Shown here: piece by piece, positions 1 to 64,000 of the stretch
Position numbering within the stretch: position 1 is the first letter of the stretch
Layout of the letters: every line of letters starts with the position of its first letter
Source: Escherichia coli
GTDB lineage: Bacteria; Pseudomonadota; Gammaproteobacteria; Enterobacterales; Enterobacteriaceae
Length of the DNA: 64,000 nucleotides
Assembly (NCBI RefSeq): GCF_024700885.2
Contig: NZ_CP117014.1
Direction: 5' to 3' (one strand)
Position numbers and translations under genes: made by a program
Notes under the pieces: generated by a model
Database searches by the model: none
The model's input: only the letters and a program-made list of their open reading frames with translations
What the model was told of the DNA's origin: nothing

Positions 1-861
1 ATGGATAAGTCATTTATCTCTGATATTCTTTATGCTGACATTGAAAGCAAGGCTAAAGAATTAACAGTTAATTCGAACAATACTGTTCAACCTGTCGCAC
101 TTATGCGGCTTGGTGTTTTCGTCCCTAAACCAACTAAAAAACAGGGTGAAAACAACGAGATAGATGCATCATCTGTTTTTTCCAAATTGGAAATAGCTCA
201 AGCAGAAGGCTACGACAACATCAAGATCACTGGCCCTCGCTTGGACATGGATACTGATTTCAAAGTCTGGATTGGGGTAATCTACTCATTTAGCAAGTAT
301 GGCTTATCATCGAATACAATTCGCCTTTCTTTTCAAGAATTTGCAAAGGCGTGCGGATTTCCATCTAAGCGACTTGATGGGAAATTAAGAAACACGATCC
401 ACGATTCTTTAGGTCGGTTACGCAACAAAGGCATCTCATTCAAAAGAGGGAAAAGTGCTCGTGGAAGCTACAATACTGGCCTGCTTAAAACGGGATATTT
501 TGACTTTGAAACAGATGTCGTTGAACTGGAGGCTGATTCCAAGTTATGGGAAATCTTCCAGCTAGACTATCGGGTGCTTCTACAGCAACACGCACTTCGC
601 GCTTTACCTAAAAAAGAAGCAGCCCAGGCCATATATACCTTTATAGAAAGCCTCCCGGCACGTCCAATACCTATTTCATTTGCCAGAATACGTGAAAGAT
701 TAGCCTTGATGTCATCGGTAAGTGAGCAAAACAGAACGATAAAAAAAGCTATAGACCAGTTAAAAACAATAGGTTATCTCGATTGCACCATTGAAAAGCA
801 AGGTCGTGAAAACTTCATTATCGTTCACTCTCGGAATCCGAAACTTAAACCAACAGATTAA
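1..861 (+). CDS. repA: Plasmid replication initiator RepA (P1-type, iteron-binding)
   Basis: 286-aa ORF starting at window position 1; protein recognisably P1 RepA-like; immediately followed by an array of ~19-bp iterons. Confidence 0.85.
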   Translation: MDKSFISDILYADIESKAKELTVNSNNTVQPVALMRLGVFVPKPTKKQGENNEIDASSVFSKLEIAQAEGYDNIKITGPRLDMDTDFKVWIGVIYSFSKYGLSSNTIRLSFQEFAKACGFPSKRLDGKLRNTIHDSLGRLRNKGISFKRGKSARGSYNTGLLKTGYFDFETDVVELEADSKLWEIFQLDYRVLLQQHALRALPKKEAAQAIYTFIESLPARPIPISFARIRERLALMSSVSEQNRTIKKAIDQLKTIGYLDCTIEKQGRENFIIVHSRNPKLKPTD

Positions 862-1084
862 ATGTGTGCTGAAGGGATAGTTTCATGTCTGGATGTGTGG
901 TGGAGGGAATTTCAGAGGATTGCTTATTTCAGATGTGTGCTGGAGGGATAAATGACGCTCTTTACATGCGAAATTCCCCTCCAGCACACATGTTGCCATT
1001 ACCATTCCCTCTACAACACATCTTGAGCAATGGGGTTTCCCGGCAGCACACATTTAACGTAAACCTTTCCCTACAGCACACATA
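862..1084. repeat. Iteron array (incA-like copy-control locus), 3 direct then 4 inverted copies of ~GATGTGTGCTGGAGGGAA
   Basis: Copies read at 862-879, 892-909, 932-950 (forward) and 974-992, 1005-1022, 1038-1054, 1067-1084 (reverse); matches the P1 iteron consensus from memory. Confidence 0.8.
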
Positions 1085-1095
1085 ATTAAAGCATT

Positions 1096-1803
1096 TCAGA
1101 ATTTGATCACTCCACTGATAGCCCCCTTTAACGCACTTGTAGCCATGCCAGCGGCACCGTTGACCAAGGCAGAAACACCTGAGCCTGCAGATGTGTATTT
1201 CTGGAAAGTGATTGGGTATGACAAGAACTCTGACACCTGATCACGTGAGCGAGTGATTTCCCCAAGTTGTGTAGGAAATACGCGCATTTCTTCTTCCAGT
1301 TCTTTTCCGCCGTCCTGAGTTACCCGGTAGACACGGATTTTCATCAGATATTCCGGAGGAAGGTTTATTGTTCCATCAGGATTTGTTACACGAGAACGAC
1401 GCTCTTTGAACCAGTCCATGATCTTGCCATCTTCGGTATCCCTCACGGTCATAGTGACCGGTCCAGCGCTAACATAGGTTGGCTTGCTGAATTCTACGCT
1501 GCCGATCACCTTGCTTTCTGTCTCAATGTTTCCACTGCTGTAGGTGATATCCTTCACGAACATATCGAAGCCGTTCAGGCCATCCACTTCAACGGTCCAC
1601 TGCCACCCCTGGGCGTAACGGATACGCATAGCGGCAGCAACAATATTTTTCCCGTAGGCAATATCGCTACTGTAATTCCCGCTTACCCCGCCGCCTGATA
1701 TGGCTTTATCAAGAATGTCGCTAATGAGGTTGCTGGTGAATGATTTCGTGTTAAATGACAATGCGGTGGTCAACGTTCTACCAACGCTGCTGAAAATACT
1801 CAC
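1096..1803 (-). CDS. Virion morphogenesis operon protein, hypothetical (235 aa)
   Basis: GTG start preceded by GGAGG; last gene of a tightly packed minus-strand operon 8190->1096; no recognisable motif. Confidence 0.4.
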   Translation of the reverse strand: MSIFSSVGRTLTTALSFNTKSFTSNLISDILDKAISGGGVSGNYSSDIAYGKNIVAAAMRIRYAQGWQWTVEVDGLNGFDMFVKDITYSSGNIETESKVIGSVEFSKPTYVSAGPVTMTVRDTEDGKIMDWFKERRSRVTNPDGTINLPPEYLMKIRVYRVTQDGGKELEEEMRVFPTQLGEITRSRDQVSEFLSYPITFQKYTSAGSGVSALVNGAAGMATSALKGAISGVIKF

Positions 1804-1818
1804 TCTGCGCCTCCAGCG

Positions 1819-2370
1819 TTAAAAAATGGTAGCCCCCGGAATAATGGCCCGGTTTGAGGACATTTTTTCCTCAATCTCCTGCACGCGGGCATATAGCGTG
1901 GCTTCATCGGGCAGATCGGAGTAGTCAAATTTCCCGTCGATGGACGCTCTACGCTGCCGGGCGACATTTCTTACATTGATAAGCGCCTCCAGATATTCCT
2001 CCAGCATTCCAATGATTGCAGGAGGCACTTGCCATTCATCCAGCTTTCTGTCGCGTAGATTAACCAGATACAGCATTCGAAAAGGCCAGCGTTCTGAACC
2101 TGTTAGCTCTAATTCAATAAATCCGGATAATTCATCCGAATAGACCAACAGGCCATTGTTGTCGGTAACATGAACCAGAGAGAGATAATCTTCTGGTAAT
2201 GGGATTGCAGTACCACCAGCTTTTTCAAGTTTTAACGTTTTCACTACCCCTGCCCTGTCCTGATACGTGGTCAGAGCTTTGATCAGGAAGGCTTTCAGCG
2301 TTTCTTCTTCACGCACAAGCAGTGGATTAAATCGTACTTTAACGCTTTCTAATAATTCGGTTGGTGTCAT
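1819..2370 (-). CDS. Virion morphogenesis operon protein, hypothetical (183 aa)
   Basis: ORF in structural operon; short intergenic spacing. Confidence 0.4.
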   Translation of the reverse strand: MTPTELLESVKVRFNPLLVREEETLKAFLIKALTTYQDRAGVVKTLKLEKAGGTAIPLPEDYLSLVHVTDNNGLLVYSDELSGFIELELTGSERWPFRMLYLVNLRDRKLDEWQVPPAIIGMLEEYLEALINVRNVARQRRASIDGKFDYSDLPDEATLYARVQEIEEKMSSNRAIIPGATIF

Positions 2371-2422
2371 CGTACCTACAACTCAAATACAAGGAGTTCC
2401 CGCCACAAGGGCGGGAAAGAGA

Positions 2423-2914
2423 TCACTCTACCCAGTTGTAAACAATACGCAGGGAAGGCTTAACGACTGCTGTTACGTCTTCGGTGGAGAAGTCCACTGC
2501 GTCGGAATACACTTTGCAGTGATAATATGTGCGGATCAGACCTTTATGGTTACCGCTATTGGATTCAGCCGCTGCCTGTAAGGTAATTTCCAGATATTCT
2601 TTGCCATATACCATTTGTTTTACGGCGGCCAGAACATCCCCTTCGATGGTTTCAGAGCAGGTAACCTGGAATTCACCTGAGTTACGCAATGGCCCGTGCT
2701 GGTTGATCTTCATGCCGCCAGGACCATAGTCTTCCACGTCTTCGCGAGTCATTTCCGGCAACTGAGTGGTACGAACAAGTACAGATAGTTTTTCGTAACC
2801 TTTAATAGTCATCCAGAATTCTGAACCAATAAGTTTTTCGCCCGCTGCCAGGTTTTTGTTCAACCGGGATTTCAGAAAAGCGATATCGGCTTTTGTATTT
2901 GCAAAACCGGACAT
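2423..2914 (-). CDS. Virion structural protein, possibly tail tube-like (163 aa)
   Basis: Size and position downstream of a large structural protein resemble myovirus tube genes; assignment is by context only. Confidence 0.3.
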   Translation of the reverse strand: MSGFANTKADIAFLKSRLNKNLAAGEKLIGSEFWMTIKGYEKLSVLVRTTQLPEMTREDVEDYGPGGMKINQHGPLRNSGEFQVTCSETIEGDVLAAVKQMVYGKEYLEITLQAAAESNSGNHKGLIRTYYHCKVYSDAVDFSTEDVTAVVKPSLRIVYNWVE

Positions 2915-2922
2915 AAATACTC

Positions 2923-3513
2923 CTACACAAAAACAGATGATATGTTGCTACGGTTAATCGAGGTGTTTCCGCTGCATTGCAGGGTTACCGTGTTATGAGT
3001 GAAATAGCCTTCCGGTGTGCGTGGGGCGTCCAGTTGGTAACTCACGCTTTTGATAACAACGTCGGTAAGGGCTATGTTCCTACCTATGTTTAACGTTACT
3101 GTCTCCGGGCGACGACCGAATGGCGCTACATTGTTCAGTTCCGGCGATTCCATCTTCAGCAATGCTGTAATGGCTGCGTTTACTTCAAGTTGCGCGTTCG
3201 TTGTCGCCATGAAATCAATTACCAGATTAAATTCAGGCGGTTGCTGACCTTCCCAAACAAGCATTGAGTTGAAGAGGGTTTTTGTTGTTACGCCGGTTGC
3301 GGTCTGAAGCGTATCTGCAAGAGAGCCAGCCGCAGCGCTAATACCACCAAGCAAACCTCCTACTGACTGGTTTTCAAATGGTGATTGCCACATTGATGAC
3401 AGTTCTGCGGTAGATCCTTCACCGATATAACCGACGACCATATCCTCTGAAGAGAGGATATAAACCTTCATTAACGGACTTATTCCGTCAGGCATTATCG
3501 CGCCGCAAATCAA
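2923..3513 (-). CDS. Virion morphogenesis operon protein, hypothetical (196 aa)
   Basis: ORF in structural operon. Confidence 0.4.
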   Translation of the reverse strand: MICGAIMPDGISPLMKVYILSSEDMVVGYIGEGSTAELSSMWQSPFENQSVGGLLGGISAAAGSLADTLQTATGVTTKTLFNSMLVWEGQQPPEFNLVIDFMATTNAQLEVNAAITALLKMESPELNNVAPFGRRPETVTLNIGRNIALTDVVIKSVSYQLDAPRTPEGYFTHNTVTLQCSGNTSINRSNISSVFV

Positions 3514-3562
3514 ACGCTATTTCTCCCAGGTAGAGGCCACCTTTGCAGACGGCCTATGTCAC

Positions 3563-4303
3563 TTACAAACCGCGTTTTTTGCGAATGCGCATTGATTTTT
3601 TGCGGTTGATATTCGCTACGGATGTATGTGCTTTGCGGCGTGCTTTTTTCAGCGCCTGTTTTTGCAATGACGTCATGCGGCGAGGACGCGGGCGTTTACG
3701 GATGATGGTTACCTTGCCATCACGAACCACTTTTTTACGTACCGCTTCCAGCATTGCGCTATCACCACCAGCAACGGTGTAAATGGCAATAGCTGTTTCC
3801 ATCATGTCGGTGTCGCTTTCGGAAAGAGCGTCATAAACACGTTCGGCAGCTGAGTCATCTTCATCGTCGATCATTTCGGTTACATCATCCTGATCAGCGC
3901 CAAGCGCAACAGCTGCATCAGCAAGAGCTGCGAGTGCATCGTTATAAGCATCGATTTGCTCATCGGTGAAATCGGTGTCTTCATCGATATCAGCCAGGCC
4001 AGCCATAGTGATTGCTAATGCATCAAATGAGTCAGCCTCCGGATCACCATCTTCAACCCAACCAGCAAGCATGGAAGCTGCCAGGCTGCGCATATCACCT
4101 TGTGCACGGGATTCAACCGCTTCCATCATCGCGGTTTCAATGTCGTCTTTGGGCTTTGGTTGAGTGTCCTTTCCTTTCTGTCCTGCGCTTTCCAGCATGG
4201 CGTTATCATTATTGTCCTGCGTGGATTTATCACCGCTTTCAAAGCAGCCAGAACCGAAAATCGCACGCATAAAAGGATCAGCAGTATAATTTTTCATATT
4301 CAA
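3563..4303 (-). CDS. Acidic virion protein with strongly basic C-terminal tail (246 aa)
   Basis: D/E-rich central region followed by K/R-rich C-terminus (KRPRPRR...RKKRGL); composition typical of internal or DNA-associated virion proteins. Confidence 0.35.
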   Translation of the reverse strand: MNMKNYTADPFMRAIFGSGCFESGDKSTQDNNDNAMLESAGQKGKDTQPKPKDDIETAMMEAVESRAQGDMRSLAASMLAGWVEDGDPEADSFDALAITMAGLADIDEDTDFTDEQIDAYNDALAALADAAVALGADQDDVTEMIDDEDDSAAERVYDALSESDTDMMETAIAIYTVAGGDSAMLEAVRKKVVRDGKVTIIRKRPRPRRMTSLQKQALKKARRKAHTSVANINRKKSMRIRKKRGL

Positions 4304-4340
4304 ACCTCTCTCCCCCGCATCATTTAGCGGGGGTTATAAA

Positions 4341-5999
4341 TCAGCGCATCAGAATTGGCTTACCGACGATTCGGCGAGCTGTACCGGTCGGACAAACAGA
4401 CCAGGACACTTCCCACAGATCGATGTCCTTTTGGACAACCTGAACAACGTATGGATCTTCACCCTGGGACTTGTCACGTGGAGTAACCAGCGCACCGGCT
4501 GCAACGTAACGGTCAAGCAATTCAGTCATTGCTTTCATTAGCGTTTCTTTGGTAATGCCATCCGGTTCGTGCTTAATCGCCTGAGCTACTTCATAGAAAT
4601 CTCTGGCGATGGCGTTCATCAAGGAAGACACATGCTGGAATCGCAGATAGTTGTTTTTGCTGTAAGTTGTTAAAGAGTCGTCAATGTAAACGGACCCGTC
4701 AGCAGCAACTGAAACTGGATTAATGCGCGCAAGAACGAACGCTTCACGATCAACTGCACCGATATTTGGAATTCGGGCAATGTTCTGTCGATCAATAATC
4801 GCGCGTGATATACCTGCCGGTGCGTAATGCCAACCACCAACATCCGGTACCAGCGCCACTCCTTTTGCCTTCGCTACGAATGCGTCGCAGCTAATGCCAT
4901 AGACGACATTCATTCCAGTGAAAGTATCTCGGCAGGAGAGTGGGAAGTAGTAACGGCTTGGTTGATGTGAGCCGCCAAAACTATGGCTTTTCGCTTCTGA
5001 AATAGCGTTTTCAGGTGTCTGGTTGCCCTTCAGGTCATAGAACATGTCTACGCGAACATCTTCAGCCAGCTTTTTGATTGCGGCTAAGGCGGATGCGTCA
5101 TAACAACCCAATGACAGCAATGCGGTGTAATTAACCTCTGAAGCTTCGAGAACCTTTAATGCTTCCAGATAGTCTGCAGCGTTAATTTCGGACAGATTTC
5201 CATCAGTACCACCTTCAAAAGCTACATCCTCAAAAATGAGTTGAGCAGCGGATGCTTCTGCATTATCTGCCAGTACGGCACCAATGCGAGAGGACTGGCT
5301 TTCAAGCAGTGTCGGAATCCATGCTGGTTGGCCCATGTCGTTGGTGCCTTCTGGATTGAAAGACACTTGGTGGCTTTCCAGCACCTCAATGGACCCATCG
5401 GTTTGTTTTTCTTTCAGCGTCAGCGTAAAGAGTTCGCTTTCTTCATCATCGCGAGTTAGTGATAACGTACGATTTTGAGATGCATCACCATCTTTGATGA
5501 AGAATAATGCCTTCTCTCCACCTTTAATCTGGGGCGTCTCTTTGGGTGTGAAGGTCACTGATTGAGTCGTTGCAGTTGAAGCAACACCAACGCTTAATGT
5601 GTCACCTGGATTTACTGTGGTTTCAGTAGGTTCAACGGAAAGTTCTTTGCTCGCCTTTGCCGCTTTTGCTTTGCCCACAACGGAAACAGAAATACCCGGC
5701 ACCTTCATGTCTTTAGCGCAAACTCGAACGACATATCCAGAGCCGCCTTTTACTGCACGCTCCACGTGGCGATATGGTTCAAATGCCGCGCCCTGGCGAG
5801 GGTGAATCGGTGAACCTAATACGCTTTGATAAGTCGTATCGTCAACTTTCAGTACCTTACCCGGTGCGCCACGACGCGATATTACAAGCCCAGCAAAGAC
5901 GGATGCGCCACCGCTGGTATTGGTGAGGGTAGCGTCAGCATTTACTGACATTACAGCAACGCCAGCTGCCTGCCCTACCGAAAAACTAATCTTATTCAT
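4341..5999 (-). CDS. Large virion structural protein (552 aa), possibly contractile tail sheath
   Basis: Large ORF in structural operon followed by a 163-aa tube-sized gene further downstream; identity unverified. Confidence 0.35.
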   Translation of the reverse strand: MNKISFSVGQAAGVAVMSVNADATLTNTSGGASVFAGLVISRRGAPGKVLKVDDTTYQSVLGSPIHPRQGAAFEPYRHVERAVKGGSGYVVRVCAKDMKVPGISVSVVGKAKAAKASKELSVEPTETTVNPGDTLSVGVASTATTQSVTFTPKETPQIKGGEKALFFIKDGDASQNRTLSLTRDDEESELFTLTLKEKQTDGSIEVLESHQVSFNPEGTNDMGQPAWIPTLLESQSSRIGAVLADNAEASAAQLIFEDVAFEGGTDGNLSEINAADYLEALKVLEASEVNYTALLSLGCYDASALAAIKKLAEDVRVDMFYDLKGNQTPENAISEAKSHSFGGSHQPSRYYFPLSCRDTFTGMNVVYGISCDAFVAKAKGVALVPDVGGWHYAPAGISRAIIDRQNIARIPNIGAVDREAFVLARINPVSVAADGSVYIDDSLTTYSKNNYLRFQHVSSLMNAIARDFYEVAQAIKHEPDGITKETLMKAMTELLDRYVAAGALVTPRDKSQGEDPYVVQVVQKDIDLWEVSWSVCPTGTARRIVGKPILMR

Positions 6000-6066
6000 G
6001 CTGGTTCTTATCCTCTAAAGCGAGAGAACGAGGCAAGGCTACCCACGGTTAATGGGCAGCCTCTGA

Positions 6067-6345
6067 TCAGGATTGGCTTACCGTGAAGTTATCGCCTACG
6101 GTTACTTCTTTCGTAGTTGGTTCAACACTGACGGTGCTTACGCTTTTATGTGCCTCCCTAACAGTGACTGTGCACTGTGCGGTTTTATTGCCGTCATTTG
6201 TTTTGATTGTCAGCACTGCCTGCCCGACCTTAAGAGCGGTACATGTAGTGCCATCAACCCGGACAATATCAGGGTGATCTGACTCAACAGTGAAAGATTT
6301 GTCTGTTGCGTCAGATGGCGTGATAGTTACTTGAATGTTTGCCAT
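6067..6345 (-). CDS. Small Ig-like (BIG2-type) domain protein, probable virion decoration or accessory protein
   Basis: 92-aa T/V/S-rich beta-strand pattern typical of bacterial Ig-like domains; AGGAG RBS; preceded by a stem-loop at ~6358-6385. Confidence 0.4.
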   Translation of the reverse strand: MANIQVTITPSDATDKSFTVESDHPDIVRVDGTTCTALKVGQAVLTIKTNDGNKTAQCTVTVREAHKSVSTVSVEPTTKEVTVGDNFTVSQS

Positions 6346-6492
6346 TTTTTTCTCCTGAACGCCCCTTAATCAGGGGCGTGTTTTTGCCTTACTTCTGCTT
6401 TGTTTTTTTCTGTGCCTTTGAAGTGTTCGCGGCGATAGTTTCACCTTCATCTACGTCAAGTGACGTTGGTGATACCGACACGTTCGCCACCA

Positions 6493-8190
6493 TCACTTTT
6501 TTTCGTTAACCTTGCCTGTCAGCATGTCGATAGCACCTTCTTTGGCGCGAGTCAGACGCAGGCGGGTGAAGTAGTTTTCACCGTTGCGAGGATGTACTTC
6601 GTTGATGGCACTGCCCCAGAGAGTGGTACGGTTAACGAGAGACGGATTGGTTTCGTGCACGTAAGGGATTGCTGGGACTGCATCACCAGCAATCAGACCG
6701 GCTTTACCGATGCCTTCGCCACGCCCATAGAAGAAGATGTCATCCAGCCCGAAGTCATATCCCTGTGCCTGGAATTGCTCACAGACAGGTTGCGGCACTT
6801 CGTAAATACGAATCGTGCCAAACAGGGTGCCGATGTACTGTACATACGGCGACTGAACGTAACCTGGTGCGATCTGGAAGTGCTGTGGAGGCAGAGAGCG
6901 CAGGAAGTTCGCGGCGTCACCACCAGCAAAGCCGCCACGAATACCCGTTGTCAGGGTACGATTTGCCATTTCTTGAGACAGAGCGTTTACTACGTGACGC
7001 AGGAGGCCGACCCAGGACTCATAGTTTTGAGCTTCCGGCAGAGCCACATCAAATTCACGACCATAAACGGTATGGAATACCAGGGTGCGCAGACGCATGA
7101 TGTCGGTTTCATGGGAGATCCAGTTACGCATCGCGGAGAACTGAAGTGCCGCTAATTCAAGGCCGTGCTCACGGCTTAAATCGGATGCGGACATTACCGT
7201 GTGTTCGGAAGCAATTACGTACTGGGATGGACGAACTTCGTACTTACGCATAGCCTGGTTGATCACAGGAATCAGGCTTGGATTGCGCTCGATGTTAATT
7301 TCGACCTGAACAGCAATTTCAGTACCTTCTGGCGGAGCCTGGGTAAATGTAATGTCAATGACACCAGTGTCATAGGCAACTTTGGCAGTCGCTGAGAAAG
7401 CTTTACCTTTGCTGTCTTTAGCATTGAAATAAAGGTTGCCATCGCCGTCGTCAACTTTGGACGGTTTGCGGTTGATCAGCAGTTTGTTATAACCAGCGCG
7501 AAGCGGGCAGGATTGTCCCTCAAAATTTTGGATGTCGAACTGGAAGGTTTTGGTGCTGCCATCCCCTTTAGTGGAAAGGGTATACAGGCGCTTCATTTGA
7601 GAATAAACACCAGCTGACTGCATATTCAGTTCGTCACCTTGTTTGAAGGTGCCGAATTTTGTGCCTGCTACGTTGACCAGTTCATAAATATTTGACTCGT
7701 CACGATCACAAGGAACAAAAGTACAGGCATCACTGGTAGCAGCGCCCAGAGAGGCAGGCAGAATTAGAGCAGCATATTGAGCAACTTTCATTACGCCGTC
7801 AGAGCTACGCATTGATTGCGCGACAGACTCAAACATTGCCTTACCCGTGCCTTCGTGGGTATCACTGGCACATTCAGTCATCAGGCGCTCAAGAGCCATG
7901 TGTGCGTTCGCCAGGATGTCACTTGCCGGGTAATGACCATGTTGACGTTTATACTCATGCAGAGACATAGCCCACCCACCAGTGATCTGACGAGCGACCT
8001 CTGGATTTACGCCTTCAAACATAGGCACTTTCTGGATTGCTTTATCCAGGTTTTCCATCATTACTGCCTGGTCAGCAATCATGTTGCCTGCTGCATCGGT
8101 GGTCGGATCGACGGTCATAGCCATGACGCTTGCCGCCCGATTCATAATCTCGCGCTCGCGATCACGAGCTGGCTGAATGTTTTTATTCAC
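6493..8190 (-). CDS. Large virion structural protein (565 aa), possibly major head protein
   Basis: First and largest gene of the morphogenesis operon; dispersed motif copy upstream (8317-8335); P1 gp23-like by position only. Confidence 0.35.
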   Translation of the reverse strand: MNKNIQPARDREREIMNRAASVMAMTVDPTTDAAGNMIADQAVMMENLDKAIQKVPMFEGVNPEVARQITGGWAMSLHEYKRQHGHYPASDILANAHMALERLMTECASDTHEGTGKAMFESVAQSMRSSDGVMKVAQYAALILPASLGAATSDACTFVPCDRDESNIYELVNVAGTKFGTFKQGDELNMQSAGVYSQMKRLYTLSTKGDGSTKTFQFDIQNFEGQSCPLRAGYNKLLINRKPSKVDDGDGNLYFNAKDSKGKAFSATAKVAYDTGVIDITFTQAPPEGTEIAVQVEINIERNPSLIPVINQAMRKYEVRPSQYVIASEHTVMSASDLSREHGLELAALQFSAMRNWISHETDIMRLRTLVFHTVYGREFDVALPEAQNYESWVGLLRHVVNALSQEMANRTLTTGIRGGFAGGDAANFLRSLPPQHFQIAPGYVQSPYVQYIGTLFGTIRIYEVPQPVCEQFQAQGYDFGLDDIFFYGRGEGIGKAGLIAGDAVPAIPYVHETNPSLVNRTTLWGSAINEVHPRNGENYFTRLRLTRAKEGAIDMLTGKVNEKK

Positions 8191-8348
8191 GGTTAAGCCC
8201 TAAATTCGGGCGCGGCGTGAAGGTTCTTTTGACGGGATAACAATACCTACTTTGTGATTTAGTCAATAGGTTTAGTAAAATAAAATCTATTAACACTCAT
8301 GTTGTTATGTGATTTAATTTTAGTTTTCTAACACAAATCATTAGAGTT

Positions 8349-8741
8349 ATGGCGTATCGAATCTTTGTTTCGTATAAAAATGGCGCTAAGAGCCACTCTC
8401 TGAACACAACAAGTCGCTTTCTTGTTGAGGCGCAGTTGGCATCAATTCTTGCCGAAAGTGAGATACTCTCGCTCGCTGAACGGATCGTTATCCAGTTTTC
8501 TGGTAGAGATATACTCAATGTCCCCGCTCTCACCCCGGCCTCCGAAGTTATGGAATCAATTAAATGGCCTGTATGCGGATGTCCTGCCAGGGTTGAAGAA
8601 CCGGTAACTGCAACGCTCTACATGCCGAAAGCTGTAAGAGATTGGCTTGCTATGGTTGGCAATGGGAAAGTCAGTGCTGGACTTCGCAAGTTAATTGAAA
8701 TGGCAGATATTCCTGAGTTAAAAAATGCATGGCGACAATGA
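8349..8741 (+). CDS. Hypothetical protein (130 aa)
   Basis: ORF divergent from structural operon; motif copy immediately upstream. Confidence 0.4.
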   Translation: MAYRIFVSYKNGAKSHSLNTTSRFLVEAQLASILAESEILSLAERIVIQFSGRDILNVPALTPASEVMESIKWPVCGCPARVEEPVTATLYMPKAVRDWLAMVGNGKVSAGLRKLIEMADIPELKNAWRQ

Positions 8742-8757
8742 GTAAACAAGGGACAAA

Positions 8758-9216
8758 ATGAGTCACGTTAACCCATCAAAAACACAATATCGCTTAATGC
8801 TGGCGATCGCGTCAGCTATACCAACCAGCCTGAATCCCCCGGCAGGCTATCCCACTGTTGTTGATGATTGTTTTCAGTATTACGGAGAAGACATCCTGAG
8901 CCAGTCAAAAGCGCTCAAGCAGTTATGTAAGGCAGGTATTCTTCACTGTATCGGAGATCCGGACGATTTTGTTGTTATGCTGGCGGATCGTGACTCTTTT
9001 CTACTGTCCTGGAAAGCTGGTGCGCGCGAAGCACGTTTGGGGAATGGTATTGGTTACATAGACTATAGCGATTGTCCGCTGGCATTTGCTGGTGGATATA
9101 TGCATTGGCATGAGCGAAATAGGGGCCGTCAGCGTCAGTATCGTTTGAGTGACTTTAACGTCTGTCACGGTTTCGAAGAAGCTGACAGCCAGGACATCTG
9201 GCTTCAGGAGCCTTGA
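8758..9216 (+). CDS. Hypothetical protein (152 aa)
   Basis: ORF 16 nt downstream of previous gene, same strand. Confidence 0.4.
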   Translation: MSHVNPSKTQYRLMLAIASAIPTSLNPPAGYPTVVDDCFQYYGEDILSQSKALKQLCKAGILHCIGDPDDFVVMLADRDSFLLSWKAGAREARLGNGIGYIDYSDCPLAFAGGYMHWHERNRGRQRQYRLSDFNVCHGFEEADSQDIWLQEP

Positions 9217-9536
9217 TCCCCCTTCCCTTCCCAAATCTCCCTGTTTCTTTGGTTATTCAGTGCGTTTCGTTGGTTGCATTCGTCGATCGTGCTGAATAAC
9301 TGTTCAGCGTATGTCGGATACTTGTTTAACAGCACTGGCGTGTCTTCTGGCACTAAACAAGGGGAGTAATCAATCAGATTTGCCTGCGGCTTGCTGGTGG
9401 CTTCTACGGTAATTTTCACTGGCACGCTGGTTGATGGCTTTTGCCCGTTCCCGCTGCATCCTGATAACGTCATCAGGCACACGCACATCGTTAATCCCAG
9501 CACGGCGTAACGCATTTTCAAGGCGAGTGATTTCAT
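9204..9536 (-). CDS. Rz1-like o-spanin lipoprotein, partly embedded in the Rz reading frame
   Basis: Lipobox LSGC after a hydrophobic signal segment; out-of-frame overlap with the Rz-like ORF; likely true start near 9515. Confidence 0.45.
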   Translation of the reverse strand: MKSLALKMRYAVLGLTMCVCLMTLSGCSGNGQKPSTSVPVKITVEATSKPQANLIDYSPCLVPEDTPVLLNKYPTYAEQLFSTIDECNQRNALNNQRNREIWEGKGDQGS

Positions 9537-9843
9537 TATGGCTTTCCTCCCGTTGTTTGATTAGGTTGGCATTCAGTTCTGCTGTTTTGCGCTGGTACTC
9601 CTTTTCCAGTGCTTTAATTCTTTCGTTTTCGGTCAGCATGGCTGAGCGAGCGTTCTCACTTAACTGTAATGCGGTAGAAAGCGTGTTGTTCGTGCTTTCC
9701 AGTTGTGATTTTGAGTCTTCAAGCGATCGGACATACCTGATGTGTTCGATAACTGCCGTCGTTGTTCGGTAAATTCCAGAAATGGCTAAAACCGCAATTA
9801 CAATCAAAATTATCTTTTTCAAAACCATCCTCTTCAGGTTCAT
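9370..9843 (-). CDS. Rz-like i-spanin (N-terminal transmembrane helix plus coiled coil)
   Basis: N-terminal hydrophobic helix (IILIVIAVLAISGIY) followed by heptad-rich E/K/R/Q region; lipoprotein gene overlapping in another frame. Confidence 0.5.
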   Translation of the reverse strand: MNLKRMVLKKIILIVIAVLAISGIYRTTTAVIEHIRYVRSLEDSKSQLESTNNTLSTALQLSENARSAMLTENERIKALEKEYQRKTAELNANLIKQREESHNEITRLENALRRAGINDVRVPDDVIRMQRERAKAINQRASENYRRSHQQAAGKSD

Positions 9844-9898
9844 TTTTGGTGTTAAACATGTACCAATTCACATCCTTTTGTGTTCCTAAGTGGTGTTG

Positions 9899-10705
9899 CT
9901 ATTGTTCCTTTTTGGTGTTCTTTTGGAGCGCATCGATAACGCCTTGTGGCATGATTAAACTGATTGCCGGACTCATTACTGCATCATCCAGTAGAGAACC
10001 AGTTAACGTGATGGCGACAGCGTTTTCTAAACCTTTGGTTGCCTGAGTGGTTGACGTTTTAATGCGACCTGTAAGGGCTACGACACTCTCACTTGCTGAG
10101 TTAATTTCGGAGAGTAAAACTTCGGCGGCTGTCACTGCTTCCCGTAAAGCATCAATTTCATCCTGAGTAATGACTGGAGCCTGAGCGCCCCCAGTACCAC
10201 CCTGTCCACCATTGCTATCACCACCACCAGCACTTCCGGCAGCTTCTATTTTTGCGTTAATGGCGTTCATGGCGGTTTTCAGAGCATCAAGTTTTAGCGC
10301 CGTCAATGCGTCCGTTAGAGATTGCGGAATGGAAACATTCCCCATCCCCTCAACAAGGGCGAAAGCAGGTATGGGGGTCAGCTCGTTACCTTTTACGTAG
10401 CATTCCCAGCCAATCTTCATCTGTAACAGCTCTGATGGCTTGGTGTATGGGGAAAGAGAATCAGCCAGTAATGAAGACGCTTTGCTGGCCTCATTTAGCT
10501 GTTCAGAAAAGCCAAGCAATTGAGTAGTCCAGGCCGAAACAGAATCAGGATAGGTTTTATCGGCGTGAACTATTCCCTGTATGGCGCTGGCGAGTGATGA
10601 GGCTTTTACAGACGCTGCCCGGCTTATGGTTATAGATTCTGGTGTAGAGATACCGGCATCTGACAGAATTTTGAAGGCTTTAACTTCACCTATTGAATCA
10701 AGCAT
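9899..10705 (-). CDS. Hypothetical tail-associated protein (268 aa; start MLDSIGEV overlapping PAAR stop as TAATG)
   Basis: Translational coupling to upstream PAAR-like gene; Ala/Ser/Gly-rich. Confidence 0.35.
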   Translation of the reverse strand: MLDSIGEVKAFKILSDAGISTPESITISRAASVKASSLASAIQGIVHADKTYPDSVSAWTTQLLGFSEQLNEASKASSLLADSLSPYTKPSELLQMKIGWECYVKGNELTPIPAFALVEGMGNVSIPQSLTDALTALKLDALKTAMNAINAKIEAAGSAGGGDSNGGQGGTGGAQAPVITQDEIDALREAVTAAEVLLSEINSASESVVALTGRIKTSTTQATKGLENAVAITLTGSLLDDAVMSPAISLIMPQGVIDALQKNTKKEQ

Positions 10706-10989
10706 TATGCAACCTGAAAAATATCCTCGCCGTTGGCGATAACAGAACCACAAGAAAGCGGATCGCCTACACAGACAACTCCCTTTCCACCTATCGAAAA
10801 CCATACTCGCGTCGATACAGCTGCCCCTGGATGTGCACTGTTACCGTCAGTGTGACTGGGAAACATGGCACCATCTACAACAATTGGCTTACCGTTAACG
10901 GTGAACCAGGGAACAGTTTCAGCTACCAGTCGCGGCGGAAATCCTCCGTGACCAGAACAAAGGGTGTCGCTGGTGGCTATTGCGCTCAT
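10705..10989 (-). CDS. PAAR-like spike tip protein
   Basis: 94 aa with HGG and GDPLSCG-type motifs characteristic of PAAR repeat proteins. Confidence 0.5.
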   Translation of the reverse strand: MSAIATSDTLCSGHGGFPPRLVAETVPWFTVNGKPIVVDGAMFPSHTDGNSAHPGAAVSTRVWFSIGGKGVVCVGDPLSCGSVIANGEDIFQVA

Positions 10990-11069
10990 TCTTCACCTCC
11001 TGGTTATCCTCCTATTGTCATCACTTTGTTATTTCGTCATTCAAACTGAGAGTAAAATTTCGGAATATT

Positions 11070-11231
11070 TTTGTATTCTCAATTCATCCTCAAATAAATC
11101 TCACTGTCAGACCATCATTCATTGGGTGATTAAGATATTCTCAAAATGAACTCAATAATCACTCTTTATTATCTCTTTTGGTGTGGATTTTTGGGTGCTT
11201 CTCTTTTAAAATTGCATTTTGATTCTCAAAT
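11070..11231. repeat. parC-like centromere: ~5 copies of (A/T)TTCTCAA(A/T) upstream of parM
   Basis: Repeats read at ~11075, 11087, 11136, 11150, 11221; located directly upstream of the ParM gene as in type II partition loci. Confidence 0.45.
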
Positions 11232-11255
11232 GTGTCTCAGAAGTGGAGCAAGAAG

Positions 11256-12212
11256 ATGCGCATTTTTATCGATGATGGTTCAACCAATATCAAAATGCTG
11301 TGGGAGCACGACGGGGAAACTCGCACTCACATCAGCCCTAACAGCTTTAAGCGCGGATGGTCAGCAACATTTTGTGCTGGCAAGCCGTTTAACTATGTCA
11401 TTGACGACGAAAAGTATTCGTATGATTTGATCTCGCCAGATGTTCTGCCGACGAATAACGTGGAATGGCAATACAGCCCGCTTAACGTCCTGGCTGTTCA
11501 CCATGCCCTGCTGACAAGTGGCATTGAGCCGCAGGAAGTAGAAATTGTGGTCACGCTGCCTCTGGCGGAGTTTTACGACGACGACGCGCAATACAATCTC
11601 GATAACATCGAGCGCAAGAAAGCCAGCCTTATGCGCCCCGTCACGCTGAATAAAGGCAATGTGTTCACGATTAAGAAAGTTACGGTACGACCGGAGTCTA
11701 TTCCGGCAGGAATTGGCCTGTGCGACAATCTGAACCCTGCCCATTCTATTCTTATCGTCGATTTGGGTGGAACTACCCTTGATGTTTCAATGGTCGCCGG
11801 GCAAATGACGGCAGTTTCCCGTGTTTTTGGCGATTCGAATCTTGGCGTCTCTCTGGTTACCAGGGAAGTAAGGCAAGCGCTTGCCAGAGCCAATACCGAA
11901 ACGTCAAATTACAATGTTGATCAGCTCATTATTAACCGCCACGATGAAGATTATCTGAATGACAATATCAATGACCCATCAGCGATTGGTGATGTGAAAA
12001 AGGCCATTGCCGCAAGCATTGACCGTCTGCGTACCCGCGTTCTTGATGTGATTGGCGACTTTAAAGGATATACGCATGTCATGGTGATCGGTGGTGGCGC
12101 ACCGCTGGTGGCAGATGCAATTCGCGAGCAAGTTAATATTCGTGATGACCGTTTCTTCGTGGCGGATGACCCGCAACTTGCTCTTGTTCATGGCCTGAAA
12201 GCAATCGGTTAA
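11256..12212 (+). CDS. parM: ParM actin-like plasmid segregation ATPase
   Basis: IFIDDGSTNIK phosphate-1 motif and full-length similarity to R1 ParM/StbA; ATG at 11256 with RBS (track ORF starts at upstream GTG 11232). Confidence 0.85.
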   Translation: MRIFIDDGSTNIKMLWEHDGETRTHISPNSFKRGWSATFCAGKPFNYVIDDEKYSYDLISPDVLPTNNVEWQYSPLNVLAVHHALLTSGIEPQEVEIVVTLPLAEFYDDDAQYNLDNIERKKASLMRPVTLNKGNVFTIKKVTVRPESIPAGIGLCDNLNPAHSILIVDLGGTTLDVSMVAGQMTAVSRVFGDSNLGVSLVTREVRQALARANTETSNYNVDQLIINRHDEDYLNDNINDPSAIGDVKKAIAASIDRLRTRVLDVIGDFKGYTHVMVIGGGAPLVADAIREQVNIRDDRFFVADDPQLALVHGLKAIG

Positions 12213-12218
12213 CGAGGT

Positions 12219-12563
12219 ATGTCCATGTCTCAGGAACGTAAGAAAGTGATGATTTATCTTCGCCCAGAGGCTTATGCCAATGAAAAGGCGGCGAGCGAGA
12301 AGATAAAAAAACATAGCGATATGGCAAGAACTGCATTGTTGGCAGGGCTTGCGCTGGGAGAAGTCGATAGCAGGCTTCCAGGATTACTGGCTTCCCTGCT
12401 GACCGAAGACAATAACCCGGAGCTGATCCGAAAAATGCTGGCATCCTTCCTGGAACTACCAGCTGCGGTTGAGGAGCGCCCTGCCTCCATTGAGCCAGTG
12501 AAGGAGCAAGTTGTTGCCAAAAGCGCGTCGGCGCGCAATCTGGCTGACTCTCTACCTGATTGA
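12219..12563 (+). CDS. parR: ParR-like centromere-binding adaptor
   Basis: 114-aa ORF 7 nt downstream of parM; size and position typical of ParR. Confidence 0.6.
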   Translation: MSMSQERKKVMIYLRPEAYANEKAASEKIKKHSDMARTALLAGLALGEVDSRLPGLLASLLTEDNNPELIRKMLASFLELPAAVEERPASIEPVKEQVVAKSASARNLADSLPD

Positions 12564-12583
12564 CAGAAGATGTGCTGGTTTAA

Positions 12584-12606
12584 GGCTGCAAATTGCAGCC
12601 TTTTTT
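12584..12606 (+). terminator. Rho-independent terminator after parR
   Basis: GGCTGCA-aat-TGCAGCC hairpin followed by TTTTTT. Confidence 0.6.
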
Positions 12607-12607
12607 G

Positions 12608-12730
12608 TGCCTTAATGGTGTCTAATTAGTGTTGAACTGGCACCAGTTAGGTGCTGTTATGGTGCAATTTTGTATCTGGTTCCAATTTAGGGCTGATTTC
12701 GTGTTAAATAGGATGCAATATAAGGTGTAT
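12608..12730. repeat. Centromere-like boxes (GGTGCAATT / GGTTCCAATT / GGATGCAAT) upstream of the ParA-like gene
   Basis: Related 9-11 bp boxes at ~12616, 12637, 12660, 12677, 12710; a similar set recurs downstream at 13790-13885. Confidence 0.4.
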
Positions 12731-12850
12731 TTGGTCTGATTGATGTTATACTTTGCCAAACATTCATGACTCCATTATAGAGCCTGTCCCGCATCAAAAA
12801 GGCTCTTATCTGGAACCGTTTTGATACCAAAATCACACCGAGGAACGGAT

Positions 12851-13492
12851 ATGATTATATTGGTAGTCAGCCAAAAAGGTGGCTGTGGAAAATCAACCAC
12901 AAGCGTAAACATCTGTGCGGAGCTTGCCCGCGCAAATAAGGATGTAGTGTTACTAGATGCAGACAAGCAAGGAACAGCTGCCCGCTGGGCAGCTGACCGT
13001 AACACGGCAGAGGTTTCTCCTGTAATTCATTGTGTCCAGAAGTTTGGTAATATTCGAGAAACACTTCTCGATCTGGATAAGCGTTATGAATTTGTTGTTG
13101 TTGATACAGCCGGGCGCGATAGCAAAGAGATGCGTACAGGCATAACCGCTGCAGATATTGTGTTGGTCCCATTCAGACCATCTCAACCAGATTTAGACAC
13201 GCTGGCACACTTTGTTGAAGTGTTTGAAGAGGCTTTGGACCTGATGCCTAATCCTAGCATTAAGGCGTTCGCAGTCTTAACAATGGCCCCATCCAATCCG
13301 GTTGTGAATGAAACCAATGAGGCCAAAGAGTACCTGGCTGAATATCCGCAACTGAAGTTGCTGAAAACCATCATTCGTGATCGTAAGGTTTACCGCGATT
13401 GCATGGCTGAAGGGAAGGGCGTTGTTGAGATGGACAACGGGAAAGCTAAAGGTGAAATCCAGATGTTGGTTAAGGAGTTATTAAGTGATTAA
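12851..13492 (+). CDS. ParA/Soj-family partition ATPase (small type Ib)
   Basis: Deviant Walker A KGGCGKST near N-terminus; ATG at 12851 with GAGGAA RBS. Confidence 0.8.
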   Translation: MIILVVSQKGGCGKSTTSVNICAELARANKDVVLLDADKQGTAARWAADRNTAEVSPVIHCVQKFGNIRETLLDLDKRYEFVVVDTAGRDSKEMRTGITAADIVLVPFRPSQPDLDTLAHFVEVFEEALDLMPNPSIKAFAVLTMAPSNPVVNETNEAKEYLAEYPQLKLLKTIIRDRKVYRDCMAEGKGVVEMDNGKAKGEIQMLVKELLSD

Positions 13493-13772
13493 GCCTCGTA
13501 AATCGGTAAAAGCCCCCGAAGTAAAAGACCCCGATCTTGAACGCCGAATTGAGGATTTTGCAAGTAAGGCTGATTTGGTGCCGGGTGAGCAACCAGAAGA
13601 CAACAAAGTGCTCGATAAGGACGCTCCACGTGATTTTAAATCTATTCGTGTTGGTTTCAATGAATACGAGTACCAGGTACTTGATGCGTTGAGCAAAAAG
13701 CATAATCGCAGCAAATTGAATATGATCCGCCATGCTATCCTCATGTTAGCGGAGTCTGAGGAAGCAAAATAA
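13485..13772 (+). CDS. ParG-like small centromere-binding protein (putative RHH)
   Basis: 95-aa basic protein overlapping the ParA stop; arrangement typical of ParF/ParG-type loci. Confidence 0.5.
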   Translation: MIKPRKSVKAPEVKDPDLERRIEDFASKADLVPGEQPEDNKVLDKDAPRDFKSIRVGFNEYEYQVLDALSKKHNRSKLNMIRHAILMLAESEEAK

Positions 13773-13789
13773 AGTCTTTCAGGTTGGTT

Positions 13790-13885
13790 TTAGAACTTAA
13801 AAAGTCTTGAACCAAAGGTGCACCAATACACCACTAATTTGGTGCACCTTTACATCCTTTTTGGTTCCAATTGTGTACCATTTGT
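13790..13885. repeat. Second set of centromere-like boxes downstream of ParG-like gene
   Basis: GGTGCACCAAT, TTGGTGCACC, GGTTCCAATT, GTGTACCATT at ~13818-13883. Confidence 0.4.
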
Positions 13886-14040
13886 CATTAATTTACTTAT
13901 GCGCAAAAGTGGGCTTCATGAAAAAGCTCATTATTGAAATAACGATAGAAAGTAATTTCTAATCAACTAGTGGTTGTCAGCCTATTCGGCTTATAAGATC
14001 ATACGCTGTTATACGTTGTTTACGCTTTGAGGAATCCACA

Positions 14041-15702
14041 ATGAGTGAGGCAGAAGCCCGCCCGACTAACTTTATTCGTCAGATCATCGATGAAGATCTG
14101 GCCAGTGGTAAGCACACCACAGTACATACCCGTTTCCCGCCGGAACCGAATGGCTATCTGCATATTGGTCATGCGAAATCTATCTGCCTGAACTTCGGGA
14201 TCGCCCAGGACTATAAAGGCCAGTGCAACCTGCGTTTCGACGACACTAACCCGGTAAAAGAAGATATCGAGTACGTCGAGTCGATTAAAAACGACGTTGA
14301 ATGGTTAGGTTTTCACTGGTCTGGCAACATCCGTTACTCCTCCGATTATTTTGACAAACTCCATGCCTATGCTGTTGAACTGATCAACAAAGGCCTGGCG
14401 TATGTTGACGAACTGACGCCGGAACAGATCCGCGAATACCGCGGCACCCTGACGCAGCCGGGTAAAAACAGCCCGTACCGCGACCGCAGCGTTGAAGAGA
14501 ACCTGGCGCTGTTCGAAAAAATGCGTGCCGGTGGTTTTGAAGAAGGTAAAGCCTGCCTGCGTGCGAAAATCGACATGGCTTCGCCGTTTATCGTGATGCG
14601 CGACCCGGTGCTGTACCGCATTAAGTTTGCTGAACATCACCAGACTGGCAACAAGTGGTGCATCTACCCGATGTACGACTTCACCCACTGCATCAGCGAT
14701 GCGCTGGAAGGTATTACGCACTCTCTGTGTACGCTTGAGTTCCAGGACAACCGTCGTCTGTATGACTGGGTACTGGACAACATCACCATTCCTGTTCACC
14801 CGCGCCAGTACGAATTTTCGCGCCTGAATCTGGAATACACTGTGATGTCCAAGCGTAAGCTGAACCTGCTGGTGACCGACAAGCACGTTGAAGGCTGGGA
14901 TGACCCGCGTATGCCGACCATTTCCGGTCTGCGTCGTCGTGGTTACACTGCGGCTTCTATTCGTGAGTTCTGCAAACGCATCGGCGTGACCAAGCAGGAC
15001 AACACCATTGAGATGGCGTCGCTGGAATCCTGCATCCGTGAAGATCTCAACGAAAATGCGCCGCGCGCAATGGCGGTTATCGATCCGGTGAAACTGGTTA
15101 TCGAAAACTACCAGGGCGAAGGCGAAATGGTCACCATGCCGAACCATCCAAACAAACCGGAAATGGGTAGCCGTCAGGTGCCGTTTAGCGGTGAGATTTG
15201 GATCGACCGCGCCGATTTCCGCGAAGAAGCTAACAAGCAGTACAAACGTCTGGTGCTGGGTAAAGAAGTGCGTCTGCGTAATGCTTACGTCATTAAGGCT
15301 GAACGCGTGGAGAAAGATGCCGAAGGCAATATCACCACCATCTTCTGTACTTATGACGCCGACACCTTAAGCAAAGATCCGGCAGATGGTCGTAAAGTGA
15401 AAGGCGTTATTCACTGGGTGAGCGCGGCACATGCGCTGCCGGTTGAAATCCGCCTGTACGATCGTCTGTTCAGCGTGCCGAACCCAGGTGCTGCGGATGA
15501 TTTCCTGTCGGTGATTAACCCGGAATCGCTGGTGATCAAACAGGGTTTTGCTGAACCGTCGCTGAAAGAAGCGGTAGCGGGTAAAGCATTCCAGTTTGAG
15601 CGTGAAGGTTATTTCTGCCTCGACAGCCGCCATTCTACGGCGGAAAAACCGGTATTTAACCGCACCGTTGGGCTGCGTGATACCTGGGCGAAGTTAGGTT
15701 AA
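14041..15702 (+). CDS. glnS: Glutaminyl-tRNA synthetase
   Basis: 553-aa class I aaRS with HIGH (LHIGHAKS) and KMSKS-like (VMSKR) motifs; essentially indistinguishable by eye from enterobacterial GlnRS; own terminator. Confidence 0.95.
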
Positions 15703-15726
15703 TAGGTATTTCGCCACATAAAAAAG

Positions 15727-15753
15727 TAAACGCCGCTACTGCGGCGTTTTTTA
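15727..15753 (+). terminator. Rho-independent terminator after glnS
   Basis: AAACGCCGC-tact-GCGGCGTTT hairpin followed by T-tract. Confidence 0.65.
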
Positions 15754-17979
15754 CTTCATTATTGCAATTATATCGTTAGCAACTACACGTGTTGACGCCT
15801 TGCAGGACACCGACCGTCTGGCTGCCATATGATGTACTTTAAACCCGTTTCGTTCATATAGTTCACGGATGTTTGGCGCACCACTATTTGTTATCACTAC
15901 CTTAGCGCCGCGCTGGTGGGCTTCCACCAATAGAGATACCAGCCGTTTCTGTTCGTCGAAACGGAAGCTATTTCCTGAATAACTGGTAAACCCTTCTGTA
16001 TCCGGCAGCGGTTCATACGGCGGATCGCAAAAAATCACATCGCCTTCACCAGCCGCCTCGATGACGCCAGCAAAGTCACCTGATACAAAGGACGTGTTTT
16101 TGAGTACGTCATCAGCCAAAAATGCCTCCATCTCTGCATGTGGGAAGTAGGGCGCTTTGTATTTGCCATACCCCACGTTGAACTCGCCATTTTGGTTGTA
16201 CCGCGTTACGCCATTAAAACAGTGCCGATTAAGGTACAAAAAGGCGGCAGCATGATGTAGCTGGTCATACTTTCCTCTGTTAAATGCCTCGCGCACTTCG
16301 AGGTAAGCGTCAGCGTTGTTGTAATTTTTGAAAAAACTATATGCCAGCGTGACGAGCGAATGTCCCTCTCGCTGCAATGTCTGATAGAAGTTAATCAGGT
16401 CACCGTTAATATCATTAAGCAGGTTGTGGCGAAATCCTGCATTCGTAAATACGGAACCGCCACCAACGAATGGTTCTATTAACCGCTTGCCGTGTGGTAG
16501 ATGCTCAAGCACTGTAGGCAACTCTGAGAATTTACCGCCTACCCATTTGAATATTGGGCGTTCATATTCATCCGGAGTCCGGAGTTTTCTTGTGTAGGTA
16601 ATGGTATTTATTGTTTTTTGCTGTTTATCCGCTACGGTCGCAAGAATGCGACACCCTATCCATTGCATAACAGGAACTGCCATGCTGTTGCCGATCGCTT
16701 TGTAACGCGGTCCGTCAGCTGCAAGCATCGCGGCCTCTTCTTCGCTTAAATCTGGATAGTGATTGCGAAGGTATGCCAGTTCATCTGAAGAAACTTTTTT
16801 ACGCTTTTCCGTAGGGATCAACGTGTGCCCGTCAGGAAAGCCCTGCAGGCGTTCGCACTCGACAGGCGTTAAGCGACGTACTGCCACTCCGACGTTCGCA
16901 CTGTCAAAAACAGCCAGGTCGGTTGCATCCTTAAAATCTCTGGCCTTGACCGTGGAAGCCGCCTCATCATCCGCATACTCACCAAATGCTACCATCCGGT
17001 AAGCACCGACAAGCCCACTTCCGCGCTGTGAAAAAATCTCCTGGTTGCTTGCACCCGTCCCGCCGGTATTGTGCGATCGGGCAAGTGTCGGGTGAGGATT
17101 TACAGGGTTATCCCAATGGCTCCCGCTTTTAATGCCATTTCCAACATTTCCGGCAACTTCCTTCCCCTCGCCTCTGCTCGGCGCAATATCCCGGCGCACG
17201 CCTTCGAACTCAAAAAGTACCGTTGCGGGATCGAGGTCTGTTCGAGCACTTGCGACAACAAACACGCGTCGGCGTCGTTGTGCCACTCCGAAGTATTGGG
17301 CATCAAGTATTCTCCAGGCCACCTTTCGCTGCGGTCCATAAATACAACCACACTGCGGCCACTTTGGAGCATGGCAACCGGTTTTGCCATCCCACCGCCA
17401 GAACGCGTTACTTTTTCCTGATTCAGGTCGATCACCTGGTTCAAATGGTGCATCTTCTCCAGCCAATCCGGCAAGGAAACATCCGAAGGCGTTATCTGCC
17501 GATGACAGGACTCCTGGGACATTTTCCCAGACGATAACTGTCGGTTTGAGGAAGGACTCAGACCGTTTGTCGTCAATTGCATTTGCAAGCTCCACATACT
17601 TCAAAGTTAGCGCGCCGCGCTCATCATCAAGCCCACCACGTAATCCCGCGATACTGAATGCCTGACAAGGTGTTCCCCCGACGAGCACATCAGGGGATTC
17701 GATTTCCCCAGCCAGGACTTTTTTGGCAAGTTTTGTCATATCGCCAAGGTTGGCGATATGAGGCCAGCGGTGCGCAAGAACGGCAGATGGAAAAGGCTCA
17801 ATTTCAGCAAACCACGCCGGACGCATACCCAACGGTTCCCAGGCAATGCTCGCGGCTTCAATTCCACTGCAAACTGAACCATATCGAAGGTTAACGTTCT
17901 GCTTCACCGCCAATGGCCTCCACCAGCGCGTTAAACAGTGCAGATAATTCGCCCGTAAAGAGCACGAAATCAGCATCAA
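15751..17979 (-). CDS. dmt: Bifunctional DNA methyltransferase: N-terminal C5-cytosine (Dcm-type) plus C-terminal N6-adenine (Dam-type), P1 Dmt-like
   Basis: Motifs [22 protein letters not shown] in N-terminal half; DPPY and Dam-like region in C-terminal half; start uncertain, ORF overlaps rdgC 3' end by ~88 nt. Confidence 0.8.
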
Positions 17980-18796
17980 ATCGTTGTGCTACATCCTCCC
18001 GGTCGATATCGTCATTCTGGTCATAGAGATCATCACAGAATGTCAGGGCTTTGATACTCATATCATCGTTGACTCTGAACGACGCGCGTTCCATCCAGTT
18101 AATTGCAACGGTCGTAGCTACTTTCCCCGCCTCAATGTGAGACATAATCTCGTCGGACTGTAGATCAACTTTGTTGCAGCGAACGGCACCACCATTATCG
18201 AGCAGACCCTTTAATGTGGCGTCTTCACCTGCTGTAAATCCGGCAGGGAAGCCGCTTTTAAACCACTCGGTCATTGTAATTTCCAGCGGTTCGCGTGGTG
18301 TGAATGGAATGACAGGCAGGCTGCCGAGCGATTTTCGCAATAAAGCCAGCTGGTCCTCTGCCTTTTTGGCGCTGCTTGCCTCAACGAATACCAGATGGTT
18401 GCTGCGGTCGATCAGGATTTTGGCAAGTGATTTTCTCGTGAACGCGCGAGGCAAAAGTGAATGCAGGACTTCATCTTTAAGACTGTCTCTTTCCGTTTTC
18501 TTCAGCTTGCGGGCTTGCTCTTCTTCGAGTTTCAGGACTTTTTTCTGCAACTCTTCCTTGAGCACCTGCGAGGGGAGAATTTTTTCTTCTCGCTTATGCT
18601 GTATTAGCAGAAAACCCTGGTATTCATGTGTGAGGTTGTCACCAAGAACGGAGGTCCAACCAGCTTTAGCCATATCCTGAGAACCGCATGGGGTAAACAC
18701 AAACTTGCTAAGGGCTGCATTTACTTCTGCAGTATCCCAGCTAACTTCGCGTGAAAGACGATAGATGAAGATATTTTTGAAAGCGACTGATCTCAT
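17891..18796 (-). CDS. rdgC: Recombination-associated protein RdgC homolog
   Basis: 301 aa collinear with E. coli RdgC ([40 protein letters not shown]); ATG start, motif copy ~35 bp upstream. Confidence 0.8.
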
Positions 18797-18807
18797 TTCT
18801 CACCATT

Positions 18808-18841
18808 TGTGTTAGAAAATACGCGTTAATTATCTAACACA
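18808..18841. promoter_or_regulatory. Palindromic operator-like site TGTGTTAGAAAA-N-TTATCTAACACA in the rdgC promoter region
   Basis: GTTAGA-N16-TCTAAC read directly; same architecture at 32812-32829 and 35654-35681. Confidence 0.45.
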
Positions 18842-18855
18842 AATGGGTGCATTTT

Positions 18856-19509
18856 CTATCCTTTCTTGAAATCGAAGTTGCCAGCAGTGGCCTGAAAGGT
18901 TCCCCCTGCCTTGAAAGCTATGTCCCCGTTAGCGGTGACAGCAATATTTTCCCCATTAACATTGATGTTGTTGGCTGATTTGACGTTAACACTCCCTCCT
19001 GCATTCACGATTACATCAGCCGGACCAATGATATATATCTGCCCGGACTCATTCATGCCAATCCTTGAGCCTGCTGCCGTATTGGCAATTTCATAGCCGC
19101 CACCAGCAGTTCGTACTTCAAGAATATTGTTGCGGTGAATAACGAAGTCTTTCGTTGCTGAGATTTGGGGGCGGGGAGGTGCTCCATCTACTTCCGGCGG
19201 CGTCCAGCCGTTGCCTTTGCCAGATGCTTCTGGTGCAACGTTTGGAATTCCTCCCGGTGCATCCTGAGCGGCACCAACTATCATTGGGCGTCTGGTGTCT
19301 ATTCGACCGTTAACATCTAAATAAGGAAACTCTACCCAGACCAGGTCACCTTTGACTGTGGGTACAAAAGCGTTTCCGATGGGTAACAGGTATTCCGCCC
19401 AGGGTAGATCGTCATCAGGAACGCCATTCCAGTCAGGTAAAACACGGACTTGAGCACGCATAAGCCCTGCCGGGTGCACAGTTCCAACAATTTGCGCTCT
19501 ACGCTTCAT
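18856..19509 (-). CDS. Baseplate spike/hub protein (gpV-like OB-fold N-terminus, beta-helical C-terminus)
   Basis: N-terminal pattern resembling phage baseplate assembly protein V; C-terminal NINVNGENIAVTANG repeats. Confidence 0.45.
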   Translation of the reverse strand: MKRRAQIVGTVHPAGLMRAQVRVLPDWNGVPDDDLPWAEYLLPIGNAFVPTVKGDLVWVEFPYLDVNGRIDTRRPMIVGAAQDAPGGIPNVAPEASGKGNGWTPPEVDGAPPRPQISATKDFVIHRNNILEVRTAGGGYEIANTAAGSRIGMNESGQIYIIGPADVIVNAGGSVNVKSANNINVNGENIAVTANGDIAFKAGGTFQATAGNFDFKKG

Positions 19510-20486
19510 TTGTTCGGCACTCCTAATATCATTCGTGTTGTGTAGCCTACGCGGTCCTCAAAGTGCGCAACATTTTTTACTATCAGCTTACGGGGCATTG
19601 ATTCATCAATGCGGTTTTCCTGGTCATAGCGGTATACGATAATCTCTATTACCATCCCCGGTTTTATATCAGGATTGCCTGCGACTTCTATATCCATTTT
19701 GGGGACGAGAGACAGCTGCATATTGCGAAGAGTTTCCATATCAGAGTCGGATATATAACGCACTGGGAGTGAGCTATCGCCATATTCGACGTAGCCATCG
19801 GTCATGGAATACCCAACAAAACGATATTGATTCTTTGCTGTTGTCGCATGTTCCTGTTGGAGTAGGCGCATTTTGGACAAAGTGTATTCTGCTTTAGGGT
19901 TATTCCCCTCGTAGGTAAATGATGGCGTTTGCTTCATCAGATCAGCCAGGGTGTAAAAGTTCAATTCCCCCCGGCATACCCAACATAATGCACCTTTGTC
20001 TCGCGCTATCTCCGAAAGCATTTTTGACGGTTTGTCACCGGCATTCAGATGATATGTAACTGCGCGTTTTAGCACGCTGCTGGTAATTTTAAGCTTGCCG
20101 GAATATGCCTTGAATATAGCGTCTGGTGTTTTGTTGGTATGTAAATTTGTGCGCGGGGAGGGGATCTTAAACCTGCGCACGTCTTCACTGACAGCAATAA
20201 CGGTAACAACATCACCAGCCAGCATTGCAGACGTAACAAAGAAATCTGTTTTAAAAGTGCCTGCATTACCGTTTGGATCGCCCATTTCAGCCACCAGCGA
20301 TGCACCGTATTTGGCTTTCCAGTCATCAATTACGGTGCCGGTAGCGTCATGAATTTCCAGTTTTAGCAAAGGGGCTTTGAGGCTGGTTTTTTCTACATAT
20401 ACTGCGGTAAAAATCCAGTCTCGAGGCACTTTGTTATCGTTAATGAGCACTGACTGTAGAAAATATTGTTGTAACTCCTGGGCCAC
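19506..20486 (-). CDS. Putative baseplate protein (326 aa)
   Basis: Translationally coupled to spike gene; no motif recognised. Confidence 0.3.
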   Translation of the reverse strand: MAQELQQYFLQSVLINDNKVPRDWIFTAVYVEKTSLKAPLLKLEIHDATGTVIDDWKAKYGASLVAEMGDPNGNAGTFKTDFFVTSAMLAGDVVTVIAVSEDVRRFKIPSPRTNLHTNKTPDAIFKAYSGKLKITSSVLKRAVTYHLNAGDKPSKMLSEIARDKGALCWVCRGELNFYTLADLMKQTPSFTYEGNNPKAEYTLSKMRLLQQEHATTAKNQYRFVGYSMTDGYVEYGDSSLPVRYISDSDMETLRNMQLSLVPKMDIEVAGNPDIKPGMVIEIIVYRYDQENRIDESMPRKLIVKNVAHFEDRVGYTTRMILGVPNK

Positions 20487-20489
20487 TTA

Positions 20490-21257
20490 TCACCCCATAG
20501 ATATCGAGGTTTCGGTAATAATACGTTTTGCGTCCAACTCCCATGCTGTGATCACGTCTGTAATCACACTTATCGGCGCTTGTGTGGCATAAATACGCTC
20601 TTCTCCAATTGGTGCTGAAACATCCGTAAAGCCGACTTCTTTGGCATCCTGTATCGAGCAAATCAGCGGGACCGGGACACGAACAAGGTGAGTGGTTGCT
20701 TCAAATTGTGTACCTGTCATCAGGCGAAGCCGTGCGCCCAGCGAATTACACATCAGACTCATGGTCGCTTTATCAGTTGCCATTAACGTAACGTCATACG
20801 TCAGAATGGCCTGGGTGTATTCCAGTTCTGCTAAAGGCATTCCGGTATCCGGTTCGCAAAAACTGGCTACTTTTTTGCGGTCAATCTGCTGATCATCGTT
20901 GATATAATTGATATCCATAGTGCGTGAGATATTGACCAGGGGGAGAGCATCCCGGTTAATGTTCTGGTTTTCAGGTTTTCTCCCTTGCCCGGCATTTGCG
21001 CGACGAACTGCTTTAAGAAACTCGATCGCATTGTCGAAACGGGCCACATAGACACGCTCTGCTGGTGGACGATTCAGGAATGACGCAAAGCGTTTTTCTT
21101 CCGGCGCGGGGGCCACCAGTAAGATATCAGAAAAGATATTGCTGATTAGCGTAGCAAACGCGTTATCCACGTTTTCAAAGCCCGTGGTCTGGAATTTCCC
21201 TGTGCGTGAGGTTTGCCATTCACCTGTTCGCGCCAGGAGGGTTTTATTTGAAGTCAT
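20490..21257 (-). CDS. Putative baseplate/tail protein (255 aa)
   Basis: ORF in same operon. Confidence 0.3.
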   Translation of the reverse strand: MTSNKTLLARTGEWQTSRTGKFQTTGFENVDNAFATLISNIFSDILLVAPAPEEKRFASFLNRPPAERVYVARFDNAIEFLKAVRRANAGQGRKPENQNINRDALPLVNISRTMDINYINDDQQIDRKKVASFCEPDTGMPLAELEYTQAILTYDVTLMATDKATMSLMCNSLGARLRLMTGTQFEATTHLVRVPVPLICSIQDAKEVGFTDVSAPIGEERIYATQAPISVITDVITAWELDAKRIITETSISMG

Positions 21258-22087
21258 TCGATCACTCCGTTTTGAGTCGTATCAAAATTTCTGGCAGGTA
21301 TGCAGTAGTAAAGCGAACCAACATGTTGTGTGCCGTAGCTAAAAATACGGTGCACGTACCACCAGCGGCGGGCTACGCCGTTTACCATCTCTTCATTCCA
21401 TTCAAGAATTGATCCGACGGGGACGTTATTTGCTGCAATACGCAGAATCAGAACATCATCGGTTAAGCCATCCTGCTCACCGTCTGCGTCAATCGCATGG
21501 AAAGAGTCACGCCCGTCAGGGTTATCCAGCACATAAACGATTTCAGGTTCCTGGTAAGTCAGTTCGCGTTGGTTGTTATCCAGTTCAGTGAATGACTCTT
21601 CTCCTGTTTCGTCGCTGACTACCCCATATGTGCCAACATCTGGTCGATATAAGAGAGCCTGAAACGCGTCTGGGCTGGATTCAATAATCAGCATCCAGTC
21701 TGCGCGGATTTGGTCGTTAAAGGCTTTATGCCCGTTATAGCGTGCTTTTAGCTGTGGCGTCGGTTCTCTGCCAGCCAAGGAAGGTGGAAGTATGGCTATA
21801 TCTGATTCGCCAGCGTCCGGAGTAAGGCCACCGTTGCTATCAGCAAAATTATCATGGCTATCAGCTTCGGCGGTGGATTGCTCTTCCAGAATGCTGAATG
21901 AATCCGGTCCGGCATTGCCATGTTCCGGCGCGCTTCCTGCATCCGCTTCAACCGTCGCTGGCGTTTCTCTCTGCGTGCTGTCATGTTCTGACTCCTTACT
22001 TGCCAGGTTTGCATCGTCAGCAAACCATTCGTCAAAACGGCCCATAAGCATCCTCAAAGGTCGATTTATCAGGTATCGAGGGTGCAT
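21254..22087 (-). CDS. Putative baseplate/tail protein (277 aa)
   Basis: First ORF of operon, overlaps next gene by 4 nt. Confidence 0.3.
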   Translation of the reverse strand: MHPRYLINRPLRMLMGRFDEWFADDANLASKESEHDSTQRETPATVEADAGSAPEHGNAGPDSFSILEEQSTAEADSHDNFADSNGGLTPDAGESDIAILPPSLAGREPTPQLKARYNGHKAFNDQIRADWMLIIESSPDAFQALLYRPDVGTYGVVSDETGEESFTELDNNQRELTYQEPEIVYVLDNPDGRDSFHAIDADGEQDGLTDDVLILRIAANNVPVGSILEWNEEMVNGVARRWWYVHRIFSYGTQHVGSLYYCIPARNFDTTQNGVIE

Positions 22088-22190
22088 TGTCTGGAGATTG
22101 TGATTTCAATTCATATCCCAGCATGGGACTAAAGTGCTTTACATTGTCCCATATTGGAACTACTATACTTTCAGTGAGAAGGAATCTGTG

Positions 22191-22493
22191 ATGAAAATAA
22201 TTTCGGTAAAAACACTAAGGGATTTTTGGGCGAAGAATCCCGATGCAGAACAGCCTTTAAAGGCATGGGTTGATGAAGCAACAAAGGCTGACTGGAAAAA
22301 TCCGGCTGAGATCAAAGAACAGTACCGGACAGCCAGCATCCTTAAAAACAGGCGCGTGGTGTTCAATATTAAGGGAAATGATTACAGGTTAATTGTCGCA
22401 ATTGCTTATCAGCGAGGATGGATGTTCGTTAAGTTTATTGGAACACACAAGGAATACGATGCCATTGACGCGGATACAATAGAACTGGAGTAA
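22191..22493 (+). CDS. higB: HigB-family type II toxin (RelE/ParE fold)
   Basis: 100 aa with conserved ...FNIKGNDYRLI...FIGTHKEYD pattern; toxin-first gene order. Confidence 0.75.
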   Translation: MKIISVKTLRDFWAKNPDAEQPLKAWVDEATKADWKNPAEIKEQYRTASILKNRRVVFNIKGNDYRLIVAIAYQRGWMFVKFIGTHKEYDAIDADTIELE

Positions 22494-22496
22494 ATC

Positions 22497-22856
22497 ATGA
22501 ACATTAAACCTATCCGTACAGAACAAGATTATGAGGCCGCACTGCGTGCGGTCGAACCGATGTTCGATAACGAACCGGAAATGAACACCCCGGAAGGTGA
22601 TTTCTTTGAGGTCATGTGTCTTCTCATTGAGGAGTACGAGAAAAAACATTACCCAATTGAGCCACCATCACCTATTGAAGCCATTAAATTCCGCATGGAA
22701 CAGCAAGGGCTGACCGTGAAGGATCTGGAACCGGCAATTGGTAAGTCAAACCGTGTTTACGAAGTGCTTAATGGGACACGAAATTTGACGTTACCTATGA
22801 TTCGTCGTTTACATGCCCAGTTTGGTATTCCACTGGAAAGTCTGGTTGGTGTTTAA
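22497..22856 (+). CDS. higA: HigA-family antitoxin (XRE-type HTH)
   Basis: 119 aa, starts 4 nt after higB stop; C-terminal HTH-like segment (GLTVKDLEPAIGKSNRVYEVLNG). Confidence 0.75.
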   Translation: MNIKPIRTEQDYEAALRAVEPMFDNEPEMNTPEGDFFEVMCLLIEEYEKKHYPIEPPSPIEAIKFRMEQQGLTVKDLEPAIGKSNRVYEVLNGTRNLTLPMIRRLHAQFGIPLESLVGV

Positions 22857-22916
22857 GTTTTGCGGTCTGGATGACCGCTTTTACATAAAATCAATGTTTA
22901 AATATTTGGTAATTAT

Positions 22917-23648
22917 ATGAGCGCTGATTCATCAATAGAAAAGGAAAACCCCTCTACCAAAAATCTGTTAGAAGACGCTGTAAAAGATAAGTTGTTTAAT
23001 AAGGTTTTTGCCTATATTTTTATTTCATTTTTAATTTCTAACTGGCAAGAAATATTGATTTTGTTTAAATCAAAATATGATATATACACAACACTATCTA
23101 TAGTATGGATTGGTGACAAATATCAAGTCCCTTATTTGGGAACCTTCATTGTACCTCCGTTTTTAGCTCACTTTGTTATGCCGTTTATATATGGCACTGT
23201 TGCGTCCATAGTAATGCCTTATATTACTATGCGTATATCAAAACTAACTGGTAGAAATTATGCGCAAATAAGACATATTGACCGTGAATTTGACTCAAAA
23301 GAGCAAGCAAGATTAGATGAGTTACAGAAAGAAATAGAACAAAAAAAAGATGAGCGTTTAAGTCTAGAAAAGAAAATAGAAGATCAACGTAAATCATTGG
23401 CTAAAATTGAAGGTGAAAAGAAAGAAGTTGAGGACGCTAGAATATCCCTGTTTTATGGGATAAAGGCAATAGTTGATATATATGAAACCAAAGGCGAAAG
23501 CATTTCCACCCAAGAGGATTTTGCTGATTTACTAAAGGCAGTCGAACAAACTGATTTTTATAAAGATACAGGTTTATACGGTATTAATAAATTGGTAGAT
23601 GATGTAAAAAGAATATACGAACATCAATCTATCTTAAATGATAAGTAA
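22917..23648 (+). CDS. Membrane protein with 2-3 N-terminal transmembrane helices and a long charged coiled coil (243 aa)
   Basis: Strongly AT-rich gene; hydrophobic segments (FAYIFISFLISNWQEILILF; FIVPPFLAHFVMPFIYGTVASIVMPYITM) then E/K-rich heptads. Confidence 0.5.
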   Translation: MSADSSIEKENPSTKNLLEDAVKDKLFNKVFAYIFISFLISNWQEILILFKSKYDIYTTLSIVWIGDKYQVPYLGTFIVPPFLAHFVMPFIYGTVASIVMPYITMRISKLTGRNYAQIRHIDREFDSKEQARLDELQKEIEQKKDERLSLEKKIEDQRKSLAKIEGEKKEVEDARISLFYGIKAIVDIYETKGESISTQEDFADLLKAVEQTDFYKDTGLYGINKLVDDVKRIYEHQSILNDK

Positions 23649-23677
23649 TAACATAGGCGGGATAACCGCCTATGTTA
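23648..23677. terminator. Bidirectional hairpin between convergent genes
   Basis: TAACATAGGCGG-gataa-CCGCCTATGTTA inverted repeat. Confidence 0.45.
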
Positions 23678-23681
23678 TCAA

Positions 23682-24878
23682 TCAAGAACCTTTCTTCACA
23701 TACTCCATGAACATTTTTTCAGCCTGCTCAGGTGACGTTCCTGCCATGACAAGCGCATCAATGAACGCCTGCTTCTTCAGTGCGAACTGATCGGCAAGGC
23801 GTTGCTGAAGCTCCTTGTTTTTCTGTTTCTCACGTTGCAAGGCCGCTTCTTTTGCTGCCGCCCGTTTTTTCTGTGCGTCTGACAACTTTCTGGCTTTGGT
23901 CAATTGGTCACGTAGCTTGTCAATTTTGCCGTTGTCCTTTGCCAGTTTTGTGCTTAAAGCGGCCTGGCGCTTCTGATAGAGCCTCCATTCGCGCTTGGCA
24001 GCGTCAACGTTTGTTTTACTGTTGCGATTGCGATTAAACTCCCTCTCGTCTTCTTTTGAGAAGTGTTTGGTTGTACGGCGGCGATCGTCACCAAATGCAA
24101 TTTGCGTTGCGGCCTTTTGTAACGCACGAGCAATACTCATTTGCCAACTGGCGGACTGTAACCGCGTCATTGAGTGGATCACGTGTTTACAGGCGACGCC
24201 TTGTAGCTTAGGGTTACGAACTTTTGGATAGGCGTATTCTTTTGGCGGGGCCAGGGCAAAGTTACCTGCAGTAGCGATGTAACGATACCAGTATTGATGA
24301 CGACCACAGTCACAATCGAAAGACACCCGCCCAGCGCACAGTGATTTAGTGATTTTCAGAGCTGATTTATCGTCTTCTGCGATGTCATCGACCATCTGAT
24401 CCCATTCTTCAAAGCGTATCCGGACGATATGGTGCTGGTGGACGGATATATCCGATGCTTCTACGCGGATATTAATCACGTTGTGGCGAAGAGATACGGG
24501 TGTAGCTCTTTTGATACCAGATCCGTCATCCACGGCGTTATTTGCACGCTTAATATCGATTGCCTGGCTGGATGCCACCAGCTGGGCGTATGTGATGCCA
24601 GCCGTCTTGCTGTCATATTTTTCGCGTGTTTTACTCCGTAGCTTTTCGAAACCTTTCAGGTCGTCTCGCGTGAAGAACGTGCCGCCTTTTTTCTTCCCTA
24701 ACTTGAGAATATCTTCGGCGGATTTGTTCCTCAGTCTACCTGGCGTCAGCGTCCGGTGAGCTTGTCGGCGCTTACGGGTTTGTTCTTTCCTGATAAGGTC
24801 GAATAAACGCGTGAAGTCCTTAGAGGACAGGCCGTCAGTGATATAGCGCCCGTCCTGGTTTTTCAGGAAATCAGGCAT
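23682..24878 (-). CDS. SWIM-type zinc-finger protein with basic N-terminus and K/R/Q-rich coiled-coil C-terminus (398 aa)
   Basis: CDCGRHQYW...(25)...CKHVIH matches a CxC-Xn-CxH SWIM finger. Confidence 0.45.
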   Translation of the reverse strand: MPDFLKNQDGRYITDGLSSKDFTRLFDLIRKEQTRKRRQAHRTLTPGRLRNKSAEDILKLGKKKGGTFFTRDDLKGFEKLRSKTREKYDSKTAGITYAQLVASSQAIDIKRANNAVDDGSGIKRATPVSLRHNVINIRVEASDISVHQHHIVRIRFEEWDQMVDDIAEDDKSALKITKSLCAGRVSFDCDCGRHQYWYRYIATAGNFALAPPKEYAYPKVRNPKLQGVACKHVIHSMTRLQSASWQMSIARALQKAATQIAFGDDRRRTTKHFSKEDEREFNRNRNSKTNVDAAKREWRLYQKRQAALSTKLAKDNGKIDKLRDQLTKARKLSDAQKKRAAAKEAALQREKQKNKELQQRLADQFALKKQAFIDALVMAGTSPEQAEKMFMEYVKKGS

Positions 24879-25200
24879 TTTCTATCTCCGGTTCCGCGCT
24901 CGCGTAATCACGGATCTTGTTCCTCAGCCATGCCACATCAGGAAGAGTTAACGTGGTCCCGGCGGGCATTTCTTCCATTTCTGACTCATGGCCCACCAGC
25001 ACCCGGAATACCCAGCGCAAATCTGCATTGCCATACGCCCGGTAGGCTGCAAGGTCTGAACGATATACTTCATCAATCTTTATCGTGTACTGGAAATTAT
25101 CAGAGTGATACTCCGATACCCGCTTAATCATTTCCTGGTGAAACAGCGCACGAAAAATATCGTCTTCAATGTACCTATCGTCGAGTCTGCTATAGCCCAT
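24871..25200 (-). CDS. Hypothetical protein (109 aa), translationally coupled to SWIM protein
   Basis: 8-nt overlap with downstream gene. Confidence 0.4.
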   Translation of the reverse strand: MGYSRLDDRYIEDDIFRALFHQEMIKRVSEYHSDNFQYTIKIDEVYRSDLAAYRAYGNADLRWVFRVLVGHESEMEEMPAGTTLTLPDVAWLRNKIRDYASAEPEIENA

Positions 25201-25372
25201 AACAAAGCCTCTCAGTCATAACCTGGGGGAAACTGTATGCAGGGTGTGAAATGCGAGAAACAGACAGGTCACCATAAATCCCCTCACTGGTGACAAGTGA
25301 CTTTCATTAATCTTTATGCGGGGGCCAGCTTCATTTGCTGGCATTAGATTAAAAATTAAACGGAGTGAATGA

Positions 25373-25507
25373 CATGGATGTTATATTCGAATTATTAATG
25401 CTAATTGATCTGTTTATGAACGCTTCATTGACCACTCAAATACTCGCGTCAATATTTTTGTTACTCTTCTACCTGGTATTGAGGGAGTTAACAAAGCTAC
25501 TAATGTG
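25373..25507 (+). CDS. Small hydrophobic peptide (44 aa), candidate membrane-active toxin-like peptide
   Basis: MDVIFELLMLIDLFMNASLTTQILASIFLLLFYLVLRELTKLLM; GGAG 12 nt upstream; below the track's 60-aa cutoff. Confidence 0.3.
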
Positions 25508-25508
25508 A

Positions 25509-26162
25509 TCAAAGTATCACGGTATCTTCATCAACTTCTTTCCCAGCCAGTGACTTTGGCTGGGAGGTGCCTGCTTTAACTTTTTCATGCCCAATAATGG
25601 ACAGGAACGAAGCGAGTATGCCTGTTTTTTGCTCTTTCTCGACTGTACCGGTCATCTGCTCTACATAATCTGCACTGGCAACGTTGTGGTATACGGTCGC
25701 GTAGCAACACAGGATCATCAAAATATGCTCCGGCCTGATATCCTGCCAGTTCACCCTGTAGACTTCTTCTCCGTTACCGTTGTATTCGGTATCAACGATA
25801 GAGTCGGGGATTTCGAAAGCACCTTTGTTATTTTGCGGCAGGGATAATAGTTTCTGGAGTTTTAACTCTCTGTATCTTTCCATCCCAACGATGATTGCTG
25901 CTCTACCATCGGCATGACGGGTCTTGAGAGTCACCTGGCTTGCTCCGGTGCCAGCGGAGATCGTTGGCGTAATTTCGTCTACTAGAACCTTAAATTTGCT
26001 TTTCCGCAGGGCTGCTATAGCTGGAGGAATTTTTTGCTTTTGCTCCAATGCTGACGCGGGAAGGGGTTTTACTTCGTTAATAATGAGAGCACCGTCTTTC
26101 AGTATTGCAGTGAGCATTTGAGGCTTGCTGGTGGTCAGGCTGAATATTGCGATCTTTTCCAT
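25509..26162 (-). CDS. Hypothetical protein (217 aa from ATG 26162, GGAGGAAGG RBS)
   Basis: Track ORF extends to 26204 but a strong RBS precedes the internal ATG and a terminator hairpin occupies 26197-26213. Confidence 0.4.
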   Translation of the reverse strand: MEKIAIFSLTTSKPQMLTAILKDGALIINEVKPLPASALEQKQKIPPAIAALRKSKFKVLVDEITPTISAGTGASQVTLKTRHADGRAAIIVGMERYRELKLQKLLSLPQNNKGAFEIPDSIVDTEYNGNGEEVYRVNWQDIRPEHILMILCCYATVYHNVASADYVEQMTGTVEKEQKTGILASFLSIIGHEKVKAGTSQPKSLAGKEVDEDTVIL

Positions 26163-26189
26163 TTTCCTTCCTCCACGGATGACGGATAC

Positions 26190-26213
26190 AAAAAAAGGCC
26201 GCACATGGCGGCC
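26190..26213 (-). terminator. Rho-independent terminator (minus strand)
   Basis: GGCCGC-acat-GCGGCC with A7 on plus strand = U7 tail on minus. Confidence 0.5.
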
Positions 26214-26430
26214 TGCTTTGGCGTTATGACTCCCTACCGCGCTTCGGCTGAAAGTTAATCGTCAAAAGAACCTTCAACGGGAGCCGTTAGCGCGATGGAT
26301 TATGTGCAGTTTGTGATTTCCAAAATAGTGTCAACCACTTTTTGTGGATTTTATTTTTTGACCGAAATTTGGCCTAAATCATGTTGATGTAGTTAATTGT
26401 TTTTATAACATAAAACTTCATTTTGTTTAC

Positions 26431-27054
26431 ATGAAGGATGGTGTAGTGAAGTTAAGGGTTTTAGGGGCCGCGCTCGCGGCTATGTTGGGATGCGTATCTG
26501 CTAATACTGCCAATGCAACTGCGTTACCTGCACAATTCAGGGCAGGGCAGCAGGTTATGAATAATGCTGGTGGGGATCATTCACAAGCGGCCATTATGGA
26601 CTTTTGCAAGAGGGAGGGCATTCCATTACGGCCTGTTGGAACTCAGTTTATTGGTAAAACTGACTTTTGCGTTTTTGCATATACAGCATATCTGACGGAC
26701 AAAGCTATAACAAAAACAGGTTATTCAACCAAAGATACTCTTTCCAGATTAAGTCAGGGATGGCAGCAATTCGAAGTGTATCGCCAGCAAGGATTAGGTG
26801 AGTTATTGCAACCACTTTTTATGCTTGCGTTGGTGCCCGAGGGGCAGCAATTTTTGGTTAAAAAGGGAATGCTTCGCCAAAGTGATATTGCCGGGTTCGA
26901 TAGCATGATGGCTTATGAGCGCAAACTAACCGAGCAGCGAAATAAAAAACCATCTGCTTCATGTGTGCAAAGTAAAACAGCAGAATACAGTGCAGTAGCC
27001 GGGCCTTTAGCCAAACAAATGGCAGAGCAATGGTGTAAAAAATACGGGCAATAA
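26431..27054 (+). CDS. Exported protein with signal peptide (207 aa)
   Basis: N-terminal LGAALAAMLGCVSANTANA signal-like segment. Confidence 0.5.
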   Translation: MKDGVVKLRVLGAALAAMLGCVSANTANATALPAQFRAGQQVMNNAGGDHSQAAIMDFCKREGIPLRPVGTQFIGKTDFCVFAYTAYLTDKAITKTGYSTKDTLSRLSQGWQQFEVYRQQGLGELLQPLFMLALVPEGQQFLVKKGMLRQSDIAGFDSMMAYERKLTEQRNKKPSASCVQSKTAEYSAVAGPLAKQMAEQWCKKYGQ

Positions 27055-27074
27055 GTTACGCAGCGGAGGCAGAA

Positions 27075-27467
27075 TTGAAAAGATTGACAATTGCTTTACT
27101 GGCGTCTTTCCCTTTGATCGCGAGCGCCGGAAATTTACAAGTTAAGTGCGGTCGGTTTGATATAAAAATCTATCCAGATGCCATATTTCTGAATGGGAAT
27201 AAGGTTGATAACGTACACCGAAAAACTGAATCTGACGTAATGAGCTATGTGTTCCAGGAGTATGCGGAGATGGGGGGAACTTACACGCTGTACTCGCTGG
27301 ATGTTCCTTCTCGCGGTGATATGACATTATCCCATCAATGGCAGAACGCCGATGGCGAAGCTCTGCGCGAAGTTAAAACAGAAAAATGTGGCACTTTCCA
27401 TTCTTTTAAAGGGAAAGTGCCAAATGTTAAATCTGTGCTTGAAAAACAGCGCGCAGGTGATTTTTAA
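27075..27467 (+). CDS. Exported protein with signal peptide (130 aa)
   Basis: MKRLTIALLASFPLIASA signal peptide. Confidence 0.5.
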   Translation: MKRLTIALLASFPLIASAGNLQVKCGRFDIKIYPDAIFLNGNKVDNVHRKTESDVMSYVFQEYAEMGGTYTLYSLDVPSRGDMTLSHQWQNADGEALREVKTEKCGTFHSFKGKVPNVKSVLEKQRAGDF

Positions 27468-27489
27468 ACTGTGTTAGCACTTTGAACAT

Positions 27490-27535
27490 GGCGACAACAC
27501 ATCTTGGTGGCTGCGTTGTCGCTGTATGTTTTTAT
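27490..27535 (+). terminator. Rho-independent terminator
   Basis: GCGACAAC...GTTGTCGC stem followed by TGTATGTTTTTAT. Confidence 0.5.
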
Positions 27536-27555
27536 AATATAAAGCATTAAAGTTT

Positions 27556-28185
27556 TCATTTTTGTCGGATCTTTTCCAGCATATTTAATTCATTATCACT
27601 TTCTGCTGCTGAGACGGTTGGCCTCACATTTCCGAAATATTTCCTGTGAGACTCATGACTTATGTATTCACCGACAGTTTCATTCTTGAATATACGAATT
27701 TGACATATGCGAGATCCAACAATAAGTTCTACAGGGCTATTCCCATGATTAAATAACTCTAAAGATATACAGCCTCTGTACCCTGGTTGTATCATGGTAT
27801 TTAATGAAAGACCAAGCCTTGTATAGCTGCTTCTGGACAATACATCAGCGTAGCAATCTGGTGGCAAACAAACATATTCTAATGTTGTTGCCAGTACCAC
27901 TTGATTCGGGTAAACAATGAACCTATCCCCAAGATCTCTCCTTGTTTCCTGGAAAAATGTTCTGATTGGTTGATGAGTATCATTGTTTTTTGAGGGAATT
28001 AACTCTATTGACGGCTTCCTTGTCATAATAGACACTAAAAAATCGTAACCAAGTCTAAGGTCTATGGTGAAGTTTCCAATTTGGTTTTTATTTAGAAGAG
28101 GTTCAATGAACAACGACTCAGGTTCTTCTGATTCATAATATTGCAGCAATTCAGCTTTGCTTAGGAGATTCATTGTGCACTCCAT
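27556..28185 (-). CDS. dCTP deaminase (Dcd/dUTPase-fold) homolog
   Basis: 209 aa collinear with E. coli Dcd: IDLRLG, LATTLEYVCLP, RSSYTRLGL, GYRGCISLELFNHG; putative catalytic Ser/Arg/Glu conserved. Confidence 0.7.
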   Translation of the reverse strand: MECTMNLLSKAELLQYYESEEPESLFIEPLLNKNQIGNFTIDLRLGYDFLVSIMTRKPSIELIPSKNNDTHQPIRTFFQETRRDLGDRFIVYPNQVVLATTLEYVCLPPDCYADVLSRSSYTRLGLSLNTMIQPGYRGCISLELFNHGNSPVELIVGSRICQIRIFKNETVGEYISHESHRKYFGNVRPTVSAAESDNELNMLEKIRQK

Positions 28186-29243
28186 TTTTCAAGAATCATT
28201 ACGTTTCGAATCGATTTTTCAACCAAATCATTTATAGTTTTTTCTATGGCTTCTTTTGACAACCCAGACCATATACCCGTAGGTTTTTCCCATTCAGAGC
28301 ATAAGTACTGCCAGCTGCTGTTAATAAAAGCATGCATTTCATTGTGGTCGCGAATAACAAAAGGACGCACATTATCAAAAGCTGATTTCACATCAAGCAA
28401 AGGTGTCGGCAATGTCAAACAAGGAGAAATAATCTGCCCACCCTTATGTAAGGCTGATATCACAGCATTGAACATGCCAACAACTGGATTTTCCACTTTG
28501 TTCAAAAAGTCGCTTACAATTTTAACTCTATCTTCTGTGGATGGGTGAGTATAGCTTGCAGGATGAGAGCCAGCTAATTTGTATAAGAAATCTACCCCAC
28601 TTTTTCCAATAAATTGGGCACTAAATAGATCTGCAAAATATTCTCTGCAATGATTTATCCAAATAACATCAGGTAGATTACTCCATTCTGGTCCTGGAAG
28701 TGTGCCTTTGTCCTTGGAACGATAGTTAAGACAGGCAAGCTCAGAAATACCTTTGCTAATATCAACGAAATGTCCCAATTCGTGATATAAAGGTATAGAG
28801 CATAATGGTCGTCTTCTGTACATTTCAGGTAATGAAATCTGAATTAATTCGACCTCGAATTTGACATTTAAAACTTCATCAAATAAAGAATACAAATTCT
28901 TGTTTACAGACTTAAAATAAAACCCATGCATATCTGGAGATAGGGCTGTGGTTATAAGTGTTTTTTCACTTATCCATTTTTTACAGGCATCATTTAAGCA
29001 ATAAACAATCTCGTAGGGAATTTTCTTTGTAGTACTGCCAGTGAAAAAATTAACTGCATCGGTGATAAAAAAAGTACAATCCGCAATTATTTTATCAGCA
29101 ACATTCACATGGTTTTCATAGAGCTTATCTACCGCTTCTTGTAGAACAGCAAGATATTCATGCATGTCTTTAGAAAAATAGGGAGATTCTGATATCTCCC
29201 TTAGCTTATTTCGAACTAATGTAAGTTGTGTAAATGCAAGCAT
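28170..29243 (-). CDS. HExxH zinc metallopeptidase-like protein (ImmA/IrrE-like motif)
   Basis: 357 aa; HELGH at residues 154-158 with downstream EYFADLFSAQFI; 16-nt overlap with Dcd-like gene. Confidence 0.5.
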   Translation of the reverse strand: MLAFTQLTLVRNKLREISESPYFSKDMHEYLAVLQEAVDKLYENHVNVADKIIADCTFFITDAVNFFTGSTTKKIPYEIVYCLNDACKKWISEKTLITTALSPDMHGFYFKSVNKNLYSLFDEVLNVKFEVELIQISLPEMYRRRPLCSIPLYHELGHFVDISKGISELACLNYRSKDKGTLPGPEWSNLPDVIWINHCREYFADLFSAQFIGKSGVDFLYKLAGSHPASYTHPSTEDRVKIVSDFLNKVENPVVGMFNAVISALHKGGQIISPCLTLPTPLLDVKSAFDNVRPFVIRDHNEMHAFINSSWQYLCSEWEKPTGIWSGLSKEAIEKTINDLVEKSIRNVMILEKWSAQ

Positions 29244-29548
29244 TAAATGTACTCTAATACATTCCGGGCCATTACGGGTTCTAACATATCTTCGCTAGTT
29301 ACTTTGGTTAGCACCTGGGCGAGCGCCTTAGTGTGGCGTATCTCTACCGCGAGCGAGATGGACTCTCTGTGAGAAGGAATCTGTAATTGATCACCTTTAT
29401 CTACACTTAAGTTTGAGGCTTCTCTGATCACCTCATAAACCCGTAACTTTAACTGCTGTGACACTTCTTGTTGAGATGCTATAAGCTGAAGTACAGTCTT
29501 GATTAACTTCAAAGAATCAGAAGCTTGCTGAGGAACCGCATAGAGCAT
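29243..29548 (-). CDS. Small hypothetical protein (101 aa), first gene of the three-gene operon
   Basis: Stop overlaps start of the metallopeptidase gene; predicted all-alpha. Confidence 0.4.
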   Translation of the reverse strand: MLYAVPQQASDSLKLIKTVLQLIASQQEVSQQLKLRVYEVIREASNLSVDKGDQLQIPSHRESISLAVEIRHTKALAQVLTKVTSEDMLEPVMARNVLEYI

Positions 29549-29684
29549 AACCCCTCCTTTTCCCTTATCTATAACCGCTTTCTTTTTTCTGTGGATGTTA
29601 AAAGTAGAAGCGGTTTTTACCTTTTATAATATATATAGTGTCTAAAACTAATTTTGGCACTATATATGGCATGATATCTATGTT

Positions 29685-29730
29685 TTAAAGACACAAAAGC
29701 TCTGTTAAAACAGAGCTTTTGTGTCTTTAA
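29685..29730. promoter_or_regulatory. Perfect 20-bp inverted repeat with 6-nt spacer upstream of the three-gene operon
   Basis: TTAAAGACACAAAAGCTCTG-ttaaaa-CAGAGCTTTTGTGTCTTTAA; second IR ATATATAGTG-N17-CACTATATAT at 29631-29667. Confidence 0.5.
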
Positions 29731-29874
29731 CTTGATCATTTTCTCGCTGAAGTGTATGTCAGGCTTAGCTCATAATCAAGTTGCTTCCAAGCTAAAAATG
29801 AGCTATTTCACTGAAACACCAAGAGCGGGATGTTTCATTTATTTGCGTTGGGCCTGACGGTGTGCAGGTGAGTT

Positions 29875-30162
29875 TTAGCTCATCACACTATAACGACGGG
29901 GAACGGAATTCTCCATCAGGTCACGAATTACTCCCGCCTCATGTAGTTCCTCTGTTTCCCAGTATCTGTTTGTCACCAGATCGAGGCTGGCTATGACCTT
30001 GTGCCGGTCATTAGGCATAGCCAATTTTTCTGCTATAACCATCAGTGAAAACTCTTCATCCAGTAGGATTTGATACCAGACTTTTGACAGCTCCAACTCT
30101 CTAATGAGGGTGAAGCGCCGCTCAAGTGTGGCGGCAGAATAAGTGAAATCTATTTTTTTCAT
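29875..30162 (-). CDS. Hypothetical protein (95 aa)
   Basis: ORF downstream of antirepressor-like gene. Confidence 0.4.
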   Translation of the reverse strand: MKKIDFTYSAATLERRFTLIRELELSKVWYQILLDEEFSLMVIAEKLAMPNDRHKVIASLDLVTNRYWETEELHEAGVIRDLMENSVPRRYSVMS

Positions 30163-30221
30163 CGTGCGGATAATCCGATTATTTGGCAGTTAAATCCCCG
30201 GCGTCGCCGGGGATGCAGCAT

Positions 30222-31148
30222 TTAACTAACAATCCAGTCCATAGCAATAACATCCTCTGGAGCTAAATCAATAGCATGGATTTTCCCGTCACGGATGGTG
30301 CGCCAGTGCTTTCGTGATCCACCTTCGGGCCACACCCATATACCTTCAGGCCAGGAAGAACGACGACACACTGTTGCGTATCCAGTCCTGATCTTCTCTC
30401 TGACGGTATGTAGTGACAGATTATCCTTTGGGCTTTCAGGCACAGGATGGTGGATTGCCTGAAACATCCCCATCTTTGGATGATACCAGCGTTTATTGCG
30501 TGGTTCTGCCTCCGACATCACCTGCTTAAAGGCTTTCCGGAAGGGGGCCAGGGCCACAATGGAGCGTCGCGCAAGCAAACCCTCTGGAGTTAAAAACTCA
30601 TGCGTATCGGTGGGAATCCGGAAAGCGTTAACCAGGTTGCGACATTTGGCTTCAGTCAGGCCACATTTCGCCGCCAGCTGGCGGTAGCCAATGTAACCTT
30701 CCGGCATATTGCCTTTCTTGATTTGCTCGAGTGTTTCAGCGACCATCGATACTTGTGCTGATACCTCGGCTACCTGGGCATTTACGGCGTTGATCCGGCG
30801 TTCATGCTCAAGATGCATTTGCGCCATTTCAGCCAGAATTTCGGCTTTTGATTTTAACTGTACCCGGGCATTCTCCAGTTCGCGCCAGCGGTCCACCAGC
30901 CGGGCGGTGAATTCGGGAGAGAGCTGCGCGACGACGACAATACTATCGCGCTTGCCTTGCTCGCCTTCGAAGACGTAATAGCTCGCCGGGCGGCCTGCGG
31001 TGGGCTTTTCCTCAATTTGAGGAAAAGATATTACGCCCCGTTCCGCCAGGTGTTCAATGGTGCGTTTAACGTTATCAGGGCGCTTACCTACCAGTTCCGC
31101 GATCTCAATGCTGGTCATTGTCGCTTTTTGAGAGATGGACAGATTCAT
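30222..31148 (-). CDS. Rha-family phage regulatory protein / antirepressor-like
   Basis: N-terminal ...TSIEIAELVGKRPDNVKRTIEHL... resembles the Rha domain; 308 aa. Confidence 0.55.
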   Translation of the reverse strand: MNLSISQKATMTSIEIAELVGKRPDNVKRTIEHLAERGVISFPQIEEKPTAGRPASYYVFEGEQGKRDSIVVVAQLSPEFTARLVDRWRELENARVQLKSKAEILAEMAQMHLEHERRINAVNAQVAEVSAQVSMVAETLEQIKKGNMPEGYIGYRQLAAKCGLTEAKCRNLVNAFRIPTDTHEFLTPEGLLARRSIVALAPFRKAFKQVMSEAEPRNKRWYHPKMGMFQAIHHPVPESPKDNLSLHTVREKIRTGYATVCRRSSWPEGIWVWPEGGSRKHWRTIRDGKIHAIDLAPEDVIAMDWIVS

Positions 31149-31363
31149 CAGTGCGCCTCCACGCAGTTCATCGGCAGATTCCAGTAATTGAGGATCTCCA
31201 TCGCATCAAGAGTGAAGCGAGCAGCAAAAATGCAGGGTTCTTCGGGAAGGTATGAGCGCGCCTCTGCTTCGGTAGCAGCCATGACGCAGATATACAGGTG
31301 TTTTTGGCAGGAATAGAAACGCCAGATAAATTCAGAATGAGTTGGGGTAGGGATAGTAGCCAT
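31148..31363 (-). CDS. Small protein (71 aa) overlapping antirepressor start; Icd-position gene
   Basis: ATG with AAGGAGG RBS; stop overlaps antirepressor start. Confidence 0.4.
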   Translation of the reverse strand: MATIPTPTHSEFIWRFYSCQKHLYICVMAATEAEARSYLPEEPCIFAARFTLDAMEILNYWNLPMNCVEAH

Positions 31364-31548
31364 ATTGGCAGCCTCCTTTGACTAAGTTAAGGAGCTACCG
31401 CGTGAGGTTCCAATCTCAATGGCGGTAGCACTGACTGGGTTGGAACTACCGGCGTCAAAGGGAACCGGCCTGCCTTTCGGCAGCCCAGCCAGCACTACCA
31501 TTGATCTCTGAGCTAAACGCTACGTATGGCTGTGCGATGGCATGACAC

Positions 31549-31569
31549 AAAAAAGACGCTTTCGGCGTC
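31549..31569 (-). terminator. Rho-independent terminator (minus strand)
   Basis: GACGC-tttcg-GCGTC with A6 on plus = U6 on minus. Confidence 0.5.
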
Positions 31570-31674
31570 TGTGTCGCCTTTGACATTATCCGGGGTTCCA
31601 ATCCCGGCACCCGTTTTTCTAAGGTGCCGTAGAAATATACCCCACGATAATGCTAGGGCGCAACAGTCAGTATT

Positions 31675-31842
31675 TTATGCTTTGGCGGATTTCTTCCGGG
31701 CTTGCTTGCAGGCGTAGGCCATTGCTTTAACTTTCACTTCATCCAGCTTCCCGGTGATCACTTCTTTTCCGAGAGTGACAAACCAGTCATAGCAACCGCC
31801 AGTGATGTTCTGGATTTGAAAGTTGAGGTAGCGAACAGTCAT
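31675..31842 (-). CDS. Small basic protein (55 aa), below track cutoff
   Basis: ATG preceded by GGGGG; MTVRYLNFQIQNITGGCYDWF...KQARKKSAKA; followed by terminator. Confidence 0.3.
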   Translation of the reverse strand: MTVRYLNFQIQNITGGCYDWFVTLGKEVITGKLDEVKVKAMAYACKQARKKSAKA

Positions 31843-32173
31843 TTTGACACCCCCGACGCGAGTAAAGAATGCAGATTATCGCGTGAGTGGTGGACGACGA
31901 GTGATGGGAAAAGACTGTAGTTGTTCATAGTGTAGTGACTCCTTGCTTTCGGAGCCGCCATCGACTGTTCCACGGTCTGGTGGCGGCGCAATAAAGGCTG
32001 GAACACCGTGAGTCAACGGGGGCTTTTCAGCCACCTATATTGCACCGCCATAGGTATGACGGCGGCAATAATACGAAAAACTAAACAGTTTGTCTCAAAA
32101 AGTTGACCGGTGTGCCAATCGGTAGTGAATGTACATCGGAGAAATTTACAATTCAACTTAAAATGTTAGAAAA

Positions 32174-32752
32174 CTAATTTATCGATTCAATCGCCATCTG
32201 ATACAACGTCATTTCATCGGCATTGTGCCGTATGAAATCTGCTTTTCCGCCTATTTTTCCATCAGCATGAACAGGGACCAGCCAGGGATATTGTTCTCGG
32301 ACCTCGGCTGGCGCTGCGTACTGGTGGTGCCATTTACACAAAGGGAGGACATATTTATGCGCGTTCTCTGCCGTTCTCCCGAAGATATGGTGCAGGGATA
32401 CCACTGGGCTATGTTGCCCGTGAATATGGCAGGCAATGCAGGGGAGAGTACCTATAGCGGTCTGTATCCGGCGTTCATCGGCTGTGAGTGATCTGCCTTT
32501 CAGGCCGCGTGACGTGCGTGTTTTTTTGGGCGGAGCGGATACAGCTTTATCTTTTCTCCGCTGTTCATATTGCTTTGCTTTTTCATTTTTCTTTTGCCGA
32601 TATTCAGGCGATGCGGCCTTTTCTCTCGCTCGCTGCTGCTGGCGTTGAGCTTGTTGAAGGCGCTTTGCCCTTTGTTCCTCTCGCCAGGCCGGGTCAGCCA
32701 ATTTTTGCATGGCTTTTTGTCTCTGTTTCTCCCAATAACTCTGTTTCTGCAT
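32174..32752 (-). CDS. HNH-family endonuclease with long basic disordered N-terminus (P1 Ref-like)
   Basis: ~90 aa K/R/Q-rich N-terminus then CIACHIHG...LHHIF...PLCKWHHQ zinc/HNH motif; motif copies on both flanks. Confidence 0.5.
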   Translation of the reverse strand: MQKQSYWEKQRQKAMQKLADPAWREEQRAKRLQQAQRQQQRAREKAASPEYRQKKNEKAKQYEQRRKDKAVSAPPKKTRTSRGLKGRSLTADERRIQTAIGTLPCIACHIHGQHSPVVSLHHIFGRTAENAHKYVLPLCKWHHQYAAPAEVREQYPWLVPVHADGKIGGKADFIRHNADEMTLYQMAIESIN

Positions 32753-32811
32753 GATGGCAGTCTCTTACTTTTCAACGATTTTTCTATGATTGATCAAAAC
32801 GGTTAGATATT

Positions 32812-32829
32812 CAAAATTGATTTTCTAAC
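32812..32829. promoter_or_regulatory. Palindromic operator-like site GTTAGA-N16-TCTAAC upstream of the Ref-like gene
   Basis: GGTTAGATATTCAAAATTGATTTTCTAACACA read directly. Confidence 0.45.
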
Positions 32830-32869
32830 ACAAAACATTAATATCATCACTGATAAATGTTTGGAGGAC

Positions 32870-33025
32870 ATGATGCTTATAGCTTTAAGTGCGATCCACC
32901 AGCCATCTGTGAATGAGATTGGCCTGTTCTATGTGTTGTTTTTCGGGGCGTTGGCGCTACTTGAGCTTGGTATTGAGCTTTTCGCAGTGCTTATGTTTTG
33001 CGTCACGATTTTGGGGAAATTTTGA
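32870..33025 (+). CDS. Small hydrophobic protein (51 aa)
   Basis: GGAGG RBS; stop overlaps next gene start as TGATG; below track cutoff. Confidence 0.3.
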   Translation: MMLIALSAIHQPSVNEIGLFYVLFFGALALLELGIELFAVLMFCVTILGKF

Positions 33026-33636
33026 TGGTGAAACGTGTTTTGAAAATTTACATCGCGGGGCCGATGACTGGTTATCCAGATTACAACCGTGCTGCGTTTA
33101 ATGCGAAAGCGAGCGAGCTGATGGCTGAAGGGCATATCGTTCTGAATCCAGCTGTGTTACCTGGTGGCCTTTGTCAGAGTGAATACATGGATATTTGCCT
33201 GGCAATGGTGCGTTCTGCTGATGCGATCTACTTGCTCAATCGATGGGAGGAATCGATTGGTGCTCGTGCAGAGCACGCGCTGGCTGAAAAGCTGGGGCTG
33301 ACTGTAATTTATGAGTCACCAACCAACATTGAATGCCAGGTTGCTCCGCATATTTACCGGGAACTGGTCAATGCACTGCGTGATATCGCTGCTGTATATC
33401 ACGGCACAGAACAGCTTCGTGAGCGTTTAGCCCATACCATTTCCTATTACCTGTCTTTATCTCATGAGCACAAGCTCCGCCAGAAGGTAATGATCAAATT
33501 TATCATGAGGTTATCGAAATCCCTGGCAAACGCCGATCCAAAGAATCCATTACCGAAAGAGGCAATGAATTACCTGAAGTCCTGCAACGTTGTTTCTGAA
33601 GATGGCGTTCTTTTGGTTAGAAGGAGTTCTGCGTGA
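33025..33636 (+). CDS. DUF4406-like (nucleoside 2-deoxyribosyltransferase-like) protein with C-terminal extension
   Basis: N-terminal KIYIAGPMTGYPDYN...HIVLNP pattern. Confidence 0.45.
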   Translation: MVKRVLKIYIAGPMTGYPDYNRAAFNAKASELMAEGHIVLNPAVLPGGLCQSEYMDICLAMVRSADAIYLLNRWEESIGARAEHALAEKLGLTVIYESPTNIECQVAPHIYRELVNALRDIAAVYHGTEQLRERLAHTISYYLSLSHEHKLRQKVMIKFIMRLSKSLANADPKNPLPKEAMNYLKSCNVVSEDGVLLVRRSSA

Positions 33637-33950
33637 GCTGGCGGGGATGGGGAAGGGCAGAAATCATGATACTCCGCCAGTGCGCCGGAACTATGACGGT
33701 CGAGAGTATTGGGAAGCTGATCGGTCGTACCGGTGATGCCGTCAGGACTAAAGCGCGGGAGTTGGGGATCAGCATGATTCTGAAAGGAGACTTTCATCCG
33801 TCAGCCAAATTCCGGCAGAGCGATATAGAACTGGCGCGGCAGCTTCATCAGTGTGGTGTTCCCCGCCGTGAGATCGCGGAAAAACTCGAAATGCCCCTGG
33901 GCATGATTAATCAGTACGTTTATTTCGAAAGGAGAGTACATGAAGTCTGA
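33633..33950 (+). CDS. Small putative DNA-binding protein (105 aa)
   Basis: HTH-like segment SIGKLIGRTGDAVRTKARELG. Confidence 0.35.
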   Translation: MSWRGWGRAEIMILRQCAGTMTVESIGKLIGRTGDAVRTKARELGISMILKGDFHPSAKFRQSDIELARQLHQCGVPRREIAEKLEMPLGMINQYVYFERRVHEV

Positions 33951-34443
33951 AGGTTTAACGCCAGCACAACTGGCAGAGCGTAACGCTGAGTATGTAACGG
34001 AAATTTCCCGACTTGAGAAAGCGTGTGCTGCGCTGGCGGCGGAGAATGCGAGACTGAATGCGATATGTGAGGATCGCCGCACGTTCATTATGAATGGCGT
34101 GCAGCTTGGCTTTATCAAGGTGCCAACAGTGGAAATAGATCCAGCTCTCGAAACAATTCGTCTCGCCCTATCACCACAAAAAACCACTCCTGCGACCGAC
34201 ACTTTCCTGGATGAAGTGAAGACTGAAGCACGCAAGGAGGGCGCTTACTTTGTGGCGAACAGGATGCTGGCTGCTTGGGAAGCTGGTTTTATTGATGATA
34301 CTGCGAAGAACGCCGCGGATATTGCCCGGATGATTCTTACCTCTACTGAGTTTATGGCTAATGCGCGGGAAGGCGATTTTGACCGCTCATTCTCTGATGG
34401 CGTTCTCGAAGATATCGCCGAACAGCTTAGAAAAGGAAGGTAA
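33940..34443 (+). CDS. Ea22/Ead-like early-region protein
   Basis: Coiled-coil CAALAAENARLNAICEDRR and C-terminal ...TDTFLDEVKTEARKEG... shared with paralog at 37652. Confidence 0.45.
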   Translation: MKSEGLTPAQLAERNAEYVTEISRLEKACAALAAENARLNAICEDRRTFIMNGVQLGFIKVPTVEIDPALETIRLALSPQKTTPATDTFLDEVKTEARKEGAYFVANRMLAAWEAGFIDDTAKNAADIARMILTSTEFMANAREGDFDRSFSDGVLEDIAEQLRKGR

Positions 34444-34446
34444 ACA

Positions 34447-34695
34447 GTGAGTAATACCGCACGACTACAGCTTGGTTTTTCACCGCTATCAAAAACCATC
34501 GTGTTGGCAAAAATGCGTGACTTAGGGGATGGAACAAAACGTCGTGTTGGCAATGATCGCGGTCGTGATGTAACCAACGAGGCCGCTCAACTCCTCTGGC
34601 ATCTGGTCATGGCAGAAGGCGGTGAAATTAATTGGGAGCTGGATGATGGTTCTCGCATGGTATTGAAGGCAGAAAAGCAGGAACCACCACAGTGA
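34447..34695 (+). CDS. Small early-region protein (82 aa)
   Basis: Tightly packed ORF. Confidence 0.35.
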   Translation: MSNTARLQLGFSPLSKTIVLAKMRDLGDGTKRRVGNDRGRDVTNEAAQLLWHLVMAEGGEINWELDDGSRMVLKAEKQEPPQ

Positions 34696-34967
34696 ATATC
34701 GACACCACGATAACGCTCGATACGGCCCTAAATACCGGTCTGGCACTTCTTGGTTGGCTTTACATCATGTCCCGTACCTGGCGATGGCTGGGTTCCATTT
34801 TCCTAAAAGAGTGGAAAAAACGGCGCAAACAGGAACTACGCCAGAAGGCATTAGAAGCGTTCTATGACGCATTTGAACTTAGCCGCATTGAACCAGGCAC
34901 AACAGCCAGAATAGCGACAAAAGGCGACCTGATGATAGTGATGTTCAGACAGGAGAAAACCAAATGA
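34692..34967 (+). CDS. Small early-region protein (91 aa)
   Basis: 4-nt overlap with neighbours; N-terminal hydrophobic segment. Confidence 0.35.
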   Translation: MNIDTTITLDTALNTGLALLGWLYIMSRTWRWLGSIFLKEWKKRRKQELRQKALEAFYDAFELSRIEPGTTARIATKGDLMIVMFRQEKTK

Positions 34968-35188
34968 CAGAACAGACGATGACAAATCGCGAACTTGTTG
35001 ATGCCGCGATTGAACTTGCTGGCGATTTTTATTCCATGATGGGGTACACGCATCGCCCAGGCTTCAAATATTGGGAGTCTCCGCACCCGCAAGAGCAACG
35101 GGTATTTCAAATGGCCTGCCGCGCTTTTGAAGTTATTCGCGGTTCTGATGTGATGGACGCGGTTGCTGATTTGGAGGATGAAGAGTGA
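34964..35188 (+). CDS. Small early-region protein (74 aa)
   Basis: Translationally coupled ORF. Confidence 0.35.
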   Translation: MTEQTMTNRELVDAAIELAGDFYSMMGYTHRPGFKYWESPHPQEQRVFQMACRAFEVIRGSDVMDAVADLEDEE

Positions 35189-35496
35189 ACACAATTAAAG
35201 AAATGCCGGTAGAACGTGATGAATATGGCTGCTGGACACATCCGGAGTATGAGAAGTTTTGCGCAGGTCGTGAATATATTTCCACTGAGGAATTTGACGC
35301 CTGGATGAAGGAAAATAATCTTCAGTGGACTATTCGCAGTATGGATGAAGATGATTTTGATCTGGACGCAGCTGGTCCCGATATTGCCGCCTGGGAACCG
35401 GAGCGACCAGAGGGTGAAGGCTGGTTTGTTGGCTCTATTCATGACACTGAAGATGGTCCGGTTTGTATCTGGCTGCGTGAGAAGGTTGCCGCATGA
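35185..35496 (+). CDS. Small early-region protein (103 aa)
   Basis: Translationally coupled ORF. Confidence 0.35.
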   Translation: MNTIKEMPVERDEYGCWTHPEYEKFCAGREYISTEEFDAWMKENNLQWTIRSMDEDDFDLDAAGPDIAAWEPERPEGEGWFVGSIHDTEDGPVCIWLREKVAA

Positions 35497-35653
35497 CCCA
35501 GGCTCTGCATGAAGTGAATTTATATAGCCGTATTGATGGTTCTGGCTATAGAAACTAGACACGGGCGCGGTTTTTAGCGGAAATCTGACGCTAATGCAGG
35601 TGAAGGGAGGGCAGCTTAAAGTCTGATCAAATCATTTACGCACTCAAAATCAC

Positions 35654-35681
35654 GTTAGAACATTGATTTTAGTTTTCTAAC
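35654..35681. promoter_or_regulatory. Palindromic operator-like site GTTAGA-N16-TCTAAC
   Basis: CGTTAGAACATTGATTTTAGTTTTCTAACATA read directly, ~45 bp upstream of gene at 35725. Confidence 0.45.
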
Positions 35682-35724
35682 ATATTATTTTACCGATCGG
35701 AACAAAACAGAGTCGGTATGCATT

Positions 35725-36720
35725 ATGAGTGCAATAATCACCCCATATGTCGTAAATGAAACTGGTGTGGCTGTCTTTCCTGTAGATAAGCCCACCAGCA
35801 ATTACATCGGCGCAGGACGCCGTTTTCTTATATCCCCATTGCCGCGTGAACAGGCTGAAAACACCCCTGATGGTGTCGTTGACCTGAATTATTCACTGGT
35901 TGCCAACCAGTCACTGGCACCCTTTTTTCAAAGTGAGCGCGTATTTAACGCGTTAGGTGGTGAGGATTCTCTCGTTCACTGGGTTAGCACCAACATTCAC
36001 GATTGCCAGGTGCATGATAAGCGCGATTGCAGCCACCAGCTAACCACCCATTTCTATAACGGTTCTGCCGTTCGCCTGTGCTGGAAGCATGATGCGGAAT
36101 ACATGATGAAGGGATACGGCAAGCTGGAAGACCAACTGTCACTGAATCGCGCCAACTGGATTATGAACTGGGCTGCCAGCGAGTTAAAACTTCCGCCAGA
36201 TCGCGATCTGAGCATGGTTGAACTCACCTTTTGGGCCATTCGCCGGAATCTTAAAGACGAACTGCCTGATGAAGCTGGTCGCATTGCATTTTGTCAGCCA
36301 AAAACTGAAATCCCTACCGGCACTCTGAAAGAGTCGGATATTACTTGGGAGCATAGTACCCGCGAGCTGGTGGATATTTCCGCAGAGCAGATCGTCAATC
36401 TGTCCGTCGATGAAGATTCTGGCCTCCTATATATGCGCCGTCCAAAAACCTTACTCGGAAAAAGCCCGGCTTATCTCCGGTTTGTGGTGTCTCGCCCGTG
36501 TGTAGGCTGCGGCGGCAAGGTTAATCACCCATTCATGTACCGCGCCCGCTCGTTAAACGAACACGACCGCTGGACTGTTCCTCTTTGCGATGACTGCGCC
36601 AGAAGCGCAGAAAACGATGTCCGGGCATGGGAAAAAGCACATGGCATACGCCTTTACGTAGCCGCTAACCAGCTTTTCGACTTCGCCATTGAGCGCGGAG
36701 TGATCACGTTCAATAACTGA
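35725..36720 (+). CDS. Hypothetical protein with C-terminal Cys-cluster (331 aa)
   Basis: CVGCGG...CDDC near C-terminus. Confidence 0.4.
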   Translation: MSAIITPYVVNETGVAVFPVDKPTSNYIGAGRRFLISPLPREQAENTPDGVVDLNYSLVANQSLAPFFQSERVFNALGGEDSLVHWVSTNIHDCQVHDKRDCSHQLTTHFYNGSAVRLCWKHDAEYMMKGYGKLEDQLSLNRANWIMNWAASELKLPPDRDLSMVELTFWAIRRNLKDELPDEAGRIAFCQPKTEIPTGTLKESDITWEHSTRELVDISAEQIVNLSVDEDSGLLYMRRPKTLLGKSPAYLRFVVSRPCVGCGGKVNHPFMYRARSLNEHDRWTVPLCDDCARSAENDVRAWEKAHGIRLYVAANQLFDFAIERGVITFNN

Positions 36721-36733
36721 TGGGAGCAATGCA

Positions 36734-37027
36734 ATGAGTCAAGGTAATGGTGACGGAGCTGCAAAGTGCAGAATCTCCACTTGTTTGATTAATGACAAAA
36801 AAATAGAACCGTGCGCGGCGTTGGCACAATCTCTGGAGAAGGATGCTGAATACACGACGCGGAAAGGTCTGCTGAAATACAAAATCTATAACCATGAATT
36901 AATTCATTCACAAGACCTGATCATGCTGCGGTCTGGTGAATTTTCTAAATCGCCTATTCGAGTTTCATTTTGCCCATTCTGTGGTGAAAGTCTGAAAACG
37001 TGGGAAGCGGAGGCAACCAGTGAATAA
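36734..37027 (+). CDS. Small protein with C-terminal zinc-ribbon-like CPFCG (97 aa)
   Basis: ORF with Cys pairs. Confidence 0.35.
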   Translation: MSQGNGDGAAKCRISTCLINDKKIEPCAALAQSLEKDAEYTTRKGLLKYKIYNHELIHSQDLIMLRSGEFSKSPIRVSFCPFCGESLKTWEAEATSE

Positions 37028-37664
37028 CCGCTTTTACATGATGTGCTTGCGTGAAACTGTGGGTAATAACGCCTCATTCCATTGCCATAACGGCAATGGT
37101 TACAGTTCTGATATCGATCGCGCTCATATTTACACGCTGGAAGAAGCCCAAAAAGCCTGGAATTGTGGGCGAGATATCGATCAGCCTGTTTGTGCCGATA
37201 GTGTGGATGCAATGGCTGTGTGGCACGTTGATTGCCAGTACATCCCTACAGAAAGCCTGATTGAGTCAGATTGCACTGAGTATGTGGCCTACAAAAAAGG
37301 TAGCTGGAACGGCAACGATGTTTACTGGCTTCAACACGGTGGATTGCCAACAGATGACTTCAGTAAAGCGACCATCTTTAGCTTCGCCAACAAAAACGAA
37401 CCAGGAATAGTTTGGTTGCCATTTTCCATTGCTGATGCAGCAAAGCGCCGGACGTTCAATATCAATAACTTTAACCGCAGAACAATGGTTCAGGGCGCAG
37501 GTTTGGTCATGCCTGACTGGTTGAAAGAGCAGAACAGAAGAAAGAAGTCGCGAAGCGGGAAGGTGCGTTGGAATTGTCCGCATTGCGGAAAAATAACCTG
37601 GCAGTACAGCCCATATGATTTTGAAGGCTGTCGTGATTACAACTGTGAAGGATGGCGAGAATGA
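37020..37664 (+). CDS. Cys-rich hypothetical protein (214 aa)
   Basis: Multiple Cys/His pairs including CPHCG. Confidence 0.35.
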   Translation: MNNRFYMMCLRETVGNNASFHCHNGNGYSSDIDRAHIYTLEEAQKAWNCGRDIDQPVCADSVDAMAVWHVDCQYIPTESLIESDCTEYVAYKKGSWNGNDVYWLQHGGLPTDDFSKATIFSFANKNEPGIVWLPFSIADAAKRRTFNINNFNRRTMVQGAGLVMPDWLKEQNRRKKSRSGKVRWNCPHCGKITWQYSPYDFEGCRDYNCEGWRE

Positions 37665-38374
37665 CAATTGACTATCAGGTACTGCGTGAGGCGGCAGAAA
37701 AGGCAACACCAGACGAATGGGTCGCATTTATTTCGACGGATACTGGTACTTATGCGGTGCACACGCCCGGTGATGAACGATGTGAAGACGTTATCAAATG
37801 GACCGGCTTTGATGGACAGAAAAATGCAGAGAACAACGCTCGTTATGTTGCCGCGTTCAACCCAAAGGTTGCACTGGAGCTTCTTGGTGAAATTAAGCGC
37901 CTGGAGGACACAAATATTGATGCTATGTGTCGAATTGCAGAGCTTGAGACTAATCTCGCGGCGCTGGCGGCGGAGAATGAACTGGCTCGTAAGGCAGTTC
38001 AGGCATTCTGCGATGTTGTTGGCGACAACACCGAGGTTATCGCTGAGGAGGTTGGGCGAGATGGCGTTCTGGTTATTTTGGAGGCCATGAAGGCAACAGG
38101 AAATATGCCAGCCACCGATGCTTTTCTGGCTGAAATTCGTGCGGAAGCACGCAACGAGGGAGTTAACTATACCGCCAGCCGTCTTGCTGCTGCGTTCAAT
38201 CACGGATTTATCAATAAGTCTTTGCGTGAAGTTTTCGACGTTACACGCATGATTTTGTCAGCGAAAGAAGAGTTGGCTAATGAAGCGCATCCGATTGATG
38301 GCCTGTCTGGTGAATATGCGGAGAAATCCCTTGAAGAATGGGCGGAACAGATTCGCAAAGGAGCTGACAAGTGA
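37652..38374 (+). CDS. Ea22/Ead-like early-region protein
   Basis: N-terminal YQVLREAAEKAT and AAFNPKVALELL cassettes shared with 39309 paralog; coiled coil. Confidence 0.45.
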   Translation: MARMTIDYQVLREAAEKATPDEWVAFISTDTGTYAVHTPGDERCEDVIKWTGFDGQKNAENNARYVAAFNPKVALELLGEIKRLEDTNIDAMCRIAELETNLAALAAENELARKAVQAFCDVVGDNTEVIAEEVGRDGVLVILEAMKATGNMPATDAFLAEIRAEARNEGVNYTASRLAAAFNHGFINKSLREVFDVTRMILSAKEELANEAHPIDGLSGEYAEKSLEEWAEQIRKGADK

Positions 38375-38781
38375 AGAAGATGATTTTTATCGCGGCATTG
38401 TTGGTGAATATCCAACAAGTGCATGCTTCAGCAGCTATTGTAGCCTCTACCGCCGCGACTACGGCTGCTGTAGCTGCTGCGAACTCTGCGAATATCGCAA
38501 ACCAACAGGCACAGCGTGCTGCTAATGCATCAGCCAGCGTTCACTCAATCACCATTAAGAGCAGTAAGCAAAATCTGGGATTCATAACGTGCGGCACGCG
38601 TTCTAATGAAGCTGTAGGTTCACTTGGATGTACGGTATATGGGGGTAGTGAGAATAGAGAAATTCCATGGAAAACGTGGCCCGGATACGTTCTTGGCTCG
38701 AAGCTCCCGGCCAGTTATGAAGTAAACGCCGTATCGTTTGATCACTATAACGGCGTGGCAACGGTCTATTTTGCATATTGA
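38371..38781 (+). CDS. Secreted Ala-rich small protein (136 aa)
   Basis: Signal-like N-terminus then low-complexity Ala/Thr run. Confidence 0.35.
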   Translation: MKKMIFIAALLVNIQQVHASAAIVASTAATTAAVAAANSANIANQQAQRAANASASVHSITIKSSKQNLGFITCGTRSNEAVGSLGCTVYGGSENREIPWKTWPGYVLGSKLPASYEVNAVSFDHYNGVATVYFAY

Positions 38782-38788
38782 GGCCCGC

Positions 38789-39322
38789 ATGAAATTCTCC
38801 AAATTTTCTGAGTTGGTGAATCGTATTTTGTTGAATCGTATTTTGTCCAACAACCACAGCCATCGTCGCGATATGGATGTAACGATCGTTGTTCATTCGC
38901 CTGGCAGCATTGGTTCAACACCCTCAGTTGAGGTTCAGTCAATTCACGCTGGTTTTGATTGGGATTCCGGGAAAGTGCTGATTTTCCCAGCACAGCCACT
39001 GACCACTCTAACACCAGAACAGATTACTGATATTACTGATAGTGTGCGCAAAGGTCAGTCCTGGCACGCATATCAGGAATACAAGAAGCATAAAGAGCAG
39101 TTGGAAAAATTATCGATTGAACTTGATACCGCAAAACAGCGCATTGCAGAGCTGGAGAGCAATCGCGCGGCGCTGGCGGCGGAGCATGGTATTCAGATTG
39201 CAATAAATGAACTGCTTGCTCTGGCCCCGCGTCTGGATAAACGAGCGGTGGATGCACTCTCTGTGGCTGTGGAGCACCTGTGTAAACTGATTAAGAAGGA
39301 GGCAGTCAGTGAGCAAAATTAA
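38789..39322 (+). CDS. Ea22-like coiled-coil protein (start refined to ATG 38789)
   Basis: IAELESNRAALAAEHG coiled-coil cassette shared with paralogs. Confidence 0.4.
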   Translation: MKFSKFSELVNRILLNRILSNNHSHRRDMDVTIVVHSPGSIGSTPSVEVQSIHAGFDWDSGKVLIFPAQPLTTLTPEQITDITDSVRKGQSWHAYQEYKKHKEQLEKLSIELDTAKQRIAELESNRAALAAEHGIQIAINELLALAPRLDKRAVDALSVAVEHLCKLIKKEAVSEQN

Positions 39323-40064
39323 TTACCAGGCACTGCGTGAGGCGGCAGAGAAAGCAACGTGGGGAGACTGGGACTCATATAAACCACACCGTGGCGCACG
39401 TGGTTATAAGGTCCGACTAAGTGGTCAGGCCATTGCGCAACACGTTCTGAAAAACAACGCTGAATTTATTGCTGCCTTTAATCCAAAGGTTGCTTTGGCA
39501 TTACTGGATGAACTGGAAAGAAACCAGCAATACATCAAACGCCGCGACCAGAAGAACGAGGATATTGCTCTTACGGTTGGGAAGCTGAGAGTTGAGCTTG
39601 AGGAAGTAAAACAACACGCTGAAGAATTATCCGAAACCAAGGCTGTTCGTAACCAATGGCGGCCAGATATTTGCCCAATAACCGGACGTGCATTTTTCAT
39701 GTGGATTGAGCATCCAACATTGGGAAATGTGCCGACATATGGTGGCCCATTAGATAGTTACACCATTCCAACAAAGGACGGTGACGGTGAGTTTTCATGT
39801 GAGCGTTACGATCATGATTTTGGCGGTTGGGTAGAAAGCGAATGTCTTGGGTTATATCTGATTGATGATAGAGAACAATGCAGGGTCTACGAACTGGAGG
39901 AGCGCGTTAAGGAACTGGATGCTCGGGAAATATCGCTCCCGGAACGTAGCAGCATGCTTCATCGAACAGATTTTCACGATGATTACCAAACGGTAATGGC
40001 ATACAAAGTTTCTGAAGTCATCGATGCAATCCGCGCTACTGGCATTCGCATCAAAGGAGAGTGA
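39309..40064 (+). CDS. Ea22/Ead-like early-region protein
   Basis: N-terminal YQALREAAEKAT / AAFNPKVALALL cassettes. Confidence 0.45.
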   Translation: MSKINYQALREAAEKATWGDWDSYKPHRGARGYKVRLSGQAIAQHVLKNNAEFIAAFNPKVALALLDELERNQQYIKRRDQKNEDIALTVGKLRVELEEVKQHAEELSETKAVRNQWRPDICPITGRAFFMWIEHPTLGNVPTYGGPLDSYTIPTKDGDGEFSCERYDHDFGGWVESECLGLYLIDDREQCRVYELEERVKELDAREISLPERSSMLHRTDFHDDYQTVMAYKVSEVIDAIRATGIRIKGE

Positions 40065-40065
40065 G

Positions 40066-40476
40066 ATGAACGCTATAACCAAAGAACGTATCAAATTATT
40101 CATTAAAAATCCGCTTGATAACGGACTTACTCGTGGCGAACAAATGGAACTGGCACGAATTGCTCTGGCATCGCTGGAAGCAGAGGCAGTTATGTTCTGT
40201 ATATCAGGACAAAATGTAGATTCAGAAGAACATGTATCAACCAGCAAAGCGGTTGTTGATGCCTGGGTTGAAGAATGGAATCAGGTTGACGGAAGTCCTG
40301 GCGAACCACTGTACAAAACTATGCCACTCTACTATCACGCTGCCTTGCCAGCGCCGGTAGTGCCGGATGAAATGTATTGGCAGGATGCGCCAGTTGAAGG
40401 CAGCAGCAAAGCGGCTGCATACGCTACAGGCTGGAACGCCTGCCGCGCCGCTATGCTTCATGGGAAAGGAGAGTGA
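40066..40476 (+). CDS. Small early-region protein sharing N-terminal cassette with 40752 gene
   Basis: ITKERIKLFIKNPLDNGLTRGEQMELARIALASLEA near-duplicated at start of next large gene. Confidence 0.4.
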   Translation: MNAITKERIKLFIKNPLDNGLTRGEQMELARIALASLEAEAVMFCISGQNVDSEEHVSTSKAVVDAWVEEWNQVDGSPGEPLYKTMPLYYHAALPAPVVPDEMYWQDAPVEGSSKAAAYATGWNACRAAMLHGKGE

Positions 40477-40478
40477 TA

Positions 40479-40741
40479 TGGCAACTTTAACAAAAAAAGA
40501 ACGGGCATGGTTGAACGAATTACAGGACGTTCTTGATCGCTGTCCATCACCGAAAAAAATTGGTTTTTACACCATTGGCGATAAAAGCATTTACCTGTAT
40601 GACCTGCGCCGCATGGATGAAATCATGGAGACTCTTGATAATCGTTCGTCGATGGATTGGTGTGTTGCTGTTCATGATATGAATGCAGGGTTTGATGAAA
40701 AGATTTTGTTCCCCTCATCAGTTGAAAGCACTGCGGGTTAA
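40479..40741 (+). CDS. Small early-region protein (87 aa; start refined to ATG 40479)
   Basis: AGGAGAG RBS; track ORF extends upstream in overlap. Confidence 0.35.
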
Positions 40742-40751
40742 GGAGTAACAC

Positions 40752-42272
40752 ATGACCACTATTACCAAAGAACGTATTGAATTGTTCATTAAAAATCCGC
40801 TTGAAAACGGGCTTACCCGTGGTGAACAAATGGAACTGGCACGGATTGCGCTGGCATCGCTGGAAGCAGATCCAGTTAAACGAGTTAACTCAGATCAGAT
40901 GCGCCGAGTCTGCTTAGAAGCTAATCGCCATTTAGATAAATATGACGCGATGGCGAAAGAGGTAAATAAGTTGCTTGGACGCATCGCCCCGCCAGCGCCG
41001 GTAGTGCCGGAAGAAGCAACTCCGGAAAACGTAGAAATGCTCTCTGGCTATGTTTCCACGTACAAATTAACCGATAGCGAGCGCGATATTGCTGCCGAAA
41101 TATGGAACGCCTGCCGCACCGCCATGCTTCAGTCCGGAAACTTTCGGGAAAGCAAGAATTCGTCAACCAATAATTTTCGGGAAATCGCGGAAACGTCAAC
41201 CAACTATCCGGTAATTCCTAGTGAGGTGTTGTCAGCAATCCTGAAGTTTGCCAGAGTTCGTGCCGATTTCGATGATTTTGACGGTGACAGGCGAGGTATC
41301 GGTGATTGTCTGGATGAGGCCGAGCAAGAGCTTATCGTTACCATTAACAAATATGCCAGTCAGTTGGCAGCAGAACCGATAGCGACTAATGACGTTCGAG
41401 AGCAAACAGCCGTTCCGCCAATACAGGCTGATGTCGCGCAAGCAATTGAAAATCTCAAGCAGAAGTTAGTGGAATGCAATCGCTATAACTACTGCGCAGA
41501 TGCAGTTAAAGGCGTAGAGGATGCCAGCCGCGTCTTGGCACTCCAAAATCAAAATATGTCAGCACCGGTAACGCCGGAGGCCATTGAAAACGCAATTGAA
41601 TATATCCGCAGTATCGCTTTTCACATCGATGAAGACGATTACCACGGCAAGCATATTGCGTATTTCATGCGACAAGCATTGGCCTGGCTGGAAGGGCATT
41701 CATGCAGCGACGACAGGCTGGGTAAGGCCGACAATCAACCCGCATCTGGTAACCAGTCTGCCGAATCCAATCGCGGTAATGAGTGGACCGGCAATCCTGA
41801 TATTGATAACGCCATCATCATGCTCGACCGCATAGATACGGCGGAAAGTTGCGATGATGACCGTATTGAGGCCGTTAAGGCTGTGTTGCGTAGACTGGCA
41901 GGCAACTATCCGGATATTCCGGATAGTTCGGTGCCAGCGCCAGGAAAGGGCGTCACCGGTGAACGTATCCGCATTAAGCCGCATGTTTATCGCGAACTGG
42001 TTAACCGTCTCCACGATACAGCGATCAAGTGTGCTGGCACCCAGCAATTACGAGAAAGAATTAGCCGTGTTTTGGGCGACGTTATTACACCAGATCATCA
42101 TAAACAAGCCGAGAAAAGTGGCCTGGAAAGGTGTCGCCTTGAGGCGGCATTAAACATTAAGCCGGGGCATACGCTTGGCATTATTGATGCACTATTGGTT
42201 CATAAGATGGCCAGGGCTTTATTGCCGCTGGTGGCTGAAAAGCATGAGGTGGACCATGCCAACGAAAGCTGA
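40752..42272 (+). CDS. Large early-region protein (506 aa) with Ea22-type N-terminal cassette
   Basis: N-terminus duplicates 40066 gene; internal APPAPVVPEE linker also shared. Confidence 0.4.
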   Translation: MTTITKERIELFIKNPLENGLTRGEQMELARIALASLEADPVKRVNSDQMRRVCLEANRHLDKYDAMAKEVNKLLGRIAPPAPVVPEEATPENVEMLSGYVSTYKLTDSERDIAAEIWNACRTAMLQSGNFRESKNSSTNNFREIAETSTNYPVIPSEVLSAILKFARVRADFDDFDGDRRGIGDCLDEAEQELIVTINKYASQLAAEPIATNDVREQTAVPPIQADVAQAIENLKQKLVECNRYNYCADAVKGVEDASRVLALQNQNMSAPVTPEAIENAIEYIRSIAFHIDEDDYHGKHIAYFMRQALAWLEGHSCSDDRLGKADNQPASGNQSAESNRGNEWTGNPDIDNAIIMLDRIDTAESCDDDRIEAVKAVLRRLAGNYPDIPDSSVPAPGKGVTGERIRIKPHVYRELVNRLHDTAIKCAGTQQLRERISRVLGDVITPDHHKQAEKSGLERCRLEAALNIKPGHTLGIIDALLVHKMARALLPLVAEKHEVDHANES

Positions 42273-42540
42273 ATTACAGGTGCGCGTAGATGAGCTTGAA
42301 AAAGAGAACGCGAGCCTCAAAAAAATGCTGTCGCGGGCGGAAAGGGAATTATCAGGCAAATTATTGCCAGAAGAACTGCCACCAGCAGATATACCTGATC
42401 GAGTGTCCTGGTGGATGAAGTATTTCCGTGCACCGTGGGAGGCGTTTTGGTGCTACGACCATCGCAGATGGTGTGATGAGCTTGATAGCAGTTTCCCCTA
42501 TTTTGCAGAAGGGAACTCTTGCCCTGAATGTAGGCGTTAA
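42256..42540 (+). CDS. Coiled-coil / zinc-ribbon small protein, paralog A
   Basis: C-terminal W..PWE.F.C.DH..W.DELD.SFPYF...CP.C shared with next gene. Confidence 0.4.
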   Translation: MPTKAELQVRVDELEKENASLKKMLSRAERELSGKLLPEELPPADIPDRVSWWMKYFRAPWEAFWCYDHRRWCDELDSSFPYFAEGNSCPECRR

Positions 42541-42845
42541 TGATGACCGGCGAGCTTTATTTTAAAATGGCACGGGAGCGGCGTGTGCATCTGGATCGGA
42601 TATTTCATCTCCAGAAGAGAGTAGAAGAACTGGAACGTCGTCTGAACTGTTATCCTGTTGATATGGTGTCTGCAATACCGCCGATTCCAATAGAAATGCA
42701 GATCCGCCTATGGATGGAAGAATATGGAATGCCGTGGGAGATATTTTTCTGCTTCGACCATAAACAGTGGGTAGATGAGCTGGATAATAGTTTCCCATAT
42801 TTCACAGAGAACACATGCCCAGTATGCAGGAAGAACGGAATATGA
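42540..42845 (+). CDS. Coiled-coil / zinc-ribbon small protein, paralog B
   Basis: Tandem paralog of previous gene. Confidence 0.4.
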   Translation: MMTGELYFKMARERRVHLDRIFHLQKRVEELERRLNCYPVDMVSAIPPIPIEMQIRLWMEEYGMPWEIFFCFDHKQWVDELDNSFPYFTENTCPVCRKNGI

Positions 42846-43366
42846 CAAAATTTGGAAAGCTGGAAGCTCATTTGCTAACTCGCAACTACCGCCATGATAT
42901 ACACCCATATAGACAGTGGATCGATGAAAGCGAAGGAGTAGTTACATTCCCTCTCTACAGGTTTGATGGGATGTTGGCTGGGTATCAGACATATAGACCA
43001 GGTGCACCTAAGCAGCATAGCAATCCGAAGATGGCCCGGTATTTCACGCGATCACACGGCAGACAGTTACTTTGGGGAACCTATCTTCCTTTAAAAGATG
43101 GCCCAATATGGATAACTGAGTCTATTTTTAAGAGCGCAGCTGTACACAACGCGGGCGGCAATTCGTGGGCGCTGTTAGGTTCAACTTTCTCCGCAGGATT
43201 ACGCCGTCAACTTGCGATGCTGCCGTATGACTTTCGCGTAATAGGTGACAATGATGCGGCTGGTGAATCACTTGTGAAGTCTTTCGGAAAAGGTTTTGTG
43301 GCCCCGGATCTTGACGAGCTACAACCACATGAAGTGTCTCATTTGATTTTTAGCCATAGCCAATAA
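42815..43366 (+). CDS. Hypothetical protein with Toprim-like acidic motif (start uncertain)
   Basis: ...ITESIFKSAAV...VIGDNDAAGE... resembles a Toprim E / DxD arrangement. Confidence 0.3.
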   Translation: MPSMQEERNMTKFGKLEAHLLTRNYRHDIHPYRQWIDESEGVVTFPLYRFDGMLAGYQTYRPGAPKQHSNPKMARYFTRSHGRQLLWGTYLPLKDGPIWITESIFKSAAVHNAGGNSWALLGSTFSAGLRRQLAMLPYDFRVIGDNDAAGESLVKSFGKGFVAPDLDELQPHEVSHLIFSHSQ

Positions 43367-43574
43367 GCATCTCTCCCCTTTGAGGTCACAATTAGTGGCC
43401 TTAAACAATGTGTTTTCTACCTCGATTTAGCCTTTATTATCGTTTTGCATTTCTCTAATCCGGGCAACGAGGTTACGCTGATTCGTTGGTGATGAATAGT
43501 AGCAAAGCGCACAAAATCATCTGCGGTGGTTGATGTACGTAACGCGTTTGCACCAAATGTGTCTCTTTAATGTA

Positions 43575-43594
43575 TACTGTATAAATGAACAGTA
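43575..43594. promoter_or_regulatory. LexA (SOS) box upstream of humD
   Basis: TACTGTATAAATGAACAGTA = CTGT-N8-ACAG consensus, 20 bp upstream of ATG. Confidence 0.7.
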
Positions 43595-43613
43595 TTATTG
43601 AGGTGAAAACGCT

Positions 43614-44003
43614 ATGGGCTTCCCTTCTCCTGCGGCGGACTATGTTGAAAGCCGAATTTCTCTTGATCAGCAACTAATCAGGCATCCATCAGCGACATAC
43701 TTCATGCGGGCGGCAGACAGCCATCACCGTGAGGGAATATTGCAGGGTGCTTTGCTGGTGGTTGATTCTTCGCTTACTCCAGTTGATGGTTCGCTGCTTG
43801 TGTGCGCTATGGAGGGAGAATATCGCGTAAAAAGATACCGGAAGTATCCGCGCCAGCACCTGGAGGATTTAAGCACCGGGAAGAAAGAGGCGTTACCAGT
43901 AGATGACGATGGTTACACGGGTAGTAATGCTGTTTTTGGTGTGATCACCCACATTATCAATGACGCCAGGGGCGGTGAATTTGATGATAGTCCTGCTATA
44001 TGA
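43614..44003 (+). CDS. humD: UmuD-prime-like S24 peptidase-fold protein (P1 HumD-like)
   Basis: 129 aa aligning with UmuD C-terminal domain (...LLVVDSS...GEYRVKRY...FGVITHII); SOS box upstream. Confidence 0.65.
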   Translation: MGFPSPAADYVESRISLDQQLIRHPSATYFMRAADSHHREGILQGALLVVDSSLTPVDGSLLVCAMEGEYRVKRYRKYPRQHLEDLSTGKKEALPVDDDGYTGSNAVFGVITHIINDARGGEFDDSPAI

Positions 44004-44137
44004 TTTGTTTTCAGAGAAACCATAGAGAGGCATGACTGGATCTATATCGCCCTGGCCATTTAAATGATTCCTCCCATTAGACGCGGTTACTCACTTGAAG
44101 ATAAGATGAGGTTATAATTCTCTTTTTAGGTACGCGA

Positions 44138-44560
44138 ATGAGTTCGTCTGCTTTTGTCACTGTTGTCACTGGAGTAAGCGTTTTTGTCCTAGGTCGACTC
44201 ATCATCAAGGGGGTTGAGTCTTACATTTCATTCAAGGAACAGTTGGGGGAAATATCGCATCTGTTATTGTCTAACCAAGCAAAGCTATCGAATCCCCGCT
44301 CTGACTTAAAACAAGAAATCATCCATGATTTGAAAGATGCGGCAGCACAGTTACGGGTGAAGTACGAACTATTACCTTTCTATATCAAAATGTTACACAT
44401 CGGTTTTCGCCTTGTTCCATCAGAAACTGAAATTCGTAAAGCGGCGCAAGAATTGAATCTGATAGCCTCGATACATGATGGTAAAACCGGAGAGCTGCCA
44501 TATGAGCACATAGCCAAGATTGGATTACTGCTCAGAATTCCAACCACTTATTCTGCTTAA
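44138..44560 (+). CDS. Membrane-anchored hypothetical protein (140 aa)
   Basis: N-terminal TM helix (SAFVTVVTGVSVFVLGRLII); AT-rich gene between humD and phd. Confidence 0.4.
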   Translation: MSSSAFVTVVTGVSVFVLGRLIIKGVESYISFKEQLGEISHLLLSNQAKLSNPRSDLKQEIIHDLKDAAAQLRVKYELLPFYIKMLHIGFRLVPSETEIRKAAQELNLIASIHDGKTGELPYEHIAKIGLLLRIPTTYSA

Positions 44561-44668
44561 TCCCAGCAATTGCAAGACTGCATCTCGAGGATTTAAGGCA
44601 CCAAGAAGTGGTATTCAGCATCATTAAAACCTATAATTGCGTACACATAACGAGCACACGAGGTGTTT

Positions 44669-44890
44669 ATGCAATCCATTAACTTCCGTACCGCGCGCGG
44701 CAACCTTTCTGAAGTGCTCAACAATGTTGAAGCCGGGGAAGAGGTTGAAATCACCCGCAGAGGCCGTGAGCCAGCAGTAATTGTCAGCAAGGCTACTTTT
44801 GAAGCCTACAAAAAAGCGGCGCTGGATGCCGAATTTGCATCCCTGTTTGACACCCTGGACTCCACCAACAAGGAACTGGTTAACCGATAA
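44669..44890 (+). CDS. phd: Phd antitoxin
   Basis: 73 aa from [13 protein letters not shown]...; recognised as P1 Phd; stop overlaps doc start. Confidence 0.85.
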
Positions 44891-45270
44891 TGAGGCATAT
44901 ATCACCGGAAGAACTTATTGCGCTTCATGATGCGAATATAAGCCGCTACGGCGGCCTGCCGGGAATGTCAGATCCGGGTAGGGCAGAGGCCATTATCGGG
45001 AGAGTTCAGGCCAGAGTTGCCTACGAAGAGATCACCGACCTTTTCGAAGTCTCCGCCACCTACCTGGTGGCTACGGCGAGAGGGCATATATTCAATGATG
45101 CCAATAAGCGTACCGCGCTAAACAGTGCGCTGCTATTTCTACGCCGTAACGGTATACAGGTATATGATGATCCCGTGCTGGTGGAGCTTGCAGTGGGGGC
45201 TGCAACTGGTGAAATCCCCGTATCTTCAGTAGCGAAAAAACTACGTGAACTATATGGTTCCAATATTTGA
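44890..45270 (+). CDS. doc: Doc toxin (Fic-fold kinase)
   Basis: 126 aa with HIFNDANKR Fic motif; P1 Doc-like. Confidence 0.85.
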
Positions 45271-45305
45271 AAAGAAGCCCGCTCAACCAGGCGGGCTTCT
45301 TACTA

Positions 45306-46400
45306 TCACTCAATGATTTTTTCTGCTGTCAGCCAGCTAATTTCTTGCCTGTCTTTCGGCGGTTTTAGCATGTGGGCGTATTCAGCGACATTCTCCCACG
45401 GAATTGTTTTTGCCCACTCAACGATAGCATTGTGATCTGCAGTGAAGAGTGGAATGGTGTGCGATTTCAACCATTCTAATGTCGTGACGCCATGTTTTTT
45501 GGCGTGGTGCTGCGCATGATGCCGGGCTATCACTCGTAATGGTATTGTCCATTCACTACCATCAGGCATCGAAAAGCGCATTGTCTTCGGCATATCTGAT
45601 TCAAGAACAGCCTCCCTAATACCAGGGAACTCACCAAGAATCATACGACGATAGTCATCACTATTTCGCCCGCCATACCTTTCGGCAAAATGATCAAGAT
45701 ATTCTTGGGTAATAAATGGTGAATCCTCCGCACTCAGCTTAATGGCTTTATATACACCACTCGGATTATCTTCAGCTAAAGCACGTCCATGATGTGAATC
45801 ATAAAAAAAGCCTATTTCCTCTGGTGACGGAATTGAAGTGAGCAATATGCGTGAATCACCACTAGTCATGCTTGCCCACACAATGCTGTATGCCCGATCG
45901 CTGATATGTGCGGAATCCACAATAATGAATAAAAGATGGTCGGCGTAGTGACCTGCAATGCTATCTTCATAGTTAAGGCGGAAGTTACAAAAGCACATTC
46001 CCCAAAATTCATTGAACATCAGACCGCTATCACCGACCTTAAAATACTCAATGATAAAAGGTTGTTTTTTCAGCAATGCCTCCCAACATTGCCACACATA
46101 TGCAACAATTCCTCTTTTGCAAACATTTGATTTTGGATAAACAATTACTGTCCGGGAATCAGGATACATAATCGTATAAAGGGTACTAATAACAGCAAGC
46201 ACTTGCGGTCGTCCGATCCCATACGGAGTGGTGACAGTAGCTTTTGCATTATTGGGCTGTATAGCTTCAACAATTTGTTGTTGCTGGTGGCTTAAATCAA
46301 TATCAAACAATTCTTTTGCTGCCAGTACCCAATTGTCTTTATATTTCTCCACCAGCGACAGCCAGCGCGGATCTTTATAAATATTGCTCTTAGTCGCCAT
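45306..46400 (-). CDS. PacB-like terminase large-subunit paralog with degenerate Walker motifs (365 aa)
   Basis: Collinear with PacB N-terminal half (SHQQQQI, DSHHGRA, ESPF, YGGR) but Walker A GHGTGKSS replaced by PYGIGRPQ and Walker B LDEAS by VDSAH; start ATG 46400. Confidence 0.5.
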   Translation of the reverse strand: MATKSNIYKDPRWLSLVEKYKDNWVLAAKELFDIDLSHQQQQIVEAIQPNNAKATVTTPYGIGRPQVLAVISTLYTIMYPDSRTVIVYPKSNVCKRGIVAYVWQCWEALLKKQPFIIEYFKVGDSGLMFNEFWGMCFCNFRLNYEDSIAGHYADHLLFIIVDSAHISDRAYSIVWASMTSGDSRILLTSIPSPEEIGFFYDSHHGRALAEDNPSGVYKAIKLSAEDSPFITQEYLDHFAERYGGRNSDDYRRMILGEFPGIREAVLESDMPKTMRFSMPDGSEWTIPLRVIARHHAQHHAKKHGVTTLEWLKSHTIPLFTADHNAIVEWAKTIPWENVAEYAHMLKPPKDRQEISWLTAEKIIE

Positions 46401-47157
46401 CTGCCACTTCCTTAACTTCTTCTTTGGCCTGTTCTGCAATCGCCGCACGGCATTTCGCCCTGGCTGTAGCGATTGCTTCAGCTCGCACATCGTCTGGAAT
46501 CGTTGACGTGATATACATATCCAGTTCTTCGGCACGGAATACTGTTTGGTCCAGATATTCGCGTAGCATCCAGGTAAATTCGAAATCACACGCGATAATC
46601 TCTGCGCTACCTTCTGCACCATTTGGGAAATGAATAAATGCCTGTTTAGCCAAACCGATAACACGACATGCGGTTGCCAAAACAGCGACAACTAGGTTTA
46701 CATTTTCACACGCTACGGGCTGGTTAACGCCGGAGATTACTCCATTTAACTGTCGGTTATATGGAAGGTAGTTTGAGATGCGTTCTACGCGCCATGTGCC
46801 AGTCAGGCTGCCATTTTTAAATATAATTGGTGTAACGGATAGCCCAAGCTCGCGTATAAGTCGTTGCGCTATAGCAGGATCATTAAACAGGTCTAATGCT
46901 ACACATTCGAAAGACTGCGCAAGGGCAAACAGTTCTTCCAGAGAGTAGTCTTTGCCCCTGGCGGTGATGTAACGACGAACGCCGCTGTCTGCATCACTCC
47001 ATATAGCTACGCCATGCTCTTCATTCAGCTCTTCATTAAAGCCGAGATACGTCATGATAGTGCGTTCAATCGTGTCAAACGGCAGTGACATGTCGGCGTT
47101 AACAGCCACCAGCAGGCCATTACGCAAGCGGTATTGAATTGTTTTAGTGCTTTCCAT
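46390..47157 (-). CDS. Hypothetical protein (255 aa)
   Basis: ORF overlapping paralog start. Confidence 0.4.
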   Translation of the reverse strand: MESTKTIQYRLRNGLLVAVNADMSLPFDTIERTIMTYLGFNEELNEEHGVAIWSDADSGVRRYITARGKDYSLEELFALAQSFECVALDLFNDPAIAQRLIRELGLSVTPIIFKNGSLTGTWRVERISNYLPYNRQLNGVISGVNQPVACENVNLVVAVLATACRVIGLAKQAFIHFPNGAEGSAEIIACDFEFTWMLREYLDQTVFRAEELDMYITSTIPDDVRAEAIATARAKCRAAIAEQAKEEVKEVADGD

Positions 47158-47163
47158 GTCAAA

Positions 47164-47604
47164 TCACTCCACAACAAACCAGTCACAGGCCAGCAGGTCG
47201 CCAACTGAAGGCACCCACGGAACAACTACACCTTGTGCATTTTTTAAGGCGAAATAAGCACCATACGGAACGAGGTCGCCGGGGAAATATCCCTTAATGG
47301 CTTCCATTCGTGCCGGGTACTGTCCTTCAGGAACCAGCCAGCAGAATTGGTTTTCGCCGTTCCACCCGCGTCGAGCAACTTTCTTGCCTTCCTTCAGCCA
47401 CATCAGCGCGTCTGAAAAGTCGGCTGCTTCAAGGTCGATTTCTTCTTGCTGGGTGGTGATGCCACCAGCAGAAATAGTTACGCTCCCGGTAAGATTAATC
47501 ATCACGCCGTTGTCATCCGTAATGATGACCGTGGTTCCATTTTTTTTGTGAGCTTTGTATTTGGGACGGAACTTAAAAAGCTCTTTCGTTGCCATGTTAT
47601 TCAT
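47164..47604 (-). CDS. DUF2829-like (Tad2-like) domain protein with N-terminal extension
   Basis: C-terminal half ...DALMWLKEGKKVARRGWNG...VGDLLACDWFVVE matches the DUF2829 pattern from memory. Confidence 0.5.
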   Translation of the reverse strand: MNNMATKELFKFRPKYKAHKKNGTTVIITDDNGVMINLTGSVTISAGGITTQQEEIDLEAADFSDALMWLKEGKKVARRGWNGENQFCWLVPEGQYPARMEAIKGYFPGDLVPYGAYFALKNAQGVVVPWVPSVGDLLACDWFVVE

Positions 47605-47618
47605 AGTCTTTTCTCTGC

Positions 47619-48113
47619 TTATAACTTTTCGTACTGAAGCGGTGAACGCTTAATTTCAAAGTGGCCTTCCGATGTGCTACCAAAGCCACCAGCACCACGC
47701 TCCGTTTCGTTGAGTTCCTCAACCTCGACTAGTGAGACTTGTTCAACACGCTCAAAAATTCCTTGCATGACAGCCATTCCAGGCTTGAGACAAACGCCTT
47801 CCCCGCCGGGATCAGTAATCAGTTTTGCCATGATTTCGCCGCGATAATCGGAGTCGATAATTCCTACGCAGTTAGCCAGGCGAGTATGTTTTTTGCAGCC
47901 CAATCCTGATCGCGGATAGAGTTTCAGACACCAGCCGGGCGGGATCTCCATAGCCAGTCCGGTATACACCCACCAGCTTGAGGAAATTGCACCATTGCTA
48001 TCGACGCATGGTTTTATTTCAACAGCCTCAAAATCCATCGCCGCCGATCCGGAGGTGGCATAAGCTGGAAGTTTTGCTGCCGGATGTAGGCGTTTCACTT
48101 TTACGTAAATCAT
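47619..48113 (-). CDS. dut: dUTP diphosphatase
   Basis: Motifs AYATSGSA, PRSGLG, GIIDSDYRGE, GAGGFGSTS. Confidence 0.8.
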   Translation of the reverse strand: MIYVKVKRLHPAAKLPAYATSGSAAMDFEAVEIKPCVDSNGAISSSWWVYTGLAMEIPPGWCLKLYPRSGLGCKKHTRLANCVGIIDSDYRGEIMAKLITDPGGEGVCLKPGMAVMQGIFERVEQVSLVEVEELNETERGAGGFGSTSEGHFEIKRSPLQYEKL

Positions 48114-48592
48114 TGTTTTTTAGCTCTCTGCGTGAAGGTGTAAACCCGACGTTTGATATGTGGAACGGTAGGAACAGGAAGACAGGAACTTTCAATAACT
48201 CCTTGCTCATCCAGCGATCGCACCGCCCGCAAGAACTGCGACGTGTCGCCGCCAAACTGGCGGGCATAGGTGCTGCCGTTATGAAGTATTTGAGCTATTA
48301 CCCGAGTTTTTGTCTGGCTGTCACGATATGCGAATAGCCGCACGGCCTCTTCTGGCGCAATCGCTAACTGATAGCCTTTCCCGGCACGGTGTCGAATGAA
48401 TCCATGCGCCAGTAGGTTTTTGAGTTCGTTACGAGTGCGAACAGATCCGTAACCCAGGAAGTGTGGATTGATAACGACTGGCTTAAACCATTCCGTAGGT
48501 GCTTTAGCTAATAGAGCTAACAGCTTCCCGGATAATTCTGGATAGGAAGACGGGTAACAATTCAGAGATGGGTAATAAGTTTTCACCGACAC
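48110..48592 (-). CDS. Hypothetical protein (160 aa)
   Basis: 4-nt overlap with dut. Confidence 0.4.
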   Translation of the reverse strand: MSVKTYYPSLNCYPSSYPELSGKLLALLAKAPTEWFKPVVINPHFLGYGSVRTRNELKNLLAHGFIRHRAGKGYQLAIAPEEAVRLFAYRDSQTKTRVIAQILHNGSTYARQFGGDTSQFLRAVRSLDEQGVIESSCLPVPTVPHIKRRVYTFTQRAKKQ

Positions 48593-48927
48593 CCCCTTGC
48601 AGGATATCGACCGGCATTAGTATCCGGTGCAATAAAGCCGGTAGTGGGGCGAGTGAAAGCGAGATTAATCTTCTCGACCATAGTGCGATAATTTTCCTGA
48701 TAGTGGGCCAGGAGTTTTTCGGCGGCAATGATGGTTACTTTCCGGACGTAGCTTTCTGCTTCCTCCAGATTTCGCCAGTTTTTTTCGAGGGTAAACACAG
48801 GGACGGCCTCAAGCCCGGTCATGATGCCGAACACAACGACAGCATGACTGTTCTTAACACCAGCGGCGAAGGTTACGGTGTAACCATCCACCTTGAAGCG
48901 TCTTGATTCCGTGATTTGACTCTGCAA
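48583..48927 (-). CDS. Hypothetical protein (114 aa)
   Basis: First gene downstream of recombinase. Confidence 0.4.
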   Translation of the reverse strand: MQSQITESRRFKVDGYTVTFAAGVKNSHAVVVFGIMTGLEAVPVFTLEKNWRNLEEAESYVRKVTIIAAEKLLAHYQENYRTMVEKINLAFTRPTTGFIAPDTNAGRYPARGCR

Positions 48928-49000
48928 AGCACCCTCCTAAATAGGCGAGGGTACTTTACAGCAAAGGCGTTAATCTAAAAAGATGTGTTAGAAATTTAAT

Positions 49001-50029
49001 TTACGAATCCATCAGGCGGCTATTAGCCCCCACAGACACGCCGCCACGGCGAAGATACCGCATAAGTGTTTCCGGTTTCTTCCAGGTTCCTTCCTGCATG
49101 ATCTCCACCATAGACACCTGCTTTTCAGCCATATCAATAGCGGCCCCGACGCGTGCACTATGCCCGGTCCACGTCCGGTATCTTCCTTTGTTTGGCGTAG
49201 CATCTCTTTTATTCAGCAACACCCAGGCGTCGCTGAATATTTTCTCCATTGCAGGTGCAGTAAGGGGCGTTGTCGTGATCCTGGCCTTATTGCTACGGTG
49301 TATCGGCGGGAACAGCACTGCGTCAGGATGTTCGCGAAGCCCGGAAACATCCAGCCAGTCATTCAGCACAGCGGTAGTGCGACGGGAAAGCACCTTATCA
49401 AGCCCGGCGGCGGTCGTTATTGTCTTCGTGTGTGAAATATGTAGCGTGACAGTGTCACCTGTTTGATCCAGATCTCCTACACGAATACGCGAGATTTCCG
49501 ACATACGCATCAGCGTATTGTATGCAACAAAGAGAAAAGCCCGGTTGCGCAGGTCCACCAGCCGTTCTGACCTGGACAACAGGACGTCGAGCAGTTTCAG
49601 ATCGTCCCACCGAAGCGGTATAGCCTGGCCTGTTCGTTCGCCTTTTTCAGTTGCCGCTTCGCGCCGGATGCGCCGCATAGCCAGAGAAACACTTTTATCA
49701 TCCGAAAGTGGCGGAAGGCCACAATGCGAAAGCAGCATATTCAGCATGGCGTAGTGCTTATCAATGGTGGTCGAAGCCAGATCGGCATCATGCAGCTGAA
49801 GAAAATACTCGCGGGCCATTTCTGGTGAGATCGGAAACCAGGCAAGCTGGCGAGCGTGACACCAGCGCGCCCATGAATGAAACACCAACCGGAGGTCGCG
49901 CAGAGTATTCGGCGCATAAGCCCCCTGGTCATTCATGAACCGCATAAAGTTTTCTGCAGCCTCCTGGTACTCTTTGCCAATGTTGCGCAGAAAACCACCG
50001 GAGCTGCCAGAGATAATTAATTCACTCAT
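49001..50029 (-). CDS. Cre-like tyrosine site-specific recombinase
   Basis: 342 aa collinear with P1 Cre (…WTGHSARVGAA.DMA……IMQ.G.W……Y.R), conserved R/H-x-x-R/W/Y; lox-like site ~150 bp upstream. Confidence 0.8.
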   Translation of the reverse strand: MSELIISGSSGGFLRNIGKEYQEAAENFMRFMNDQGAYAPNTLRDLRLVFHSWARWCHARQLAWFPISPEMAREYFLQLHDADLASTTIDKHYAMLNMLLSHCGLPPLSDDKSVSLAMRRIRREAATEKGERTGQAIPLRWDDLKLLDVLLSRSERLVDLRNRAFLFVAYNTLMRMSEISRIRVGDLDQTGDTVTLHISHTKTITTAAGLDKVLSRRTTAVLNDWLDVSGLREHPDAVLFPPIHRSNKARITTTPLTAPAMEKIFSDAWVLLNKRDATPNKGRYRTWTGHSARVGAAIDMAEKQVSMVEIMQEGTWKKPETLMRYLRRGGVSVGANSRLMDS

Positions 50030-50180
50030 GAAACTATTTAACCTCTATATACAGATAACGCTACGCGAAAAATATAAAAATGACAGGGTAGCTATAAGTT
50101 AATTTTCAAGATTCAAGCCTTTGATTCGAGGCGCGTATTTTCAGTGATGTCAATACTGATCATCTACCCATAATTATAGC

Positions 50181-50214
50181 CTAACTTTAAATAATGCCAA
50201 TTATTTAAAGTTAT
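50181..50214. other. lox-like recombination site: 13-bp inverted arms with 8-bp asymmetric spacer
   Basis: CTAACTTTAAATA-ATGCCAAT-TATTTAAAGTTAT; outer AACTT/AAGTTAT shared with loxP. Confidence 0.6.
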
Positions 50215-50395
50215 AAAATGCCGATTTTTTTTAATCCATCATAGATTGATGATGACCAGTAACACGTTGCCTTCATGGTCTTTAATTTGCGAAGTGTGGT
50301 TTCTACGGTTGGTTTTCTAAAATTGATGACAAAAAATCACAGTTCGATCCTTTACTCACTCTGTTATTCGACATAAATTTGTCATAGTAATTTTA

Positions 50396-50411
50396 TGTTA
50401 GAAAACTAAAT
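50396..50411 (+). promoter_or_regulatory. Dispersed motif copy TGTTAGAAAACTAAAT in promoter of gene at 50424
   Basis: Read directly, ~13 bp upstream of ATG. Confidence 0.45.
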
Positions 50412-50423
50412 CGAGTAGGAATA

Positions 50424-51461
50424 ATGAGTAAGAAGTCGATCGAGAAAGAGTACAAACGGTTCCTGCAAACCGCTGAACGGTGGAAAGAGCTGGTGGTCGC
50501 AAACTCTGTTTTCCATGATACCAGTTATGCTGGCGAGGAATTCCGCCATGTTGCATTAACGCATGACCAAAACATATTAGAAGAAGCTGAAAAATGTCTT
50601 GCTGAATGGAAAGCCTTCGTTGACATGTGCCGCGATGCCGACGGCAAAGCGTCGAACATTGTTGAGTCTGTATATTCTCCGATCCCATTCATCATTGAGG
50701 ACACCAATCAAAGCACGCATGTCGTTGTGCAAAGCGCTACAACAACACGTACATTTACACGTGAACAATTGCTAAAAAAATACGACAAAATCATAAAGAA
50801 AAGCCTTAAAAATAGGGTTTTTTCTCAAATCGTAGGTGATCTTGAAGAAGAACAGCGCTTCTTTGAAGCTGAGCCTGAAGGCGAGATCTACCGGGCGCGT
50901 AAAGAGGCATATACAGATGTTGTGCTGACAACAAACATCGAAGGCAGCAATGCCCTTTCTCGCTTTAGAGTTGGCGCACATGGTGCATTGGTTTTCGCAA
51001 GACTACCGAAGACAACGATCCCCGTTGTCAATAATGTTGGTGAACGCCGGAGCATTACAATTTATTCTGGCGTCGAATCGGTACCTTGCAGCCTTCTCGG
51101 CGATTTTAACTTATATCGTGTTCGTGACCTGGAAAAACACCAGCCAAGCTATGTTGCGAAGTCGTACATCTTAAGGAACATCGATATTCGCAATGAAAGC
51201 CTTAAGCAGAAATCCGCTAAGATGCTGGAGGATGCCGATCCGGCTATTCGCCATATCATTGAGCGTAAGATACGTACATCACGTGAAGCAATGGCAAGGC
51301 TGGATAAAATGGATCTGGAATTGTTAGACGTAATGATGGCCTCTGGAGACGACCTGACCGGCATTAAACTGAATGAAGCTCGTAAAAAATACGGCAAAGC
51401 AATCGAAGAACGTTACGGATACACATTCCCCCAAACGCAGTACGCCGCGAAGCTCTGGTAA
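50424..51461 (+). CDS. Hypothetical protein in the c1-equivalent position (345 aa); candidate regulator
   Basis: Convergent with pacB and adjacent to lox-like site, as for c1 in P1; motif copy in own promoter; no recognisable P1 C1 similarity. Confidence 0.4.
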   Translation: MSKKSIEKEYKRFLQTAERWKELVVANSVFHDTSYAGEEFRHVALTHDQNILEEAEKCLAEWKAFVDMCRDADGKASNIVESVYSPIPFIIEDTNQSTHVVVQSATTTRTFTREQLLKKYDKIIKKSLKNRVFSQIVGDLEEEQRFFEAEPEGEIYRARKEAYTDVVLTTNIEGSNALSRFRVGAHGALVFARLPKTTIPVVNNVGERRSITIYSGVESVPCSLLGDFNLYRVRDLEKHQPSYVAKSYILRNIDIRNESLKQKSAKMLEDADPAIRHIIERKIRTSREAMARLDKMDLELLDVMMASGDDLTGIKLNEARKKYGKAIEERYGYTFPQTQYAAKLW

Positions 51462-51468
51462 TCACAAC

Positions 51469-51490
51469 CGGCCCCGCATCGCGGGGCTTT
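51469..51490. terminator. Bidirectional hairpin terminator between convergent genes
   Basis: GCCCCGC-atc-GCGGGGC followed by TTTATATAT. Confidence 0.55.
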
Positions 51491-52997
51491 ATATATCCAG
51501 ATCCGGCATTTCGATATCCGCCAGAACCTGATCTCGGAAAGTTGCCATTTCGGCACCAATATCTTCATTAGCAGGCACATAGTCCACCAGCATAGTGAAG
51601 CAGTAGGTATCCCATCGGTCAGGCGATTTGATGTTTAGCTTTTGCCGCATGTGCTCTTTGCGCATCATCGCCATTTTCCCTTCTTCATTCAGTAAAAAGG
51701 GGATTTTTGACGCTTGCTCTGCCGTTTTAGGGTCACTGTCTATCCGCATACGCCCTGACTTTATGGCATCACGCGCCATAATGTTTGCGTAGGCACGCTG
51801 ATTAACAAATCGCTCCCTGTCTTTGTTCGCAAACATGGGTTTTCCCCACCGAATACGTACCGGGTTCGCACCACGACGCACCAACTGCGCACACGTATCA
51901 GAACCAAAACCATCAGCATCAACCGCGATTGTTATATTCGGGTATTTTTCCGGCGTACATTCGTTATATATGAAGTCAGCAAAGGCCAATGGGTCCATAG
52001 TGCCAGGCATCTCCATTACCTTAAAGTTAACAACGCGCCGCTTATCCCTGTGACCTGATACCTTGCAGATGTTGAGGACCGACTTATCTCGCCCATTACC
52101 AACGTCAGCCGTTGCCACCCATCCCCAGTTTTTCTCCAACAACACCTTGCGGCGAGCAGAGCGATCGCATTCATCACGACCAAGCAAATAGCCGTTAATT
52201 TCTCGTGGGAACTGACCAAGCACCTTGACCATGTACTCAATAGAATCGCGCCCACCATATTCCAGAAGCTTCTCCTTGATGAATTGTGGTGTGACGAACG
52301 GTGATTCTTCCGAGTTAAGAACAATTGCTGTCCAGATCCCTTTCGGGTTGTCTGGGGTTTTTGCTCGAGAATGGTGCGAATCGTAGAAATAACCACTTGG
52401 CCTTGTTGGCTGGGATAGCATCAACATCCGGTTATCTTCTTCAGTAAGAGCACCGGTCATTACGCCGATCGCCTTATCAGATATACCAGATGCTTCATCC
52501 AGAATTAGAAGCAAATGTGCCGCGTGTTCCCCCGCCAGCGCTTCTTCGTTGCCGAGTCGATAACCTTTGCAGAGAACTTCCCAAATCCCCTTACGGGAGC
52601 GCTCATAAAACATGGTGTCAGAGAGGACAAAATAGGTCTGCAACCACCCATGACGCTTAACTGCATTCGCCCAATACTGTTTAACGTATTTGAATACGCC
52701 TGTTTTTACCTGGCCTATCTTGTTAGCAACAATGATGACACGGGCATCGGGGAACAGGATCATAAAAATCAACAGCAACATCGCGGTAAGGGACGACTTC
52801 CCCGTTCCGTGTCCGGACGTGACGGTCGTCCTACTCCCCGTTTCCTGCACTGACTGAATGATCTGCTGCTGCTGGTGGGAGGGGAACATCCCAAAAATAT
52901 CGACTACAGCCTGGGTAAAGTTGTAGCGGTATTTGATTACCATATCGCGCCAGCGTGGATCGCTGGTGACGCATTTAATCTTGCGCCCGCCAGCCAT
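51489..52997 (-). CDS. pacB: Terminase large subunit (PacB-like)
   Basis: Walker A GHGTGKSS, Walker B LLLILDEASG; 502 aa; start overlaps pacA stop. Confidence 0.8.
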   Translation of the reverse strand: MAGGRKIKCVTSDPRWRDMVIKYRYNFTQAVVDIFGMFPSHQQQQIIQSVQETGSRTTVTSGHGTGKSSLTAMLLLIFMILFPDARVIIVANKIGQVKTGVFKYVKQYWANAVKRHGWLQTYFVLSDTMFYERSRKGIWEVLCKGYRLGNEEALAGEHAAHLLLILDEASGISDKAIGVMTGALTEEDNRMLMLSQPTRPSGYFYDSHHSRAKTPDNPKGIWTAIVLNSEESPFVTPQFIKEKLLEYGGRDSIEYMVKVLGQFPREINGYLLGRDECDRSARRKVLLEKNWGWVATADVGNGRDKSVLNICKVSGHRDKRRVVNFKVMEMPGTMDPLAFADFIYNECTPEKYPNITIAVDADGFGSDTCAQLVRRGANPVRIRWGKPMFANKDRERFVNQRAYANIMARDAIKSGRMRIDSDPKTAEQASKIPFLLNEEGKMAMMRKEHMRQKLNIKSPDRWDTYCFTMLVDYVPANEDIGAEMATFRDQVLADIEMPDLDI

Positions 52998-54361
52998 TAA
53001 TCATCCTCCGGCGGTTCTATCGCGATATCATCATCTCCGGCGTCATACCCTGCATCAGATGCATCATAATCACCGTAAATTTCAGCCGTTGCCGAAGGGT
53101 CAATATCCAGCTCTTCGTCGTTGGCCTCGAATTCTCCAGCTTTACGCTCGCCATTGCGGTCGTAATCTCCGCACCCCAATTCTTCAACAATGGTTGCCAC
53201 ATCCGCCCGGCGCTCTGCCAGCCATTGCGGATGGTTAGCCTGAAGCGTTGCAAACTCCCTTGCCTCTTTGTCCAGCTGTTCATCATCAACATCATTGACG
53301 TCAGAAACAGGTGGTTCGAGAAGAGTGATAGCTTTCGCCGCGCGCGCCGCGAGGATAGCCGGGACGCTGACACCCTGGCGCTCGATGTATTCAGCAACAC
53401 CGATATCATCCAGTTCCTCGCGCTCACGCATACGTATAGCGGCGGCGATAACTCTGGCTGCGCGTGCGTCAGCGCCAATGCGATATTCAATCTCTTTGCC
53501 ACGCTGTTCGGCCTGTAGGCGTGCTAATTCGAGTTTTTCTCTGGCCTCAGCCTCTTTGAATGCTTGCTGGCGAGCGCTCTGACGAAGCTTTTCATCCCCC
53601 TGTCGCAGCTTTTGTTCGGACTGATATATAGCTGCCAACCTACTGATAAAATCATTCATGTAGTAGGCCGCGTCACTGATTAGACCGAGAAGGCGCTGCC
53701 CAGGGTGCATTCCTTCTGGCTCTTTATCGCCCAAGGCGTCTATTTCCGCCTGTAGACGTTCGGCCTCCTGATCAACAATGCTTTGATACTGAAGTGCGCG
53801 CTCTTGCGCCATTTGAATTGCTAACCGCAGGTGTTCTTCTGCGCCGTTCTTCATCATATCGCGAGCCACATTCGTAGTTGGCAATGTGGCACGCTGCACA
53901 GCACCGTCAGGGATCATTGCAGAAGATCCCTCAATTTTTGGGGCGTTTTTATCTTCTTCGGGGATCATTTTCGCCATTTTTTCGCGCAATGATCTCCTGA
54001 CAGATTCTTTTATCTCATTGTTATTATTTGAATTATTTTCATGATCCGAAGTTTTCTTTCTCGGCATACTTCGGAAAGAACCTGCGCCCTGCGAATTGTC
54101 AATTTCTGTAAATTTTGTTTTTTCTGCACCCTCTTCCAGCTTTTTTGTTGCTCTTCCCGCCCGTTTTTTTTCAGGTGATTTGGTGCTTTTTTTTGTTGTC
54201 TTTACCTGCGACCGCACCTCATTTTTTTTCATATTGAGATGCTTTCTGGCTGTATTGAAGCTAAGGCCATGCTCCTCACAGTATTCCTTTACAGTGATCC
54301 CTTTTTCTTCACGCAACGCTATAAAGCGGGCGCGGTGCTCCTCCCAATTAACCAGACTCAT
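52997..54361 (-). CDS. pacA: Terminase small subunit (PacA-like) with N-terminal HTH
   Basis: N-terminal ...KEYCEEHGLSFNTARKHL HTH; acidic C-terminus; internal GATC cluster. Confidence 0.7.
   Translation of the reverse strand: MSLVNWEEHRARFIALREEKGITVKEYCEEHGLSFNTARKHLNMKKNEVRSQVKTTKKSTKSPEKKRAGRATKKLEEGAEKTKFTEIDNSQGAGSFRSMPRKKTSDHENNSNNNNEIKESVRRSLREKMAKMIPEEDKNAPKIEGSSAMIPDGAVQRATLPTTNVARDMMKNGAEEHLRLAIQMAQERALQYQSIVDQEAERLQAEIDALGDKEPEGMHPGQRLLGLISDAAYYMNDFISRLAAIYQSEQKLRQGDEKLRQSARQQAFKEAEAREKLELARLQAEQRGKEIEYRIGADARAARVIAAAIRMREREELDDIGVAEYIERQGVSVPAILAARAAKAITLLEPPVSDVNDVDDEQLDKEAREFATLQANHPQWLAERRADVATIVEELGCGDYDRNGERKAGEFEANDEELDIDPSATAEIYGDYDASDAGYDAGDDDIAIEPPEDD
53912..54046. other. 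Candidate pac site: cluster of five GATC (Dam) sites within pacA
   Basis: GATC at 53912, 53925, 53963, 53991, 54043 (~0.5 expected by chance); GGGATCATT duplicated. Confidence 0.4.
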
Positions 54362-54750
54362 AAAGCAACACCACGCTTTTTAACGGCGGCATTCCACAGC
54401 TTATTCGCCATGTCCACCAGCTCTCGTTGCTCTTTTCGCGCCTGTTCGACTGATTTCCTGCTACAGTTTTTAACCAGTAAACTGCCATATTCAGGGGTTC
54501 GCCCACGCACCTTGAACTGATATCCGTTCAGGCCATGCAACCAGTATTTTCGTGGGTAAACACGATCATCAAGCTCACAGATTGCCCTGCTTGAACGAAC
54601 AAAATGACGAATGATGTTAGTTACACTTACTCGTGAAACATGGAGATGAGGGTATTTTTCTTTGGCGAGAGTGGTAATTTCAGTGACTGTCAGATAGCAG
54701 TCAGCCCTGATCATGATATCCGCAATTTCTGCGCTGCTGATTTGTTCCAT
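54358..54750 (-). CDS. Small protein immediately upstream of pacA (Lpa-position gene; putative late activator)
   Basis: 130 aa, 4-nt overlap with pacA start; assignment by synteny with P1 lpa only. Confidence 0.4.
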   Translation of the reverse strand: MEQISSAEIADIMIRADCYLTVTEITTLAKEKYPHLHVSRVSVTNIIRHFVRSSRAICELDDRVYPRKYWLHGLNGYQFKVRGRTPEYGSLLVKNCSRKSVEQARKEQRELVDMANKLWNAAVKKRGVAL

Positions 54751-54858
54751 TAATCCCCCGGGCAGGAAATGACCGAGGGGATGATAATGAGAATGTTAAA
54801 ACTGTATAGACTGGTAAAAAGATGAATGTATTAGAAAATTAATACTAAATATCTAATG

Positions 54859-55251
54859 CTACCAGCTAGACAAACGAACAACATGTTTCACTTTTGCGAT
54901 CCACTGTCCGCGATAACTATTGATTACGGCCTGTGCCAGCTTCAAATTGGCTTCAAAATCAGCCTTACTACCATCAGACTCCACCAGCATTCCTCCATCT
55001 ATTTCTGGTAAACATAGATAATCCTGCTCAACCTGCAGCGGCATTGATGGCTCTCTGAATGGGGTTACTTGCTCTGCTTTCCAGCGAAATCTAACCCTTA
55101 TCCCCCTGGTGGTCATTACTAGATAGCCTGTTATAGTGCTTTTATGGCCCACATCAGTACGCGTGGCATTGCATGACTCGATCTTACAGTTAGCGATAGA
55201 CCACTCCATATTGGTGGCCTGTTGAGTGCTTAATTTGGTAGTCCCGTACAT
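54859..55251 (-). CDS. Hypothetical protein (130 aa)
   Basis: ORF, stop/start coupled to upstream gene. Confidence 0.4.
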   Translation of the reverse strand: MYGTTKLSTQQATNMEWSIANCKIESCNATRTDVGHKSTITGYLVMTTRGIRVRFRWKAEQVTPFREPSMPLQVEQDYLCLPEIDGGMLVESDGSKADFEANLKLAQAVINSYRGQWIAKVKHVVRLSSW

Positions 55252-55826
55252 CAGAAAGCCTCCCAGTCAGTCGCGATAATATCCACACCAGTTGCAAACC
55301 AGTCTGTCTGCGCCTGTAAATCCCCATTCATCATTACCAGGCGAGGCATCACCATCACATCGCACCCTTCCACAATATCGAATGCCTCTTCCGGCAAGAA
55401 TTCGAAGAGCTTTTCTTTGCTGCCAATACTGCCACGGAACATCGATATATAGCTCCCTTTGGGCCATGATGTCCGCCGGGCATCAAGCCCTTTCATCATC
55501 CAGTAAAAAGCCGAGGAAAAAGGGATATTCTTTTTGCCAATGATTACATTATTCGCTTCTGTGTATTTCAGGAACTTAACTAACCTTACCATTGACTCGG
55601 ATAACGCAACGTATGGCTCATGATTGATTGCTGACACGCTTACACCGTGCAATCCAACGCTTACCACTGTCATATCGCCGCTCTGTGCGGTTTCGATATT
55701 GACGCCTTTGCGAACTAATGAGGCGTAAATTTCCTCTCGCTTTTGGGTCCAGCGTTCACGCTTCCCTATGAAGTCACTCAAAATGAGATCTTCTTCTGTA
55801 TATGCGTTATCGTTCGCCATTAACAT
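55251..55826 (-). CDS. Hypothetical protein with DUF2829-like C-terminal region (191 aa)
   Basis: ...FYWMMKGLDARRTSWPKGSYI...VDIIATDWEAF resembles the G-K-x-x-R-x-x-W and D-l-l-A-x-D-W pattern of 47164 protein. Confidence 0.35.
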   Translation of the reverse strand: MLMANDNAYTEEDLILSDFIGKRERWTQKREEIYASLVRKGVNIETAQSGDMTVVSVGLHGVSVSAINHEPYVALSESMVRLVKFLKYTEANNVIIGKKNIPFSSAFYWMMKGLDARRTSWPKGSYISMFRGSIGSKEKLFEFLPEEAFDIVEGCDVMVMPRLVMMNGDLQAQTDWFATGVDIIATDWEAF

Positions 55827-56278
55827 AACGTTTCCTTTTTTACACGCGCGACTATCCCCCGGAAGTACCGGTAGTGATGTCGTAACTTCGTATTAATTAA
55901 GGGGTACAGCCTGAGCGGCTATATGATGAATTGAAAGGAGTTGTGGCGGTGGTGCCTCCACCTGCCAGGTTAGCCACTCCTGGCGACGTCACTTATCAGA
56001 ACGTAGTGAATGAAAATGGCTTCGTCACGAGCGCATAGCCGCAATTACCACAACGGAAACGGCGCTCACGCTAATTAAACGCCTTTTCCTGTTGTGCGCC
56101 GTGCTCTTCCGGCTGTCACACCGAATCGCCAGGATGGTGAATCCGCAGTCCGACGCTATGAACGGGGCTTGCACATTCCGGCTACCTGGTGTGCCCATGC
56201 AGTGTTAGTAAAAGGTACCTAACAGCTACACCAGACCGCTAACGACGCATGTGCCATACGCCGTGTTACAACCAAATG

Positions 56279-56354
56279 TGGTGGCCCCTACCGGACTTGA
56301 ACCGGTGACCGTGCGATTATGAGTCGCCCGCTCTAACCACTGAGCTAAAGGGCC
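56279..56354 (-). tRNA. tRNA with CAU anticodon (Ile2/Met-type)
   Basis: Reverse complement gives 76-nt cloverleaf ending CCA, anticodon loop CTCATAA; very similar to E. coli ileX from memory. Confidence 0.8.
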
Positions 56355-56783
56355 AGATTACTGTTAATTACGCTTACGCTTTTTGCCAGAACCGCGTAAG
56401 GCTTTTGCCGCTTGCTCTACCCCGTATGCAACCACCAGCAGAAACAATAATGTCCACTCCGGGTTTTTATCGGCAAACGCCCAAAAATCCATCACTTGCA
56501 GCCACCTTTTAAGACAAAACGCCATTGCTGTTAGGTTGCGGTGCCGGGCGCCTCCCGGTGACGTTAACCAGTTAACAATTAACGCCGGATCACTTATGGA
56601 TTCTCGTTACGCCAGTAAAAAGACCACCTTTACTGTTTTAACTGTTCCGCGTGCGCTTAGCCGCATTCACCGCAATGGTAAGAGCATTTGGCTGACTGGG
56701 CGGCGATGACGCCTGTACGCATTTGGTGATCCGGTTCTGCTTCCGGCATTCGCTTAATTAGCCAAATACCCTTAATGTTGCAC

Positions 56784-56870
56784 TGGCGGAGAGTAATGGA
56801 ATCGAACCATCATCGCTTGCGCAATGGGACGGTTTTCAAGACCGCTTGAGCACCATGCTCCCTACTCTCC
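56784..56870 (-). tRNA. tRNA-Ser (UGA), type II with long variable arm
   Basis: 87 nt, acceptor GGAGAGT/ACTCTCC, anticodon stem GCGGT/ACCGT, loop CTTGAAA, T-loop TTCGATT, 3' GCCA. Confidence 0.7.
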
Positions 56871-57324
56871 CGTTATTGTGGCGACCGGTGCTGATCTCCG
56901 GCTTGCGGTTATTTCAGACTCTCACGGGCGTTTAATTGCCCCGCCGAACAGCTCTTTTCCGCAATAGCTGCAATGTCTTTCGCGCATCAGCCTGCGCATT
57001 CACCACAATGTTGAGAACACTGGTTGTCACGCTGCAACGCAACATTTATTCGTAGATTGGGATATGACCCCGTTACGCCAGTGTTCTCAACGTTGTAGTG
57101 CCGGTTACGGTTCCGGCCAGACCTCTTCCTCAACGGGGTGTTCTCCATACGGACTACCGTTTATTGGTCGTTCCTGCGGTTTATGTTGTGAAGCCAGATG
57201 CTTATCTTCTGGTTGCTTCAAAGAGCTGCACTTCATCACAACGGTAAGAGCATTTATGGCTCGCATCGCGGGAAAAAGCCCACGGTAGAGAGTCGAACTC
57301 TACAAATGCTCTTACCTGTTGTGT

Positions 57325-57400
57325 TGGTGCCGGTTAACGGGATCGAACCGCTGACCATTCGCTTACAAAGCGACTGCTCTACCAACTGAGCTAAACCGGC
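57325..57400 (-). tRNA. tRNA-Thr (UGU)
   Basis: 76 nt, acceptor GCCGGTT/AACCGGC, D-arm GCTCAGTTGGTAGAGC, loop TTTGTAA, T-loop TTCGATC, CCA. Confidence 0.8.
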
Positions 57401-57404
57401 AATT

Positions 57405-57491
57405 TGGTGGGGAGTGATGGAGTCGAACCACCCGAGTCGCAATGACAGTAGATTTACAGTCTACCCCGCTACCCCTACGGACTAACTCCCC
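57405..57491 (-). tRNA. tRNA-Tyr (GUA), type II
   Basis: 87 nt, acceptor GGGGAGT/ACTCCCC, anticodon stem GTAGA/TCTAC, loop CTGTAAA, CCA. Confidence 0.75.
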
Positions 57492-57496
57492 TAAAT

Positions 57497-57573
57497 TGGC
57501 GATGGTGGGTGGATTCGAACCACCTACCGAAAGCTTAGAAGGCTGCTGTTCTATCCTACTGAGCTACACCATC
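57497..57573 (-). tRNA. tRNA-Arg (UCU)-like
   Basis: 77 nt, acceptor GATGGTG/CACCATC, loop CTTCTAA as in E. coli argU, T-arm GGTGG-TTCGAAT-CCACC, CCA; one mismatch in anticodon stem. Confidence 0.6.
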
Positions 57574-58808
57574 ACTTGCCGGGTACGTCTCCGGCGAGGG
57601 CTTCCACCTCCGTATGCTTTTCGGCGCACCGCGCCCTGGCTGCAATTCGGTAACAGGGGATGCACAACCCTGGCTTCCAGCGTGATTAGCGCCTTCAGCA
57701 TGACGGGATATACCCGTTACAAGAAGTTCTCCCAGGATGCCATTAAGCAATGGCTGTTACGCGGGAAGGACGCAACAGGTAAGGGCGCTGACCAGAAAGA
57801 CCTGACCCTTCTCATTCATCTGGTTAATCACACCAGCGCCCTTGCCTGTTATGCCTCCCCGTTCCCTAATACACAGACGGGGACACTCTGCGGTCGATTT
57901 TTTTGACGGGGGACGACTCATACCCCGTGGCGTCTGGCTTCTTAGGCCGCTACCATCATCAGATCATCGTTTGCATTTACTTTAATGGTCAGTTTCTAAA
58001 CCGCCGCAAAGTCGCTAACCATGACGAAAACCCTAAAAAAGCCCACCCGAAGATGGGCAAATACGCTACATCTCACACAAGAAAGAAGCCGACTGCCTGA
58101 GCTGGATTCACTTTCAAATGCCCGCTGAAAGGGATCACAAGTCGGCTTCTTTCTTGATGCGGCACTCTCTCCGCCCGTCACCGCTCTGTCTCGGTTGTCG
58201 CGTTTGCCACGCCAGCCGTAACGAGGTTTAAAGTCTTTACACGTTTCCATCACTCGACTGCCGTCTGTGGCTGTTCGTTGCAGCGGGGGTGCCTCCCCCT
58301 GGGGATATCCCCGGCCTTACCCCATTCTTTCAAGACACAATGCAAGGCCACATCCGCATAGGTGCATTACCGCAACATTAAGGAGACTCAGGGCAAAAGG
58401 TAACCGCCACAAAAATCCCTATGCCTCCTTAATGTTGAAGATGTGCATTGATGATTAGATGCAGCATGTACCGTTACTCTCTGCCGGACCATCATCAATG
58501 AACACCTTAAAAAGACCTTCCGTGGCTCAACATGTATTGTCGTTTACTCCGCAAAGTGCTCTCTCTGAAACCACTTTCCGCACTAAACCTGCTGAACTTT
58601 GGCCTGCACGGTGCCAAAGCGTGCTCTTGCATTACTATACATTTCTAACACTTTAATTTGTTAAATGCTGGTGGGCGAACAATAACCAATAAGTGACTAT
58701 CAAGCCCAGCAAGCGAAACGTGGGTACCGCCCACCAGCAAGGAAAATTCTATGTTAAGTTATCTTCACAATCAATACATTCGAATTGTGATTTTAGATTT
58801 CTAACACA

Positions 58809-60017
58809 TTATTTCCCATAAAGATCTTCTACACCCCCATTCTTCTTATCCCATTCGTTCGCCCATACCCGGCAAGCGTCAATGATTTCCTGACGACGAT
58901 CTCCTTGCATGAACGGGATGCTTTCATGGAAACAGCTTGGAATGCAGGCCACACTGAATACAGTATCAAACTCCGTCTGCTTGATTGCCTCCAGCGTCTC
59001 CGGACGCATTTTTAATTCATCGATTGGCGCATCCTTAGAGTCCATAATCCGGCGATATAAGCGCGGAAAATCCGTCTCCAGATACGCCATAATTTTATCT
59101 GCGAGACATTCGTCTATGTCGGTATTCCAGTCCTTTTCGAAGCCCGGCAGGCGATAGTAAAGCGGCGTTCCCCATACCGATGGGATCACATCCATCGTTA
59201 ACAGGCGATTGGTTCTGATTTGTTGATGGTAATTAGCCGTCAGCAGTGCTTCGCCACGCTGCCCAGTTTCCGCAACCAGGCCGTGCGGATACTCATGGAT
59301 GTAGGCAATGGCATCCCTTCCATCATACATAAGTGGAAATGTCTCTGGTCTTTGTCCCATGCCACAAGCACGGTTCAGATCGTGACCAAGCTGTGAGCAC
59401 TCTCGCTTTAATGTTTCGATAATGCTCTGCGCTGTAGCCAACTTTTTACGCAGTGTGACGCCTTCGCCTTGATAATCAATGCATTGCTGATTGAGCTTGG
59501 TTAAACGCTCTTTTAGTTCCCGGCGCTCTCTTTTCAGCGTGCGGTTATCCTTCTCCGCAACATCCAGCCGCTTTGTCAGGCTTGGCGGATAGTCTTTTTT
59601 GTAACGGTTCAAATCGGCTTCGGCAGATTTACGCAGTGTATTTGCCTGTTCAAGACGCGCTTCCAGATTGCCGATCTCATTACGCATATTCGCGGCAAAT
59701 TGATTAACTGCATCACCCAGGCTTTCAACTGTCGCTGATACGCCTGTGACTTGTGAAAAACGGATCAAGCCATCATTAACTGCTTGTTGGTATTCCTCAA
59801 ACTGATCCACCAGCTTATTGTAATCAACTGCCCCATCATCAAGCAGCTTGTTGATTTCCGCCACCAGGTTATCTGTAGTGGCAATGACACTCTCGTGCAG
59901 TCGCTTTGACAGGTCATCACCCGGATTCCGTTTCTGTATAAGAGCGATTTGTGTGCGCAGCGTTTCAATTGCTGTCGAGATAATTTCCAGATTAGAAGTA
60001 TCAGTGTGTTGACTCAT
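58809..60017 (-). CDS. Hypothetical protein with N-terminal coiled coil (402 aa)
   Basis: Motif copies flank both ends (58786-58807 and 60038-60056). Confidence 0.45.
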   Translation of the reverse strand: MSQHTDTSNLEIISTAIETLRTQIALIQKRNPGDDLSKRLHESVIATTDNLVAEINKLLDDGAVDYNKLVDQFEEYQQAVNDGLIRFSQVTGVSATVESLGDAVNQFAANMRNEIGNLEARLEQANTLRKSAEADLNRYKKDYPPSLTKRLDVAEKDNRTLKRERRELKERLTKLNQQCIDYQGEGVTLRKKLATAQSIIETLKRECSQLGHDLNRACGMGQRPETFPLMYDGRDAIAYIHEYPHGLVAETGQRGEALLTANYHQQIRTNRLLTMDVIPSVWGTPLYYRLPGFEKDWNTDIDECLADKIMAYLETDFPRLYRRIMDSKDAPIDELKMRPETLEAIKQTEFDTVFSVACIPSCFHESIPFMQGDRRQEIIDACRVWANEWDKKNGGVEDLYGK

Positions 60018-60130
60018 TGCTATTCCCGTTACTTTGTTAAATTATTTTTCTAACATATTTTATTAGTTTGATGACAGTATCGAAAGATGCAATAAACAAA
60101 AAACCCGCTAATTGGCGGGTTTTTATGCAA

Positions 60131-60445
60131 TTACTGTGTTGCAGCCTGATAAATAAGATACGCGATAAATACAGGTACGATGGCCCATTGCAGCAATGAA
60201 AGTAGCCTCATTACTGTTATTGGGGTAACTCCATCCACGTATTGTTTCTCTGACATTTTCCCGAACCAACTAACCGACAACAGTGCCGAGTTTTCCCCCA
60301 ATTCCAGCTCTCTGAGAGCTTCACGGATTAACGGCGCTGTCACAGCCTTAACCGGTGTGCTCAACGTGATACTCCGCGTCCTCCCCGCATCGTCAGCGAA
60401 CGCCAGACTCACATAATATTTTTTGCTCAATGTACAAACTCCCAA
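60131..60445 (-). CDS. Small protein with C-terminal transmembrane helix (104 aa)
   Basis: C-terminal LLSLLQWAIVPVFIAYLIY hydrophobic segment. Confidence 0.35.
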   Translation of the reverse strand: MGVCTLSKKYYVSLAFADDAGRTRSITLSTPVKAVTAPLIREALRELELGENSALLSVSWFGKMSEKQYVDGVTPITVMRLLSLLQWAIVPVFIAYLIYQAATQ

Positions 60446-60641
60446 TCATCAGCGCTTGCACTTTCCGGGGTTATGTGAACCTTATCGCCAGTAACAATAT
60501 TGCGAGCTTCAAAACTTCCATTGATACGTTTCGAGATCTCAATACATAGAGCCTGCTGCCATGAGCGACGACGAGCGATAGCATTAGTTCCTGCAGGGAT
60601 AAGTTCTGCCACGTTAAGTAACCGCAAAACGATTTCTCCGT

Positions 60642-61136
60642 TTAATCAAGACAAACATACTCCGTGATAGCTTTTATGGCTTCAGCGGCACTGCGCGCCT
60701 CAAAGCAGTAGTAACCGGCTTCTGTGAGGCGAGTCATCCAGACGAGTTGTTCGGGAGTCAGGCGATTTCTCCCATGTTTCATCTCAATGCGCATTCCGTG
60801 GTATCCCCCACAAGCAAGGTCTATAGAAAGATCGGGATATCCCTTCTTTTGGCCCTCTGCCACCATTTTTATTGCCGTCCTTATGCCTCGCAGGCCACCG
60901 TTTGGAGTGGCGTGAGTATGCTCATACACATAACGCATATTGCGATACATCCAGTCCAGGACGCGAACCTGCTCGTAATGCTCATGGTTCCTTTTGATTA
61001 GATCTGGGTTTTTCTCCAGTTCTCTAAGAGCTGCGGCATGTGGGGATGTTTCAGAATATTCACTGCGACGCCTTCTCTTTCGCGCTATTTTTCTAACACA
61101 CCCATTGATAGTAAATATGCGAAATAATAACAACAA
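60642..61136 (-). CDS. VRR-NUC domain nuclease (start uncertain)
   Basis: ...PNGG...KGYPDL...GGYHG.RIEMK.G.N.LTPEQ..W...L...GY pattern; motif copy at 61083-61100 lies inside the 5' end of the track ORF. Confidence 0.55.
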   Translation of the reverse strand: MLLLFRIFTINGCVRKIARKRRRRSEYSETSPHAAALRELEKNPDLIKRNHEHYEQVRVLDWMYRNMRYVYEHTHATPNGGLRGIRTAIKMVAEGQKKGYPDLSIDLACGGYHGMRIEMKHGRNRLTPEQLVWMTRLTEAGYYCFEARSAAEAIKAITEYVCLD

Positions 61137-61272
61137 CGTTAGATTTGTAAAACAAGAGAGATACTACTCAAGGATGGTCTATATGCAACAGGTCGGATTT
61201 GCTTTTAGAGTAAAGAGTGACCTTAATCAACAAGGAGGGTAAATCGCATGGCATTTACCCAACCTGTTATTT

Positions 61273-61533
61273 TTAAAGGGTTATTTTATCCTGTTCGGAT
61301 AATTCTTTGATTGTCTTGTCGATTGCGATCAACCAACCTTCATAGGTTAAATCATCAACAAGTTCTACCAACTTATCATCGGTGTGAGGAAAGTATATCC
61401 AGCTCCAGTTCGCAGGGTTTTCTGCTTTTCGCAGCGTAAAAACCTTCTTGTATCGGTGGAACTCAAGGATATACCCCTTCGATATGGAATATTCCTTTAG
61501 GTCTTCGACCGTAAACCTACGATTCTTTCGCAT
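61273..61533 (-). CDS. Hypothetical protein (86 aa)
   Basis: ORF with short spacing to neighbours. Confidence 0.35.
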   Translation of the reverse strand: MRKNRRFTVEDLKEYSISKGYILEFHRYKKVFTLRKAENPANWSWIYFPHTDDKLVELVDDLTYEGWLIAIDKTIKELSEQDKITL

Positions 61534-61535
61534 GG

Positions 61536-61970
61536 CTACCCCATAATTCGATATTTCTCTATAGACTCGTCGTAACTTGTGTACACGTATGGCTCTGTAT
61601 CATCGGCATAAGGTGCGACTTCCAGAGCATGAACAGGATTGTATACCGCGTCATTTTCCAGGCGATCGCTCGAATACAGATGCCCAGCCAAAACCGTAAG
61701 CGCCGGGCGACTCATTTTGTAGATCTCTGCCACATCACTATCTACAACTTGTCCAAATGATATGTCGCCGCGCTCCAGCAATAACGTTTTAAGCGCAGGC
61801 CACCACGGCCCATAAAGGTGATAAAGCTGTGGATCTCGTTTCAGCCTTTCCACCATGCCATTCAGATATGCATCCAGAAACGCCTCTTCACTCCTGCCAT
61901 TGAGCGCCTGCGGCAAAATGTCCTCAAGGTAGGATTCCGTCGGTTTTACAGTGTCAATTAATGTCGTCAT
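61536..61970 (-). CDS. Hypothetical protein (144 aa)
   Basis: ORF. Confidence 0.4.
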   Translation of the reverse strand: MTTLIDTVKPTESYLEDILPQALNGRSEEAFLDAYLNGMVERLKRDPQLYHLYGPWWPALKTLLLERGDISFGQVVDSDVAEIYKMSRPALTVLAGHLYSSDRLENDAVYNPVHALEVAPYADDTEPYVYTSYDESIEKYRIMG

Positions 61971-62006
61971 TCAAATTCGGCCCCAGTTGGGGCCGCTCCT
62001 TATCTG

Positions 62007-63962
62007 TTAGGCCGCATCGGCGATTATTTTACGCAGTTCATCTACCGAGTAACGCGTAGATACCATCCATGCAGGACGGTCAAAGTTCACATCAGCAACC
62101 GGGTTTGCTTCAAAATTCCAGAAACGTCCGCCAATCTTCTTAATCGCGTCTTTGGCGTTCCGTATTGTCGAGGAACCTGGTTGGTCGGCAATGAGATAAA
62201 CCGCGCCAACGTCCTCGCTGACGCTCCACCAGCGCCCGCGAACACGCGCCTTAGCGCGAATCGGCTTATCATTAACCACAATGATATAGTCATCATTCGC
62301 CGCTTCATCAGCTCTGGCTTCAGCCACTGCCGCCTGCTCTTCTCTTTTGCTTTCAGCCTGCTCAAGCCTTTCCGCGATCTCTGATTCAGTGGCCCCGCCG
62401 TTTTTCAGCGATACATAGTCCTGCCACGTTGCCGATTTGAGCGTATCCGGCAACTCATTCACATAGTCGCCGTCTTTCAACTCACGGGCGCGGCGGGTAG
62501 CCATTTCTACCAGGCGATTAACAGAAACAGCATCAGCAAAATCGTCCTTACTAATGTGTTTTTCATCAAATGCATTGATGACAGCCCCCACCTTAATCCA
62601 CTGTGCTGCCGGTGATTCCAGGGGGTTATCAGCCTGAACAATGGCGAGTTTCGCTCCATCTACCCCATTATTCGCCAGCTGTTCCAATGCCGCCCATCCA
62701 TCTGCATCACTGAGTGATTTATATTGCTCAAACAATGCATCGCGCCAGGCCACCAGCGCAGAACGTGTTTTTTCGATCTTCGCCTTAATTTTCGCGATCT
62801 TGACCTGATTAAACATCCGTTCAATATCATCGATATTGCTAAAGGCTTTCATCCTGCCCTGGAATAAACGGTATGCCAGCACGGTCCTCCAGAATGATTC
62901 CAGACCTTCTCCGGACGGTTTGCGGAACAAGCTAAGAATATCTTCAGAAGTGACTTTATTAAGCGAACGACCTGACAGACCACGCCCAGCCATCCAGTTT
63001 TCGAACTCATGGGCAACATCATCCATCGTTGCCTGTGCGCCCCATGCCTGCATTCCCTGGGTGTAATCATACCCATACAATGCCTGGAGGAATCCCTCGC
63101 CGTCCACGATATTCAGCGGGTTATCACTGGCTTGTATTTTTGCCACTTCACGCTTCAGCGCCTCGTCGTTGCCATCAGGATATATCCATCGCTCAGGTGC
63201 TATATCCGATGCTCGCCCGATTTTTTGGCCTATCACGCCATCATAGGCCGATGACAGCGCGATCTGACCATCATCTGTGCGATATGCCCAGTATTTAATA
63301 GCTGACCCACCGCCCCATGCATTACCAGGTTTACCAGCAATAACATTCATTACCCCATTGCGAATAGCATCATAGAACTGATCGCGAGTAAGTATTGTTG
63401 ATAGCTGGTGGCACTGAACACCACGCGCAGCCGTTGCGCGCGATTCAGCTACCCCCTCTTCAAAAGTTACCGCTTCAATCACAGAGTCAAACGGCAATGT
63501 AACGATTGACCCCGGTGCTCGAGCGTAACGACTTGCTCTATCCAGCCAGGCGATACGGCAGAGGTATTGTGCTTTTTCACCGTCAATTTTTTCCACCCGG
63601 ACAATCGCTGTTGTTTCGCGATCATCAATGACTGCACGGTAATAACTACCTTTATGCAACAGGATATTCTTGTCAGTGCGCATATATTCCTGTGGGTTCT
63701 GAATAACATCGATACTGATATCCAGCACACCAGACTTAATAGCGCGCTCCACCTCACCACGAGAGCGTTTCATTATGGTATCCGCGTCTTTTGCCCTGGT
63801 GATCGCAAACCGCAGCACCCGCGCACGTTTTCTGTAGCTACTCAACTGCTCAAGCGCGTATTTTTGCCCATTCCTGTTCGTACCCGCTTTTATCAGGTCG
63901 TCAAGATTGCGCTGGTAATACTCTATCTGTTCCATCGCGCTTTTCAGTTCTGTCTCCATCAT
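62007..63962 (-). CDS. Large hypothetical protein (651 aa)
   Basis: Long ORF, no recognisable motif; upstream region runs off the window. Confidence 0.45.
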   Translation of the reverse strand: MMETELKSAMEQIEYYQRNLDDLIKAGTNRNGQKYALEQLSSYRKRARVLRFAITRAKDADTIMKRSRGEVERAIKSGVLDISIDVIQNPQEYMRTDKNILLHKGSYYRAVIDDRETTAIVRVEKIDGEKAQYLCRIAWLDRASRYARAPGSIVTLPFDSVIEAVTFEEGVAESRATAARGVQCHQLSTILTRDQFYDAIRNGVMNVIAGKPGNAWGGGSAIKYWAYRTDDGQIALSSAYDGVIGQKIGRASDIAPERWIYPDGNDEALKREVAKIQASDNPLNIVDGEGFLQALYGYDYTQGMQAWGAQATMDDVAHEFENWMAGRGLSGRSLNKVTSEDILSLFRKPSGEGLESFWRTVLAYRLFQGRMKAFSNIDDIERMFNQVKIAKIKAKIEKTRSALVAWRDALFEQYKSLSDADGWAALEQLANNGVDGAKLAIVQADNPLESPAAQWIKVGAVINAFDEKHISKDDFADAVSVNRLVEMATRRARELKDGDYVNELPDTLKSATWQDYVSLKNGGATESEIAERLEQAESKREEQAAVAEARADEAANDDYIIVVNDKPIRAKARVRGRWWSVSEDVGAVYLIADQPGSSTIRNAKDAIKKIGGRFWNFEANPVADVNFDRPAWMVSTRYSVDELRKIIADAA

Positions 63963-64000
63963 GCCGATATCTTTTCCGGCGGCGTTTGCCGCTTTCAGGT

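Follow-up and report, generated by a model that had tools for sequence, protein, structure and literature searches.

A cluster of GATC sites within pacA as a candidate pac site of D6-type phage-plasmids

Introduction

At which site is the DNA of a D6-type plasmid prophage recognised for packaging, and does adenine methylation take part in the control of this step? These questions are raised by five closely spaced GATC sites within the pacA gene of an Escherichia coli element, located in a stretch of 64,000 nucleotides of contig NZ_CP117014.1 that was analysed as a whole and is referred to here as the window. An initial annotation, made from the sequence alone, had proposed that these sites form a methylation-controlled pac site resembling that of phage P1. 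The pac site of P1, as described by Sternberg and Coulby, comprises 161-162 bp inside pacA and contains two groups of TGATCA/G repeats, HEX4 and HEX3, together with an IHF site, and its cleavage is regulated by Dam. This site has been mapped and the Dam dependence of its cleavage has been experimentally established in work that included a synonymous recoding of the P1 site (PMC10028697), and the termini of P1 have been described as well, being recovered by a PhageTerm analysis of read starts (PMC5557969). The analyses described below suggest that the cluster serves as the recognition part of a D6-type pac site, which is probably controlled by adenine methylation and homologous to P1 pac in role and position; we assign a probability of about 0.6 to this reading.

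Genomic context and packaging genes

Positions 51400-54800 of the window share 98.9% identity with Escherichia phage D6, whose labels for this stretch are lpa, pacA, and pacB, and numerous E. coli plasmids with sizes near 90 kb carry a pacA gene that is 100% identical. Because of these two findings the window is regarded as part of a D6-type plasmid prophage. At the DNA level, 120 plasmid records match this pacA. The gene order lpa-pacA-pacB-c1-rox-dre is the same as in P1, with the late-promoter-activator gene (lpa) preceding pacA and pacB coming after it.

The small terminase (pacase A subunit) is encoded by pacA at 52997..54361 on the minus strand (454 codons; 98.9% identical to pacA of D6). 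PacA consists of an N-terminal helix-turn-helix (HTH), which gives a weak match to HTH_23, followed by a little-conserved linker (about aa 50-155), in which the GATC sites are located, and a conserved C-terminal part. Its identity with P1 PacA amounts to 21% across the full length (E = 6e-10). The gene for the large terminase (pacase B subunit), at 51489..52997 on the minus strand, encodes a protein of 502 aa with a weak Terminase_6N match; it is labelled pacB in D6, and its product presumably acts as the nuclease/ATPase in the cutting of pac. The Dre recombination site rox was identified by an exact 32-bp match at 50182..50213 on the plus strand. It lies 3.7 kb from the GATC cluster on the pacB/c1 side, i.e., downstream in the direction of pacA transcription. 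Neither of the two D6 records carries a label for a pac site, and a full-text literature search did not find a description of a D6 pac site. What is new here is an unannotated pac candidate that has a variant repeat and is missing one arm, although an earlier description is possible.

Anatomy of the GATC cluster

The GATC sites start at window positions 53912, 53925, 53963, 53991, and 54043 and together span 53912-54046 (135 bp). This corresponds to nt 316-450 of pacA and to aa 106-150 of its product, within the unconserved linker following the HTH. In the D6 record, the counterpart of window positions 53900-54050 is located at about 3700-3860. The initial annotation had counted five GATC in 135 bp against about 0.5 expected, had placed them approximately 310-450 nt into pacA, and had pointed out a duplicated sequence. 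All three statements agree with the present data: 0.47 sites are expected from 225 GATC per 64 kb, the cluster occupies nt 316-450 of the open reading frame 52997-54361 (minus strand), and GGGATCATT is found twice, at 53910-53918 and at 53961-53969.

Numbered along pacA, site 1 (ATGATCCG; 54041..54048, pacA nt 316-319) is read on the plus strand (the bottom strand with respect to pacA), and its codons specify S-D-H. Site 2 (AATGATCTCC; 53988..53997, nt 368-371) is also oriented on the plus strand and is paired as an inverted repeat with site 3 (AATGATCCCC; 53960..53969, nt 396-399), which is located on the minus strand, i.e., the pacA coding strand, encodes M-I-P, and represents one copy of the direct repeat D2. 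Site 4 (AAGATCCC; 53923..53930, nt 434-437; plus strand) is degenerate in the window and in D6 and reads ATGATC in more distant relatives. Site 5 (AATGATCCC; 53910..53918, nt 447-450; minus strand, pacA coding strand) again encodes M-I-P and is part of the repeats D2 and I3.

The repeat underlying these sites is ATGATC(C/T), an asymmetric element with the consensus AATGATCCC; the hexamers of the five sites are TGATCC (three times), TGATCT, and AGATCC. Along the pacA coding strand, sites 1, 2, and 4 are in reverse and sites 3 and 5 in forward orientation. This results in two inverted pairs, formed by sites 2 and 3 (28 bp centre to centre; recovered among the inverted repeats I3 and I4) and by sites 4 and 5 (13 bp centre to centre). 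The spacings of 52, 28, 38, and 13 bp are unchanged in every intact D6-type gene, and the sites form a single group, the biggest internal gap being 52 bp.

A further, isolated GATC (GTGATCCC; 54296..54299, pacA nt 63, no strand assigned) is located in the HTH-coding part. It is kept in all 16 D6-type sequences, recurs at the corresponding codons (G-I-T) of the Serratia lineage, and is absent in the Enterobacter lineage. The G-I-T peptide is itself conserved, and this GATC could be either a distant extra element or a case of mere coding conservation.

Density of the cluster

For any number of sites from 3 to 7, GATC is nowhere else in the window as dense as in this cluster. With 4 to 6 sites this is also true of the complete D6 genome, where the second-densest separate group of five sites covers 331 bp. 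The motif ATGATCY occurs in 25 copies in the 91-kb D6 genome, four of which are within the 135 bp. The Poisson probability of 1.4e-4 is valid only for a place named beforehand; when sites are placed at random, 21% of 64-kb windows and 30% of 91-kb genomes have at least one stretch of 135 bp that contains five of them. When synonymous codons were shuffled with the protein kept, the cluster stretch contained a mean of 2.1 GATC, and five or more were reached with a probability of 0.014. Density as sole proof was dropped since 21-30% of random placements produce a cluster that is equally tight. By itself, density is weak evidence; the comparative evidence is stronger.

Conservation among D6-type relatives

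For the comparative analysis, D6-type pacA genes from plasmids and from IMG/VR were considered, ranging from 100% down to about 71% nucleotide identity. These represent only three or four deep D6-type lineages, so the conservation counts given here are not fully independent. All five sites are present in register in all relatives, down to about 71% identity. Among 16 distinct D6-type pacA sequences, sites 1, 3, 4, and 5 are kept in every one and site 2 in 15, and the GATC sites downstream of the cluster in pacA are kept in only 1-13 of the 16. The sole loss concerns a natural D6-type variant (L019; IMGVR_UViG_2645727555_000005), in which GATC of site 2 is changed into GACC at pacA nt 368.

When pacA nt 251-500 are aligned, conserved islands inside a diverged stretch are seen at the sites. 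All 20 GATC columns are invariant, including all seven third-codon positions among them; outside GATC, 44% of the columns and 30% of the third positions are invariant. The extent of the islands differs from site to site. CGGATCA is invariant at site 1 (in seven D6-type sequences), G.GATCATT at site 2, the 10 nt of AAATGATCCC at site 3, and AATGATCCC at site 5, and the invariant part of site 4 consists only of GATC and one flanking base. Both isoleucine codons of the MIP peptides are ATC in 16 of 16 sequences, and ATC accounts for 40% of the isoleucine codons in pacA and pacB. The only conserved peptide islands of the linker, DH, GS[L/F], and the two copies of MIP, are the translations of the DNA elements. 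The invariance of third positions and the presence of conserved islands in an otherwise unconserved linker therefore indicate that selection acts on the DNA.

Comparison with the pac site of P1

In P1, pac extends over pacA nt 195-353, with four TGATCA at nt 195-229 and three TGATCA/G at nt 325-348; a fourth GATC on the right side is found at nt 376. The P1 record annotates an IHF site at nt 256-268 and cleavage positions at nt 276-285, and the distance from pac to lox is 4.0 kb. Sternberg and Coulby reportedly found in 1987 that both arms contribute to P1 cleavage.

The D6-type cluster resembles this site in several respects. In both phages, the part of pacA that follows the HTH and encodes the linker contains GATC repeats, the homologous PacA and PacB genes are adjacent, and a Dam-family methylase is encoded. 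In addition, the recombination site is on the same side and at a similar distance (rox 3.7 kb, P1 lox 4.0 kb). However, the D6-type repeat AATGATCCC is asymmetric and alternates in orientation, and none of the five sites matches TGATCA/G. The sites form one group of five instead of four plus three sites around a gap of about 90-96 bp, and they are located deeper in the gene (nt 316-450 versus nt 195-353). Finally, an IHF site is annotated in P1, whereas the D6-type candidate for such a site is without statistical support. The analogy drawn by the initial annotation accordingly has to be narrowed: its claim of the same relative position as in P1 applies to the linker-coding part of pacA, but the cluster coincides with the right arm of P1 pac and the region beyond it and not with the whole site. 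Likewise, the comparison with the methylatable P1 hexamers is correct for the GATC repeats as Dam sites, but the repeats are ATGATC(C/T) and not TGATCA/G, and they are not bipartite.

As a control, the same scan was applied to the complete P1-type plasmid NZ_CP030188 (L100 + L101), where it returned pac as the top cluster of seven and of eight sites (pacA nt 195-380). The tightest cluster of that genome consists of five GATC in 55 bp (93466-93520) directly upstream of repA, which we take to be the position of P1 oriR. This oriR-type cluster is similar to the D6-type cluster in being a dense GATC group found by the same scan, but it adjoins repA, whereas the D6-type cluster is located in pacA, far from replication genes. 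In the D6 record, the repA-like gene D6_42 at 45.8 kb and a repL-like gene at 21.3 kb are tens of kb away from the cluster, and no oriR-like GATC cluster was found near the D6 replication genes.

GATC repeats in other PacA lineages

Clusters of GATC repeats were found in the same linker part of pacA in seven other PacA lineages including P1, and all seven are bipartite; the D6-type cluster thus occupies the pac position of the whole family. In P1, a left arm of four sites is separated by 96 bp from a right arm of three to four sites of the type TGATCA/G. The Serratia lineage has five and three sites around a gap of 83 bp, with GTGATCAC as repeat. Two Pantoea lineages have left arms of six to seven sites with a strict 12-bp spacing, a gap of 126-149 bp, and two sites of the TGATCA type on the right. 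Two sites on either side of 140 bp are present in Citrobacter, and three sites and one site around a gap of 126 bp in Leclercia. In Enterobacter hormaechei, three sites on the left and five on the right are separated by 199 bp, and the element is the D6-type AATGATCCC. The D6 type itself, with its five AATGATCCC sites corresponding to a right arm, has no left arm and hence no gap. It is the only one of the eight lineages without a left arm of 12-bp periodicity, and neither a left arm nor a hidden repeat family, including a GATC-less substitute, was found in pacA nt 1-300.

Across the eight lineages the GATC core is constant, whereas the flanks vary (TGATCA, GTGATCAC, ATGATCCC). As GATC is constant and the flanks are lineage-specific, the methylation site itself appears to be the constant. 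The ATGATCCC repeats are paired with a PacA helix of the sequence NTARKHL and the TGATCA-type repeats with NTARR[E/Y]L. This covariation of recognition helix and flank is weak evidence because it reflects one evolutionary change only.

The nearest lineage outside the D6 type is represented by the E. hormaechei phage-plasmid p60214CZ_1 (NZ_CP085744), whose PacA is 56% identical and for which a pac region is predicted. It shares with the D6 type the AATGATCCC element, a group of five sites (nt 380-471) whose orientations follow a similar order and which contains the 28-bp inverted pair, an AT-rich stretch at a similar distance upstream of this pair, and the same NTARKHL recognition helix. It differs by having its own left arm of three sites with 12-bp spacing (nt 157-181) located 199 bp upstream, which makes it bipartite like P1, and by the absence of a counterpart of D6-type site 1.

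In the Pantoea plasmids L096 and L099, the left-arm GATC hexamers at pacA nt 154-237 follow a strict 12-bp period, as they also do in L008, L097, and P1. When translated, these left arms of the presumed pac sites give PacA peptide repeats of the D-Q/D-H type ('DQAGDH...'), and the DNA signal would thus be written into the protein linker.

Packaging signals in or beside the small-terminase gene are also known from phages P22 (gene 3) and SPP1 (pacL/pacC/pacR), where they are recognised by the small terminase. The location of the signal within the small-terminase gene is a feature that these phages have in common with the D6 type. The pac sites of P22 and SPP1 are not known to consist of GATC repeats or to be under methylation control, and the terminase proteins of these phages have no relationship to PacA.

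The encoded methylase

The presence of a fused Dam/Dcm-type methyltransferase on the element, as claimed initially, was confirmed. A gene at 15751..17979 on the minus strand encodes a DNA methylase of 742 aa with an N-terminal C5-cytosine domain and a C-terminal N6-adenine domain of the Dam family (PF00145 and PF02086). The C-terminal domain matches the NCBIfam model TIGR00571 'dam' with 246.6 bits (cut-off 114.85) and aligns over its full length with E. coli Dam (2G1P; E = 1e-59) as well as with DpnII M1 (E = 8e-46). Because of the known specificity of these homologues, GATC is the probable target of the enzyme. In D6 itself, two separate coding sequences are annotated at this place, encoding an adenine methylase of 302 aa and a cytosine methylase of 227 aa. 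The flanks of the methylase region are about 99% identical to D6, whereas about 1.3 kb in the middle (about 16582-17890) are without a D6 counterpart; the part encoding the C5-methylase has therefore been swapped as a mosaic block.

Other features of the cluster region

Between sites 1 and 2, a conserved AT-rich island contains the IHF-like 13-mer TAACAATGAGATA (54011..54023, minus strand; pacA nt 339-351). It has two mismatches to WATCAANNNNTTR and is identical to the annotated IHF site of P1 in 10 of 13 positions, but such matches occur at chance rate: three sequences that fit the IHF consensus equally well were observed compared with 3.8 in shuffled sequences. The 13-mer is found at the same position in four D6-type lineages, and ATAACA is invariant in the alignment. 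The stretch 54011-54023 is only a candidate for a site of a bending protein.

A simple consensus scan of window positions 53900-54050 on both strands revealed no sigma-70-like promoter, no Rfam family matched over the cluster, and no opposite-strand open reading frame of at least 60 aa overlaps it. Explanations based on a promoter, an RNA, or an overlapping gene were therefore dropped. Runs of 8-9 A (T on the plus strand) occur at pacA nt 130-260 (window 54117-54231). Phased A-tracts in this part of the gene were considered as an intrinsic bend and rejected, as the encoded Lys-rich peptide is not conserved in diverged relatives. None of the D6-type contigs from IMG/VR ends in pacA; headful genomes assemble as permuted circles.

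Model for packaging initiation and alternative explanations

The designation of the cluster as a candidate pac site, already made in the initial annotation, is well supported by the comparative data, namely by the conservation at synonymous sites, the equivalent position in seven other lineages, the control scan of P1, and the geometry of pac and rox. From the analogy to P1 we infer the following course of packaging. PacA would bind via its N-terminal HTH to the AATGATCCC-type elements (window 53910-54048), which comprise two inverted pairs and one upstream element. PacB would then be recruited and cut nearby, and headful packaging would follow the direction in which pacA is transcribed, passing pacB and c1 before reaching rox. 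The rox site would thus be inside the terminal redundancy, which would allow Dre to circularise the injected DNA. Because every element carries GATC, there is probably a link between cutting and adenine methylation, for which host Dam and the Dam-family methylase of the phage would both be responsible. As in P1, hemimethylated, newly replicated sites may be bound and left uncut.

Several points stand against the interpretation as a pac site. The hexamers are unlike those of P1, there is no left arm, and the IHF-like match is at chance rate. Furthermore, the density is not significant genome-wide, amino acids alone explain about two of the five sites, and one variant lacks site 2.

Three alternatives were ranked by confidence and are given in descending order. 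According to the first, the cluster is a pac site whose methylation has no regulatory role, GATC being merely part of the motif that is read by PacA and that was inherited from a common ancestor with P1. All evidence for a pac site applies equally to this explanation, and the invariance of sites 3 and 5 extends beyond GATC to 9-10 nt, as would be the case for a protein-binding motif. However, the flanks vary among the eight lineages and GATC never does, and at site 4 the invariance hardly reaches beyond GATC. Dam dependence is established for P1 (PMC10028697), and the element has its own Dam-family methylase. This alternative is considered rather improbable.

The second alternative is a Dam/SeqA-responsive regulatory or sequestration element within pacA, serving for example the timing of pacA/pacB or the marking of new DNA, with the true pac site located elsewhere. 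Groups of GATC sites are also a hallmark of origins and of promoters regulated by Dam, and the scan of the P1-type plasmid likewise yielded the cluster of five sites in 55 bp upstream of repA. On the other hand, the cluster is separated by tens of kb from the D6 genes resembling repA and repL, has no sigma-70-like promoter over it, and is located at the position of pac in seven other lineages. No other stretch of D6 comes near this GATC density, and there is therefore no alternative candidate for a P1-style pac site. This explanation is judged unlikely. The third alternative, a coding by-product in which conserved peptides (D-H, G-S-L/F, M-I-P) and chance produced the sites and the DNA has no function, can draw on the frequency of chance clusters (21-30% of windows or genomes) and on the 2.1 GATC predicted from the amino acids, but it is very unlikely, as the invariance of seven out of seven third positions in GATC against 30% nearby argues strongly against it, as do the exclusive use of ATC in the MIP codons and the recurrence of the feature in eight lineages with unrelated linker peptides in a surrounding linker that is not conserved.

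Starting from the interpretation as a methylation-controlled pac site, a more far-reaching reading can be put forward, which we regard as tentative and on balance doubtful. According to this, the D6-type pac would be a working one-armed site of the P1 type, GATC would be the family-wide invariant, the flanks would change with the recognition helix of PacA, and the D6 lineage would have dropped the left arm. If this were true, methylation sensing and not a wrapped architecture with two arms would be the conserved principle of packaging initiation in the PacA family, and the linker peptide of the terminase itself would carry the DNA signal as well, in the form of DH and MIP repeats.

Significance

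Phage-plasmids of the D6 type occur frequently in E. coli, Salmonella, and Shigella. Knowledge of the pac site would make it possible to design D6-based phagemids together with pac-deficient helpers, as has been done for P1 (PMC10028697), and would improve the prediction of which DNA is packaged by D6-type elements. Furthermore, the comparison within the family represents a natural experiment on which parts of P1 pac, i.e., the two arms, the IHF site, and methylation, are essential. A D6-type pac site would be an expected extension of P1 biology, and mild surprise comes only from the absence of a left arm and from the constancy of GATC throughout the family.

Additional observations

Several database relatives have a frameshifted or split pacA; L005 contains 40 in-frame stops, and some tblastn hits are distributed over two to four pieces. 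The RefSeq start of pacA in L004 is at an internal codon despite an intact full open reading frame. Apart from the packaging genes, the window encodes a full-length glutaminyl-tRNA synthetase (14041-15702, plus strand) with three class I E/Q synthetase domains, which is also labelled as such in D6 and is an unusual cargo for a phage-plasmid.

Follow-up and report, generated by a model that had tools for sequence, protein, structure and literature searches.

A divergent Tad2-like domain in the two-domain, short-loop orf6 protein of a D6-like phage-plasmid from Escherichia coli

Tad2 proteins (PF11195/DUF2829) constitute a known anti-defence family of phage sponges, which take up signal molecules of bacterial immunity. 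They assemble through helix alpha1 into homotetramers with ligand pockets between the protomers. In SPO1 Tad2, gcADPR is contacted by W25, N26, W73, S76, T78, and D79, and in HgmTad2 by W21, N22, G23, W87, L88, S90, T92, and D93. Of these residues, W25 and N26 of SPO1 Tad2 and W21, N22, and G23 of HgmTad2 are loop residues that touch the ligand, W-N-G-K-G being a phosphate-binding loop. Function within the wider group of sponges has been surveyed by assaying 84 sponge homologues against seven systems (Hadary et al., 2025; 10.1101/2025.08.24.671296). About a quarter of these homologues (19 of 84), Tad2_69 included, inhibited none of the seven systems, while Tad2_79, which has a KWSKD loop, was active against type I and type IV Thoeris (10.1101/2025.08.24.671296). 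Fusions of Tad2 with further sponge domains, such as Acb4 and Sequestin (PF21825), are frequent, and the fusion partners can be new sponges (10.1101/2025.07.12.664507).

The window analyzed here, a stretch of 64,000 nucleotides of E. coli contig NZ_CP117014.1, represents a D6-like P1-family phage-plasmid; around the gene under study, it shares 97% identity with Escherichia phage D6. The counterpart of this gene in D6 is orf6 (D6_6, annotated as 'hypothetical protein'), whose product shows 99% amino-acid identity, and a protein encoded on E. coli plasmid NZ_CP035876 is 100% identical to the orf6 product. The family phrog_7362 matches the product along its full length. The element carries a further Tad2-like gene, which is referred to below as the 47164 gene and was used for comparison. 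The relevant features are as follows.

47164..47604, (-) strand: first, canonical Tad2-like gene of the element, 146 aa (comparison protein; ORF list; PF11195, 81.6 bits)
54358..54750, (-) strand: lpa, late promoter activator (D6 annotation; BPP1_LPA Pfam family in related loci)
54825..54840, (-) strand: putative C1 operator of the D6 type in the orf5-lpa interval, at the place of Olpa in P1 (motif count; P1 Olpa/Plpa annotation)
54859..55251, (-) strand: orf5, 130 aa, whose start overlaps the orf6 stop (TGATG; ORF list)
55251..55826, (-) strand: two-domain Tad2-like gene orf6, 191 aa plus stop (stop codon 55251-55253; ORF list)
55254..55532, (-) strand: C-terminal Tad2-like (PF11195/DUF2829) domain of the orf6 product, aa ~99-191
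55263..55301, (-) strand: pocket/core motif W176-F-A-T-G-V-D182-I-I-A-T-D187-W188 (per-column conservation and alignment to tested Tad2 proteins)
55455..55466, (-) strand: loop between strands beta1 and beta2, W121-P122-K123-G124 (alignments)
55551..55799, (-) strand: N-terminal domain of the orf6 product, aa ~10-92 (predicted fold)
55833..55836, (-) strand: ribosome-binding site AGGA, 6 nt 5' of the orf6 ATG (read from the sequence)

orf6 is a real, functional, and constrained gene. Both of its domains are under purifying selection, with dN/dS values of 0.095-0.13 against other alleles (~91% alleles) and of about 0.10 in each domain. The gene was found in 124 plasmid records, from Escherichia, Salmonella, and Shigella as well as Pantoea and Enterobacter, and also in phage D6. 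Copies in shortened form exist (P0006, P0007, P0009, P0015, and P0026), as expected of a dispensable accessory gene. The two-domain family to which orf6 belongs is rare: among 1.84 billion representatives, about a dozen 50%-identity clusters matched over most of their length.

A preliminary description of this DNA had drawn attention to two signature segments shared with the 47164 protein. Both are present in the orf6 reading frame, FYWMMKGLDARRTSWPKGSYI at aa 107-127 and VDIIATDWEAF at aa 181-191, the C-terminal end. The two segments alone would not prove relatedness, because pairwise BLASTP of the orf6 and 47164 proteins was not significant (E 0.084). A single-sequence phmmer search of the orf6 product against the PDB returned only chance matches to malate dehydrogenase. 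Since both the BLASTP comparison and the single-sequence phmmer search were uninformative, profiles were needed. PF11195 (Tad2-like; gathering score 25) matched aa 103-190 of the orf6 product with an E-value of 9.5e-10 and 39.3 bits, the match spanning profile positions 3-72 of 73, in agreement with the DUF2829-like C-terminus proposed earlier. Also as described before, this match was weaker than that of the 47164 protein (39.3 versus 81.6 bits), for which phmmer in addition identified ModTad2 (9eib) with an E-value of 8e-21. All full-length relatives of the orf6 product (13 of 13) were matched by PF11195.

For the profile-profile comparison that had been suggested as a check, a full-length alignment of the orf6 family (A3), obtained by an exhaustive HMMER search of 1.84 billion representatives and supplemented with a Pantoea plasmid homologue, was compared by hhalign with homologues of the 47164 protein that had been gathered and aligned separately (A5). 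The two profiles aligned with a probability of 97.5% and an E-value of 7.6e-12 over 90 columns, and the alignment covered the C-terminal domains only. When the orf6 family profile was searched against the PDB, all seven distinct Tad2/AcrIIA7 chain sequences were returned, with E-values of 2.4e-6 to 3.2e-5. Structural similarity, likewise suggested as a check, was found with an AlphaFold2 model of the orf6 product, for which Foldseek gave a probability of 1.0 against 9eib, 8wjd, 8kbi, and 8smf; a search of BFVD with the same model matched many viral models named 'Thoeris anti-defense 2-like'. This model, built from a 77-row alignment, replaced one based on only 6 close sequences (pLDDT 44). Its pLDDT of 92.3 and pTM of 0.62 agree with two domains that are each folded with confidence and whose predicted relative orientation is less certain. 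The C-terminal ~93 aa of orf6 are thus securely assigned to the Tad2 family (PF11195/DUF2829), of which they are a genuine, divergent representative. Profile and structural similarity, whose absence would have told against the earlier proposal, were both found.

The first ~85 aa make up a second domain, of alpha/beta type and specific to this family. It bears no relation to the 57 aa at the N-terminus of the 47164 protein, as the preliminary description had stated: hhalign produced no alignment of the two regions, no Pfam family was common to them, and their predicted folds differed in kind. AlphaFold2 predicted, for residues ~10-92 of orf6, a helix followed by a helix-strand-strand-strand-long helix arrangement, so that the predicted structure shows the alpha-beta-beta-beta-alpha order of a dsRBD-like fold. 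Pfam gave no match to the N-domain, dsrm included, at E-values up to 10. Manual inspection moreover revealed none of the dsRBD RNA-contact motifs, namely polar residues in helix 1, a GPxH loop, and KKxAK at the N-terminus of helix 2; in orf6, helix 2 starts with EPYVALSES, without a basic cluster. The N-domain therefore resembles a dsRBD in fold only and is not a member of that sequence family. A BFVD fold search with orf6 also matched 'phage ABA sandwich domain' proteins. This likeness, as well as that to the phage ABA sandwich protein of PDB entry 1r7l, is one of fold only, and 1r7l itself has no known function; a literature search for 'ABA sandwich' and 1R7L found nothing relevant. Conserved positions of the N-domain are Gly, Ala, and hydrophobic residues, together with an aromatic residue at position 26 and Lys/Arg at position 81. 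Among the matches listed in the exhaustive search of 1.84 billion representatives, the domain was seen only in full-length members of the orf6 family or their shortened forms, and stand-alone copies were not found.

In alignments with proteins of known structure, both pocket tryptophans and the pocket aspartate were kept in orf6, with W121, W176, and D182 corresponding to W25, W73, and D79 of SPO1 Tad2 and to W21, W87, and D93 of HgmTad2, while the pocket serine was replaced by T179. The loop reads S-W-P-K-G instead of the canonical G-W-N-G-K-G; one residue is missing, and the Asn of WNG, a phosphate contact, is replaced by P122. Similarly, the canonical C-terminal motif W-L-A-S-Q-T-D-M-L-A-E-D-W reads W-F-A-T-G-V-D-I-I-A-T-D-W, which places V181 at the position of the Thr that contacts adenine. 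Per-column conservation showed that W121, W176, R118, G113, D187, and W188 are invariant across the orf6 family and that D182 is kept in 9 of the 13 members; the residue after W121 and the positions equivalent to S90 and T92 vary. Residues R31, S47, F70, and N85 of the HgmTad2 cyclic-dinucleotide site appear unconserved in orf6, according to an approximate, hand-read mapping of the alignment. The short 'W-P/A/D-x-G' loop is not confined to the orf6 family, as some stand-alone Tad2-like proteins, a minority, have it too. An interpretation of the orf6 pocket as dead was dropped because tested homologues without WNG are active. Since Tad2_72 and Tad2_79 both lack WNG and inhibit Thoeris, its absence neither proves nor disproves activity.

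The closest tested relative of the orf6 C-domain is Tad2_69 (29% identity; SWPQG loop), which was inactive on all seven systems (Table S2). Next closest is Tad2_72 (26% identity; AWPKN loop), which was active against type I Thoeris in a plaque assay (Table S2). Because one of these proteins is inactive and the other blocks type I Thoeris, they give no consistent functional prediction for orf6. The C-domain of the 47164 protein shows 68% identity with Tad2_68, which is active against type II and type I Thoeris (Table S2), and 46% identity with MoTad2, which sequesters His-ADPR and cUMP/cCMP. Neither the orf6 nor the 47164 sequence string occurs in the accessible part of the supplementary tables of Hadary et al. 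(2025). Fusions of Sequestin (PF21825) to Tad2 were found among close relatives of the 47164 gene.

Downstream of orf6 in D6, the genes orf5, lpa, pacA, and pacB follow on one strand, with c1 divergent beyond. Members of the orf6 family occupy the position immediately upstream of lpa-pacA-pacB, again with divergent c1 beyond, in all five loci for which downstream sequence was available (D6, L004, L007, L009, and the Pantoea locus L002). Phage P1 has phd-doc-pdcA-pdcB in this position, which can therefore be regarded as an accessory slot whose content varies among P1-like elements. In the Enterobacteriaceae D6-like plasmids, orf6 is always followed by orf5, which was found in 118 plasmid records with genus counts equal to those of the Enterobacteriaceae matches of orf6. 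Elsewhere in the family, L005 has a homologue of orf6 (36% identity) with a homologue of orf5 (29% identity) behind it, and a 130-aa gene lies directly downstream of the orf6 homologue in L007. L004, L002, and L009 have no orf5; in L014, a plasmid of E. marmotae, the annotation shows no more than a CDS of 186 nt where orf5 would be expected. The 130-aa orf5 product had no match in Pfam, PADLOC, NCBIfam, or the PDB, and PADLOC and NCBIfam were negative for the orf6 product as well. In other lineages, a small basic-tailed ORF is instead located upstream of the orf6 family gene.

Expression signals were sought by motif, promoter, and terminator scans. A candidate motif for the D6-type C1 operator occurs 5 times in the window, where 1.06 sites would be expected; one of these is located upstream of lpa, beside a sigma-70-like promoter (54808-54781) found by the promoter scan, and none lies directly upstream of orf6. 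The P1 C1 operator consensus ATTGCTCTAATAAATTT had no match within 3 mismatches. Sites reported by the promoter and terminator scans were no more numerous than in shuffled sequence, and these scans gave no convincing promoter directly upstream of orf6. The sequence AAGTTACGA, upstream of orf6, was considered as a P1 late promoter (7 of 9 positions of the -22 box) and dropped for want of a usable -10.

Judged from its sequence relationships, orf6 probably encodes an anti-defence signal sponge of distinct specificity, a proposal to which we give modest preference. Its C-domain would oligomerise and form inter-subunit pockets, as in characterised Tad2 proteins, and these pockets would capture an immune second messenger derived from a nucleotide (cADPR, His-ADPR, or cyclic-nucleotide class). 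A defence that signals and acts by abortive infection (Thoeris-, CBASS-, or Pycsar-like) would thereby be weakened at infection or upon induction of the element, and the N-domain would most likely add oligomerisation or a second binding function. Observations in favour of a sponge are the homology and fold of the C-domain, the invariant or mostly kept pocket residues, the purifying selection, the phage-plasmid context and position upstream of lpa, the presence of a second Tad2-like gene of another sub-type, the documented Tad2 fusions, and the activity of homologues lacking WNG; those against it are the replacement of the WNG Asn by Pro and of the adenine-contacting Thr by Val, the variation at the S90 and T92 equivalents, the apparent loss of the cyclic-dinucleotide site, the want of a convincing promoter or C1-type operator directly upstream, the N-terminal extension unlike those of characterised Tad2 sponges, and the failure of Tad2_69, the closest tested relative, to inhibit any of seven systems.

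The occurrence of two divergent Tad2-like genes in one element, to which the preliminary description had pointed, also holds for phage D6, and at least four plasmid records carry both genes among the matches listed in both searches. The two genes belong to different sub-types, the 47164 gene lying near Tad2_68 and MoTad2 and orf6 in the short-loop 'W-P-x-G' sub-type. The 47164 protein appears, by these similarities, to resemble type II Thoeris/His-ADPR sponges. The specificity of orf6 is probably unlike that of the 47164 protein, because the pocket Trp pair and Asp are kept but the loop is shortened to W-P-K-G. The earlier interpretation is thereby supported in part: its Tad2 C-domain, unrelated N-terminus, and two gene copies stand, while its further suggestion that the copies serve different ligands or hosts stays conjectural, and would fit their different functional neighbourhoods.

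Retention of the Tad2-like fold does not by itself imply a sponge. The function could have been lost or changed, with orf6 acting by protein or nucleic-acid contacts through a functional dsRBD-like N-domain and the degenerate Tad2 domain serving as scaffold or oligomeriser; it might, for instance, inhibit a defence protein by direct contact or regulate some process of the phage or host. Loss of the canonical WNG loop, variable S/T pocket positions, the inactivity of Tad2_69 on seven systems, and an N-domain constrained as much as the C-domain are all in line with this explanation. However, a Trp pair and Asp that are invariant or nearly so are not expected of a mere scaffold, the N-domain has neither the KKxAK and GPxH motifs of dsRBDs (manual inspection) nor a Pfam dsrm match, and its conserved Gly, Ala, and hydrophobic residues are typical of a structural core; we consider a non-sponge role rather unlikely. 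By analogy with Acb4-Tad2 and Sequestin-Tad2, the N-domain might alternatively be an unrecognised signal-binding module, in which case a single protein would neutralise two immune signals. Published Tad2-fused domains are themselves sponges and such fusions predict new sponge families (10.1101/2025.07.12.664507), Sequestin-Tad2 fusions occur among close relatives of the 47164 gene of this element, and the N-domain is predicted with confidence as a compact fold, is conserved, and is restricted to phages. Against a dual sponge, the N-domain was not found to stand alone, whereas most Sequestin (PF21825) proteins do; a conserved cluster of charged or aromatic residues is lacking, the exceptions being the aromatic residue at 26 and Lys/Arg at 81, and the domain has no Pfam similarity to Acb4, Sequestin, Tad1, or Acb2. 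This arrangement is accordingly placed among the improbable ones. An equally doubtful extension of the preferred sponge proposal is that the N-domain is a new module binding an immune signal or a defence protein, which would make orf6 a dual anti-defence protein against a signal outside the cover of known sponges; its short-loop pocket might also bind the messenger of an undescribed defence system.

The location of orf6-orf5 in the position of phd-doc-pdcAB of P1 raises the question whether the pair is a toxin-antitoxin (TA), addiction, or defence cassette that replaces phd-doc. The overlap of the two genes (TGATG), their matching sets of Enterobacteriaceae plasmids (118 records, equal genus counts), and the name 'MW1434 family type I TA system toxin' that PGAP gives to several alleles would agree with such a cassette. 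This label, however, can be traced to a list compiled by bioinformatics, in which an 81-aa protein of an S. aureus prophage appears (PMC6266405), and Tad2 structures and biochemistry now contradict it. With 191 aa, two globular domains, and no obvious hydrophobic stretch, the orf6 product is unlike a type I toxin; no Rfam RNA family was found within or antisense to orf6 and orf5, and no TA or defence model was matched in Pfam, NCBIfam, or PADLOC. A small hydrophobic toxic peptide with an RNA antitoxin and a curated-model match, as in type I systems, is thus not what orf6 presents, nor is orf6-orf5 an obligate pair homologous to known toxins and antitoxins, as in type II systems: orf6 is kept without orf5 in L004, L002, and L009, and next to only a short CDS in the E. 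marmotae plasmid. A TA or related cassette is therefore regarded as very improbable. An anti-CRISPR (AcrIIA7-like) role was considered and dropped, as AcrIIA7 is HgmTad2, which has now been shown to be a sponge; in addition, E. coli is not known to have type II CRISPR.

E. coli, Salmonella, and Shigella commonly carry phage-plasmids of the P1/D6 type, whose spread is affected by the way in which they evade signalling-based immunity. The element studied here amounts to a natural experiment on specificity, with one gene near the type II Thoeris sponges and one of a rare two-domain, short-loop form. Sponge proteins have repeatedly served to fish out unknown immune messengers, and Tad2-fused domains have become new sponge families; because of these precedents, orf6 is a cheap and well-defined candidate for finding a new ligand and a new binding domain. 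Should it prove to be just another cADPR sponge, little beyond annotation would be gained, yet the labels 'hypothetical protein' and 'type I TA toxin' would still be corrected.

Like SPO1 Tad2, HgmTad2/AcrIIA7, ModTad2, and SptTad2, orf6 is encoded on a phage or mobile element. Features of the Tad2 family retained in it are both pocket Trp residues, the pocket Asp, the Arg that precedes the loop, and the C-terminal D-W, as well as the insertion 'G..(V/L)P..F...MPR' that is found in many members. Unlike known Tad2 proteins, it has an added, unrelated alpha/beta domain of ~90 aa at its N-terminus, its loop is one residue shorter and lacks the diphosphate-contacting Asn-Gly, Val takes the place of Thr at the adenine contact, and, as far as a hand-read mapping can tell, the cyclic-dinucleotide site of HgmTad2 is unconserved. 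Among tested proteins, Tad2_69 and Tad2_72 share with orf6 the short W-P-x-G/N loop, and Tad2_69 also shares the C-terminus 'A-T-x-x-D-(L/I)-(L/I)-A-x-D-W', but these two are single-domain proteins of 80 and 108 aa, whereas orf6 has two domains. Every characterised Tad2 sponge is either a small protein of one domain or has an extension other than that of orf6. In joining a Tad2 domain to a second small, phage-specific domain, orf6 is similar in design to the Acb4-Tad2 and Sequestin-Tad2 proteins (Tal et al., 2025), from which it differs in that its N-domain has no Pfam match, is alpha/beta rather than all-helical, and is not known to stand alone. What is new is this two-domain, short-loop variant, and what is known is the Tad2 anti-defence family to which it belongs.

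The N-terminus of the canonical Tad2-like protein of the element, which is encoded with a dUTPase-like ORF directly upstream, appears to be swappable.

47164-47604, minus strand: Tad2-like gene, 146 aa
47619-48113, minus strand: dUTPase-like ORF, directly upstream of the Tad2-like gene

The majority of its close homologues were 216-233 aa long, and their match was restricted to residues 21-146 of the 146-aa protein. Among its relatives, P0195, P0197, and P0198 were fusions of Sequestin (PF21825) and Tad2, and a single protein, P0187 (241 aa), was a dUTPase-Tad2 fusion. The C-domain showed 68% identity to the experimentally active homologue Tad2_68. Database labels assigned by PGAP to alleles of orf6, the two-domain Tad2-like gene of the element, were mixed (e.g., on plasmids NZ_CP026816 and NZ_CP045723) and read either 'MW1434 family type I TA system toxin' or 'hypothetical protein'. 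The former label goes back to a list of S. aureus prophage genes compiled by bioinformatics, and Tad2-like proteins are probably misnamed by it.

The gene that overlaps the orf6 stop, orf5, evolves away faster than its partner: its alleles were 66-75% identical where those of orf6 were approximately 91% identical. In the E. marmotae plasmid (L014), the annotation at the expected place of orf5 consisted of a short CDS only. In lineages without orf5, an ORF of 80-91 aa, with a Pro-rich middle and a strongly basic C-terminal tail (RKKRKQRKKKR...), instead preceded the Tad2-like gene and touched or overlapped its start.

54859-55251, minus strand: orf5, 130 aa, without known family
L002 (Pantoea), 3549-3797: small ORF before Tad2-like gene
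L008, 681-935: small ORF before Tad2-like gene
L006, 4109-4351: small ORF before Tad2-like gene
L009, 3096-3371: small ORF before Tad2-like gene

On the other side of orf6, a tRNA cluster and a conserved stretch were found.

56279-57573, minus strand: cluster of five tRNAs (Met-CAT, Ser-TGA, Thr, Tyr, Arg-TCT)
56279-56354, minus strand: tRNA-Met(CAT)
56069-56365, minus strand: tRNA-Met(CAT) with conserved downstream stretch
56083-56061: terminator-like hairpin
56537-56674, minus strand: partial, sub-threshold Rfam match to STnc100 sRNA (39.1 bits vs gathering score 47, E 3.8e-6)

In an S. dysenteriae plasmid, tRNA-Met(CAT) and approximately 200 bp downstream were 94% conserved, as compared to approximately 75% for flanking genes; the RNA fold z-score of the stretch was only -1.8. 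The long-armed Ser-TGA tRNA gave a tRNA-Sec-like score below threshold.

Motif scans of the window yielded five sites for AATTTTCTAATACATT (≤3 mismatches) vs 1.06 expected, and no match to the P1 C1 operator consensus.

54825-54840, minus strand: AATTTTCTAATACATT copy between orf5 and lpa, the late promoter activator gene
35671, 48982, 58795, 60044: remaining copies

The copy at 54825-54840, which adjoins a sigma-70-like promoter (54808-54781), lies at the position of the C1 operator Olpa in P1 and is a candidate operator of a D6-type C1 repressor.

Similarity to P1 was seen at positions 56095-56300 (3' part of tRNA-Met and approximately 185 bp downstream), which were 81% identical to a P1 segment that spans trnI (annotated as tRNA-Ile2, CAT) and the first part of the spacer leading to ban. 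The D6 record annotates tRNAs Ser, Thr, and Asn, with tciA/tciB between orf6 and the tRNAs. In the window, no complete tciA ORF seems to be present. Close relatives thus appear to differ in their tRNA and tci content.

Follow-up and report, generated by a model that had tools for sequence, protein, structure and literature searches.

The window, that is, the whole 64 kb stretch of DNA that was analyzed, carries five tRNA genes, and ARAGORN, run over its full length, returned no others. All lie on the minus strand. Numbered by slot, they are tRNA-Arg(UCU) in slot 1 (57497..57573), tRNA-Tyr(GUA) in slot 2 (57405..57491), tRNA-Thr(UGU) in slot 3 (57325..57400), tRNA-Ser(UGA) in slot 4 (56784..56870), and tRNA-Ile2, with anticodon CAU, in slot 5 (56279..56354). 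For each of the five, ARAGORN called a cloverleaf with the 7-nt anticodon loop and the T loop that served as the criterion for an elongator tRNA, and every sequence ends in an encoded CCA. Four genes also scored above the gathering threshold (29 bits) of the general Rfam tRNA model RF00005, with 67.2 bits for Thr, 66.7 for the CAU gene, 55.1 for Arg, and 41.9 for Tyr; slot 1 was delimited in addition by slot alignment and segment identities. An earlier note on this DNA had described five minus-strand genes with these positions, anticodons, and CCA ends and had proposed an ARAGORN run as a check; the program and the sequences reproduced that description, with the same five anticodons and nothing further in the window.

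On sequence grounds, the window is a D6/P1-family phage-plasmid whose tRNA region is homologous to those of P1 and D6. A 2.3 kb query from this region matched D6 at 92% identity over 87% and P1 at 88% over about 58%, and the C4 antisense RNA, lpa, pacA, pmgS, and glnS are all present in the window. The five-gene array is already known, being annotated in RefSeq plasmids such as NZ_CP066033.1 (99.7% identical), where PGAP lists tRNA-Ile, -Ser, -Thr, -Tyr, and -Arg.

Between the Ser and Ile2 genes, at the position of tciB/tciC in P1 and D6, the ORF list contains a small minus-strand ORF (56364..56495) that, from an internal ATG, encodes 43 residues with a hydrophobic core and a basic tail (RefSeq WP_255097511.1, hypothetical protein); profile searches gave no family match. 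Directly downstream of the array and co-directional with it lies a minus-strand CDS (55251..55826) with a Tad2-like (Thoeris anti-defense 2) domain at residues 103-190. It was assigned from Pfam PF11195 (E=4.4e-9), the RefSeq product name, and phrog_7362, the domain-family label being that of PF11195 only; NCBIfam gave no match.

On the upstream side, a terminator scan identified an intrinsic-terminator-like hairpin (GCCCATCTTCGGGTGGGC followed by TTTTTT; 58041..58058, minus strand) that closes the upstream unit and at which homology to the P1 tRNA region stops. A sigma-70 scan found no promoter between this terminator and the array, its single site (58774-58746) being upstream of a terminator. 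Nowhere in the window does the C1 operator consensus ATTGCTCTAATAAATTT occur with three or fewer mismatches, nor did the window yield a DicF match, even at E<=1, corresponding to the "dicF-like region" annotated upstream of the P1 tRNAs. Because the operator is absent and P1 homology ends at the upstream terminator, Pban/Oban control as in P1 is not transferable to this element. C1-controlled regulation of the array was rejected, the operator and the Pban segment both being absent. The five tRNAs would presumably be co-transcribed with the surrounding minus-strand genes and released by host RNase P and 3' processing enzymes.

Identity of the CAU and Ser genes

Whether the CAU gene encodes Ile2 or Met had been left undecided in the earlier note. 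The gene is 89.5% identical to ileX and 71.4% identical to metT. It carries the acceptor pairs C4-G69 and C5-G68 (GGCCCTT...AGGGGCC) that E. coli TilS requires (PMC1635315). Its D stem (G10 C11 U12 C13 / G22 A23 G24 C25) is free of the initiator signature (A11-U24, G12-C23), and both PGAP and the P1 record (trnI) label it tRNA-Ile. By these sequence features, the gene is tRNA-Ile2 and not Met. Host TilS would convert the CAU anticodon to lysidine-AU, after which IleRS would charge the tRNA. The analysis also flags annotation errors in the family: in the GenBank record of D6 the CAU gene is missing and the tRNAs are placed on the wrong strand, and records across the P1/D6 family commonly carry the label "tRNA-Met".

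The Ser gene is non-canonical, with an 8-bp acceptor stem, a 4-bp D stem, a 5-nt D loop, a long variable arm (CCCATTGCGCAAGCGATGA), a 4-bp T stem, a G before the CCA, and the anticodon UGA. This 8/4 geometry accounts for its failure in the general Rfam tRNA model; with the tRNA-Sec model it scored 43.5 bits, below the threshold of 47. Covariation among 40-54 phage homologues supports the eighth acceptor pair (columns 8-27), which is paired in 35 of 40 distinct homologues (AU in 14, GC in 11, UA in 4, CG in 3, and UG in 3) and shows 21 double-sided changes, compared with 25 of 40 paired and 2 double-sided changes for the competing 49-65 pair. A selenocysteine tRNA was considered and rejected: the anticodon is UGA, which reads UCA, and is not itself UCA, and the Sec score reflects the shared 8-bp acceptor geometry.

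Mukai et al. (Nucleic Acids Res 2017, PMC5389517) described a class of (8/4) tRNA-Ser in which the 12-bp acceptor branch is split 8 + 4 rather than 7/5. Its members have a serine anticodon, a long variable arm, and G73 (or U73), and SerRS is reported to charge them. Judged by its sequence, the Ser gene of the window belongs to this published phage class, with which it shares the 8-bp acceptor stem, the 4-bp T stem, the long variable arm, G73, and a location in a phage tRNA cluster. The phages of that report come from marine and alpha-proteobacterial metagenomes, and a search of its text gave no mention of Enterobacterial phages of the P1/D6 type or of Vequintavirus (PMC5389517). The Ser gene is 98.9% identical to its D6 counterpart, 92% to that of Vequintavirus, and 62% to host serT, and slot 4 is variably present or absent between relatives. 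This puts the class into E. coli phages that are themselves well studied, namely P1/D6-type plasmids and rV5-like phages, in which it could be investigated with ease.

Mosaic structure and private substitutions in the Arg gene

Slot 1 holds tRNA-Asn in P1, D6, and Ro157c2, and Asn still occupies it in a 99.3%-identical plasmid; in the slot alignment, its flanks in the window are 100% identical to those of the Asn-bearing Ro157c2. The best full-length phage matches of the Arg gene are all tRNA-Asn, at 80.5% identity or less. The gene is a mosaic, in which an Asn-type acceptor stem, discriminator G73, and T arm enclose an Arg-type D arm (with A20), anticodon arm, and variable loop. Compared with the Asn gene of Ro157c2, the family Arg allele is identical at 7/7 and 8/8 positions of the acceptor halves and at 16/17 of the T arm, with 20/34 in the center; compared with the Arg gene of the metagenomic phage L014, the corresponding values are 2/7 and 2/8, 12/17, and 32/34. 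The junctions lie in segments that tRNAs have in common, TAGCTCAG and GGTCG. E. coli ArgRS recognizes A20 in the D loop, C35, U36, and a purine at position 73, and the gene has all of these elements: its D loop AGUAGGAUA carries A at position 20, as does that of argU (AGUUGGAUA), and the gene further has a UCU anticodon and a G discriminator.

Several other candidate donors of the Arg center fell below the 32/34 of L014, namely an E. coli prophage Arg gene (29/34), host argU and the Vequintavirus Arg gene (26/34 each), and 933W argO (25/34) and argN (24/34). A search of complete E. coli genomes did not find an exact L014-type Arg gene.

From the mosaic we infer a direction and a mechanism. Slot 1 would have been converted by replacement of only its center, from the D loop through the variable loop, by that of a lambdoid-phage-type Arg-UCU gene; the Asn gene would keep its acceptor stem, discriminator, and T arm, and hence its position and processing context. 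The change would trade a decoding capacity that is not needed (AAC/AAU are not enriched in the element) for the one most needed. The full proposal, that slot 1 is a natural case of alloacceptor remolding in which internal gene conversion turned Asn into Arg in one step, that the product was selected for AGA/AGG decoding, and that at least five architectures share the allele by recombination, stands in our judgment at an even balance. Classical alloacceptor remolding, known from mitochondria, Drosophila, and other eukaryotes, proceeds by duplication and anticodon point mutation (PMC4783518, PMC3923123). As there, a tRNA at a conserved syntenic position has changed identity and resembles the tRNAs of another amino acid (Asn) more than those that share its anticodon; in contrast, the family to which the window belongs would have swapped in an internal block of about 35 nt carrying the ArgRS determinant A20, and would have done so in a phage-plasmid. 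Our literature search found no earlier description of an identity change by block swap in a phage tRNA gene. The slot would represent a clean, datable identity change and a natural test case for transplanting tRNA identity elements.

The copy in the window departs from the family allele in a further respect. The anticodon-stem mismatch reported in the earlier note is real, C28.U42 with G27.U43 adjacent to it, and a second mismatch that the note had missed, C11.A24, lies in the D stem. They arise from two substitutions relative to both NZ_CP066033.1 and the family allele, G42->U at 57531 and G24->A at 57549 (minus strand), which break the pairs C28-G42 and C11-G24, respectively. These are the sole differences from NZ_CP066033.1, the closest relative, over 56871-58800. 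The double-mutant allele was not found in IMG/VR (19 contigs), PLSDB (about 85 plasmids with the Arg allele at 90-99% identity), INPHARED, the RefSeq set of complete E. coli genomes (5,426), or GTDB representative genomes.

The predicted cost is large. The free energy of the Arg cloverleaf is -14.3 kcal/mol for the window copy and about -27.5 kcal/mol for the family allele; the minimum free energy fold is a cloverleaf in the family allele and not in the window copy; predicted cloverleaf occupancy drops from 0.44 to about 1e-7; and the Rfam score of 55.1 bits lies 15-17 bits below values of 69.7 and 72.1 bits. As modeled, the Arg copy is probably weak or failing after these two stem-breaking point mutations. 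A stronger reading, to which we lean somewhat, is that it is a dead or dying copy, or a product of sequencing errors, so that the element in effect has four working tRNAs and the mismatches represent decay and not design. That both substitutions are private across the databases searched, that each destroys a Watson-Crick pair intact in the family allele, and that together they remove 13 kcal/mol of cloverleaf stability point in this direction. However, the gene remains far above the 29-bit threshold, many natural tRNAs tolerate single stem mismatches, and modifications and tertiary contacts, which nearest-neighbor energies ignore, aid tRNA folding. Moreover, since 23 differences are spread over 3.8 kb as background, two in 77 nt are by themselves no significant excess. 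If the copy is non-functional, AGA/AGG supplementation would not be operating in this particular element.

Codon usage, slot variation, and possible counter-defense

Codon usage in 57 window ORFs was compared with that in a small, mechanically called host sample of 69 E. coli K-12 ORFs, and the element was enriched in AGG (7.1x), AGA (3.9x), AUA (2.8x), CGA (2.6x), ACA (2.4x), and UCA (2.3x). Five of these six top-enriched codons, all except CGA, correspond to the expected decoding by the array, in which Ile2 would read AUA, Arg-UCU would read AGA/AGG, Thr-UGU would read ACA, and Ser-UGA would read UCA. The cognate codons of the Arg, Ile2, Thr, and Ser tRNAs rank 2, 3, 5, and 6 of 61 (rank-sum permutation, P=4e-5; P=9e-4 with Tyr added). 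The Tyr codons are not enriched (1.05-1.18x), so that of the codons singled out for this comparison in the earlier note, AGA, ACA, UCA, and AUA behaved as expected and UAC did not. AAC, the codon of the replaced Asn tRNA, ranks 31 of 61, and CGA is enriched, yet the array has no cognate tRNA for it.

Because the anticodons match the most enriched rare codons, rare-codon supplementation accounts for four of the five tRNAs, Tyr being the exception. We consider it likely that the array is the tRNA region of a D6/P1-family phage-plasmid and mainly supplies the decoding that is scarcest in the host to an element whose genes are rich in A/T-ending rare codons. Charging and modification would fall to host enzymes: TilS followed by IleRS, ArgRS, ThrRS, TyrRS, and SerRS, the last accepting 8/4 tRNAs. 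Expression, processing, charging, and any benefit to the phage are conditional parts of this scheme, which is drawn from sequence. Phage tRNA arrays that follow the codon bias of the phage itself are textbook material, and as this one is moreover annotated in RefSeq already, the array as described in the earlier note is ordinary. Clinical and livestock isolates of E. coli and Salmonella commonly carry phage-plasmids of this type, about 1,200 PLSDB and about 780 RefSeq plasmids belonging to the family, and their translation cargo, five tRNAs and glnS, may influence their expression in different hosts.

Across the family, the order slot 1, [Tyr], Thr, [Ser], Ile2 is conserved, and nine slot combinations occur among 30 complete arrays. 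These arrays appear to evolve as sets of exchangeable slots, from which the array of the window would have been built. Such variation could also be neutral, with short conserved tRNA genes acting as crossover points and slot content hitch-hiking as cargo or recombination scars of no benefit. Beyond the number of slot combinations, the Arg junctions in segments shared between tRNAs fit this picture, as do the Thr alleles, which differ mainly within the anticodon stem. The Thr gene of the window is the "Ro" allele, with U32 and with G27.A43 topping the anticodon stem; its identity is 97% with the Ro157c2 gene, 86% with the allele of P1/D6, and 75% with host thrU. The 92-93% identity of the Ser and Tyr genes to those of unrelated lytic phages would likewise be expected of hitch-hiking cargo. 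We nevertheless regard a purely neutral origin as improbable: the genes are intact, with compensatory changes over divergent phages; four of the five are 100% identical to copies on many independent contigs even though the spacers there vary; and the match between anticodons and codon bias goes well beyond chance.

The Tyr gene, alone among the five in being left unexplained by codon usage, may serve counter-defense. It encodes a type-II tRNA with a long variable arm, its slot is present in some relatives and absent in others, and it is 100% identical to the Ro157c2 gene. More broadly, part or the whole of the set, with Tyr foremost (and, in relatives, Asn), could replace host tRNAs that abortive-infection nucleases destroy in the course of infection or induction, either through abundance or through bodies unlike those of the host tRNAs that the nuclease recognizes. 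Precedents exist: host tRNA-Tyr is the target of Retron-Eco7 PtuAB, and the phage T5 tRNA-Tyr rescues infection (PMC11555353); in the accessible portions of two further reports, Septu cuts the tRNA-Tyr variable loop (PMC13096335) and PARIS is neutralized by the T5 tRNA-Lys (PMC10802454). An action of PARIS on tRNA-Asn or tRNA-Thr was dropped from consideration, as that portion of PMC10802454 mentions tRNA-Lys alone. The variable and D arms of the Tyr gene are unlike those of host tyrU (66% overall identity), yet the gene is 93% identical to that of the strictly lytic Vequintavirus, and the adjoining downstream gene has the Tad2-like anti-defense domain.

On the other hand, the signature of escape by anticodon-loop mutation is mostly absent. 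Four of the genes (Ile2, Ser, Tyr, and Arg) have the same anticodon loops as ileX, serT, tyrU, and argU, and the single difference from the host among the five is in Thr, with U32 against C32. In addition, four of the five anticodons closely follow the element's codon bias, which a pure defense model does not predict. We consider counter-defense a rather doubtful account of the array, although it is compatible with codon supplementation and does not exclude it.

Comparison with known tRNA arrays

The closest well-known system is P1, whose trnA (Asn), trnT (Thr), and trnI (Ile2) belong to the C1-controlled ban operon. The earlier note had named just these three tRNAs for P1, and the P1 record and prediction bear this out, giving only Asn, Thr, and Ile2/CAU. 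The two segments are homologous and share the order slot 1, Thr, Ile2; the Ile2 genes are 98.7% identical, and over the 68 nt that precede slot 1 the two differ by one base. In contrast to the three tRNAs of P1, the window has five, with Arg in place of Asn in slot 1 and the addition of Tyr and Ser. P1 has tciA/plp/upl between Thr and Ile2, which the window lacks, and its tRNA region is flanked by dmt and ban, whereas that of the window is flanked by pmgS and by the Tad2-like gene, lpa, and pacA.

D6 and the D6-like plasmid prophage pYU39_89 (Asn, Thr, Ser, and "Met") share pmgS upstream and orf6/orf5/lpa/pacA downstream. They also have the 8/4 Ser gene, an Ile2 gene, and a glnS elsewhere on the element. 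D6 differs in having Asn in slot 1, no Tyr, the other (P1/D6) Thr allele, and retained tciA/tciB.

Two further systems resemble the array in content. The cluster of Vequintavirus (rV5-like) phages, Arg-Tyr-Ser-(odd Lys)-Thr-Met-Pro, has a similar anticodon set and order, and the Ser and Tyr genes of the window are much nearer to those of this cluster than to their host counterparts. The Arg, Thr, and CAU genes of the cluster, however, are unrelated alleles (64-72%), and these are lytic 140 kb phages with a tightly packed array, without the ~450 bp spacers of the window. The ileZ-argN-argO genes of Stx/lambdoid phages such as 933W, and the Arg-UCU gene of L014, belong to unrelated elements, and their Arg genes have acceptor stems and T arms of their own, with the argO center agreeing at only 25/34 positions. 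What they have in common with the window is the supply of AUA and AGA/AGG decoding from a phage late region and, in L014, an Arg-UCU gene that agrees with the P1-family Arg allele across nearly the whole of its center.

A five-gene array on a D6/P1-family phage-plasmid

ARAGORN, run on the whole 64-kb window, predicted five tRNA genes and no more; all lie on the minus strand and have the coordinates and anticodons of the earlier note: a CAU gene (56279-56354), tRNA-Ser-UGA (56784-56870), tRNA-Thr-UGU (57325-57400), tRNA-Tyr-GUA (57405-57491), and tRNA-Arg-UCU (57497-57573). The encoded CCA it had listed is present at the end of each sequence. Four genes pass the curated 29-bit threshold of the Rfam general tRNA model (Thr, 67.2 bits; CAU, 66.7; Arg, 55.1; Tyr, 41.9); the Ser gene is not detected by this model and scores slightly below the threshold of the selenocysteine-tRNA model (43.5 vs. 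47 bits). The reported anticodon-stem mismatch of the Arg gene reappears in the cloverleaf drawing as C28.U42, adjoining G27.U43, with a further mismatch, C11.A24, in the D stem. The initial observation is confirmed, and the interpretation attached to it is supported.

A C4 antisense RNA of the P1 immunity system (31418-31505, minus strand, 77.1 bits) is adjoined by an isrK-family RNA (31549-31627, minus strand, 62.7 bits); the pair constitutes a P1-type ImmI immunity region, which confirms the element type. Homologues of Lpa, PmgS, and terminase adjoin the tRNA array, and the 2.3 kb around it match the E. coli plasmid NZ_CP066033.1 at 99.7% identity, phage D6 at 92% (over 87% of the length), and P1 at 88% (over about 58%). 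Because of these markers and identities, the window is assigned to a D6/P1-family phage-plasmid. Related DNA occurs in some 780 E. coli replicons of RefSeq and some 1,070 plasmids of PLSDB. In the RefSeq copy of NZ_CP066033.1, PGAP labels the five genes tRNA-Ile, Ser, Thr, Tyr, and Arg; the array is therefore present in public annotation, and as phage tRNA arrays go it is an ordinary one. The element also carries a full-length glutaminyl-tRNA synthetase gene (14041-15702, plus strand; TIGR00440 glnS, 1067 bits vs. a cut-off of 426), typical of D6-like plasmid prophages (PMC6799933), but the array contains no tRNA-Gln.

The CAU gene, previously left undecided between Ile2 and Met, is 89.5% identical to E. 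coli ileX vs. 71.4% to elongator metT, and 98.7% identical to trnI of P1, a gene entered as tRNA-Ile2 in that phage's record. Its acceptor stem contains C4-G69 and C5-G68, both required by E. coli TilS, and the initiator signature A11-U24/G12-C23 is missing from its D stem, which has C11-G24 and U12-A23 instead (PMC1635315). These features settle the question in favor of Ile2, as far as sequence can assign it.

Codon supply and the tyrosine gene

Codon usage was compared between 57 long ORFs of the window (15,122 codons) and 69 E. coli K-12 ORFs (25,343 codons) from chromosome stretches fetched for host tRNA genes. The codons most enriched in the element are AGG (7.1x), AGA (3.9x), AUA (2.8x), CGA (2.6x), ACA (2.4x), and UCA (2.3x). 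The comparison, which the earlier note had proposed, bears out AGA, AUA, ACA, and UCA, the Watson-Crick cognates of Arg-UCU, Ile2, Thr-UGU, and Ser-UGA, at ranks 2, 3, 5, and 6 of 61 (rank-sum P ~4e-5); it does not bear out UAC, at rank 29, and adding Tyr gives P ~9e-4. For four of the five genes, the function with the best support is to supplement the decoding of rare codons, with expression, processing, and charging presumed. The neighbouring genes are all co-directional with the array, and a terminator-like hairpin (58058-58041) ends the upstream unit. A promoter scan found no promoter for the array, and the C1 operator, which governs P1's tRNA region, is absent from the window. Just upstream of the Arg gene, on the opposite strand, lies a 75-aa ORF (57682-57906, plus strand; RefSeq WP_000622155.1) that matches phrog_27020 (E=2e-51) and sits roughly at the upl/plp position of P1.

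Tyr codons are not enriched (1.05-1.18x, element vs. K-12), and Tyr is the array member left unexplained by codon usage. A counter-defence role for this gene is plausible because of Tyr-targeting nucleases, a divergent tRNA body, and a Tad2-like neighbour. Host tRNA-Tyr is described as the target of Retron-Eco7 PtuAB (PMC11555353) and Septu (PMC13096335), and infection is rescued by phage-encoded tRNA-Tyr (PMC11555353). Within the family the window gene is 100% conserved; its identity is 93% to the lytic Vequintavirus gene but only 66% to host tyrU, from which it differs in the D and variable arms. The next gene, directly downstream of the array (55251-55826, minus strand, 191 aa), encodes a Tad2-like (Thoeris anti-defence 2) domain at residues 103-190 (Pfam PF11195, E=4.4e-9); its N-terminal half has no match, and an NCBIfam search of the protein gave none. 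Extending defence escape to the whole array is, however, at odds with anticodon loops that are the same as the host's in four of the five genes.

A non-canonical serine tRNA

To draw the Ser gene, ARAGORN has to leave just one nucleotide between acceptor and D stem, a relative's copy passes the Rfam tRNA-Sec threshold at 48 bits, and a comment in the D6 record states that tRNAscan-SE could not assign the amino acid of its Ser gene. A selenocysteine tRNA was considered and rejected: the anticodon UGA reads UCA, and the gene therefore specifies a serine tRNA.

Fifty-four distinct phage Ser(UGA) genes were gathered from IMG/VR by an anticodon-arm and T-loop pattern. In 49 of them, the nucleotide that follows position seven of the acceptor pairs with the one just before the 3' acceptor strand, by all four Watson-Crick types as well as G.U (AT 24, GC 13, TA 4, CG 3, G.U 5); 17 of the 54 have a mismatch at the canonical 49-65 pair. 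By a formal count over 40 distinct sequences, this eighth acceptor pair is paired in 35, with 21 double-sided changes, compared with 25 and 2 for the canonical alternative. Mukai et al. described an (8/4) seryl-tRNA class in 'certain bacteria and their phages' whose members they report to be accepted by SerRS (PMC5389517), and the pairing pattern indicates that the window gene belongs to this non-canonical class. The assignment goes beyond routine, as do slot evolution and the mosaic Arg gene. The Ser gene of rV5-like Vequintaviruses is 92% identical to the window's, whereas host serT is only 62% identical.

The spacer between the Ser gene and a small ORF holds a sub-threshold STnc100 match (56537-56674, minus strand; 39.1 bits vs. 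a threshold of 47, E=3e-6, model positions 31-147 of 206), which could be a structured RNA or processing element. Four copies of a 25-nt direct repeat (minus strand TGCTCTTACCATTGCGGTGAATGCG and variants) lie within spacers at 56040-57252. The locus of Vequintavirus Mangalyan contains a group I intron (334-612, minus strand, Rfam 83.8 bits) between two annotated terminase large-subunit pieces; in its tRNA cluster, a 99-nt 'tRNA-Lys' (2377-2475, minus strand), folded by ARAGORN only with a 4-nt anticodon (atcc), is possibly intron-containing or otherwise aberrant.

Exchangeable slots and a mosaic arginine gene

Re-prediction in relatives gave Asn-Thr...CAU for P1, the three-tRNA set of the earlier note, Asn-Thr-Ser...CAU for D6, and Asn-Tyr-Thr...CAU for the relative Ro157c2. 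The D6 record (NC_050154.1, positions 6084-7850) has three tRNAs entered on the wrong strand and no CAU (Ile2) gene; both ARAGORN and Rfam detect one at positions 2982-3057 of the D6 locus. For the D6-like element pYU39_89, a published list has four tRNAs, Asn, Thr, Ser, and 'Met' (PMC6799933). Among 30 complete arrays from IMG/VR, PLSDB, and RefSeq, nine architectures were counted: slot 1 is Asn or Arg, Tyr and Ser are each present or absent, Thr has two alleles, and CAU is last in all. The window type, Arg-Tyr-Thr[Ro allele]-Ser-CAU, accounts for 5 of the 30, and NZ_CP035876.1, 99.3% identical over 2.3 kb, retains Asn in slot 1. The array consists of exchangeable slots and evolves modularly, slot by slot, one of three points beyond routine.

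The two Thr-UGU alleles (window, 57325-57400, minus strand; the P1/D6 allele at 4200-4275 of a comparison locus) share acceptor and D arms bar one acceptor base and have identical T stems, with two T-loop bases different. Their anticodon stems differ blockwise, as does nucleotide 32: U32 and a G27.A43 mismatch in the window, C32 and a perfect stem in P1/D6. The pair is a second, smaller case of internal block exchange within a tRNA gene, besides the Arg gene. The Thr gene is directly followed by a 13-bp inverted repeat (GGTAAGAGCATTT / AAATGCTCTTACC, 57243-57316) surrounding a T-arm-like hairpin, GTAGAG-TTCGACT-CTCTAC, which may be a lost-tRNA remnant or the boundary of a Ser cassette.

The window Arg gene shares only 64-65% identity with host argU and with Vequintavirus Arg, and among its best 40 matches in 50,697 phage records the annotated full-length ones are all tRNA-Asn, at no more than 80.5% identity. 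The 68 nt upstream of slot 1 are identical to those of the Asn-bearing D6 and Ro157c2 (P1 is one base off); downstream, both the spacer and the Tyr gene match Ro157c2. Within the gene, the first 15 and last ~27 nt match Asn genes, and differences are confined to the central ~35 nt. The Arg allele of the family matches Ro157c2 Asn at 7/7 positions of the 5' acceptor strand, 8/8 of the 3' strand with discriminator, 16/17 of the T arm, and 20/34 of the centre. The corresponding values for an Arg-UCU gene on a metagenomic phage contig (L014), where the tRNAs precede a holin-lysozyme-spanin cassette as in lambdoid phages, are 2/7, 2/8, 12/17, and 32/34; it shares the centre, and its stems are unrelated. 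As donors of the centre, argU (26/34), 933W argO (25/34), and an E. coli prophage Arg (29/34) fit more poorly and were rejected. The junctions fall in TAGCTCAG and GGTCG, common to both parents. The imported block carries an Arg-type D loop with A20, plus C35, the main ArgRS determinants in E. coli, and the Asn determinant, the GUU anticodon, is lost. These patterns indicate an Asn gene remodelled in its centre. The family allele was not found in the 50,697-record phage collection; about 85 PLSDB plasmids and 18 IMG/VR contigs carry it at 90-99% identity, in combination with either Thr allele, Tyr and Ser being present in some arrays and absent from others.

The stems of the family allele are intact. 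Relative to it, the window copy carries G24->A (57549) and G42->U (57531), each of which destroys a Watson-Crick pair, and a third difference, in the variable loop, common to the window and its closest relative. The two substitutions are the sole differences from NZ_CP066033.1 across 56871-58800, and the double mutant was not found elsewhere in IMG/VR, PLSDB, INPHARED, 5,426 complete E. coli genomes, or GTDB representative genomes. The predicted cloverleaf energy changes from -27.5 to -14.3 kcal/mol, the cloverleaf is no longer the minimum-energy fold, its ensemble probability is about 1e-7 instead of 0.44, and the Rfam score is 55.1 bits vs. 69.7 and 72.1. Probably, the copy is hypomorphic or decaying, or the two bases are sequencing errors; the damage stays a prediction, since nearest-neighbour energies take no account of modifications or tertiary contacts.

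Of the 61 codons, AAC (Asn) comes only 31st, and AGG and AGA rank at the top; the Asn-to-Arg change would therefore swap a tRNA that is not particularly needed for the most needed one. The mosaic gene is the only angle with some novelty. A literature search found no such tRNA identity switch described for phages; identity switches (alloacceptor remoulding and anticodon shifts) are known from mitochondria and eukaryotes (PMC4783518, PMC3923123).
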